Origin: Promethearchaeota archaeon
GTDB lineage: Archaea > Asgardarchaeota > Lokiarchaeia > Sigyniarchaeales > SOKP01
Assembly (NCBI GenBank): GCA_030606485.1
Contig: JAUWGH010000012.1
Coordinates: 1-32,000, forward strand
Direction: 5' to 3'
DNA: 32,000 bases
Positions 1-32,000 of this stretch are shown here, piece after piece. The notes under the pieces are model-generated. The model was not told the origin of the DNA, ran no database searches, and was given only the letters and a program-made list of their open reading frames with translations. The position numbers were made by a program, and so were the translations under genes. Positions within the stretch are counted from its first letter, which is position 1; every line of letters begins with the position of its first letter.

Positions 1-858
1 AAGCATGGAATAATTTCGCCTCAAATGAGATATGATAAAGCAGGGGATTTTTTCCGCTTATCAAAACTTAAAGAAAAGTATTATTTCTTTATATCATATT
101 ACAAGGATGTCGTTGCCGAAGATGTACTCTTATGGGAAAAAGATTCATTCATTTTACCAAAAAAATATAATAATAAGTTTGTACTTTTCCATAGAGTATT
201 ACCTGATATTCAAATTGTTTGTTTCGATGATTTTAAAGATTTGACAACCGATTTCTGGAAGGATTATCTAAAAACATTAGGAGATCATGTTGTAATAGAG
301 CCAAAATTTGGATATGAATCAAGAAATATCGGTGCTGGAGCACCATTAATAGAAACTGAAAGAGGTTGGCTCATGTTATATCATTCTGTAGAGGATTCTA
401 ATAAAGGTAAGGTGTATCACGCAAGTGCCGCCCTCCTTGATAAAAACAATCCGTTTAATGTAATAGGACGACTTAAAGAACCTCTTTTTTCGCCAATCGA
501 AGATTTTGAAAAAGTTGGAGATGTAAATAATGTTGTTTTCCCCACAGGCACCGCAATATTTGGAGAGAGATTATATATTTATTATGGTGCCGCTGATAAG
601 AGAATAGCCGTAGCATCGGTAAATCTACATAAACTTCTTCACGAACTCTTGGCGTCTGAAGTAGAAGTTGGGATTGGATTTTTAGCAGGACAGATTTATA
701 ATCTTACATTTAAAGAAGAACAAAGTTTAACTCACCTTAAGAATTTATTGCATCAAAACGAAAAAGTTTTACTGATGGCAATTGGTTGGCTAACAAGGGA
801 AAATAAAGTTCTGTGTAGATTTGATTTAGATGAATTATTCATTAGATCTTTAAGGTAA
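1..858 (+). CDS. GH130-like glycosidase/mannoside phosphorylase (5-bladed beta-propeller) with C-terminal DUF2582-like winged helix; 5'-partial
   Basis: Frame is open from base 1 (KHGIISPQ-MRY...), so the gene starts outside the window. GH130-type motifs: EKDSFILPKKYNNKFVLFHR, IGAGAPLIETERGWLMLYH, NNVVFPTG, LYIYYGAAD. Residues ~215-277 of the track ORF (IGFLAGQIYN...AIGWLTRENKV) match the DUF2582 wHTH pattern. Confidence 0.85.
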   Translation, partial: KHGIISPQMRYDKAGDFFRLSKLKEKYYFFISYYKDVVAEDVLLWEKDSFILPKKYNNKFVLFHRVLPDIQIVCFDDFKDLTTDFWKDYLKTLGDHVVIEPKFGYESRNIGAGAPLIETERGWLMLYHSVEDSNKGKVYHASAALLDKNNPFNVIGRLKEPLFSPIEDFEKVGDVNNVVFPTGTAIFGERLYIYYGAADKRIAVASVNLHKLLHELLASEVEVGIGFLAGQIYNLTFKEEQSLTHLKNLLHQNEKVLLMAIGWLTRENKVLCRFDLDELFIRSLR

Positions 859-1155
859 CTATTGACAAAAAATTATTTCAATTATCCAAAATCTTAAATT
901 TTTTAATATTTTAGTCTTTTCTTAAATTAATTTATCGAATTTCATATTATGGAGCTTTTTTTCTGTATTATTAAAGATCAGACGTTTAATGTCATTGTAT
1001 TCAAAGAAATTGAACCTTATCCAATAAGATTAGGAACGATACCACCTAAAAATTTAAAAGTGTCAAGATTATAAGATAATTGTCCTATTTCTAATGAAAA
1101 AAGTAAATCCCATTTTTTTTGCTAAGATAAATTCATTTTTTAATTGTGATTTAGA

Positions 1156-3357
1156 ATGGAATCTAATTGGATCCTTTATATGGCCACATATCCTCCCAGA
1201 GAGTGTGGTATTGCTACTTTTACAAAAGATTTAATGACAGCAATGGATAAGAAATTTTCTCCTTTTATAAAATCAAAAATCCTCGTTATTAATAATAATA
1301 ACGATATTGATTATGAAAATATTGAAGATGTTTTATTTGATATTGCTGATAATGATATTTCAGCATATATAAAGGCTGCGAAAAAAGTAAATGAGATAGA
1401 TGCTATAAAGCTGATAAATATACAACACGAATTTGGTATTTTTGGTGGAGAATATGGAAATTATTTAATAAAATTTCTAGAAATTGTAAAAAAACCAGTC
1501 GTTATATCATTCCATACGGTTATCCCAAATCCAGAGGATAAATTAAAGAAAATAGTTCGTGAGCTAGCAAAAAAATCTTCTTATTTAGTTGTTATGACTA
1601 ACAAGGGGATCGATATTTTAAGAAAAGATTATGATATTAAAAGAGAGATAATTGTAATACCTCATGGAACGCCAACAGTGTCATTTGATGAGAGTATAAA
1701 AGAAAAAACAGTAATGGGTATCGATGATAAAATTGTATTATCGTCTTTTGGCCTTATTAACTCCGGAAAAGGTTGTGAATATGTAATTGAGTCGTTAACT
1801 GAGGTTGTTAAAAAATATCCTAATATTTTATATTTAATAATTGGCGAAACACATCCCGAAGTAAGGAAAAAAGAAGGAGAAAAGTATAGAAATTTTCTCG
1901 AGGAAAAAGTGAAGACGTTTAACCTTGAAAAAAATGTAAAATTCTATAATAGGTATATGACGCTAGAAGAAATAGTAAAATTTCTACTAGCAACGGATAT
2001 CTATATTTCTTCAAATCTGGATCCTGATCAGATTGTTAGTGGCACTTTGGCGTACGCAATAGCCTGTGGTAGAGCGATAATCTCTACACCTTTCATTTAT
2101 GCTAAAGATATTATTACACCTGAAAGAGGTCTTTTAGTAAAATTTAGAGATCCTAATTCATATACTAATGCTCTAATAAAAATATTATCAAATCCCCTCT
2201 TAAAAGAAGAAATGGAAAGAAACAATTATTCATTTTCTAGGTGCATGATTTGGCCAAATGTAGCAATATCTTATTATAATGTTTTCAAGCGAGTTATTCC
2301 TGATTTAGAAAAATGTGAAATGTCATATCCAGAAATCAAGTTTGATCATATTATGAATCTTACGGATGATTTTGGAATATTACAATTTGCAAATTATGCA
2401 AAACCAGATAAATTATCTGGATATACTCTAGATGACAATGCTCGAGCCTTGTTAGCTTGTACGCTATATTATAAGTTATTTAAAGATAATACTAAATTGA
2501 AATTGATGAAAATTTATCTGAATTTTATAAAATATGTCCACAAAAATGAAAATAAGTTGTACAATTTTGTTAATTACAATAAGATTGTAAATCTCGAACA
2601 TTGGAGCGAGGACGCCCATGGAAGAGCAATGATGGCTCTTGGTTATTTAATTGCTACAAAAAATATCCCAATGGAATTAAGAGTAGAGGCAGAACTGATT
2701 TTTGAAGATGCGAAAAAAGCTGTAGACAAGATTAGATCTCCAAGAGCAATTTCGTTTATTTTGATTGGACTCTATTTCTATAATGTAATAAAAAATTCTG
2801 AAGTCATTAGAATTAGAAAATTAGGCGATTATCTAGCCCAGCTCTATAAGGATTGTAATACTGAGAAATGGAACTGGTTCGAAAATTACCTTACTTATTC
2901 AAATAGTAAATTGCCTGAGGCTCTTTTTTTTTGCTATAAAATAACTAAAGATGACAAATATTTAATAATTGCCAAAGAATCTTTAGACTTTCTTATTTCT
3001 ATTTCGTTTAAAGACGGAAAATTTGCTCCTATTGGTCAGAACGGATGGTATCATAAAAATGGCTATAATGCTAGTCATGATCAACAGCCAGTTGATGCTG
3101 CTTCAATGGTACAAACATTGAGCGTTGCATATGATACCACTAAAGACAATAGGTATATGAAACTTGCAATCGACACATTTAATTGGTTCTTTGGAAAAAA
3201 CTCTCTGAATCAAGAAGTTTATAACAATTTAACGGGTGGTTGCCACGATGGTATTGGAGAGCATTCTCTAAACATGAATCAAGGGGCTGAATCATCAATT
3301 TCTTATTTGCTTGCTAGACTTTCACTTCAAATATCAAAAGGTTCTATTGCTTTTTAG
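1156..3357 (+). CDS. GT4 glycosyltransferase fused to a C-terminal (alpha/alpha)6 six-hairpin glycosidase-like domain
   Basis: N-terminal GT-B motifs TYPPRECGIATFT, QHEFGIFGG, SGTLAYAIACG. C-terminal DDFGILQF...GYTLDDNARAL, WSEDAHGRA, DQQPVDA, GGCHDG, NMNQGAES are typical of this fused family. Confidence 0.88.
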   Translation: MESNWILYMATYPPRECGIATFTKDLMTAMDKKFSPFIKSKILVINNNNDIDYENIEDVLFDIADNDISAYIKAAKKVNEIDAIKLINIQHEFGIFGGEYGNYLIKFLEIVKKPVVISFHTVIPNPEDKLKKIVRELAKKSSYLVVMTNKGIDILRKDYDIKREIIVIPHGTPTVSFDESIKEKTVMGIDDKIVLSSFGLINSGKGCEYVIESLTEVVKKYPNILYLIIGETHPEVRKKEGEKYRNFLEEKVKTFNLEKNVKFYNRYMTLEEIVKFLLATDIYISSNLDPDQIVSGTLAYAIACGRAIISTPFIYAKDIITPERGLLVKFRDPNSYTNALIKILSNPLLKEEMERNNYSFSRCMIWPNVAISYYNVFKRVIPDLEKCEMSYPEIKFDHIMNLTDDFGILQFANYAKPDKLSGYTLDDNARALLACTLYYKLFKDNTKLKLMKIYLNFIKYVHKNENKLYNFVNYNKIVNLEHWSEDAHGRAMMALGYLIATKNIPMELRVEAELIFEDAKKAVDKIRSPRAISFILIGLYFYNVIKNSEVIRIRKLGDYLAQLYKDCNTEKWNWFENYLTYSNSKLPEALFFCYKITKDDKYLIIAKESLDFLISISFKDGKFAPIGQNGWYHKNGYNASHDQQPVDAASMVQTLSVAYDTTKDNRYMKLAIDTFNWFFGKNSLNQEVYNNLTGGCHDGIGEHSLNMNQGAESSISYLLARLSLQISKGSIAF

Positions 3358-3386
3358 TATTTATGAACAATAACCGTTTCACGAAC

Positions 3387-3398
3387 AAAAAAAAAAAA
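3387..3398 (-). terminator. Oligo-U archaeal terminator candidate for the MFS gene
   Basis: A12 on + (T12 on -) about 20 nt downstream of the MFS stop at 3418, in the convergent intergenic gap. Confidence 0.5.
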
Positions 3399-3417
3399 GA
3401 ATTAATTTTTAATATAT

Positions 3418-4779
3418 TTATTTAGTTTTTTCCCAGTCGAAATCGAGTTTGATGTATTTTCTAGTATAAAGATAAGCCACAATTAATATTATAGAACATA
3501 TCGGCCCCCATAATACTAAGCCCAAACTATAAGTTAGAGGTCCTACACTAATATCAGGAAGTGATGAAATAGCAACACCAAGGATAAACACTCCAAAAGC
3601 TTGGAATAAATTAAGAATTATAGAAGGAAAGCCAGCATAAACTCCTGCCTTTAAATTCCCTGTGTCTTTTTCATCATCCTCAGCAAGATCAGCATATATG
3701 ATGTAAGGAAATAAGCCCCAACCTCCCAATATTGCAGCGATACCAATAATAAAAATTAATCCGAATACTAAATTGACAGCAATTGGTAATAGACCTACTA
3801 GTGTTAGGGGAAGAAATACAATCCCAAAGAGAATGATAATTAGAAGAGTTGGTTTTTTACCTCTTTTCTCTATTAATTTTCTCCATATATAAAAGAAAAT
3901 CAAAACACCAATAATAAAACTTACAGCAACAAGTAAATATTCAAATGTACCAAAATTTAACACAACTTGAGTGTAGGTTAACATCACAGTAGATATCTGG
4001 GACCAGGCTAAGCTTGAGATCCCTATCATAAGAATGACTTTTAGGAAATTCTTATTTTTTACGATGATTTTAATAGTTTCCTTTAAATTAGTATCGATCT
4101 CCAAATGTGGCTCTGTTGGCATTAGAAAGGCGACTGTATAGAATAAAACCATTACAATAACTCCAAATAATATTGTAAGTATTAAAAAAATTGATGGCAT
4201 AGGAGCATTTATATTAGTTTCTAAATCGCTAACAAAACTTGTTAAAACAAGCATTGACATAAGTATCATGATTGCATTTCCGATATAATTGAAATAATTC
4301 TGGAATTGTGAAACTTTAGGACGTGATTTAACTTCAAATTGCTCAGGCATCCAAGCTTGATATACTGTTGTCATAGAATAACCTATCTTAAAGACAATGT
4401 CCCAAATTAAAAACCATAAAAATAAAGCAATCTTATCATTAAGATCAGGTAAGATTAAAGATGGTAATAATAAAGCAATAAAGGAAATTGTCAGTAAGGG
4501 AGTAATTATTATTATCCATGGCTTTCTTCTTCCCCACCGAGTATATTTTGCATCACTAACCCATCCTAAGAAAAATTGACCTAAACCTATTACAATGAAT
4601 CCGATGGCTTGGGCAGAAGTGACAAGAATTGCTGGAACTCCAAAACCTACATAATAAAGAGTGAATAAAGCAAAACCTTCAATTCCAAGAACCATTGCTG
4701 AGCTGAGTCTTGCTGATCCATAAAATAGCATTTTACCTGTAGAGCTTTTACTCCTTTCGAAATCATTTACTTCGTTCAT
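3418..4779 (-). CDS. MFS transporter, GPH/MelB-like (MFS_2) family
   Basis: About 12 hydrophobic segments; GWVSDAKYTRWGRRKPW motif A; YQAWMPE; IYADLAEDDE...GVYAG. Confidence 0.88.
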   Translation of the reverse strand: MNEVNDFERSKSSTGKMLFYGSARLSSAMVLGIEGFALFTLYYVGFGVPAILVTSAQAIGFIVIGLGQFFLGWVSDAKYTRWGRRKPWIIIITPLLTISFIALLLPSLILPDLNDKIALFLWFLIWDIVFKIGYSMTTVYQAWMPEQFEVKSRPKVSQFQNYFNYIGNAIMILMSMLVLTSFVSDLETNINAPMPSIFLILTILFGVIVMVLFYTVAFLMPTEPHLEIDTNLKETIKIIVKNKNFLKVILMIGISSLAWSQISTVMLTYTQVVLNFGTFEYLLVAVSFIIGVLIFFYIWRKLIEKRGKKPTLLIIILFGIVFLPLTLVGLLPIAVNLVFGLIFIIGIAAILGGWGLFPYIIYADLAEDDEKDTGNLKAGVYAGFPSIILNLFQAFGVFILGVAISSLPDISVGPLTYSLGLVLWGPICSIILIVAYLYTRKYIKLDFDWEKTK

Positions 4780-4894
4780 AATTTTTACCTAAATTTATTT
4801 TAAAAAGTAACGAAATATAATAGGAATGAAGTTATATAAATAATTTTCAATTTTAGAATTTTAAAATTAGAAAACATTAATGAGGCTTATTGGT

Positions 4895-5905
4895 TTATTC
4901 TTCATTTTTCTCTTCATGCCATCCCAGATCAGATAAAATATCTTTAAATTGTTCATTTTCTTCTATTTCAAATTCAGCATCGTACTCAGAAGCAAGATCA
5001 AATTCATTAAAACCTTGAGGGGGTTCAAAGCTCTGATAATTAAAGCTTTCTTCAGGAATCTTTTGTTCAATTTCAGGAACTGGTTCTGTAAGGGGCGCTT
5101 CTTCTGGAATTATTTCTTCTGATACAATTTCTTGTTCAATTTCCATAGGTGTATAATCATCAAGAGGAATTGGAGGCACTTCATCCCCATATACCTTAAT
5201 TCCATATAGTTCCTCAGATTCTCGTGCTTTATCGATGGCTTCTACTTTTTCTTCGGCAGTTATTGGAACTGTTTTTCCTTCTTCTGGGATTTTCATCATC
5301 ATAGACTGAGGAATGGAGACTATATTATTTTGAACTATTTCCTCCTCCTCTCCTTCAGCACCCCATGATTTTAAAAATTGTAGAGTCGCTTCTATTGCTT
5401 TTTGATCTTCTTTAGCAGATGGTTTTAATATTCCTACTCCCTTTTCTGCTTGTATTTTTTCCTTTTCTGCTTGCATTTTCATTAATTCTTCTTCTTCAAG
5501 ATTTATTGCCATTTCCGTTACTTCTCCACCTGAAATTAATTCATTAATTTTCCGGGCGATTTCTCTCAAATAACCCATATAATAACCGATTTTTAATACG
5601 TTCTCTAACGCTCCGAAAATAATATATTCATCATTTACAGCCATTAATATACCATAACCTTTCTCATTGTGGAGTAGGATTTCTCTTAAGGCTCCATGTT
5701 CTACAGATTGACTTAAACGAATTCCGAGATCGATTAAAGCTGTGCTTGATGCAGAAATTGCGTCTGCATCTAATTCGGCTGATTTTGCTGAAGCGACTTT
5801 CATTCCAATACGTGATAGTACAGATAACTGTTCAAGATCTGTTTTCTTCTCTTCTATTTGAAGGATTTCCATGAGTCTATTCTGAATTTGTGGAGAAATC
5901 GACAT
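4895..5905 (-). CDS. Roadblock/LC7 (MglB-like) domain protein with long acidic, probably disordered C-terminal tail
   Basis: Residues ~1-125 follow the roadblock pattern (VLSRIGMKVASA, DADAISASSTALIDLG, ILLHNEKGYGILMAVNDEYII, IGYYMGYLREIARKI); the remainder is Glu/Pro-rich. Confidence 0.78.
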   Translation of the reverse strand: MSISPQIQNRLMEILQIEEKKTDLEQLSVLSRIGMKVASAKSAELDADAISASSTALIDLGIRLSQSVEHGALREILLHNEKGYGILMAVNDEYIIFGALENVLKIGYYMGYLREIARKINELISGGEVTEMAINLEEEELMKMQAEKEKIQAEKGVGILKPSAKEDQKAIEATLQFLKSWGAEGEEEEIVQNNIVSIPQSMMMKIPEEGKTVPITAEEKVEAIDKARESEELYGIKVYGDEVPPIPLDDYTPMEIEQEIVSEEIIPEEAPLTEPVPEIEQKIPEESFNYQSFEPPQGFNEFDLASEYDAEFEIEENEQFKDILSDLGWHEEKNEE

Positions 5906-6000
5906 TCTTTTCTAAAAGGTATTAATTATTTAATTTTACTATTTATACAAATAATAACTAATTTTAATTAATTTTTGTTTTTTATAAATTTATTAATTTT

Positions 6001-6720
6001 CTATAAAAAATTCTTAATATCTTTAAATTTTTCAAGTTTTTTCTTAAGTGAGTAATTACTTATAGTAAAAATTATATTTTCGATATTTTTAACTACATCC
6101 TTTGGGCTTACGTAGTTAGTATCAATAATTGAGAGATTTTTGTTCTTCTTTTCATTAGCAAGTAGAAATTCATTATAATATTTTGAAACTTTTAAGAGAT
6201 AATCATAATCTCTCTCATGCCATTTTTTTCTTTGTATTTCTGCTTTATTTTGTTCCTTAAAAGATAATCTCCCCCTTGAAATTATTCGTTTCATAATTAC
6301 ATTTACATCAGCATGAAGATAAATTATATGTTCTTTTTTAACCCAATCGATTGATTTGTACAAATCATATATTAATTTATAATCTTTGGGAACCATCTCT
6401 AAAGCTTTGGAATATATTAATACACAAATTGGAGTTCGATCTAAAATTACTACTTTATTATTGTTTTTTTTTAAATAACTTTTAAGACGAGTATTTCGCT
6501 TTATTAATTGCTGCAGAAAGAATATTTCTCCACGAAAAGCAATCTCCTTTTTGATTGAGCCTAATGGATATGTAGGATTTTTAACAATATATCTTTCGTG
6601 ATAAAATTTGAATGTATTATCTTTAGAATATTTATCTTCTAAAATAGAAAATATAGTGGTTTTGCCGACTCCGTGAGCTCCCGCTATTGAAAAAATGAAA
6701 TTATTATTCCCTGCCCGCAT
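6001..6720 (-). CDS. Deoxynucleoside/thymidylate kinase family P-loop kinase
   Basis: Walker A GAHGVGKTT, ILDRTP, IYLHAD...KRIISRGR lid, ERDYDYLLKV. Confidence 0.8.
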   Translation of the reverse strand: MRAGNNNFIFSIAGAHGVGKTTIFSILEDKYSKDNTFKFYHERYIVKNPTYPLGSIKKEIAFRGEIFFLQQLIKRNTRLKSYLKKNNNKVVILDRTPICVLIYSKALEMVPKDYKLIYDLYKSIDWVKKEHIIYLHADVNVIMKRIISRGRLSFKEQNKAEIQRKKWHERDYDYLLKVSKYYNEFLLANEKKNKNLSIIDTNYVSPKDVVKNIENIIFTISNYSLKKKLEKFKDIKNFL

Positions 6721-6742
6721 TTTTTTTGATGTTTAAATAGAA

Positions 6743-7732
6743 TTAAATTAAAATCATAATAAATGTTATAAATGTATAAATGCCATTAGCAGAAATAGTA
6801 GAAAATAGATTCCGATTGGATATTTCGAAAATTAAGCCTAAAATAACATTATTTAAGAAGTAAATAATAACTAAACCCATATCAAAAGTGAAAAATAAAA
6901 ATAAAACTGAATACATTAAACTTACGATTAAAATAATATATATTCTTTGTGTTAGTTGAGAACCAAGTTTTGTGATTAATCCATTGTATAAAACTCCACG
7001 GAATGTTATCTCTGTACCAAGAACATCCAACATTAATAAAGATAATATTAAGATCTTATATAAAAGAGAGGAGCTCCTTATAATTGTGTATTGTTCAGAT
7101 AAACTCTCTGGTGGAGCAAAAATAGTCCAACCTATTGATACAAAGAACTCATTGATAAAAAAAGAAAATTCAGCCATTATATAAACCATAAAGGCTCCAA
7201 TTATGCCAATTAATAATGCAATAAGTATTTTTTTTCTCTCATAATTTAATCCAAGTTTTGAAATTTTGTGTTTCTTCGAGTATATGTAAGACAACGGATA
7301 TATAATTAAGATTGCTCCGGGAATTTGACTTAATGTAATAGCTTCAATAGTAATTGGAAATTCAGTACCTGCAGAAGGTCCTTGAAGTATAAAAAAAAGC
7401 GTAATAATACCAATTTTTGCAAATAAAAACAAAACTAAACTATTAAAGAAGACATTTATTGCTTCACGAAATTTCCATTGATCCTTTTGAAGTATAAATT
7501 TATCAGAGAGCTCGAGTTTCTTTCCAGTGAATATTAAATATGATTTTTCTTTTTTTTTTCCCTCCTCCATTATATCAATTGGTAAATCCTCTAAAACCGT
7601 ATCACATATAGGACATTGTTTGAGGATTTTTGAGGAAATAATTGAGCCACATTTTGAACATTTTCTTTCAAGGGTTTTCCCTTTAGATGTAGTTAAGGTC
7701 TCTTTTTTTTCCTTGCTCTTCTCATCAGACAT
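6743..7732 (-). CDS. Zn-ribbon plus CPBP (CAAX protease/Abi) family membrane protein, catalytic motifs degenerate
   Basis: CSKC...CPIC at the N-terminus; multi-TM C-terminal region with TEITFRG (canonical EExxFRG) and SANGIYT (canonical HxxxN). Confidence 0.72.
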   Translation of the reverse strand: MSDEKSKEKKETLTTSKGKTLERKCSKCGSIISSKILKQCPICDTVLEDLPIDIMEEGKKKEKSYLIFTGKKLELSDKFILQKDQWKFREAINVFFNSLVLFLFAKIGIITLFFILQGPSAGTEFPITIEAITLSQIPGAILIIYPLSYIYSKKHKISKLGLNYERKKILIALLIGIIGAFMVYIMAEFSFFINEFFVSIGWTIFAPPESLSEQYTIIRSSSLLYKILILSLLMLDVLGTEITFRGVLYNGLITKLGSQLTQRIYIILIVSLMYSVLFLFFTFDMGLVIIYFLNNVILGLIFEISNRNLFSTISANGIYTFITFIMILI

Positions 7733-8082
7733 TGTAATATTTCTCTTAAAAATTCTTATAATAAATTAAAGCAAATATATTATTTATAATATTAATATTA
7801 TAAATTAAATTTACCGTCTAGTCTCAAACGGATTAATATTGAATATTGCCTAATAAATCAGAGTGAGTTTATCTCATTTATTATATTTCAGATCGAACTT
7901 ATAAGAAAATAGATATTTGAAATAAAAATATAGTATTCATAAGGAAAAAATATAACAGTTTTTTTAAATCTTAACTAATCCTTAACGCAATAATTAAATA
8001 TCAAGCATTTTTTTTATTTTTAGGCAAATTTAAAATTAACAAAATTAAATTTTTCATAGTTATATTCCTAGGAAAAAGAAAT

Positions 8083-8457
8083 TTGAAAGAACTTGAGTCG
8101 ATCTTAAAAAAATTAATAACTTCAGTACCGGAAATTGAAGCCGCTGCAATTGTCTCAATGGAGGGATTCCCAATAGCGAGTGCTCTTCCAGCAGGTATAG
8201 ACGATGCAAAAATTAGTGCAATGACAGCAGCTATACTTTCACTTGGGGAAGTAGCAGTGCAAGAAAGGAATATGGGTAAACTAGAGCTGACTTTTATAGA
8301 AGGAGAGGATGGTTTTATAATTACAAGAGCTGCTGGTAAAACTGCTGCGTTAACAATAGCGACATCTTCTGAGATCACACGAGGGCTAATCTTTTTAGAA
8401 TGTAAAAGAACATGTGAAAAAATCGAAGAAATTCTTAAAAAAAGAGAGAACCAATAA
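8083..8457 (+). CDS. Roadblock/LC7 (MglB-like) protein
   Basis: TTG start; EAAAIVSMEGFPIASALP, KISAMTAAILSLGE, GLIFLECKR are the canonical prokaryotic roadblock pattern; 124 aa. Confidence 0.92.
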   Translation: MKELESILKKLITSVPEIEAAAIVSMEGFPIASALPAGIDDAKISAMTAAILSLGEVAVQERNMGKLELTFIEGEDGFIITRAAGKTAALTIATSSEITRGLIFLECKRTCEKIEEILKKRENQ

Positions 8458-8470
8458 TATAAGTTATTCT

Positions 8471-9691
8471 CTATAAACCACTTGTAATATTCATAATCTC
8501 CATTAAGAGTATCCCATGATAATATAAAATTGAATCGAAAAAATGCTCTCCCTTAGCACCATTTTCCTTTCCACTTTTTATTAAAGCTAATCTAGAATTT
8601 AACGCTGCTTTAATTAATAACTCTATCCCTTTATAAATCAAATTTGGATTCCAAATCCCTCTATTATAATTAGCCCACCAAGTTGGACATGAATGTAAAC
8701 CTCTGTCGTAAAACCACCGGGCTGTATTACTATATTGTTCTACTTCCCAATTCTTGGATTTATCTATTCCCTCTAATAATTCCATAAGTTTGTTTAAACT
8801 TTTTAATATTTTCCAATAATACTTATGGACTTCATTTTTGGGATGTTTCCATAGTGGAAAAGGGATATTTTGCTTTAGATCCTGTTCAGTTGTGCTCCAA
8901 CTTGATTCCTTTGGGATCAACCCCTTTTTTTCAATTGGAAAATATTTTTTAAGTTCTGAAATAAAACAAGTACATATATCATTCTCCTTTTCCAGTTTTC
9001 TCAAAACCTTACCTAGAAAATCCGTCTCATAGTGAGCGTGGTGATGTCCAAATGTTTCGACATCTTGAGAAATTATAATATAGCTCTCTGATTTATATAG
9101 GTTATTTAAATTGTCTATGAACTCTTTAGTAGTAATATTTTTGAAAGAAATTTTATTGCTAAGAATATCATCTCTGAAATATAATAAAAGTTTGTTGGCA
9201 GCTTGATGGATTTTATCATATGGCCAGTTTGTTGGGCACGCAACACCACTTATTATTATCCATTCATATCCCAGATTTTTTACTAATTCGATAATCGCAG
9301 GAGAAATTGCCATCTCTGGAGGGAAAAACCCTAATTTTTTCCAGTTATTTCCAAATTCTCTTCTATTAACATCTTCATTAAGATGTATTTGGCGTTCAGC
9401 TTCCTCTTTGGGAATCAGTGGAAGTATTGGATGAAATTTTCCAGTGCCAACAATTTCAATTTTTTTTTGTTTAACAAGGTCCTTTATTAAATCCATTGTT
9501 TCTCCTAACCCGAACTCATAAAGCATATCAACAAGAACTCCATTGATATTTAAGCAAAATCGCGCATTTTCATATTGTTGTATTATTCTAAATAGCGGTT
9601 GATAGCACTCATCATTTATTTTTTTTAAGACCTTGATGTCCTGAGTGGAGGGTTGGTACATGTGCAACAATAGAGAGAAATAATTAGCCAT
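8471..9691 (-). CDS. Glycoside hydrolase family 57 (alpha-amylase/amylopullulanase-like)
   Basis: GH57 conserved regions HMYQP, GFFPPEMA (nucleophile Glu), SQDVETFGHH (acid/base Asp), SSWS. Confidence 0.88.
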   Translation of the reverse strand: MANYFSLLLHMYQPSTQDIKVLKKINDECYQPLFRIIQQYENARFCLNINGVLVDMLYEFGLGETMDLIKDLVKQKKIEIVGTGKFHPILPLIPKEEAERQIHLNEDVNRREFGNNWKKLGFFPPEMAISPAIIELVKNLGYEWIIISGVACPTNWPYDKIHQAANKLLLYFRDDILSNKISFKNITTKEFIDNLNNLYKSESYIIISQDVETFGHHHAHYETDFLGKVLRKLEKENDICTCFISELKKYFPIEKKGLIPKESSWSTTEQDLKQNIPFPLWKHPKNEVHKYYWKILKSLNKLMELLEGIDKSKNWEVEQYSNTARWFYDRGLHSCPTWWANYNRGIWNPNLIYKGIELLIKAALNSRLALIKSGKENGAKGEHFFDSILYYHGILLMEIMNITSGL

Positions 9692-9844
9692 TTTAAGTCT
9701 CTTTATAATTTTATCTTCTTTTTTTAATATAATTAACTTAATCTTAAAAATAAAAAAGTAAATTAACCAAATAATAACTTTTTTTTTTGTATGTTATATG
9801 GGTATGATACAAAATTATATTTTTTTTTGTTATATATTTTCCAT

Positions 9845-10273
9845 GTGATATATCACATCATTTTATATGAAACTAATTCAGGTAAATTAATTTTAGATAT
9901 AGTTTTTAAAGAGATAATTGGAGATGATTCACTATTTACGGGATTCATTTCTGCTCTTAAAAGTTTTGGCGCAGATATCTTAAAAAATCAACCAAAAAAT
10001 ATCAATATGATTAAGTTTGATAATTTGATAATAAAAATCTTTACGATAGCAGAATTAAATATTGATGTAGTAATCCTCTTTGACCCAGAGCCAGAACATT
10101 ATAAAATTGTAAATGAAATACTTCCAAAAATAGAAACCATAATTTTTGAATATGAAACACTCTTTACCGAATGGAATGGCATGAATCTTAATGAATTTCA
10201 AATCTTGGCAGAACCGATTATCAATCTTATAAGAAAATCAATTTTTGCTGAAGCAATCGTTGGAGCACTCTAA
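9845..10273 (+). CDS. Longin/sedlin-like small domain protein (Asgard type)
   Basis: The ORF track starts at 9791, but an in-frame GTG at 9845 gives (M)IYHIILYETNSGKLIL...DDSLFTGFISALKSF, the beta-hairpin plus 'LxxGFxSALxxF' helix pattern of longin folds. The upstream 18 codons read like AT-rich intergenic DNA. Confidence 0.6.
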   Translation: MIYHIILYETNSGKLILDIVFKEIIGDDSLFTGFISALKSFGADILKNQPKNINMIKFDNLIIKIFTIAELNIDVVILFDPEPEHYKIVNEILPKIETIIFEYETLFTEWNGMNLNEFQILAEPIINLIRKSIFAEAIVGAL

Positions 10274-10305
10274 AAAATAGAAGTTAAAATATTTCTTTTT
10301 AAGTT

Positions 10306-11433
10306 TTATTTTTCAATAATTGTCTCTTTTATTTTTGTTCCAAAATGAGTAGCTCCTGGCCCAATATGAACCAAGACCTCATCTCCTTTCTTCAGATAAA
10401 CTACGGGCACTGCTTTTCCATCTACACTGATTAACCTAATAGTTTCTGCATTTTGTAATATAACATTAATCGGTATTTTTTCATCTTTCACTTCTGCTGC
10501 TAAATTGAATAACAACATAGGTCTTACTTCGATTTTTACTCTCCCTACAGAAACAATTCTAGTGTTCCCATTTAAATCAGACACGAAAACTTTATCTCCC
10601 GCTTTTAATTCACTAAGATAATTTGTTTTATATGGATTAGAAGCTTTAGGATCGTCGTTAGGCACTAGAATATAAGCGCTTACATCTCCCGCGTTAACAC
10701 GAAAGGGTCTTGAAGATACAAATTGAGTCTTAAATACTTCAGCATGTACAAGTACAAACCCCTTAGCAGTACTACCAACTAACATCCCCTCTCCAGAGTG
10801 TAATAAAGTTGTTGTGTCTACACATACCCTACTACCATCTGGAATTTCTTTAATGTTTAAGATTTTTGCTTTTGTAATTTCAATTTGAGTAGATGTTTGA
10901 ATCAATCTTTTCAAGGATAAGATCTCATCTGAATTTTTAGGCGTAAAAACGACTCCATCGACACCAATCTCAAGAGTTTTAAACATCACCTCTGCTTCTT
11001 TTATTGTATCAACCTGTGCAATTAATTCAGTATCAATTGAGTGAAGCTTTGCAATTAGATTTTCAAAAGGGATGATTTTCCAGTCTTTCGCTTGAACAAT
11101 TATAAAATTCAAACCCTTTTTAGCTAAATCAACAACTTTTAACTCATCATCTTTTGTTTTTAACTCAAAAAAAACTCCAATATTTTTATCTTGATTGATT
11201 AATTCTTCTAATTTACTATCTTCTTTTAAAATTAAATTATCTGGAACAAGTTTGGCATTATTTGAATATGTTTTTAATCTTTTAATATTCTTAAAAACTT
11301 CAAATGTCTCCTCTGAAATGATAATATCCAATATATTATAATTAAATGCAGACTGAACTAATTCATTAAAATTTTCAGATTTTTTCTCAAAATTTAAAAT
11401 TATCTTTTTCATTATAGCCGATAATCTTACCAA
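10306..11433 (-). CDS. aroB': 3-dehydroquinate synthase II (archaeal, oxidative deaminating)
   Basis: WKIIPFENLIA, LEIGVDGV, RVCVDT, GMLVGS, RPFRVNAG, YLSELKAG, GRVKIEVRP, LQNAETIRL, HFG. The real start may be the ATG at 11412. Confidence 0.93.
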   Translation of the reverse strand: MVRLSAIMKKIILNFEKKSENFNELVQSAFNYNILDIIISEETFEVFKNIKRLKTYSNNAKLVPDNLILKEDSKLEELINQDKNIGVFFELKTKDDELKVVDLAKKGLNFIIVQAKDWKIIPFENLIAKLHSIDTELIAQVDTIKEAEVMFKTLEIGVDGVVFTPKNSDEILSLKRLIQTSTQIEITKAKILNIKEIPDGSRVCVDTTTLLHSGEGMLVGSTAKGFVLVHAEVFKTQFVSSRPFRVNAGDVSAYILVPNDDPKASNPYKTNYLSELKAGDKVFVSDLNGNTRIVSVGRVKIEVRPMLLFNLAAEVKDEKIPINVILQNAETIRLISVDGKAVPVVYLKKGDEVLVHIGPGATHFGTKIKETIIEK

Positions 11434-11563
11434 TTTTTTATTTGATTTAATTATTTTTCATGCGATTTAAAATCTTTTTTATTTGATGATGTTTTTTGGA
11501 TTAATTAAAGTTTAAAAAAGATAACACTAGTATTTATTATACATAATAAAAATATTTTGAAAT

Positions 11564-11625
11564 GGGAAAACAGAAAGATGGGACTAAAAAACAAATTATT
11601 TCCAAAAAAGGGAAAACAGAAAGAT
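11564..11625 (+). repeat. Exact 16-bp direct repeat GGGAAAACAGAAAGAT (11564-11579 and 11610-11625), period 46 bp
   Basis: Read directly from the sequence; the two copies flank the ESCRT-III start codon. Confidence 0.9.
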
Positions 11626-12210
11626 AAGACAATAGTGAACATTAAGAAGCAGATTCATCAATTAAAACTCAAATCTAAAGCACTAAATCAAAAATCTGAA
11701 TTATATCGAAAAAATGCTAAAATCGCATTAAAAAATGGAAATAAGGAAAGATCTAAGAATTATCTGGTCCAATGGAAATCCTATAGGAATAAAATTAATA
11801 GAAATACGAATTTATCGTCCAAACTTGAGAGATATATAGATGCAATCGAGGAAGGCAGACTTATCAAGGGTTTAGAATCAACTTTATCAGCCTCAACTGC
11901 TGCCTTAAAAGATTTAGCGGTAAGCGCAAGTCCAGAAAAAGTAGCTACACTTAGTGAGGAAAGTGAGGAATATATTGCAATGATTGAGGAATCAGGCGAA
12001 ATTCTTGCAGGAGACCCGGAAATTGACCAAGGAATTAATATTGATGATGAGTTTGAAAAATTAGAATCCGAGGTCTTACTTGAAGCAGCTGGTGAGATTC
12101 CAGAAATTCCAGTTGAAGAGGAGTTTCTTATAGATGAGATTCCTGAAATGGAAACCAAGGAAAAATTAAAGGACGAAATAGCTAAACTTAAAAAAGAATT
12201 AGAAGAATAA
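11578..12210 (+). CDS. ESCRT-III / Snf7-family protein, Vps20/32/60 (CHMP4-7)-like
   Basis: Basic N-terminal helical hairpin and acidic C-terminal half; MGLKNKLF N-terminal amphipathic helix; ALKNGNKERSKNYL (cf. A.K.G.K..A...L); IDDEFEKLESE; EIPEIP; terminal helix. ATG at 11578 is preferred over TTG at 11557. Confidence 0.85.
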   Translation: MGLKNKLFPKKGKQKDKTIVNIKKQIHQLKLKSKALNQKSELYRKNAKIALKNGNKERSKNYLVQWKSYRNKINRNTNLSSKLERYIDAIEEGRLIKGLESTLSASTAALKDLAVSASPEKVATLSEESEEYIAMIEESGEILAGDPEIDQGINIDDEFEKLESEVLLEAAGEIPEIPVEEEFLIDEIPEMETKEKLKDEIAKLKKELEE

Positions 12211-12272
12211 GGTTAATAAAGTTTTATTTCTCTATTAAATCGATTTCTTCTTTAACTGGATAACTATATTAC

Positions 12273-12297
12273 TTTTTTTGAGAAAAAGAAAAAAAAA
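12273..12297. terminator. Bidirectional oligo-U terminator candidate between convergent genes
   Basis: T7 on + (12273-12279), and A5 plus A9 on + (= U tracts on -) at 12283-12297, within the 95-bp gap between the two stops. Confidence 0.5.
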
Positions 12298-12305
12298 GAT
12301 TTTTA

Positions 12306-14162
12306 TTAAAAATCTGAAGAATATTTTTTAAAAGCATCTTCCTCATCAATTTCCATTTTCAAATCTTGAATTTTTCTCTCTATTACAAAAAGTTCTTGTT
12401 GATAGGATCTATACGTTCTAAAATAATCCACTTCTGAGATCTCTGACTTCTGAAACTTCCTCTCTAGATGTTTAAGAGTTTGACTTAAACTGAATTCTTC
12501 TTTCTCAAGTTCTAAAAGATGGGTTCTTTTATCAAAATCTGAGCGTTTATTATCTTCTTGGTACCCTCGCTGATTTAAATATAAATGTCCCCGATTTAAA
12601 AATCGTTGGTTTAACCTATTTGGGTTCGTTAAGTCCATGTTATTAAATTCAGGGTTGAAATAATTTTTTTGAACTTGATAAGGGTGTGCAGCAGCCGTAT
12701 TTTGATTGATAAAGTTATTAGGGTTGATATTTGGTGGATATTGAGGATTATATGGTCTTTGATAGTCCTCCAACTTTCTCATTAAAATATTGTTCTCATT
12801 AAAATGGAAATCATTTTGATTTCGATAATTTCTATTTGGCTGTGCGAATTGATTTCCCTGAAAATTATTTACATAGGGGTTATTATAATTTTGTCTCGGA
12901 TGATTATAATTATAATTTTCACCATAATTCATTTGATAATTCGGTAAATAATCTGGATTTTTACTGCATTTTAGATTTAACAGATATGAAATGTTCATTT
13001 CGATGAAATCAATTAAATCTTTTACATCTAATTTAAACATCATTAGAGATTTTGAGGATTCAATATCATATCTTTGATTTTCATCAAAAACTCTTGCATT
13101 CTCTATATATTCAATCACATCTTTTCTTTTTGATGAAGGTATTGAGAAGTAATATTTCCCATATACGAATTCCATATATAGTTTTTTTCTTACTGTCCCT
13201 GTAATTTGTATTCGCTTAAATTCCTCATGAGGAATTTTAAAAATAAACTCTACCCGCTTTTTTAATAATCCATATTCATGAATAAAATAAATGTAGAGAT
13301 TTGAAATTAATAGTGTCCCCCTTTCATTTGAATATTCATTTAAAGGATTAAACCCCTTTGCCAATTTGCACCGCACCGCATATAATGCCTTCTCATCCCT
13401 TGTAAATTCAATTATACTGTTAAATTTTTGAAAATTATTTCGAATATCTTCAAGGAATTTTATTTTAGCATCAATTTCTTGGATTTTATCACTGATTTTT
13501 TTAAGATTATTCTCAATAAAAATAGAAAGAGATTTGTGCTCATGATTAAGATTTTCCAAGATTCCAATGATGATAGGAATGTTTGTATTGGATTGTGTGG
13601 ATATATCGATGAAATAGTTCCTATTCATAAAAATATGGTCATATTCTCGTCTTATATTCTCATATACTTCTTTTTTCACATGAATAAAAAGCCTGTATAA
13701 TGTAATTAATTCTGCTTCTAAAGAAGGGAAATGATAGCATTTAAAGGGTGGTTCTCTAACTTTTTTTAGTTTATTTCGTAGTAAGCTTAACTTATTTATC
13801 AGCTCTCTAAAAGGAATAATAAAGGATCTTGTGTTTCTAATTAATTGAATATATTTTTCATTTATCTGCTTCTTTTTCTCAAATACTTTCACAATAAGGG
13901 AAGAATTGCATTTAGGGCATATTTTTACATTCTTATAAACTTTTGTAGTATTTTGACTAAAGCAGCTATCACATTTTAATATTCCTTCCTTATTTCTACT
14001 TATTTTTTCGGACCCACAATTACTACAGATTAAAAATTCAGTTTGTTTTTCTTTAATGCAGTCAGAGCAAAAACTAGAATGGCAACTTTCACAATAATAA
14101 TTTAAATGCATGCTTCTCTGACACATTGGACAAAGTTGTGTTTGTCTTTGTCGTTCTAACAT
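12306..14162 (-). CDS. Multidomain ESCRT-I-like protein: Cys-rich Zn region (B-box-like), coiled coil, PH/GRAM-like domain, N/Q/Y/P low-complexity region, C-terminal steadiness box (Vps23/TSG101-like)
   Basis: Six CxxC pairs in residues 11-85; GTLLISNLYIYF PH/GRAM motif; N/Q-rich residues 402-535; residues 550-600 align ungapped to the TSG101 SB as recalled; GAGGT 9 nt upstream of the ATG. Confidence 0.7.
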   Translation of the reverse strand: MLERQRQTQLCPMCQRSMHLNYYCESCHSSFCSDCIKEKQTEFLICSNCGSEKISRNKEGILKCDSCFSQNTTKVYKNVKICPKCNSSLIVKVFEKKKQINEKYIQLIRNTRSFIIPFRELINKLSLLRNKLKKVREPPFKCYHFPSLEAELITLYRLFIHVKKEVYENIRREYDHIFMNRNYFIDISTQSNTNIPIIIGILENLNHEHKSLSIFIENNLKKISDKIQEIDAKIKFLEDIRNNFQKFNSIIEFTRDEKALYAVRCKLAKGFNPLNEYSNERGTLLISNLYIYFIHEYGLLKKRVEFIFKIPHEEFKRIQITGTVRKKLYMEFVYGKYYFSIPSSKRKDVIEYIENARVFDENQRYDIESSKSLMMFKLDVKDLIDFIEMNISYLLNLKCSKNPDYLPNYQMNYGENYNYNHPRQNYNNPYVNNFQGNQFAQPNRNYRNQNDFHFNENNILMRKLEDYQRPYNPQYPPNINPNNFINQNTAAAHPYQVQKNYFNPEFNNMDLTNPNRLNQRFLNRGHLYLNQRGYQEDNKRSDFDKRTHLLELEKEEFSLSQTLKHLERKFQKSEISEVDYFRTYRSYQQELFVIERKIQDLKMEIDEEDAFKKYSSDF

Positions 14163-14171
14163 TAAATAGGG

Positions 14172-14176
14172 ACCTC
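14172..14176 (-). promoter_or_regulatory. Shine-Dalgarno-like GAGGT upstream of the SB-domain gene
   Basis: Minus strand reads ATAGAGGT-CCCTATTTA-ATG; the same ATAGAGGT precedes the TTG start of the M28 gene (20433-20440). Confidence 0.45.
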
Positions 14177-14297
14177 TATTCTAAATAGCAAAGTTAAATG
14201 AAACCTAAAATACACATGTAATTTTTAAAATAAGTTAGAAAAGCAAGACCTAAAAAATATAATAATATCTATGTATTACAAAAATTAAACTTAATAT

Positions 14298-14591
14298 TTA
14301 TTTAATTATTTTAATTTTTTGACCTAATGCCTGACCTGGCAAACCAGCTTTTTTAAAATGGGCTAAAACTGCTCCATTATTTCCATGTGGTTTTGTTATT
14401 TTTCCTTTTAAGGATCTTCCTGCCGGCGAAATCCATTCTACTGTTCGACCTATTAATATAGATGCCTTACTTCGGGATTTTATAGCATCAAAATGTAAAA
14501 TACAATATTTTGGGTGAATTAAATGCCGACCTCTTTTATAATTGGCAATAGCTCCTTCCATTCCTAATAATTCCAGTTTGCTAATTGACAT
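14298..14591 (-). CDS. rpl35ae: 50S ribosomal protein L35Ae (eL33)
   Basis: GAIANYKRG, LIGRTVEWISPAGRSLKGKITKPHGNNGAVLAHF...GLPGQALG. Confidence 0.95.
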   Translation of the reverse strand: MSISKLELLGMEGAIANYKRGRHLIHPKYCILHFDAIKSRSKASILIGRTVEWISPAGRSLKGKITKPHGNNGAVLAHFKKAGLPGQALGQKIKIIK

Positions 14592-14774
14592 AATATGATA
14601 ATTTCCGTTAATATATTCAAATATACATTTTTAAATCGTTAAAAAAATAAAAATTTTACCTAAATTTAGAAAATCATTAATTTTTTCAAATATTTTTTAT
14701 TTTTGAAATAGACGATTTTTAAATTATTATATAGCTAAATTAAAAATTTGTGTAAAATTAAATGATGATTAATC

Positions 14775-16190
14775 TTGCCAAGTAAAGAAATTATTGAGAA
14801 ATCTGAAAAAGAATTATTTAAATTAATGTTTCCAGTTGGCAGCCCTGTTGTGAAAGAAGCATGTGAAATATTAAGTGATTTAATTAAAATTGACACAACT
14901 AATCCTCCAGGAAATGAAATCGTTGCCGCAGAGTATTGTAAAAAACTCTTAGAAAAGGAGGGTTTTGAAAATATAGAAATCATTGAATCTGAACCAGGAA
15001 GAGGAAGTATCATTTGTAGATGGAAAGGTTCAGATCCAAATGCTAAAAGTTTATTATTATTAGCGCATTTAGATGTTGTTCCCGCCGATCCAACCAACTG
15101 GGAGCGAGACCCGTTTTGTGGAGACATAACCGATCAATATATTTGGGGTCGTGGGGCCCTCGACTGTAAAGGAATTTTAGTTCCCGAATTAATGGCTGCA
15201 ATTTACTTGAAGAGAGAAGGTTATAACCCAAAAGGTGATCTCGTGTTATGTTTTACCGCTGATGAAGAAGCGGGTGGAGAGCTAGGTGTTGGATATTTAA
15301 TTAGAAATCATTTTGATAAGGTTAATGTTGATTATGTGATCAATGAGGGTGGAGGTTTTTTATTGCCGTTTGGAAAGGATACTCGGGATTATGTTGCTCA
15401 AATTGGAGAGAAAGGAGTTGCAGAGACAAAAATTAGGGTTAAAGGTATTGGAGGTCATGGAGCCAGGCAGTTGAAACCTGATGATAATGCAATTTATGTT
15501 TTATCTAAGGTTATCCAACGAATAATCGAATTCCAACCGCCCATTGAGATTCAGGATTCAGTAAAAGAAACAGCAGAAAAAATATCTTTACCAGGAATTG
15601 CCAAAAAAATATTAACCTCTAAACGATTAATTAGACCGGCACTTAATTTAGCAGAAAAATTGTTAAAACAACCTTTATCAAAATTAATAATTCCTTTAGT
15701 ATCCGATATATTGAATCCTACACTCTTGAACGCCGGAAAGAAGGTCAATGTTATCCCTCAATACGCTGAAATGACTTTTGATTGTCGCATTTTACCCGGG
15801 CATGATCGTGAAACCATTAAAGGATATCTTAAAAAAGCTTTAGGTAAAAAATTATTTAATAAAATTGAGATAATTCCAATTGAACCCACACAATTGGCTA
15901 CAATAAATTCAAGTAAAGATCCTTTTTATGATTTAATTGAAGAAATTATGAATGAAATGCATCCAGGGGCTAAAATAGTTCCTATGTTATCAGCTGGCTC
16001 GTGTGATACAAAATTTTTTAGAGAAAAGGGGGTTTATTGTTTAGGTTTTATTCCTTTAAGGTATGATTTTAATCCAAACATGTCTTTCGGAGAGTTAGTA
16101 GAAATGGAACACGGGGCTAACGAGAGAATTTCAATTAAAAATCTGAGTTATGGTGTTGAATTTCTTTTTCGATTAATTAAAAGGTTTTGA
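14775..16190 (+). CDS. M20/M25/M40 family metallo-peptidase (ArgE/DapE/acylase-like)
   Basis: HLDVVP, WGRGALDCKG, DEEAGG, NEGG, NVIP dimerisation domain, EHGANERI; metal ligands intact. Confidence 0.92.
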   Translation: MPSKEIIEKSEKELFKLMFPVGSPVVKEACEILSDLIKIDTTNPPGNEIVAAEYCKKLLEKEGFENIEIIESEPGRGSIICRWKGSDPNAKSLLLLAHLDVVPADPTNWERDPFCGDITDQYIWGRGALDCKGILVPELMAAIYLKREGYNPKGDLVLCFTADEEAGGELGVGYLIRNHFDKVNVDYVINEGGGFLLPFGKDTRDYVAQIGEKGVAETKIRVKGIGGHGARQLKPDDNAIYVLSKVIQRIIEFQPPIEIQDSVKETAEKISLPGIAKKILTSKRLIRPALNLAEKLLKQPLSKLIIPLVSDILNPTLLNAGKKVNVIPQYAEMTFDCRILPGHDRETIKGYLKKALGKKLFNKIEIIPIEPTQLATINSSKDPFYDLIEEIMNEMHPGAKIVPMLSAGSCDTKFFREKGVYCLGFIPLRYDFNPNMSFGELVEMEHGANERISIKNLSYGVEFLFRLIKRF

Positions 16191-16286
16191 TTTTAAATAT
16201 TTCTAAAGTCTTAATTTTTTTTTCTAATTATTTTAATAAAAATTGTTAAAATGTTGCGGTTTGAAATAAAATCACATTTTTAATTT

Positions 16287-17507
16287 TTAAATTGCCATAT
16301 TTACTAATTCAAGTAGATCAACAACTTTTATTGAGGATTTTTTCGCTTTTGCCGCATCTTTTAGACTATTAAGACAAAAAGGACAAGTAGTAGTTAAATA
16401 TTTTGCTCCAGTATCTTCAGCTTCTTCAATTCTATCAATTGCTATTTCAAGTGCAAGGTCAGGAAAACTAGATTTAACACCACCGCCAGCTCCGCAACAA
16501 AAAGCATATTTTTTATTTCTCCTCATTTCAACAAAATCATTTGCTCTTATTGCATCTATAACATTTCTTGGGGCATCATATACTCCACAATGTCTTCCTA
16601 AATGACAAGGGTCGTGGTATGTTATGACGCCATTAATTTTATTAGAGATTTTTATTTTTCCTTTTTTGATTAACTCATCTATCATTTCAATCGAATGTAC
16701 CACCTCGAATTCCCAATTATCGATTAATTTAGGATAATCCATCTTTAGAGTTCTATAGCAACCCGCGCAAGTCGTTACTAATTTATCGACTTCAGAATTT
16801 TTAAATAATTCATAATTATGTTGCGCTAATTGTTTGGCAATTTTTAAATCGCCTGTTCTAAGATTTATTGAGCCACAACACCATTCATCTGGTGAAATTG
16901 TTAAATTTATTTTTGATTTATTAGTAATATCAAGAAATGTCGAAGATACATAATTTAAACGATAAGCGGAGGTACATCCAACATAAAATAAAGCATCCCC
17001 TCCTTTTGATAGATATTTTGAATCTTTAGGTAACCAATTTAAACGTTCACTATGTTTTTCGAAATAAGGATTATGTTCCTTTTTGACATGTTGAAAAATT
17101 TCTTTATGTCGAGACATAGGGGCCACTCCAGCATCTACGAGGTCGGCTCTTAAAGCCTCCCATATTTCTACATGATCTATGATATTTTCTTTTGCGTTAA
17201 TTTTCATAAAAGGATTTTCAGGATTGTTACATACTTCTCGGCATGCGCCACATAAAGTACACTGATAAATCACTTCTGCAAGTCCTTCACTTGGTTCTAG
17301 CTTTCCATCAAGAAGTCCTCGTGCGATGGTGAATTTTCCTCGAGCTAAGAAAGCTTCAAATCCTGGACCGTGATCAATCATAGGACAAGTTGCCTCAAGT
17401 ATTGGATTACTATAAAGCCCTTTAATAGCATTTGTGCAATCTCCAATTGAAACACAAGAAAGTAATCGCTCTTCATAGTCTAACATTCTTTTTAGTTTTC
17501 CAGTCAT
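16287..17507 (-). CDS. Fe-S oxidoreductase, GlpC/HdrD/GlcF-like (ferredoxin motifs plus two CCG domains)
   Basis: CTLCGACREVC, YVGC, WCCG, TTCAGC, YHDPCHLGR, FCCGAGGG, TTCPFC. Confidence 0.92.
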   Translation of the reverse strand: MTGKLKRMLDYEERLLSCVSIGDCTNAIKGLYSNPILEATCPMIDHGPGFEAFLARGKFTIARGLLDGKLEPSEGLAEVIYQCTLCGACREVCNNPENPFMKINAKENIIDHVEIWEALRADLVDAGVAPMSRHKEIFQHVKKEHNPYFEKHSERLNWLPKDSKYLSKGGDALFYVGCTSAYRLNYVSSTFLDITNKSKINLTISPDEWCCGSINLRTGDLKIAKQLAQHNYELFKNSEVDKLVTTCAGCYRTLKMDYPKLIDNWEFEVVHSIEMIDELIKKGKIKISNKINGVITYHDPCHLGRHCGVYDAPRNVIDAIRANDFVEMRRNKKYAFCCGAGGGVKSSFPDLALEIAIDRIEEAEDTGAKYLTTTCPFCLNSLKDAAKAKKSSIKVVDLLELVNMAI

Positions 17508-17590
17508 TTTTTATCTTCTATTTTTTTTAGTTATTTCGATAATTTCATTTTAATTACGGTTTTTCACTCATAATTTTTGATCAATATTTT

Positions 17591-19066
17591 TTAAAATCTA
17601 AACTTACCTGGACTTATTAAATTGTTAGGATCGCACAATTTCTTTACTTGTTTGAAAAAATTATAATATTCTTCAGAATAAACCCTTGAATCAATAATTA
17701 CTTGAGAGCCTATTTGACCACACATGTATAATACCATTCCTTCTTTTAGCATAAATTCAAATTGATTGCGCCAAAGTTCAATTACACCTTCTTTTAATTC
17801 TTCGTCATGTGTTGCGGACAGACCGCTTCCAATATAACAGCTATTATGATCCAACATTACTACGTGACTGACTCCTGCTTCTGCATCTACTTCATATAAA
17901 GCTTCTTCATTTTTTGTTAGCCAATCGTCTAATTTATGTAGCATTTCAGGAAATTTAACGATTGGAACCTTCATTTCAGTGGTACAGGCAAAATAATCTG
18001 GTCCCATTACTGAGAATAAGGCATGATATATTTGCCAGTGTCCTTGTTCTCCATAAAACCAATTAGTAATATTTCCCTCCTCTTTACTTGGACCTAATTC
18101 TCTGGTCGAATATTTTTTTGCGATATTTTCTAAAATTTCCGAGTTTCTCTCCAAAATTTTCTCATCGTAAGCTTCAGTAACATAAAAAACAACCCCCCCA
18201 CTTATATCTCCCCATGACTCAATCAAATTTTCTACCGTTATACCCATTGTAGAAGGTGGTGGTGTAAAAAAATAATCATAAATTCCTAAATGATTTGTCC
18301 AACCCATTTTCATCATTTCTTGAACCATATTACAGGAATTTTCATAGGGATCTTTTTCAAGCAAGTAAGTTTTACCTGCATAATAAGGAGGTTTAGGATA
18401 TATCTTTAATGTTGCAGTAGTTTTTATGCCCATTGTGCCATTATCTCCAAGAAAGATACCCATTAAATCAGGACCAAGACCAAGCCGTATAAATGGTTTT
18501 TTTACATATTGGCTTGCACTTGAACCAAATGTTAAAACTTCCCCAGTTCCTAACACAATTTCTAAATCAACGCAATTTTCAGTGCATTCTCCATACTTTG
18601 CACAACCCCCACCACCTCCTGAATGATGAGATAACCCTCCACCGACTGCAGCGGCTAACCCACTTCCAGGACCCATATTACCTGTATAATAACCTTTATC
18701 AAACAATCTAGCATTGAGTTGAGACCAATTTATTCCACATTGAACCGTGACGCAATGATTATCTTCATCAATGTCTAAAATTTTATTCATTCTTTTCATA
18801 TCTACTAAAATTGTTTCTTCACTAATGGGTTTACTACCTCCCATCAAGCCACAACCACCACCTCTTGGTAAGATTGGGGCTTTATATTTATTGGCAACCC
18901 TTACAATTTCAGATACTTGTTCAGTAGATTCTGGTCTTATCACGATTTGTGGGATTATCTCTGGTAGAACTGGATCTAATCCCCTAGAATAAGATATATT
19001 TATGTAATCTTTATCTGAGCAATATTTATTTCCCACAATTTTGGCTAATTCATCATATAAACCCAT
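17591..19066 (-). CDS. FAD-linked oxidoreductase, GlcD/D-lactate dehydrogenase/alkyl-DHAP synthase (VAO) family
   Basis: PQIVIRPESTEQVSEIV, PRGGGCGLMGG, VDMKRMNKIL, KYG, LGDNGTMGI, DPNNLISPGK; GAGGGA upstream; 83 bp upstream of the Fe-S gene on the same strand. Confidence 0.92.
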   Translation of the reverse strand: MGLYDELAKIVGNKYCSDKDYINISYSRGLDPVLPEIIPQIVIRPESTEQVSEIVRVANKYKAPILPRGGGCGLMGGSKPISEETILVDMKRMNKILDIDEDNHCVTVQCGINWSQLNARLFDKGYYTGNMGPGSGLAAAVGGGLSHHSGGGGGCAKYGECTENCVDLEIVLGTGEVLTFGSSASQYVKKPFIRLGLGPDLMGIFLGDNGTMGIKTTATLKIYPKPPYYAGKTYLLEKDPYENSCNMVQEMMKMGWTNHLGIYDYFFTPPPSTMGITVENLIESWGDISGGVVFYVTEAYDEKILERNSEILENIAKKYSTRELGPSKEEGNITNWFYGEQGHWQIYHALFSVMGPDYFACTTEMKVPIVKFPEMLHKLDDWLTKNEEALYEVDAEAGVSHVVMLDHNSCYIGSGLSATHDEELKEGVIELWRNQFEFMLKEGMVLYMCGQIGSQVIIDSRVYSEEYYNFFKQVKKLCDPNNLISPGKFRF

Positions 19067-19207
19067 AAAAAATATCCCTCATAACTTAGTTTATTATTAA
19101 GTCTAAAAAAATAATTAATTTTTTCTGATAATATAGACTCAGTAAGAATATATATAATATTGTTTTAATTAAATCCTTTATTAAAATTGCTTTTAATCGC
19201 TTGTAGC

Positions 19208-20425
19208 TCAAACAGTGTAGGAATTTGAACAAGAATTATCTATTTTTTTTATAATTTGCATGCATATTTTAAAGACATTAACCAAATTTTTAAAATCTAC
19301 ATTTTCAATGACGTCATCCCTTGTATGATAAAAAAGTTCTTTTGATGAGTGTGGTATACTACTTATTGAAGTGGTTGCAATATTTTTACGGCTAAAGCTT
19401 AATGAATCCGTATATGCCATTAAAGGGGCTAATCTTACATTTATATTTAACTCTTTAGCGGTATCGTTTATAAGCCCCACAATTTTCTTATCCATTTTCA
19501 CTAAGCCAAAAATTTCAGTTGTACTTATTTGAAGTATCCCATTTTTATTTCCCACATTATCAACATTTATTACTATAGCATTTTTAATTTCATCTAAATG
19601 GGATTTAACAAACGCTTTACTTCCTTTAGACCCAATTTCTTCGCATCCATAGGAATTAATCCAAATTTCTACTGAATTAGGCTTATTTTTAGGATGGTTC
19701 AAATTTTTAGCTAATTCATAACATACTGCAGTTCCTGATAGATTATCATTAGCCCCCATAACAGAACGATTTGAAATTATAAAAAATAATTGAATTAAGA
19801 TAATTGGAACACCAGCTATAAATATCCAAAAAAAAAAGAAGTAAATACTAGAAAAGATCACTTGCATTTGAAAAATAATCAAGAAATTCTGAATTAATAA
19901 AATCACTAATAAAATTACATTTAAAAATAGATTTATTGCAATAATTACCGCAAACCCGGAATGAATTTTTCTAATTAATGAAAATTCCCAATTTGAGTCG
20001 ATATGACTTCCAATAATTATAATTTTTTTTCTCATTTCCTTGGGTTTTATTTTTCCTATAACATTTTGAGAGTTCTTTTTAGAAAAAAAAGGATCAATAA
20101 TTTCTTTAACAAAACACATTTCTCCCCATAAAATTAAAACTGAAATTACTGTAATAATTAAACTTAGCCAGGGGGACAAAAAATAAAAACAGATTCCAAT
20201 AATATACAAAATCATCGGTATTCTAAATGCTGCCTTATATGCTCCGGGATGTGTATAAAATTTTTCAATGGTAATCTTATCACAATACTTTTTGATTGTA
20301 TTATAAAAAAATTTAGACCCCTCTGCTTCTTTCTTAGAGCAAGGTGGGCGCGGTCCTATTTTTTCACAAATTTCGAGAATATAATTTCTCATATCTTTCT
20401 CTAGAACAGCATTTGAATTTTGCAA
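19208..20425 (-). CDS. M28 family metallopeptidase with inserted transmembrane hairpins
   Basis: GPRPPCS, GSHIDS, GANDNLSG, GCEEIG, VDNVG, AYTDS, YHTRDD; TTG start supported by GAGGT 7 nt upstream. Confidence 0.88.
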   Translation of the reverse strand: MQNSNAVLEKDMRNYILEICEKIGPRPPCSKKEAEGSKFFYNTIKKYCDKITIEKFYTHPGAYKAAFRIPMILYIIGICFYFLSPWLSLIITVISVLILWGEMCFVKEIIDPFFSKKNSQNVIGKIKPKEMRKKIIIIGSHIDSNWEFSLIRKIHSGFAVIIAINLFLNVILLVILLIQNFLIIFQMQVIFSSIYFFFFWIFIAGVPIILIQLFFIISNRSVMGANDNLSGTAVCYELAKNLNHPKNKPNSVEIWINSYGCEEIGSKGSKAFVKSHLDEIKNAIVINVDNVGNKNGILQISTTEIFGLVKMDKKIVGLINDTAKELNINVRLAPLMAYTDSLSFSRKNIATTSISSIPHSSKELFYHTRDDVIENVDFKNLVNVFKICMQIIKKIDNSCSNSYTV

Positions 20426-20577
20426 AATAAAAACCTCTATTAAATATTGATCGAAAATTAATTTAAATTAGGCTTAAGAATGATAATTTATAAGTAATCT
20501 AAAAGTCTTAATCTTTTTTATTGAATAAAATTACTATAATTAGTTAAAAAAATTTTTATACTGATCAGGCTGGGAAA

Positions 20578-21597
20578 ATGTCAAAAGTTTTAATAACTGG
20601 TGCAAATGGATTTATTGGGGCGAATATTGTAAGAGCAGCTTTAAAGAAACGTTATGAAGTTAAAGCATTTGTCAGAAAAACATCAAATTTAATAAACCTT
20701 AGGGATTTAGATATTGATTTTGCTTATGGTGATTTGAGGGATATCAAATCCATAAGTAAAGCAATGGATGATTGTGATTTTATAATTCATGCGGGAGCAA
20801 TTTACATATTTTTACCTATGTGGTTTTGGGCAGATCCTAAAAAAATACAGGCAATATATGATGTGAATGTATGGGCTACAAATAAATTAATGAAAGAAGC
20901 AAAGGAAAAAGGAATTAAAAAAGTAATTTTTACAAGTTCAGAAAGTGCTGTAGGTATGCCATCTGATGGTTCTTTAGGAGATGAAAAACTTTATGCAAAA
21001 CCAAAAGAATTACCTGGTCATTATAAGAGATCAAAGTATTTGGGTGAATTAATAGCACAAAAATGGAATAAAAAGGGATTAACAACTTGTTCTATTCTTC
21101 CAACCGTTCCTATCGGCCCTTATGATATAAAACCTACACCTACTGGCAGGATTATAAGGGATTTCATGAACGGGAAAATGCCGGGTTTTGTTGATACAAG
21201 ATTGAATATTGTTTCTGTTAAAGATGTTGCAATGGCACATGTTCTTGCGATTAAGAATGGAAAAGGAGGAGAACGTTATATTGCAGGAAATAAAAATATG
21301 TCCTTCGGAGATTTCTTACGTTTAATTGCTGATGTTGCAGGAAAAAAAGCTCCAATTTTTATGTTTCCAAAAATTTTAGCGAAAATGTTTGCATTCTTCG
21401 ATGAATTCATCTCGTGTAAAATAAGACATACCGACCCACAAACACCTTTAGAGAGTGTTGCCGCTTCTGAGCATTATCGAGAATTCGATTGTTCTAAAGC
21501 ATGGACCGAGTTGATGATGCCTAGAACAAATTTATATATTGCTATTAGGGAACAAATTGACTGGTTTTATCAAAATGGTTATATAAAAGCTAAGTAA
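20578..21597 (+). CDS. NAD-dependent epimerase/dehydratase, HpnA/dihydroflavonol-4-reductase-like extended SDR
   Basis: TGANGFIG, YKRSK, PIGPYDIKPTPTGRII..F.NGKMP..VDT.LN, GERYI. Confidence 0.88.
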   Translation: MSKVLITGANGFIGANIVRAALKKRYEVKAFVRKTSNLINLRDLDIDFAYGDLRDIKSISKAMDDCDFIIHAGAIYIFLPMWFWADPKKIQAIYDVNVWATNKLMKEAKEKGIKKVIFTSSESAVGMPSDGSLGDEKLYAKPKELPGHYKRSKYLGELIAQKWNKKGLTTCSILPTVPIGPYDIKPTPTGRIIRDFMNGKMPGFVDTRLNIVSVKDVAMAHVLAIKNGKGGERYIAGNKNMSFGDFLRLIADVAGKKAPIFMFPKILAKMFAFFDEFISCKIRHTDPQTPLESVAASEHYREFDCSKAWTELMMPRTNLYIAIREQIDWFYQNGYIKAK

Positions 21598-21628
21598 AAT
21601 ATTATAGAAATATACTTTTAATAATTTT

Positions 21629-22759
21629 TCATAGTTCATAATGTTTTACTATATCGGCAACCATTTCCACTTTCCTAAAATCAGCATTTGGAGGCAGTTC
21701 ATCAGATACACCTAAAATAAGATTTGGAGAGAACATCTCTAACACTTTTTGAGTATATTTTTTCACATATTTAAATGAGTATAGAGGTAAGAAAATTAAG
21801 GCGGGAATTCCATCAAGAAAAATTTTTTTACCTATGGAATCTTGAATTTCTTCTAAAGTTACATCACCCTGGGGTTTAGCTGTTAGGGCTTCTAAACCGT
21901 CAAATGGTAATCCTTCTAAATATGGAAGTAAATCCTTTAAAGAACCGTCCATATGAATGTGGCAATATTTCCCAACTCTATGAAATTGTTTTACTCGTTT
22001 TTCATAATATGGAATTAGAAACTTTTCAAAATATCTCGGAGGACTTAAATTACAATCAATATTTTCTCCGAAATTAAAAATTTTAATTGGGGAATTGCAT
22101 AGAATTTCAAACATATCATCATCACAACCGTCCATAAATTTCATTAAATCTTCCATTTCATTCGGATATCGCCTTAAATTTATAATTGTCCTTTCAAAAC
22201 CCATATATTGTGTTATTAAACTCATATAAGGAGAACGAGCAAAATAGGTACCTACAACACCTCTATCTCCAATTATTTTTTTTGCTAACTTAAAAATTGG
22301 CAAATAAAAATGAAATTTTGTATGTTTTATAATATATTTTAAAATTTTCATATCATTAACAGTTTTAACTGGATATTCAACAAGATGCCCTCCTCGACTT
22401 TTTTTATAAAGATTCCCTAATTTAGTTTTATACACGGTGATTAACGTTCCATCCGTTCTATCACGTGCCCATTTAACTCGAATATGTCTTATTTTTTTAC
22501 GTGGCCATATTAATGGCAAGTAAAAATTTTCTATAACATATCTTGGACTAGCTTCAAGATAATCAAAAATTCCCAGTAAACTTTTTCTTAAAATATATTT
22601 AGGTATCTTACCAGCACATTTTTTATCAGTTCTTGGTCGCCTCCATAGACGGTTTCCATAGTACCAGTAATAAAGCCTGGGGCTAAATACTATTCTATCA
22701 ATTGTTTTTCGAGAAAATGTGTTTAAAACTCTTTGCCGAAGTGTTAATACTTTTGACAT
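21629..22759 (-). CDS. Uroporphyrinogen decarboxylase / MtaA-CmuA-like TIM-barrel protein
   Basis: YPVKTVND, MGFERT...LRRYP, GENID, YFEKFLIPYYEKRV, HIHMDG, ILGVSDELPP. Confidence 0.82.
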   Translation of the reverse strand: MSKVLTLRQRVLNTFSRKTIDRIVFSPRLYYWYYGNRLWRRPRTDKKCAGKIPKYILRKSLLGIFDYLEASPRYVIENFYLPLIWPRKKIRHIRVKWARDRTDGTLITVYKTKLGNLYKKSRGGHLVEYPVKTVNDMKILKYIIKHTKFHFYLPIFKLAKKIIGDRGVVGTYFARSPYMSLITQYMGFERTIINLRRYPNEMEDLMKFMDGCDDDMFEILCNSPIKIFNFGENIDCNLSPPRYFEKFLIPYYEKRVKQFHRVGKYCHIHMDGSLKDLLPYLEGLPFDGLEALTAKPQGDVTLEEIQDSIGKKIFLDGIPALIFLPLYSFKYVKKYTQKVLEMFSPNLILGVSDELPPNADFRKVEMVADIVKHYEL

Positions 22760-22984
22760 AATTAATAACTCACATAACTCAAAAATATGTTTAGTTTTAA
22801 ATTTTATAAATTTTTAATATGAAAAGTTATATTGAAACAAAAAATTAAAAAAAATAAAAAGTAAGGCAAGATCGTTTAATTAAATAGAGCGACTTCAATA
22901 GATTTTTAAAAGATAACCATTTTTTCAATATTAATTAAAACTGGAAACCTATACTATATTTTAATAATTTAGGTAGAAATATAT

Positions 22985-24055
22985 TTGAAATTATTTGTCA
23001 CTTTATCATATTTTCACAGTAAAATCGGTCCATATATATATTGTTCATTTCCAGAAAAAGCTTTAGATGCCCAATTAATGCGTAAAATTGCAAACCTTAT
23101 GGATCACCCACTTGATGAAGGCTTTTTTAATTATAATTTTGAAGATCTTAATTCTATGAATTATTATTTTGAAATTTACTCTGGTTGGGCGCGTGGTGGC
23201 AGACAAATGTTAATGTTATCCGTAATTGTAAATCAAATTGTTACTCAAGAGAGAGAAAAAAATGTTCTATCATGGTTTATTGAAATTATAGAAAAGTTAC
23301 AATCTAATGAAGAGGCCTATAAAGCATTCCATTTATATGAAAAACAAAAATATGATGAGAAAATTCAAAAAAATATTGAAGAAAATGAAAAATTAGTTAA
23401 GAGCTGGTTAAAAGAAATATATTGGGCATCATTAGAGGAATTTCGTGATAAGAGTGAAGAAGAAAAAATAGCATCTGTTTTTAAAGATAAAGAAATCTTT
23501 GATACTCATGAAAAGCTTTCTATAGGTGCTATTGCATATGATGATTTACAAAAATGGTTTAATGAAAATTTTAAACAATCATTGTTTGATGGCGTAATAA
23601 AAAAATTATTAGATAATCAATTTATTTTGTTAACCGAAATTATCTACGAACAACATATACTCCTTTTAAAAGAAGTTAAAGCTATAAGAATGCCACCAAA
23701 AAGTCTAATAGAGCATTTTGACGAAAGTCCAAAAATTAGTGATCTTGTTGTCCATAAGGTTAAAAAAGTTTTTGATAAATATATTCCAACTAAGGAAGAT
23801 TCATTTCAATTATTTCAATTTATTGCAGATCCTAAAATATACAATGTACTTTCAAAACTACGAACAGGTCCTATCTTAAAAAACACCCTACCTAATCTAA
23901 TTTCAGAAAATGCTTTTACTTCATTGCTTGAAATTCTCAAAATTTTGAAAAAACATGAAATTATTGATGAATTTAAATATAAAAGGGAAATTTTTGTTGT
24001 TTTAATAGCTGATATTCAAATTACTACATCCTTTCCTAAATATCTAAGAAAATAA
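22985..24055 (+). CDS. uDENN/longin-domain protein (NPRL2/folliculin-like N-terminus) with putative C-terminal winged helices
   Basis: TTG start; YFHSKIGPYIYCSFPE resembles NPRL2 FHPTLGPKITYQVPE; WARGGRQMLMLSVI resembles the FLCN/SMCR8 ARG motif; two helical wHTH-like segments follow. Confidence 0.65.
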   Translation: MKLFVTLSYFHSKIGPYIYCSFPEKALDAQLMRKIANLMDHPLDEGFFNYNFEDLNSMNYYFEIYSGWARGGRQMLMLSVIVNQIVTQEREKNVLSWFIEIIEKLQSNEEAYKAFHLYEKQKYDEKIQKNIEENEKLVKSWLKEIYWASLEEFRDKSEEEKIASVFKDKEIFDTHEKLSIGAIAYDDLQKWFNENFKQSLFDGVIKKLLDNQFILLTEIIYEQHILLLKEVKAIRMPPKSLIEHFDESPKISDLVVHKVKKVFDKYIPTKEDSFQLFQFIADPKIYNVLSKLRTGPILKNTLPNLISENAFTSLLEILKILKKHEIIDEFKYKREIFVVLIADIQITTSFPKYLRK

Positions 24056-24062
24056 TAAAAAT

Positions 24063-25154
24063 CTATGGAACGGTTAAAAAATTTAATAGATTTCTTTGTT
24101 TGAATTTTATCTTAGTATCTAAATTGGATAATTTAATTCCAATAAGACGAATTTTTCTTTTTCCTTTCGAAAATTCCTTAAACAACTCTAAAATAATTTC
24201 TAACGTTTTTTTCTCATTTTGTATAGGAATGAAAAGTGATTTAGATCGAGTAAAAGTAATGAACCCCTGAAATCTAATCTTTAAAGTTATTGTTTTATAG
24301 AAAATATTGTGTTTAATTATTTTTTTATGAATTTTCTTATTGATCTCTTCAAAAGTTTTAAGTATTAATTTAAAATCATCTGTATCTTCAAGAAACGTTT
24401 TTTCTCTACTGATTGATTTTCGTTCCTCTCTAAACTCTTGCACAGGTCTAATATTTAATCCATTTACGATCTCCCAAATCCATTTTCCACTTTTACTAAA
24501 TAGCTCAATCATCTTGGGTAAGGGGATTTTGATGAAATCACCGATTACTTTTATTCCTTTCTCGTTATAGTATTTTTTAGTTATTTTTCCAATCCCGGGA
24601 ATCCTAATAATATCCATATTTTCTAAGAATGATTTTATATTTTCTGGTTCAACTACTGTAATTCCATTGGGTTTATCATGATCTGAACTAATTTTAGCTA
24701 AAGTTTTTGTAGGGGCACAACCAATAGAACATGTAATACTCTCTGATCTATAAATTTCTTCTTTTATATTTTCCGCTATCTCCCTTGCTTCTTTAAAGTC
24801 AGAACATATTTTTGTTATGTCCAAATAGGCTTCATCAGAACCAACTTGTTGGAAAGCTGGTGAATATTTTCTAATAATGCTCATTACATTTTTAGAAACT
24901 GCACTATATTTAGCAAAATTAGGTCGAATAAATATCGCATGAGGACATAATTTGTATGCCTGAGATATTGGTGTAGCTGAATGAATTCTATATCTTCTCG
25001 CCTCATAAGAACACGTGGCTACAACTCCTCTACCCTTTCCCTCTTTAGGATCCGCTCCTACAATAAGGGGTTTTCCTTTATATTCTGGATTATCTCTCGC
25101 TTCAACTGCGGCAAAAAAGCAATCCATATCGATGTGAAAAATAATACGACCCAT
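24063..25154 (-). CDS. dinB: DNA polymerase IV (Y family)
   Basis: FHIDMDCFFAAVE, CSYEARRY, SDEAYLD, SIGCAPTKTLAKISSDHDKPNG, IPGIGK, little-finger RKSISREKTF. Confidence 0.96.
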   Translation of the reverse strand: MGRIIFHIDMDCFFAAVEARDNPEYKGKPLIVGADPKEGKGRGVVATCSYEARRYRIHSATPISQAYKLCPHAIFIRPNFAKYSAVSKNVMSIIRKYSPAFQQVGSDEAYLDITKICSDFKEAREIAENIKEEIYRSESITCSIGCAPTKTLAKISSDHDKPNGITVVEPENIKSFLENMDIIRIPGIGKITKKYYNEKGIKVIGDFIKIPLPKMIELFSKSGKWIWEIVNGLNIRPVQEFREERKSISREKTFLEDTDDFKLILKTFEEINKKIHKKIIKHNIFYKTITLKIRFQGFITFTRSKSLFIPIQNEKKTLEIILELFKEFSKGKRKIRLIGIKLSNLDTKIKFKQRNLLNFLTVP

Positions 25155-25426
25155 TATCTTATTTTATTAGGGCTTTTATTTAAAATAAAATGTAATTAAA
25201 ATGTTTAAATTAAGAGAAATAACATTGAAATTTAAAAAAAAAGACTCAAAGATTTAACTAATTTTCTAATATGTTCTTCAACATCAACCTTTCTTGTAAT
25301 CATCATCTTCAACTTTATAAATCAAATCACAAATAATAATTATTGATTCTAATGTCATTTTTCAGCGTAAATATTAAAAATATGAACATTAATGAATGCT
25401 GTGGTTGGACAAAAAATAAAGGGATT

Positions 25427-26629
25427 TTAATTAATCATTTCTTCAGATTTTTTCCAAGCTTCAGAATTAATTTTTCTAATTCTATTAACAAATTCTTCTT
25501 CAGAAATATTCTCTTCATCAGCTAGGATATCATTTACTTTTTTAATTATTGGGTTTTCAATTTCTTTCGATTTTTTAACAAATTCCTGGTACTCTATTTT
25601 GTTAAAATGATTTTTAAATGGCTTAATAAAATCACTATGTTTACTCCATAACCATTCTGAATCTATTTTATCATTAGGTTTGGGTTCTAAAACTTTTAAT
25701 CCTGCTACAGGAAATATATAAGGCTTAAAAACACTTAAACATGGTAACATTGTACCTGTGAACCAATGAATTGATTTCCTCGAATTTGATCTAAGTAAAC
25801 TTACCTGACTTCCAGCTGATGGCGTTCCACGGTGCATACACAAACCAACTTTATGCTCTCGTAGAAATTCCATCATCAATGTAGGGGTTATTTTTCCTTT
25901 ATTTTCAGTTAATAGTTGCAAAGATCTACCATCTCGACAAGTAGGTGGAAATTTCTCTGGAATTGGTGCAGCTGAAAAATTTTTAGCAAAGTTAAAATCA
26001 TCATCATCTTTACAATAACCCTTTTCTATAGTATATTGTACTATTCCATCCCTTCTGAAATCACCTTTTCCCCGAATTGATAAATTATTTGAAATAGATC
26101 TTACATCTTTAACTACTTCAACAACCCACCACATATCTGCTGTTTCTAATAAGAAAGCTTCTTTAGGATCAGCAATTAAAAATGAATTATGGTAAGACCA
26201 TCCTTGAGCTCCAAAAGCACAGCTCCCTCCTTGTCCAAATTTTTCTAATAATTTTATGATCATATCAAGTGCTTCTTTTGCTGTTTTACCTCTTTCGAGT
26301 CCTAAACGTAAGAGATCCATTCCTAATAAGCCGGTATCTCTTAATGGTTCCTTAGTAAAAACAGCTTCATTACCAATAACTACACCATATTCATTTGTAC
26401 CCATTTCAGCACCATACATCCACCAAGGTTGGCTTAATAATACTGCAGCATTCTCGTTAACTTGAGGAATCGAAATATAGGTGCATTTTAATTCCTCTCC
26501 AATAGCATGCTTGGTTCTGGGAGAATAGGTAATTAGTTGAGCTTCTGATTGAGGTCTATCACTATTTTTTCCAAAAATCACATCCCCATTTTTAGTACTA
26601 TTTGTTAATGCAAGAAATGTATCACACAT
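25427..26629 (-). CDS. Peptidase C69 / secernin-like Ntn-hydrolase
   Basis: N-terminal MCD nucleophile, GKNSDR, GAEMGTNEYGVVIGNEA, GMDLLRLGLER, HNSFLIAD. Confidence 0.9.
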   Translation of the reverse strand: MCDTFLALTNSTKNGDVIFGKNSDRPQSEAQLITYSPRTKHAIGEELKCTYISIPQVNENAAVLLSQPWWMYGAEMGTNEYGVVIGNEAVFTKEPLRDTGLLGMDLLRLGLERGKTAKEALDMIIKLLEKFGQGGSCAFGAQGWSYHNSFLIADPKEAFLLETADMWWVVEVVKDVRSISNNLSIRGKGDFRRDGIVQYTIEKGYCKDDDDFNFAKNFSAAPIPEKFPPTCRDGRSLQLLTENKGKITPTLMMEFLREHKVGLCMHRGTPSAGSQVSLLRSNSRKSIHWFTGTMLPCLSVFKPYIFPVAGLKVLEPKPNDKIDSEWLWSKHSDFIKPFKNHFNKIEYQEFVKKSKEIENPIIKKVNDILADEENISEEEFVNRIRKINSEAWKKSEEMIN

Positions 26630-26637
26630 AATAATTC

Positions 26638-26658
26638 AAATAGAAATAGAAATAGAAA
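26638..26658. repeat. Short hexamer tandem (AAATAG)x3.5
   Basis: aaatag aaatag aaatag aaa, 8 nt upstream of the C69 start codon (minus strand). Confidence 0.6.
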
Positions 26659-26911
26659 GTAAAAAAAGTTTTATTATTTTAAAAATGGAAATCAAAAAAG
26701 ATAATTTGAAAGAAATAAAATAACTTTCGATTTTTTCAAATGCTTTTCTAATCAATTTAGGATAGAATCTAAAATTATTTACATTAGATTGAATTTTCTT
26801 GTAGAAATTTAATACTTAATGCGAATTAATAGTTATTTAAAATTAGGTTTAAGAACAATAAAATTATAATTAATTTATTATTACAATTGAAAAATCTTAT
26901 TAAAATATGAA

Positions 26912-28690
26912 ATGAAAGTTTGGATATTTACCTTTGAATACGTAGGTATTTTGAAAGTTGGCGGATTAGGTGAGGTTCCGGCAAACCAAGCAAAATCCCT
27001 TAAAGATGAGTTGGATATTACAATCTTTATGCCTTCCCATGGTAAAAAAGATAATTTTCAATCAAGTTCGAATATATTTGATTTAGGATTAAATTTTACG
27101 GGGGATTTTATCCCATATGAGTTTGATATTCATATTTCACACGCAAAATATGATATTTCACTACATAAAGTAGAAGTTAATGGAATAAATGTTATATTAG
27201 TTTCCGGAAATAATGAAATTTCAAAAAAGATTTTAGAAGATCCACGTGTTTATAGTCCTGAATCTTTATCTGGAAAAATTGGATTATTTAGCTATGCAAT
27301 TAGACATTATGTGGAATATTTAATTGAAAATAATCCAAATTTATTACCTGATATTGTGCATATTCATGATTATCATCCATTCATAGCTTTTATCGCTATG
27401 AAACAGGAATTATTAAAACATGATTTAAATATTCCTTCTATTATTACATTTCATTTATTGACATGGCCAAGAAAAAATAAGCGTTTTCTAAAAGCATGTG
27501 GCATTGATGATACATCTCTGCTAATTTGGTTGGATAATGAGAAAAAAAAATTATCATTTGAGGAAATTTTTGAATTAGCAAGAAACAATGAACGTATGAA
27601 TCCTTCATTAGAAAAAATTTGCGCATTAATTGCAGACATCATAACTTCAGTGAGTAAATCATACTTAGAATCAGATGTAATACCCAATCTTGGAGGTGAT
27701 TTAATTTTTCCCAAATCAGATTTTGTATGGGATGGATGTGACTGGGATTACGATGAAATAATAACTGAGATTAAAAACAAATTTTCTAAAGAAATTATAA
27801 ATTTTGCTGGCATTACTGATTATTCAAAAATATCCCGATGGGATATGAGAAGATTTCTATTAAAATTTAAAATTGAGAATATTCCTAAAAATGAACCAAT
27901 TATTACATCGAAAATCGTTTTAAAGGTTGTTAATTCTATAAATGGGGTTTATCCAATACTCCAAGATCGAAAGGTTAAAGCGTTTAATGAAGATGGCCCT
28001 TTAATTCTAACTTCAGGTAGAATTTCACATCAAAAAGGAATAGATACTATTTTAAAATCAATTCCTCTAGTAATTGAGAAGGTTCCTAAAGCAAGATTTT
28101 TAATGCTTTTGATGCCCAACGAATATACTCTGGAGGATGTCAAATCTTATGCTAAATTCATGAAAATTCATCCTCAAAATCTTAGAATTTTATTTGGCAA
28201 ATCAATATCAATTTATCATCTTGCCCATATTTGCGCGGATCTTTATTGTTGTCCTTCTAGATGGGAACCCTTTGGAATTATTGCGCTTGAAGCCATGTCT
28301 TCCAAAATCCCAGTAATCGCCACTAAAGTAGGAGGTTTTCAAGAATCCATAATCGACCTTAATAATGACTTAGAAAATGGAACAGGAATTCTAGTTAAGA
28401 AAGAAAATCCAGAAGAATTAGCTAATGCACTTGTTTCAATGTTAATCACTTCTGAAATTTGTAGAATAAAGAAGACTAAAGACCTAATCCCAAAATCTGA
28501 ATTGAATTTAATGGTGCATGATATCTTCTATCCTGCTCTTAGAAAGAGAGTTATAGAGGATAACCTTTATTATGATAAGATTAAGGAGAATTGTCTGAAG
28601 AGAGTAGAGGAAAATTTCAGATGGAAAATAGTCTCTAAAAAACTTCTCTCTCTCTATAATAAGTCAAAAAAATTAATAAAAAATAATTAA
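26912..28690 (+). CDS. glgA: Glycogen synthase (GT5, archaeal type)
   Basis: KVGGLGEV (KxGGL), HIHDYH, TFHLL, TSVSKSY, GRISHQKG, PSRWEPFGIIALEAM. Confidence 0.88.
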   Translation: MKVWIFTFEYVGILKVGGLGEVPANQAKSLKDELDITIFMPSHGKKDNFQSSSNIFDLGLNFTGDFIPYEFDIHISHAKYDISLHKVEVNGINVILVSGNNEISKKILEDPRVYSPESLSGKIGLFSYAIRHYVEYLIENNPNLLPDIVHIHDYHPFIAFIAMKQELLKHDLNIPSIITFHLLTWPRKNKRFLKACGIDDTSLLIWLDNEKKKLSFEEIFELARNNERMNPSLEKICALIADIITSVSKSYLESDVIPNLGGDLIFPKSDFVWDGCDWDYDEIITEIKNKFSKEIINFAGITDYSKISRWDMRRFLLKFKIENIPKNEPIITSKIVLKVVNSINGVYPILQDRKVKAFNEDGPLILTSGRISHQKGIDTILKSIPLVIEKVPKARFLMLLMPNEYTLEDVKSYAKFMKIHPQNLRILFGKSISIYHLAHICADLYCCPSRWEPFGIIALEAMSSKIPVIATKVGGFQESIIDLNNDLENGTGILVKKENPEELANALVSMLITSEICRIKKTKDLIPKSELNLMVHDIFYPALRKRVIEDNLYYDKIKENCLKRVEENFRWKIVSKKLLSLYNKSKKLIKNN

Positions 28691-28705
28691 CAGAGGGAAT
28701 ATGGT

Positions 28706-29119
28706 ATGGAGGAATTGTTAAGGTGGCATGCTCCTTGCGGAATTTATTGTAAAGCTTGTCCTGGAATAAGATTTTATAACTGTAAGGGATGTCGAGAAGA
28801 AAAAGGTAGAATATCTAAATTTCCTACATGCAAAACTTTTGAGTGTGTTATTAGTAAGGGATATGATTTTTGTTATGAATGTGAAGAATTTCCTTGCGAA
28901 ATGCTTATGCCTATCGTTAATTTTGAAATCTTTTTACCACATAATTCGAAAGTCTACAACTCAGTTATGATAAAGAAACTAGGTTTAGAAGAATGGTCAA
29001 ACATTTGCGAAGAAAGAACCAATTATTATTATAAAGGAAAAAAAATTCGCTATGGTGGCGATCCACTTACCCTTGAAAAAAAAGATGCGAGTTTGTATAA
29101 AAAAAAGGAAAAGAAATAA
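28706..29119 (+). CDS. DUF3795 Cys-rich protein
   Basis: APCGIYCKAC, CKGCR, CKTFEC...GYDFCYECEEFPC; GAGGGA upstream; 15 bp after glgA. Confidence 0.85.
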   Translation: MEELLRWHAPCGIYCKACPGIRFYNCKGCREEKGRISKFPTCKTFECVISKGYDFCYECEEFPCEMLMPIVNFEIFLPHNSKVYNSVMIKKLGLEEWSNICEERTNYYYKGKKIRYGGDPLTLEKKDASLYKKKEKK

Positions 29120-29168
29120 TTGGTTTGACAAAAATAACAATATCTGTGAGAATTCAAGGGATTAAAAA

Positions 29169-29234
29169 ATGGTAAAAAAAATCCTTGCGACTGGTGCATC
29201 TGGTTCAACGGTTGGGGAAACTTTTAAGGAGTAA
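29169..29234 (+). pseudogene. Remnant of an NAD(P)-binding SDR/epimerase 5' end
   Basis: ATG at 29169 gives MVKKILATGASGSTVGETFKE*, a Rossmann beta1-TGxxG-alphaA start. It stops after 21 codons, and downstream in-frame text (YRREESCLF*K*) is broken by further stops. Confidence 0.6.
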
Positions 29235-29359
29235 TATAGAAGAGAAGAATCTTGTTTATTCTAAAAGTGAAGTTATAAATCTCATTGAGAATTGCAACAC
29301 CGACATGAACTATTTTTTACAATTTTAAATAGTTTTTTCTTTAAGAAAGAATGAAGTAA

Positions 29360-29971
29360 ATGTTATTTTTTGATTTTGACCCGTTTGGTGGTTTTATAAT
29401 GGCATTTAGTGACGTTATAGATATGATAATAAACATTTATATCATAATTCTGCCGTACATGAAAAATATATTTGCGACTATTTTTCTAATAATGGGAATC
29501 TTATTGATTTATAAGATCTTTTTCAAAAGGAGAAAGAATGTAAAAATTAAAACCGGATATTATCAACCTATTATTCCAGAGACTTTATTAGGTATTTTTT
29601 ATATAATACTTGCATGGGGATTATATTTTGATTTTATCTTAATGTTAATTATTAATATAAGTGAATTAGCTCCTCCACCCTTGATATTTTATATTATTGA
29701 ATCGCTTGGATATTCTGGATTTGCTGATATATTTGTCCCTCTAACTTCAGAATGGCAGAATTTAAATAATCTCCAGCTGCTGGGCATGTTATTTATTGGA
29801 ACTATATCTATTTTAGGTTTTATTTTATTAATTTATGGAATTCTAGTATTTATCAATAAGGATCTTAAGGGAAAGAAGAATAGTTTTGGTTCGATAATTG
29901 GAGGTTTTGCAATTATTTTAATTTTGGGTTTATCTCCAGGAGCTTCTCTATTATTAATAAACTCAATATAA
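29360..29971 (+). CDS. Hypothetical integral membrane protein (about 4-5 TM)
   Basis: 203-aa ORF with several long hydrophobic stretches; no family recognised. Confidence 0.6.
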   Translation: MLFFDFDPFGGFIMAFSDVIDMIINIYIIILPYMKNIFATIFLIMGILLIYKIFFKRRKNVKIKTGYYQPIIPETLLGIFYIILAWGLYFDFILMLIINISELAPPPLIFYIIESLGYSGFADIFVPLTSEWQNLNNLQLLGMLFIGTISILGFILLIYGILVFINKDLKGKKNSFGSIIGGFAIILILGLSPGASLLLINSI

Positions 29972-30074
29972 GAAATTCACTTCTTTTATTTCCATGAATT
30001 AATTAAACCTTAAGAATGGAAATATTGGAACTGGTTAAAAAAAAACTTTTCAGTTATGAATAATTCTTATTATA

Positions 30075-31301
30075 ATGAGAAATCGTATTATTCTACTTCT
30101 ATCGGTTTTTTTCCAAATGGCTGGAGGGATCTCATTTTTTACATATTATCCAAGATTTCTTTCAGCTCTTGGTGCTGATAATTTCCTCATTAGCTTTATT
30201 ATTTCAATGTTTTCATTAGCTTCTTTTATTTTTCCATCAATAATTGGCTTTTTTTCTGACAAATTTCAAACAAGAAAGAAGTTTATTAGATACGGAATTA
30301 TCGGGAATATAATTATTATAATTCCCATATTTTTTATAGGAATAGAATACATATGGATTTATTTTCCTTTAATTTTTATTAGTGGGTTTTTTATAAATTG
30401 TTATGGCATGATTTATCCTTTATTTTCAGAAGTTTGTTTAAATGATTCAAAATGGATTTCTTATTACAGTGCAGTTGTTGCTTCAGCATGGTTCTTTGGT
30501 TCTTTTTTTTGTGGAATATATGTAGATCTTATCGGAATTGAATATTTATTTTATTATTATATCTCATTTTTATTAATCAGTTTTATTTTTTCTTTATTTA
30601 TAAAAGAGGATAGAGAAGAAATATTTAAGTTAAACAAATCTTTAAAAAAGGATAATCTTGTAAATGTTGATTTAGAGAAAATTCAACATGATAATATATT
30701 AAATACTATATCTTATTCTCTTTATTTTGCATTATTTTTTAGAAATTTTGGAATTCGCCCTATTTTTAATGTACTTGCGATCTTTTTTGCTTTAACTTTA
30801 ACATCAGATATAGAAATCGGTTTTTTAATTAGTATAAATTTTTTACTTCAAATTGCCATTTCAGTTATGATTGGAAGAATTATTAATAAGAAAAACATGA
30901 AATTCATACTTATTTTAGGATTTATATTTAGCTCATTTGCTATGCTTGGATATTATTTCTCACGAGATTTCTGGGGTTTTCTAATTGCTCAATTACTAGT
31001 AAGCATCAGTTATGCTGCCTTTTGGACAGCATCAATTATATATATCTCCCAAAACACTACACCTGAGAATAAGGGGCGTTATGTTGGTCATGCAAATTCA
31101 TTTTTTAGTTTAGGAAACTTTACGGGAAATATTTTTTTTGGAATCCTATTAATGATAAATGATAATTTTTATTTTACTATTCTTGTATTGTTCTTATTCC
31201 CAACCATTTCTGCATTATTTATCCTTTTTGGATTCAAATCAACTAAAACAATGGAAATTAAAAATAACCTTCATTCCAAAAGGGAAATAATTGCTGTGTA
31301 A
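30075..31301 (+). CDS. MFS transporter (MFS_1)
   Basis: About 12 TM segments; GFFSDKFQTRKK motif A; central hydrophilic loop; IYISQNTTPENKGRYVG. Confidence 0.88.
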   Translation: MRNRIILLLSVFFQMAGGISFFTYYPRFLSALGADNFLISFIISMFSLASFIFPSIIGFFSDKFQTRKKFIRYGIIGNIIIIIPIFFIGIEYIWIYFPLIFISGFFINCYGMIYPLFSEVCLNDSKWISYYSAVVASAWFFGSFFCGIYVDLIGIEYLFYYYISFLLISFIFSLFIKEDREEIFKLNKSLKKDNLVNVDLEKIQHDNILNTISYSLYFALFFRNFGIRPIFNVLAIFFALTLTSDIEIGFLISINFLLQIAISVMIGRIINKKNMKFILILGFIFSSFAMLGYYFSRDFWGFLIAQLLVSISYAAFWTASIIYISQNTTPENKGRYVGHANSFFSLGNFTGNIFFGILLMINDNFYFTILVLFLFPTISALFILFGFKSTKTMEIKNNLHSKREIIAV

Positions 31302-32000
31302 TTGCACCCTTTTTATCAGGTATAACTTCAATTTCATCTCTAAGCCAAGATGATATCCATTTTATTTTGTCTTTAAACCTATTATCTAGAAATATTATTG
31401 CTCCTTTATCTTTAATTAACCTAATTGGCCGTCCAGCTGCTTGATTCGCTCTCTCAATTGCCGGGTATAAGTAACCGAATATCCAGCCTTTCTTATTAAA
31501 AACATTATCATAATATTTAATTTTAGCATTAACCCGTGGCGTAGGGATATGATACGGGAAACCAGCTATAACAACAGAATTCATGAATTCAGCAGGATAA
31601 TCTTCTCCTTCGCTGTTTCGACCACCGCATACCCCTAAGAGCACAGCTCCAGTATTTTTTCCTTCATTTTTAAATTTTTCAATCATTACTGCATTTTCTG
31701 CTGCAGAAATATTTGAATCTTCAATAAATAATATTTTATTGTATTTTTGAACTATTTGTTCAATATCTTGCTTTAAAAGTGCTTTAAGCACATTATAAGA
31801 TGCACAAAATATACCTACATTCCCCGGGGTGCAATAAATCACTTCTTCAATTTTATAAACCATCTTTTTATATGTTTGAGCATTTCTATTTTCTTTTTTT
31901 GTGTTTACGTTCTCAATGATTAAAGCTTTAATATTCTTTTTTGGGAAGGGGGATGGTGATACAATTACTTTTGTTGCTTTACCGGTTTCATTTAATCCCA
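31258..32000 (-). CDS. XPD/Rad3/DinG-family helicase, C-terminal part; 5'-partial
   Basis: The frame stays open from 31863 to the window end (...VIVSPSPFPKKNIKALII...). Motifs: GNVGIFCASY, GRNSEGEDY, VVIAGFPY, QAAGRPIR...DKGAIIFLDNRF. Confidence 0.9.
   Translation of the reverse strand, partial: GLNETGKATKVIVSPSPFPKKNIKALIIENVNTKKENRNAQTYKKMVYKIEEVIYCTPGNVGIFCASYNVLKALLKQDIEQIVQKYNKILFIEDSNISAAENAVMIEKFKNEGKNTGAVLLGVCGGRNSEGEDYPAEFMNSVVIAGFPYHIPTPRVNAKIKYYDNVFNKKGWIFGYLYPAIERANQAAGRPIRLIKDKGAIIFLDNRFKDKIKWISSWLRDEIEVIPDKKGAITQQLFPFWNEGYF

Follow-up and report, generated by a model that had tools for sequence, protein, structure and literature searches.

The Znr_CC_PH_SB proteins (asCOG cog.011556) form a published Asgard family (Makarova et al., 2024, mBio, PMC10936438). 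They were proposed to be a component of ESCRT-I with a membrane-binding PH domain (PMC10936438), and Table S2 of the same paper gives the gene order L35Ae - Znr_CC_PH_SB - MetE - Vps20 for Lokiarchaeum GC14_75. Loki CHMP4-7, the GC14_75 orthologue of the ESCRT-III protein encoded at the locus described here, self-assembles in vitro, makes helical tubes and deforms vesicles; PDB 9FN1 is the helical tube of the GC14_75 protein. Contacts between an SB-protein and Vps28, and between Vps25 and ESCRT-IIIB, were obtained with Asgard proteins by yeast two-hybrid. Asgard archaea are not known to have Vps37 or Mvb12 partners.

Layout of the locus

The window, i.e. the whole stretch of DNA that was analysed, covers 32,000 nucleotides of a contig from Promethearchaeota. 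The following features were defined in it:

11578..12210, + strand, ESCRT-IIIB gene (Vps20/32/60-like, 'CHMP4-7'), 210 aa (Pfam Snf7, PDB 9fn1_U, tree)
12211..12305, no strand, convergent intergenic spacer of 95 bp with T tracts on both strands (read from the sequence)
12306..14162, - strand, Znr_CC_PH_SB family gene, 618 aa, asCOG cog.011556 type (architecture, homologues, synteny)
14298..14591, - strand, L35Ae ribosomal protein gene, context only (Pfam Ribosomal_L35Ae, E 1.2e-16)

An earlier sequence-only reading had described an Snf7-family gene and a gene for a 618-aa protein which converge across 95 bp with T tracts on both strands, and this was confirmed for the ORFs and for the spacer. 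The ESCRT-IIIB gene starts with the ATG at 11578, giving the N-terminus 'MG.K.KLFPKK' that is conserved in the family, and stops at 12208-12210. The 618-aa gene is coding from 14162 to 12309 on the - strand with its stop codon at 12306-12308. The spacer displays TTTTATTT at 12222-12229 and T7 at 12273-12279 on the + strand, as well as T9 at 12289-12297 and T5 at 12283-12287 on the - strand. One metatranscriptome contig (97% identical) spans positions 11639-12279 and stops at the T7 tract, which is a weak hint only. In two metatranscriptome runs, contigs were found over the ESCRT-IIIB gene and the spacer only, and the coverage gap on the 618-aa gene is uninformative.

A Pfam scan of the other ORFs of at least 90 aa in the window, in which a few short ORFs inside or overlapping longer genes were skipped, detected no Vps4, ESCRT-II, Vps28, UEV or ubiquitin domains. 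This agrees with the claim that Vps4, ESCRT-II and ubiquitin genes are missing from the window. The L35Ae gene adjoins the family gene in most loci of the same order and in none of the loci of other classes; its conservation as upstream neighbour is limited to the order.

The ESCRT-IIIB protein

The 210-aa product matched Pfam Snf7 with an E-value of 3.5e-13 (50 bits, cut-off 27.3) and, over its full length, PDB 9fn1_U, annotated as 'Vps20/32/60-like protein (ESCRT-III)', with an E-value of 1.8e-53. Yeast Snf7 cores matched at E about 0.007. In a two-clade ESCRT-III tree the product was placed in the IIIB clade (split support 99/97), and with the 9fn1_U match this validates the earlier assignment to the Vps20/32/60 type. 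The C-terminal helix is conserved. Pro175 and Pro178 were checked as a candidate MIM2-type proline motif for the MIT domain of Vps4; judged from the sequence alone, both are invariant (23 sequences). Features shared with Loki CHMP4-7 (9FN1), Heimdall ESCRT-IIIB (9FTL) and eukaryotic Vps20/Snf7 are the basic character of the N-terminus, a Pro-x-x-Pro motif and the helix at the C-terminus. Unlike in eukaryotes, a single 210-aa protein represents the entire Vps20/32/60 class.

Domain architecture of the 618-aa protein

Searches with the whole 618-aa protein yielded sub-threshold matches only in Pfam and NCBIfam and nothing useful in the PDB (phmmer). The AF2 model of residues 1-412 gave a pLDDT of 85.6 and a pTM of 0.73. 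From N- to C-terminus, all on the - strand, the domains are:

13887..14141, residues 8-92, three Zn ribbons or B-box-like module (Cys pairs, AF2, weak Pfam)
13425..13886, residues 93-246, helical region, coiled-coil or bundle (AF2, invariant columns)
13071..13424, residues ~247-364, PH-like domain of GRAM/GLUE flavour (AF2, Foldseek, VIA, weak Pfam)
12549..12959, residues 402-538, N/Q/Y/P-rich low-complexity linker (composition)
12309..12548, residues 539-618, predicted C-terminal steadiness-box helical hairpin (profile, AF2, Foldseek)

The Zn module contains six CxxC pairs, and all 12 Cys are invariant in 18 sequences. It is modelled as short beta-hairpins (pLDDT 84-93) and is weakly matched by Pfam zf-B_box or DZR in 9 of 19 diverse members; no match to the NZF profile was obtained (Pfam). 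The helical region is built from helices 93-114, 116-136, 148-179 and 192-246 (pLDDT 82-97), and an invariant R-x-PP-x-x-C-x-H-x-P-x-x-E motif is located at residues 136-149.

In the PH-like domain, seven strands are followed by a C-terminal helix. Foldseek identified the PH-like domain of Lam6 (E 1.2e-6), and VIA aligned PH domains of Trio, Dbs and P-Rex1, the GRAM domain of MTMR2 and the GLUE domain of EAP45 (2hth_B) with Z of 10.5-13.1 and rmsd of 2.3-3.6 Å over about 95-130 residues, the aligned part of the model being about 245-364. Lys258, Lys266, Lys309 and Lys326 are invariant. Weak Pfam matches in the 19 members were bPH_3 (7), GRAM (5) and, below cut-off, Vps36_ESCRT-II (3). The PH-like fold is generic and uninformative on the ligand. 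A DH-PH tandem was considered, as RhoGEFs ranked high in Foldseek; once the helical part was included the rmsd rose to 8-20 Å, hence only the PH part resembles them.

The linker (N 26%, N+Q+Y+P 57%) ranks first among 2590 ORFs of the genome for N+Q+Y+P content in a 100-aa window. A long linker of the same composition occurs in Promethearchaeia members only, most of which are larger (about 650-750 aa) and have a longer linker than the present protein.

For the C-terminus, the best profile match in the PDB was the steadiness box of yeast Vps23 (2f66_A, E 0.021), followed by Vps28-N chains. Pfam Vps23_core matched 14 of 15 members, all under the cut-off (best E 6.5e-6), and the profile of the steadiness box also picked out the N-terminus of Vps28 from the same genome (E 0.0016). 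The modelled hairpin (pLDDT 93.3) superposed on 2f6m_C with an rmsd of 0.6 Å over 58 columns (TM 0.90), and its 11 best Foldseek matches in the PDB were all hairpins of the ESCRT-I headpiece, with E-values of 0.06-0.5. The sequence matches to a steadiness box are weak, yet they agree with one another; a helical hairpin is a simple fold. A SHOCT domain, suggested by the loop 'G-x-I-S-E-x-D-Y-F', was rejected since only 2 of 15 members matched it (E 0.012), versus 14 of 15 for Vps23_core. The Zn module, PH-like domain, N/Q/Y/P-rich linker and steadiness box of the sequence-only reading all hold as domain calls, the PH-like fold by Foldseek and VIA, the steadiness box by sub-cut-off profile matches and by fold.

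Family membership and comparison with known adaptors

Both the architecture and the synteny of the 618-aa gene match the published description of Znr_CC_PH_SB and the Table S2 entry. As in that family, three Zn ribbons, a coiled-coil or helical region, a PH domain and a C-terminal steadiness box are combined in an Asgard-restricted protein. The comparison with GC14_75, made by gene order, likewise showed L35Ae upstream, then the family gene and a convergent Vps20-type gene downstream. A MetE-like gene is interposed in GC14_75, whereas only 95 bp separate the two genes here. Relatives come from Promethearchaeota MAGs, and the 19 close homologues of the protein (identity 32-99%) are all from Loki/Promethearchaeota. 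The family was matched in 292 of 400 Asgard genomes, each with a single copy, and in only 118 clusters among 1.84 billion representative proteins. On this basis the gene is taken as a typical member of Znr_CC_PH_SB, a family specific to Asgard archaea, and it probably encodes an early-acting adaptor of ESCRT-I type.

Like eukaryotic Vps23/TSG101, the 618-aa protein ends in a predicted steadiness-box hairpin, for which Vps23 is the best PDB match by profile and fold, preceded by a disordered, Pro-containing linker. In contrast to Vps23/TSG101 it lacks a UEV domain (no Pfam match to UEV or UQ_con), its N-terminus consisting of Zn ribbons, helical region and PH-like domain. With eukaryotic Vps36/EAP45 it shares a PH-like domain carrying a 'G-x-L-x-[IL]-[ST]-N' strand; the EAP45 GLUE domain 2hth_B reached a Z of 10.5, equalled by many PH, PTB and GRAM domains. 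Yeast Vps36 also has Zn fingers in the same chain as its PH-like domain. However, the Zn modules are N-terminal in the 618-aa protein and not inserted into the PH domain, and the EAP30 or winged-helix domains of Vps36/EAP45 are absent (no EAP30 match in Pfam). Crenarchaeal CdvA possesses a PRC barrel, and its E3B peptide binds the CdvB winged helix. The CdvA gene, a membrane-targeting adaptor gene, lies beside an ESCRT-III gene as the gene of the predicted adaptor does here, but the 618-aa protein displays neither PRC barrel nor E3B peptide.

Conservation of the tail-to-tail pair

The linkage on which the sequence-only reading was built was surveyed across Asgard genomes, using loci from 45 genomes in which 2 kb or more of sequence followed downstream and counting ESCRT-III genes within 5 kb. 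The family gene was convergent with an ESCRT-III gene in 35 of 41 loci, which represent 12 of 15 GTDB families. Among further Promethearchaeia loci, 70 of 72 showed the same arrangement. Such a recurrence places the adjacency far beyond chance. Of 33 partners, 27 fall in the IIIB clade; in one family (f31) the adjacent gene is of the IIIA clade instead. The tail-to-tail pair is ancient across Asgard archaea.

In the non-Loki classes the two genes meet or overlap at their stop codons, with gaps ranging from -4 to +4 bp in 8 loci. Genes for ESCRT-IIIA, UEV-Vps23 and Vps28 are near the pair in some loci. In Promethearchaeia, about every second locus has a gene of roughly 1.1 kb inserted between the two, and in some the insert reaches 3.6 kb, with linkage and convergence retained. 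Over the same time span the other ESCRT genes and L35Ae dropped from the neighbourhood. In one genome (G298) the syntenic orthologue carries EAP30 (E 1.8e-11) in place of the steadiness box. In Lokiarchaeia the pair has outlived the dispersal of the ESCRT cluster. The description of the locus as a stand-alone module is right for Lokiarchaeia and does not extend to the other Asgard classes, where the pair adjoins ESCRT-IIIA inside a larger cluster.

In the present genome the pair is set apart from the main ESCRT cluster, as had been supposed: ESCRT-IIIA, Vps4, Vps25 and EAP30 (Vps22) are clustered on one contig (C1), Vps28 is on another (C2), away from the 618-aa gene, and ubiquitin/E2 on a third (C10). 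Ubiquitin, E2 and a tandem E2/UEV-like ORF are encoded, and nothing above the Pfam cut-off for UEV was detected genome-wide.

Proposed function and alternatives

As an ESCRT-I-type adaptor, the 618-aa protein would be set on a membrane or cargo by its PH domain, perhaps together with the Zn module. By analogy with the eukaryotic ESCRT-I headpiece, its steadiness box may pair with the homologous N-terminal hairpin of Vps28. Vps28 would pass on to Vps22/Vps25, which would then nucleate ESCRT-IIIB, the self-polymerising, membrane-deforming CHMP4-7 subunit. Vps28, Vps22/EAP30, Vps25, Vps4 and ESCRT-IIIA are all encoded in the genome and provide the pathway context for this route. The 618-aa protein would be the best candidate for a Vps23-like subunit in a genome devoid of a UEV+SB Vps23. 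The gene pairing would be a sign of one shared pathway, and in Lokiarchaeia the pair would be merely separated from the ESCRT-IIIA/Vps4/Vps25 cluster. Against this route stand the position of Vps28, which is encoded away from the 618-aa gene in this genome, and the conserved neighbour, which is ESCRT-IIIB where a component of ESCRT-I or ESCRT-II might be looked for; a more direct link would explain this equally well or better. Complex prediction with the full-length adaptor and ESCRT-IIIB scored 0.00 in both runs, carrying no weight either way.

A possible, though rather unlikely, explanation is that the adjacency has no special pairwise meaning and is left over from an ancestral ESCRT supercluster, preserved because any break between abutting or overlapping 3' ends would harm a gene. 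The stop codons and the nearby ESCRT-IIIA, UEV-Vps23 and Vps28 genes of the non-Loki loci agree with it, as does the IIIA-clade neighbour in f31. It is harder to reconcile with Promethearchaeia, where the pair stayed linked and convergent across the insertions while L35Ae and the rest of the ESCRT genes disappeared from the neighbourhood. This persistence through the cluster break-up, together with an ESCRT-III neighbour, mostly of the IIIB clade, in 12 of 15 families, argues for a PH-anchored adaptor that recruits or nucleates ESCRT-IIIB itself in the manner of CdvA, bypassing ESCRT-II, so that the pair is a self-sufficient targeting-plus-filament module. The sequence-only reading was close to this view. 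Homology between the steadiness box and the hairpin of CdvA has also been reported (PMC10936438). Weak Pfam matches to CdvA occur in 6 of 15 members. Nevertheless, to our knowledge Asgard ESCRT-IIIB lacks the winged-helix domain by which CdvB binds CdvA, the genes are convergent and not co-transcribed, and the full Vps22/Vps25/Vps28 set kept in the genome implies that the canonical route exists. Direct nucleation is considered unlikely.

The replacement of UEV by other modules had been read as a ubiquitin-independent route for the recruitment of ESCRT-III to membranes. It does not follow that the adaptor is blind to ubiquitin, since the Zn modules of yeast Vps36 bind ubiquitin and Vps28 (quoted in PMC10936438). 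Zn ribbons that read ubiquitin or a ubiquitin-like mark, or bind Vps28, as the NZF fingers of yeast Vps36 do, would make the protein a Vps36/Vps23 hybrid in place of a ubiquitin-independent route. The ubiquitin, E2 and E2/UEV-like genes, the Vps36 combination of Zn fingers with a GLUE-type PH, the weak Vps36_ESCRT-II matches in 3 members and the EAP30-ended orthologue point in this direction. The weak B-box or double-Zn-ribbon character of the Zn module, devoid of an NZF match, and the lack of a linked ubiquitin gene within the window speak against it and leave it improbable. A TRIM-like B-box/coiled-coil scaffold outside ESCRT, with a hairpin merely resembling a steadiness box, is suggested by the B-box matches in 9 of 19 members and by the NCBI names of two homologues ('B-box zinc finger protein', 'LIM domain-containing protein'). 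The phylum-wide linkage to ESCRT-III, the ESCRT-I headpiece hairpins as top sequence and fold matches of the C-terminus and the orthologue fused to EAP30 reduce its probability to next to nothing. Finally, the Znr_CC_PH adaptor and ESCRT-IIIB might be an ancient two-gene module for targeting and filament formation, with ESCRT-IIIB nucleated on membranes by the adaptor itself. The cassette of Zn and GLUE-like PH, joined to the steadiness box in the majority of Asgard lineages and to an EAP30 core in G298, might then have given rise to the GLUE/Zn-finger head of Vps36 in eukaryotes; this reading as a whole we regard as very unlikely.

Significance

The family and its reading as ESCRT-I component and membrane adaptor are already published, so that this is not a new kind of system and the window contributes no more than a clean case in which the two genes are direct neighbours. 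The suspicion that the linkage itself had been reported was justified, as the family and its Vps20 neighbourhood are found in PMC10936438 and its Table S2. What the survey adds is the phylum-wide tail-to-tail pairing with ESCRT-IIIB, its survival through the break-up of the cluster in Lokiarchaeia and one lineage where a Vps36-like version ending in EAP30 occupies this genomic position. These three points give a testable reason to assay the adaptor against both Vps28 and ESCRT-IIIB. How Asgard archaea aim ESCRT-III filaments at membranes is a question for eukaryogenesis, and among early ESCRT factors that could bind membranes independently of a UEV domain, Znr_CC_PH_SB is the foremost candidate.

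The convergent gene pair and its surroundings

The 210-aa ESCRT-IIIB gene and the 618-aa gene, which encodes a probable adaptor and is here called the adaptor gene, converge across a spacer with the following features.

11578-12210, + strand: 210-aa ORF (ATG 11578, stop 12208-12210), converging with the 618-aa ORF
12306-14162, - strand: 618-aa ORF (14162 to 12309, stop 12306-12308), converging with the 210-aa ORF
12273-12279, + strand: T7 tract in the 95-bp spacer
12289-12297 and 12283-12287, - strand: T9 and T5 tracts in the same spacer

Inspection of the ORFs and spacer confirmed in every detail the sequence-only reading, which had described an Snf7-family gene and a 618-aa gene converging across 95 bp with T tracts on both strands. 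A metatranscriptomic library yielded a 640-nt contig, 97% identical, that spans 11639-12279; it includes the greater part of the ESCRT-IIIB gene and stops at the + strand T7. It hints weakly at expression and at termination at this tract, but may instead reflect DNA carry-over.

The window (G+C of about 29%) belongs to contig C11 of a 3.75-Mb genome in 13 contigs, whose nearest named relatives are MAGs of Promethearchaeota/Promethearchaeia (Lokiarchaeia). About ten metagenome studies of cold seeps and marine sediments contain near-identical DNA. The other ORFs of at least 90 aa were scanned with Pfam, omitting a few short ones inside or overlapping longer genes. They are metabolic or housekeeping genes (glycosyltransferases, MFS transporters, GH57, DHQ synthase II, L35Ae, M20/M28 peptidases, a Y-family polymerase and others), and none encodes Vps4, ESCRT-II, Vps28, UEV or ubiquitin, as had been stated for Vps4, ESCRT-II and ubiquitin. 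A 336-aa ORF (4895-5905, - strand) displays a weak N-terminal Roadblock/LC7 match (E 0.0015); its long tail matches no family.

The ESCRT-IIIB gene

The assignment of the 210-aa gene to Vps20/32/60-type ESCRT-III stands. The Pfam Snf7 score exceeds the cut-off, and the protein is matched over its full length by PDB 9fn1_U, 'Vps20/32/60-like protein (ESCRT-III)' (E 1.8e-53). 9FN1 is a cryo-EM helical tube of CHMP4-7 from Lokiarchaeum GC14_75; in vitro this protein assembles on its own and deforms vesicles (PMC11791191). Fifty-one ESCRT-III sequences, all from the surveyed loci, split into two clades in a maximum-likelihood tree (support 99/97); the 210-aa gene groups with the IIIB type and the genome's second Snf7 gene, adjoining Vps4, with the IIIA type. 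Across 23 aligned IIIB sequences the basic N-terminus and the C-terminal helix are conserved, and prolines 175 and 178 (MIM2-like) do not vary.

Domain architecture of the probable adaptor

Searched as a whole against Pfam and NCBIfam, the 618-aa protein gave only sub-threshold matches. Nineteen homologues, all from Loki/Promethearchaeota, were retrieved from 5.8 billion proteins, and none of the 19 carries a precomputed Pfam domain. Their alignment delimited five parts: a Zn module with six CxxC pairs (12/12 Cys invariant), a helical region (residues 93-246), a beta-rich domain (residues ~250-360), a linker (residues 402-538) and a conserved C-terminal segment of 80 residues. An invariant R-x-PP-x-x-C-x-H-x-P-x-x-E (residues 136-149; window 13716-13757, - strand) occupies the break from one long helix to another; members from other Asgard classes have 'LR...F.H.P..E' as this motif. 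The AlphaFold2 model of residues 1-412 is confident (pLDDT 85.6, pTM 0.73); its Zn modules are small beta-hairpins, and it also has long helices and seven strands with a helix cap.

The fold of residues ~245-364 is PH-like, since structural matches span PH, PTB, GRAM and GLUE domains. Foldseek ranked the Lam6 PH-like domain first (E 1.2e-6) and many PH domains after it, and VIA-align gave Z 10.5-13.1 and rmsd 2.3-3.6 A over ~95-130 residues, with the EAP45 GLUE domain 2hth_B at Z 10.5. The proposed PH domain was thereby recovered, GLUE being no closer than PH, PTB or GRAM. Within the superfamily, diverse family members give weak Pfam matches that point toward bPH_3, GRAM and Vps36_ESCRT-II.

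The steadiness box proposed at the C-terminus was likewise upheld. Against the PDB, the C-terminal profile matched the yeast Vps23 steadiness box first (2f66_A, E 0.021) and Vps28 N-terminal chains next; it also matched the N-terminus of the genome's own Vps28. Pfam Vps23_core is matched by 14/15 members (best E 6.5e-6), every one below gathering score. The segment was modelled as a hairpin (pLDDT 93.3). A fold search of 350,542 PDB chains gave ESCRT-I headpiece hairpins as all 11 of its best matches (for example Vps23-C 2f6m_C: rmsd 0.6 A, 58 columns).

The linker is poorly conserved, with 26% Asn and 57% N+Q+Y+P, and holds the most extreme 100-residue N+Q+Y+P segment of the genome (2590 ORFs). 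This long form is restricted to Promethearchaeia members, the linker of other classes being short and Pro-containing. A helix-like 'ILMRKLE..Q' at mid-linker (residues ~459-470; window 12753-12788, - strand) is present in all Promethearchaeia members, with Leu464 and Gln468 invariant, and is a candidate linear binding motif.

Distribution and conservation of the pairing

With a profile of residues 1-412, the family was detected in 292/400 Asgard genomes, including 128/134 of the window's own GTDB family. Among 1.84 billion representative proteins it accounts for just 118 clusters. Each distant genome searched returned a single ORF, which suggests one copy per genome.

Forty-five loci from 45 genomes were searched by profile for ESCRT-III genes, and 41 of the loci had at least 2 kb downstream. 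An ESCRT-III gene lies tail-to-tail with the adaptor gene within 5 kb at 35 of these 41 loci; 12 GTDB families, out of 15 that had adequate flank, show the arrangement. Twenty-three of the 35 pairs are directly adjacent, several with abutting or overlapping stop codons, and the IIIB clade supplies the partner in 27/33 cases. In one GTDB family (f31; loci L062, L063, L064, L083, L084 and L086) the convergent partner belongs to the IIIA clade, with stops abutting or overlapping (gaps -4 to +4 bp). A second survey covered 80 further Promethearchaeia loci, of which 72 had enough flank; 70 of these have the tail-to-tail arrangement, either adjacent (13-156 bp, 30 loci) or with one inserted gene of ~1.1 kb (36 loci). 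The upstream L35Ae neighbour is conserved within the order only; therefore the ESCRT-III linkage has persisted for longer than gene order ordinarily does.

At the adaptor locus of other classes, ESCRT-IIIA adjoins IIIB, sometimes with UEV-Vps23 and Vps28 genes nearby, which makes the 'stand-alone module' a piece of an older cluster, specific to Lokiarchaeia. The sequence-only reading was right that the pair lies apart from the ESCRT cluster here, but this state does not extend beyond Lokiarchaeia.

An EAP30-ended orthologue

A syntenic orthologue was found in Promethearchaeota archaeon isolate H2M.186 (genome G298).

L085:8401-10206, + strand: EAP30-ended orthologue, the same protein as record P0022

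Its convergent ESCRT-IIIB gene is 635 bp away, and UEV-Vps23 and Vps28 genes are located ~6 kb upstream. The protein retains the Zn ribbons, the helical region and the PH domain (Vps36_ESCRT-II in Pfam, E 1.8e-4), with an EAP30/Vps22-36 domain (E 1.8e-11) replacing the steadiness box, so that this Asgard archaeon has a protein of Vps36-like architecture. Proteins of this form make up just 3 clusters among 5.8 billion proteins.

ESCRT genes elsewhere in the genome

ESCRT-IIIA, Vps4, Vps25 and an EAP30/Vps22 gene lie within 5 kb on contig C1, Vps28 on C2, and ubiquitin and an E2 on C10. The genome is without a canonical UEV+SB (steadiness box) Vps23; the sole UEV-like candidate, a 563-aa ORF (C12:166728-168092, - strand), resembles E2/UEV weakly in two segments (E 2e-5 and 1.7e-3) and gave no steadiness-box match. 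A 478-aa ORF on C10 (L073:1492-2928, - strand), without Pfam domain, contains a steadiness-box-like segment (E 6.9e-4 against the C-terminal profile of the adaptor family) and may be another multidomain protein that bears a steadiness box. A 788-aa ORF on C1 (L010:7929-10295, - strand) matches DDRGK at E 1.1e-11, has a region like an E3 UFM1 ligase at E 1.9e-14, and further matches PCI at E 9.7e-18 and the C-terminal domain of Vps28 at E 2.9e-5; from these matches it is predicted to fuse an ESCRT-I/II connector domain to a UFMylation-like scaffold.

Published family and proposed function

The 618-aa gene belongs to the already described Znr_CC_PH_SB family (asCOG cog.011556), which Makarova et al. 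interpreted likewise. They call it 'a likely ESCRT-I component' whose PH domain is 'expected to be membrane associated', and regard the family, which eukaryotes lack, as 'likely to be ancestral in Asgardarchaeota' (PMC10936438). Lu et al. treated cog.011556 as a 'Steadiness/Vps23 box' family. Much of the earlier interpretation, and its domain calls, therefore restate existing knowledge. The suspicion that the linkage had been reported was also borne out: Table S2 of Makarova et al. lists, for Lokiarchaeum GC14_75, L35Ae, Znr_CC_PH_SB (cog.011556, +), a MetE-like gene and Vps20 (cog.001938, -) (PMC10936438), which is the gene order of the window plus one extra gene, the MetE-like one. New here are the counts on conservation of the tail-to-tail pairing and the EAP30-ended, Vps36-like orthologue in one lineage.

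The analysis shows the domain set, family and conserved pairing, and Vps28, Vps22, Vps25, Vps4 and ESCRT-IIIA are encoded elsewhere in the genome. The PH and Zn modules of the adaptor would target membrane or cargo. The ubiquitin independence earlier ascribed to it is hypothetical, since the Zn fingers of yeast Vps36 bind ubiquitin (PMC10936438). As the best rival to a route through ESCRT-I and ESCRT-II, the adaptor could nucleate ESCRT-IIIB directly in a CdvA-like manner; this agrees with the pairing of the two genes and with published hints of contacts bypassing Vps25, and is considered rather unlikely. In the preferred reading, the steadiness box of the adaptor would pair with Vps28, and hand-over to ESCRT-IIIB would proceed via ESCRT-II.

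Follow-up and report, generated by a model that had tools for sequence, protein, structure and literature searches.

The 618-aa protein encoded by gene P0001 is very likely a member of the Asgard family Znr_CC_PH_SB (asCOG cog.011556) that ends in a steadiness box (SB), the helical hairpin of ~60 residues that serves as building unit of the ESCRT-I headpiece. The evidence as a whole is probably best explained by a genuine SB on a Znr_CC_PH_SB protein, docking Vps28 as an ESCRT-I-like headpiece. The gene lies in a window of 32,000 nt, that is, the whole stretch of DNA analysed (positions 1 to 32,000, forward strand, of contig JAUWGH010000012.1 from Promethearchaeota archaeon), and the features considered here are, in window coordinates:

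11557..12210, (+) strand: ESCRT-IIIB (Vps20/32/60-class Snf7) gene, Pfam Snf7 E 3.9e-13, converging tail-to-tail on the SB gene
12306..14162, (-) strand: whole gene P0001 (ORF), encoding the 618-aa protein assigned to the Znr_CC_PH_SB family
12309..12545, (-) strand: residues 540-618, SB helical hairpin (AF2, hhalign, Foldseek, sub-threshold Pfam)
12351-12521, (-) strand: conserved core, residues ~548-604, of the SB hairpin above, which is the feature flagged by the preliminary description
12546..12959, (-) strand: residues 402-539, disordered N/Q/P/Y-rich linker of 138 residues (pLDDT < 50)
13077..13400, (-) strand: residues ~255-362, PH/GRAM(GLUE)-like beta-sandwich with a C-terminal helix (AF2, Foldseek)
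13425..13886, (-) strand: residues 93-246, helical (coiled-coil/bundle) region (AF2 pLDDT about 86-95)
13887..14141, (-) strand: residues 8-92, three Zn ribbons with six CxxC pairs (12 Cys), AF2 beta hairpins of pLDDT 84-91
14298-14591: ribosomal protein L35Ae, directly upstream of the SB gene

Architecturally, P0001 has the three Zn ribbons, the helices followed by a PH domain, the C-terminal SB, and the upstream L35Ae gene that mark the family. As described by Makarova et al. (2024, mBio, PMC10936438), where it is named Znr_CC_PH_SB or Znr_PH_CC_SB (cog.011556), the family has a domain set and order (three Zn ribbons, coiled-coil/helical, PH, SB) identical to those of P0001, and the paper reads it as a ‘likely ESCRT-I component’ whose PH domain is expected to be membrane associated. 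A table in that paper gives L35Ae as the upstream neighbour of the Lokiarchaeum sp. GC14_75 member (about 650 aa). Both proteins come from Lokiarchaeia, both have L35Ae upstream, and there is no difference in kind, with the 618-aa P0001 having a shorter variant of the N/Q/P/Y-rich linker; the comparison drew on the published domain order and neighbour table. Since Znr_CC_PH_SB was described in 2024, the SB finding is correct but not new: the architecture, including the SB, was already known, and the existing annotation is confirmed. The predicted Vps28-N docking and the convergent gene pairing with ESCRT-IIIB appear to go beyond the text of PMC10936438, and the papers searched yielded no experimental work on any Znr_CC_PH_SB member. 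Taxonomically, all 22 full-length homologues come from Promethearchaeota/Loki-type assemblies, one homologue (P0019, E 9.4e-89) is from the LCGC14 marine sediment metagenome, and of 301 genomes sampled from the phylum, 211 contain a match to the family profile.

The cysteines of the Zn ribbons (11/14, 24/27, 32/35, 46/49, 64/67, and 82/85) show no variation across 18 homologues, and in Pfam this region matches zinc-ribbon, L37ae, and B-box families, though weakly. AF2 places helices at residues 93-114, 116-136, 148-179, and 192-246 of the coiled-coil region, and models the PH-like domain as strands within 258-340 and a helix at 343-362 (pLDDT 81-93), for which Foldseek returned the Lam6 PH-like domain, Sec3 PH, BBS5, and Vps36 GLUE (2cay; TMt 0.54, rmsd 4.5 Å); relatives such as P0054 score above the Pfam bPH_3/GRAM cut-offs. 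Full-length Foldseek matches to DH-PH RhoGEFs (E ~1e-5) had a TM of 0.15-0.36, an rmsd of ~20 Å, and no DH signature, and were rejected as a coincidence of helices followed by a PH domain. The linker (56.5% N, Q, P, or Y) holds one YPPNI and, in P0001, no P[ST]xP motif; its length and sequence are highly variable among homologues.

The preliminary description had aligned a 50-residue peptide from the C-terminus of P0001 with human TSG101. The peptide is residues 550-599, as claimed, but the start given for it (12360) includes two codons too many, its span being window 12366-12515. The TSG101 string that it quoted proved letter-perfect (PDB 6VME chain B residues 22-71, E 1.3e-27), and the ten gapless identities in 50 positions were counted correctly and fall where they had been listed. 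In this fixed register, with the choice of register or partner not corrected for, 100,000 shuffles gave P = 0.0023 for the identities and P = 3e-5 for the BLOSUM62 score (31 against a shuffle mean of -36). The register itself was borne out by two HMMER alignments to yeast Vps23 (2f66_A), one of the family profile and one of the TSG101 peptide; read together, they place residue 550 opposite position 1 of the TSG101 peptide. Vps23, TSG101, and the Znr_CC_PH_SB family have in common both this gapless register and a G-x-I-S/D loop. The accompanying claim that P0001 lacks a UEV domain also held, with UEV/UQ_con matches absent at E <= 1 in Pfam.

Evolutionarily, the direct Pfam match is sub-threshold, and the SB homology is made significant through intermediates, namely UEV-Vps23 proteins. 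The Pfam profile Vps23_core (PF09454; cut-off 26.8 bits) scores 12.8 bits on full-length P0001 (E 0.12) and 17 bits on its C-terminus (E 0.006), matching residues 548-594; nowhere else in the six-frame translated genome does Vps23_core match as well, and 16 of 18 family members match the profile (best E 1.1e-4). Whole-protein scans of P0001 gave nothing relevant in NCBIfam and sub-threshold matches only in Pfam, and Mod_r (Vps37, PF07200) had no match to P0001 at E <= 1 or to its C-terminus at E <= 10. Searched against 1.84e9 proteins, the C-terminal profile A2 gave 116 matches at E <= 1e-3, almost always at the very C-terminus of the protein matched, and Asgard UEV-Vps23 proteins were among the sequences retrieved: among the 71 matches of at least 200 aa, Vps23_core was found in 15 (best 1.4e-7), UQ_con in 12, and UEV in 8. 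Two relatives illustrate the link, P0102 with UEV at 40.5 bits, and P0108 with UQ_con/UEV together with Vps23_core at 28.6 bits, above the cut-off. When P0108 was searched against the whole genome that encodes P0001, its best match was the flagged region (C11:12357-12524, E 6.8e-7, 36% identity), and hhalign aligned A2 with five UEV-linked SBs over 58 gapless columns (probability 98.4%, E 8.4e-15).

These intermediates bear directly on a competing possibility, which we consider very improbable, that the C-terminus is a generic antiparallel coiled-coil hairpin (SHOCT/CdvA/APG6-like) whose TSG101 likeness comes from heptad composition, without a specific ESCRT-I role. The sub-threshold direct matches are compatible with such a hairpin, as are matches of the family members to APG6_N (17 of 18), CdvA (5 of 18), and SHOCT (PF09851; 4 of 18, best E 0.0098, P0001 itself having none); the generic coiled-coil family APG6_N even scores slightly above Vps23_core on P0001. 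Searching the PDB with a profile of the 18 aligned C-termini gave a similarly ambiguous ranking, which placed Get1 and tektin coiled coils (E 0.016) beside the yeast Vps23 core (2f66_A, gapless, E 0.021), with Vps28-N at E 0.06; human TSG101 was absent from that search at E <= 10. A hairpin of merely heptad-like composition is opposed, however, by the hhalign match to SBs on UEV proteins, by the reciprocal genome-wide best match from P0108, which itself passes the Vps23_core cut-off, and by the shared loop and gapless register. Since their matches are weaker or generic, SHOCT, APG6_N, CdvA, and prefoldin were not retained as readings of the hairpin. CdvA has, moreover, been proposed to be homologous to the SB (10.1101/2023.07.25.550441), and if so, a likeness to CdvA is no contradiction to the SB reading.

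Structurally, the full-length AF2 model has a helix at 534-571, a loop at 572-576, and a second helix at 577-617, and the SB domain folded alone (79 aa) gives the same arrangement (helices 2-32 and 38-78 joined by a loop, pLDDT 93.6). The hairpin follows the disordered linker in the AF2 model, without the continuous long stalk helix of Vps23, a difference that counts against the reading. The preliminary description had named beforehand, as the result that would count against it, the absence of any SB/Vps23_core match together with a plain coiled coil; the prediction is instead a helix-loop-helix hairpin and not one long coiled coil, and Vps23_core is the sole ESCRT family match, in the correct register though below threshold. 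Its claim of an ESCRT-I headpiece hairpin is thus supported by the profile links to the SBs of UEV-Vps23 proteins and by the predicted hairpin. Foldseek, which combines 3Di with sequence, ranked ESCRT-I chains first among 350,542, with 12 of the 13 best matches being headpiece chains; the leaders 2f6m_C, 2f66_A, 2p22_B, and 6vme_B (Vps23/TSG101/Vps28 hairpins) superpose at an rmsd of 0.5-0.9 Å with TMt up to 0.91, again arguing against a generic hairpin. A structure-only search was flat over hundreds of hairpins, as a generic coiled coil would have it: 279 chains reached Z >= 8, and the leading rows were tied at Z 9.4-10.9, from CdvA (Z 10.9) and the Asgard OST1 cytosolic domain (Z 10.7) to the ESCRT-I headpiece chain 6vme_C (rank 46, Z 9.4). 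This search is non-discriminating, and neither supports nor opposes the SB reading.

From the perspective of function, complex prediction of the SB with residues 1-100 of the Vps28 encoded in the same genome (C2:179359-180006) scored 0.74, against 0.02 for the best control, although this score may reflect likeness to solved headpieces, given that ESCRT-I headpieces are among the known structures. Among solved complexes, 58 of 80 attain the mark applied, as do 2 of 110 mismatched pairs, and three prediction runs agreed on 100% of contacts with a partner pLDDT of at least 85. The modelled interface lies on helix 2 of the SB (residues 577-596) and includes Y592, which is almost invariant. The A2 profile also detects the N-terminal hairpin of this Vps28 (E 9.3e-5), and the apparent paralogy of the two hairpins, as judged from sequence, counts in favour of the SB identity. 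We lean towards the modelled docking to Vps28 as the main role of the SB. We posit that the SB would dock side by side on the N-terminal hairpin of the genome’s single full-length Vps28 to form an ESCRT-I-like headpiece, whose connection to ESCRT-III/Vps4 and to the ESCRT-II proteins Vps22/Vps25 could run through the Vps28 C-terminal domain. Targeting would be the task of the N-terminal module: membrane contact would fall to the PH-like domain, and the Zn ribbons would engage a protein ligand, perhaps ubiquitin or a further ESCRT component. With a linker this long and flexible, the headpiece could extend some distance from the part held at the membrane.

Alternatively, the SB could be genuine while its main job is not Vps28 binding but homo-oligomerization or pairing with another SB protein, which would cluster Zn-ribbon/PH modules on the membrane; we regard this as unlikely. 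Candidate partners would be SB-carrying ESCRT-II proteins and two proteins of the same genome, of 418 aa and 484 aa, that have SB-like C-terminal hairpins (C8:373791-373976, E 1.6e-6, and C10:144092-144271, E 1.9e-4, respectively). Headpieces are three-hairpin assemblies, the odinarchaeal Vps23 dimer binds one Vps28 (PMC9192718), Asgard versions of Vps22 and Vps25 with SB-like parts are described in PMC10936438, and a yeast two-hybrid assay found Vps22 to interact with a stand-alone lokiarchaeal SB protein, all of which would suit an oligomerizing SB. Vps28-N, the sole pairing modelled, nevertheless passed clearly, and oligomerization is compatible with Vps28 binding, not exclusive of it.

The gene neighbourhood ties the SB gene to ESCRT-III. 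The genome has just two Snf7 genes, and the adjoining ESCRT-IIIB gene is one of them; its ORF opens at TTG 11557, its probable start is ATG 11578, and its best PDB match is 9fn1_U, ‘Vps20/32/60-like protein (ESCRT-III)’ (E 2.2e-53, aligned from residue 8). The two genes converge and are not co-transcribed, which weighs against the reading. Within the same GTDB family, 28 of 30 loci have a convergent ESCRT-IIIB gene beside the family gene. Six other GTDB families provide 12 evaluable loci, most of which have lost the L35Ae flank, and in 9 of these 12 ESCRT-IIIB is the next gene downstream; at one further locus of the 12, a Snf7 fragment adjoins and the full gene lies about 2 kb on. The pairing of the SB gene with ESCRT-IIIB is conserved across the phylum, a linkage that also speaks against a generic coiled coil.

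Compared with known systems, the C-terminal SB hairpin of Vps23/TSG101 and of Asgard UEV-Vps23 (asCOG005829/007313) is homologous to that of P0001, and Vps23 packs against Vps28-N as is predicted for the P0001 SB. P0001 is not a Vps23 orthologue, however: it lacks the UEV, a PTAP-type motif, and a stalk helix continuous into the SB, has Zn ribbons and a PH-like domain in place of the UEV, and carries its long helices N-terminal to the PH domain. It resembles the ESCRT-II protein Vps36 (GLUE/PH with inserted Zn fingers) in that small Zn-binding modules accompany a PH/GRAM-like fold that binds membranes, and its relative P0054 has a weak Vps36_ESCRT-II match (E 0.023); yet P0001 has no winged-helix ESCRT-II core, its Zn ribbons are N-terminal and not PH-inserted, and it has an ESCRT-I SB instead. 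CdvA, of Thermoproteota cell division, likewise has a helical hairpin (S. islandicus filament 9s9g_A, rmsd 0.7 Å over 73 residues), but its Z is tied with many unrelated hairpins, the Pfam CdvA match is weak and below cut-off, and P0001 lacks both the PRC-barrel domain and the ESCRT-III-binding E3B tail of CdvA.

Profile searches detected no UEV-SB Vps23 in this genome; its UEV-like domains belong to a 563-aa protein of UQ_con/RWD/Zn-finger type that has no SB (C12), and C10 has a weaker E2-like match in a frame of 170 aa. It is a tentative suggestion, and a doubtful one, that P0001 takes the place of Vps23 as core subunit in an ESCRT-I that lacks UEV and is coupled to ESCRT-IIIB, here and possibly in other Loki-type genomes. 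If true, the PH/GLUE-like domain of such a complex would read the membrane and the Zn ribbons perhaps ubiquitin or Vps28-C, so that a single chain would unite the functions of ESCRT-I and of a Vps36-like ESCRT-II, and the coupling to ESCRT-IIIB could be a short-cut from cargo/membrane recognition to filament nucleation.

ESCRT-I is a eukaryote-signature machine traced back to Asgard archaea, and the way in which a headpiece is assembled in Asgard cells, which have no Vps37 and in some lineages no UEV-Vps23, matters for the origin of membrane trafficking. Znr_CC_PH_SB, a published family specific to Asgard archaea, has been proposed to close part of this Vps37/UEV-Vps23 gap, and the predicted docking to Vps28-N, together with the ESCRT-IIIB pairing, suggests concrete and cheap binding experiments for the family.

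The flagged segment is a steadiness box (SB) on a protein of the Znr_CC_PH_SB family (asCOG cog.011556), and the feature was already known. In Makarova et al. (2024, mBio, PMC10936438) the family, written Znr_PH_CC_SB in the text, is Asgard-specific, and its members carry an SB and a coiled coil alongside a PH domain and three Zn ribbons; in that account it is absent from eukaryotes, probably goes back to the ancestor of Asgardarchaeota and is "a likely ESCRT-I component". In the supplementary table of that paper, the gene next upstream of the Lokiarchaeum GC14_75 member is that for ribosomal protein L35Ae; the window has the same arrangement, with L35Ae at 14298-14591. The same asCOG served Lu et al. 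(10.1101/2023.07.25.550441) as the "Steadiness/Vps23 box", and our literature search turned up no experimental work on this family. The preliminary description, which had proposed a TSG101/Vps23-like ESCRT-I headpiece hairpin on a protein lacking a UEV domain, was right in both observation and interpretation. The protein, P0001, is encoded by a 618-codon ORF (12306-14162, minus strand) in a window of ~29% G+C, and the 50-residue peptide originally quoted corresponds to residues 550-599 (12366-12515). Its location, register and identity count were all confirmed: the human TSG101 string quoted for comparison is exact (PDB 6vme_B residues 22-71), ten of the 50 positions are identical without gaps, and two HMMER alignments chained via yeast Vps23 give the same register. 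Shuffling gave a BLOSUM62 score as high as the observed 31 in 3 of 100,000 trials, at a fixed register and uncorrected for register choice.

Direct sequence evidence for an SB in P0001 is weak. Residues 548-594 align to positions 12-58 of Pfam Vps23_core with 12.8 bits, and the C-terminus alone scores 17 bits, both below the Pfam cut-off of 26.8 bits; the same kind of sub-threshold match occurs in 16 of 18 family members (best E 1.1e-4), and APG6_N and other generic coiled-coil families score similarly on the family. Searched against the PDB, the profile of the 18 family C-termini (A2) aligns gaplessly to the yeast Vps23 core (2f66_A, E 0.021) and also matches Vps28-N (E 0.06), with Get1 and tektin coiled coils ranked beside them. 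Significance is reached through intermediate proteins. Among 1.84 billion representative proteins, A2 returned 116 HMMER matches at E <= 1e-3, which lie at the very C-terminus in almost every case, and the 71 matches of at least 200 aa include 15 with Vps23_core (best 1.4e-7), 12 with UQ_con and eight with UEV. Of two UEV-type proteins found in this way, P0102 carries a UEV at 40.5 bits and P0108 combines UQ_con/UEV with Vps23_core at 28.6 bits, over the cut-off. These intermediates weigh against a minor alternative, in which the P0001 segment would be no more than a generic coiled-coil hairpin: the best match of P0108 in a six-frame search of the complete genome is the flagged region itself (C11:12357-12524, E 6.8e-7, 36% identity), and when A2 is aligned by hhalign to SBs from five UEV-bearing proteins, the probability is 98.4% and E 8.4e-15 over 58 gapless columns. 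In the same genome A2 also detects the Vps28 N-terminal hairpin (E 9.3e-5), as would be expected were the P0001 domain one of a set of paralogous SBs.

AlphaFold2, run on the full-length alignment (mean pLDDT 75.8), divides P0001 as follows.

Residues 8-92: Zn-ribbon beta hairpins
Residues 93-246: long helices
Residues 258-340: beta sandwich, with a capping helix at 343-362
To residue 399: two or three more helices
Residues 402-539: disordered stretch
Residues 534-571 and 577-617: helix-loop-helix hairpin (SB)

Six CxxC pairs (12 Cys) are invariant across 18 homologues and make up three Zn ribbons. The middle domain has PH-like Foldseek matches (Lam6, Sec3, Vps36 GLUE 2cay, BBS5), and in relatives the bPH_3/GRAM matches exceed the Pfam cut-offs. 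N, Q, P and Y make up 56.5% of the linker, which contains no P[ST]xP motif, and the domain scan of P0001 bore out the lack of a UEV. For residues 93-362 Foldseek ranked DH-PH RhoGEF proteins first (E ~3e-6), but with TM of 0.15-0.36 and rmsd of ~20 A, probably a superficial helices-then-PH resemblance. Predicted alone, the hairpin reaches pLDDT 93.6, and 12 of its 13 best Foldseek matches among 350,542 PDB chains are ESCRT-I headpiece chains (yeast Vps23-C, Vps28-N, human TSG101; rmsd 0.5-0.9 A, TMt up to 0.91), again arguing against a generic hairpin; the E-values are only 0.05-0.4, as expected for a short helical query. A Foldseek-independent structure-only search gave a flat list of 279 chains at Z >= 8, led by CdvA and an Asgard OST1 cytosolic domain, with the headpiece chain 6vme_C at Z 9.4. 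Such a search does not discriminate, so an SB is consistent with the fold but cannot be diagnosed from it. The case for an SB is made by the sequence profiles; the opposite outcome, a plain coiled coil together with a lack of profile matches, was not observed.

A single full-length Vps28 of 215 aa (Pfam VPS28 E 2.9e-13) is encoded in the genome, its gene lying with those for ribosomal proteins and SecY. When Vps28(1-100) and the SB were modelled together as a complex, the score was 0.74, versus 0.02 for the best of three controls; of the solved complexes 58 of 80 attain that mark, and of the mismatched pairs 2 of 110. Contact agreement between runs was 100%, partner pLDDT was at least 85, and the predicted interface joins Vps28 residues 8-41 to SB helix 2 (P0001 ~577-596, plus 570). 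Since ESCRT-I headpieces have already been solved, this pass may reflect likeness to them, and is not proof of binding by this copy. The main rival to docking on Vps28 has the SB acting mostly through oligomerisation, or through pairing with the genome's other SB proteins, and A2 does detect further SB-like proteins there.

By marker genes the genome is 100% complete, and searches of it detected no Vps23 of the UEV-SB type. Its UEV-like and SB modules seem to reside on separate proteins, with a 563-aa, E2/UEV-like protein lacking an SB listed first below.

C12:167880-168149 (L008, ORF 103-1794, minus strand): UQ_con (E 5.1e-9), RWD-like, Cys-rich C-terminus
C8:373791-373976 (L011): SB-like C-terminal hairpin of a 418-aa frame, E 1.6e-6 to the family SB profile
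C10:144092-144271 (L013): SB-like C-terminal hairpin of a 484-aa frame, E 1.9e-4 to the same profile
C2:250946-251137 (L014, ORF 1495-3192, minus strand): ribophorin I (OST1) homologue, Pfam Ribophorin_I E 9.6e-13

The 418-aa and 484-aa proteins contain no Pfam domains and are candidates for extra ESCRT-I adaptors, of a kind reported as diverse in Lokiarchaeia. The OST1 homologue ends in a cytosolic hairpin with a weak SB-profile match (E 0.01), and among structure-only matches to the SB model the solved Prometheoarchaeum OST1 cytosolic domain (8whn) ranked second (Z 10.7, 20% identity). The resemblance may go no further than hairpin geometry.

Within the window, an ESCRT-III gene adjoins the P0001 gene, and for five ORFs of 160-356 aa the Pfam scan gave nothing at E <= 0.001.

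11557-12210, plus strand: Snf7 gene (ESCRT-IIIB, Vps20/32/60), downstream of and convergent with the P0001 gene
4895-5905, minus strand: ORF without Pfam match
6743-7732, minus strand: ORF without Pfam match
9791-10273, plus strand: ORF without Pfam match
22985-24055, plus strand: ORF without Pfam match
29360-29971, plus strand: ORF without Pfam match

The two stop codons are 95 bp apart. The best PDB match of the Snf7 protein, 9fn1_U (E 2.2e-53), places it in the ESCRT-IIIB class, and because this closest solved homologue aligns from residue 8, the gene probably starts at ATG 11578, not TTG 11557. Only one other Snf7 gene is present in the genome, of the ESCRT-IIIA class, in a Snf7-Vps4-Vps25...Vps22 cluster on contig C1. 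Of 301 genomes sampled from the phylum, 211 contain the family gene by the full-length profile (72 of 90 of high quality); it was missing from some GTDB families, one of them with 0 of 28 genomes. Convergent pairing with Snf7 recurs in all four homologue contigs with a readable downstream gene (two genes off in a fifth) and at 28 of 30 loci of the same GTDB family. In six other GTDB families 12 loci could be evaluated: Snf7 is immediately adjacent in nine, and at one more a Snf7 fragment adjoins the family gene with the full gene ~2 kb on; at one of the nine (L063, G006:C2, 7377-8242, minus strand), in a distant genome, Snf7 reads as two overlapping frames, for which either a frameshift or faulty assembly could account. 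L35Ae still adjoins the family gene in only one of the 12. Although related genomes do not count as independent, the pair outlasts the surrounding synteny, and its conservation likewise speaks against a generic hairpin.

Two small additions to what was known of this family are the predicted docking on Vps28 and the phylum-wide conservation of the pairing with an ESCRT-IIIB gene. We posit, as the most likely course, that the SB of P0001 would dock on Vps28-N to form an ESCRT-I-like headpiece. The PH-like domain and Zn ribbons would then direct this complex to membrane or cargo, with the targeting end and the SB end connected by the flexible linker.
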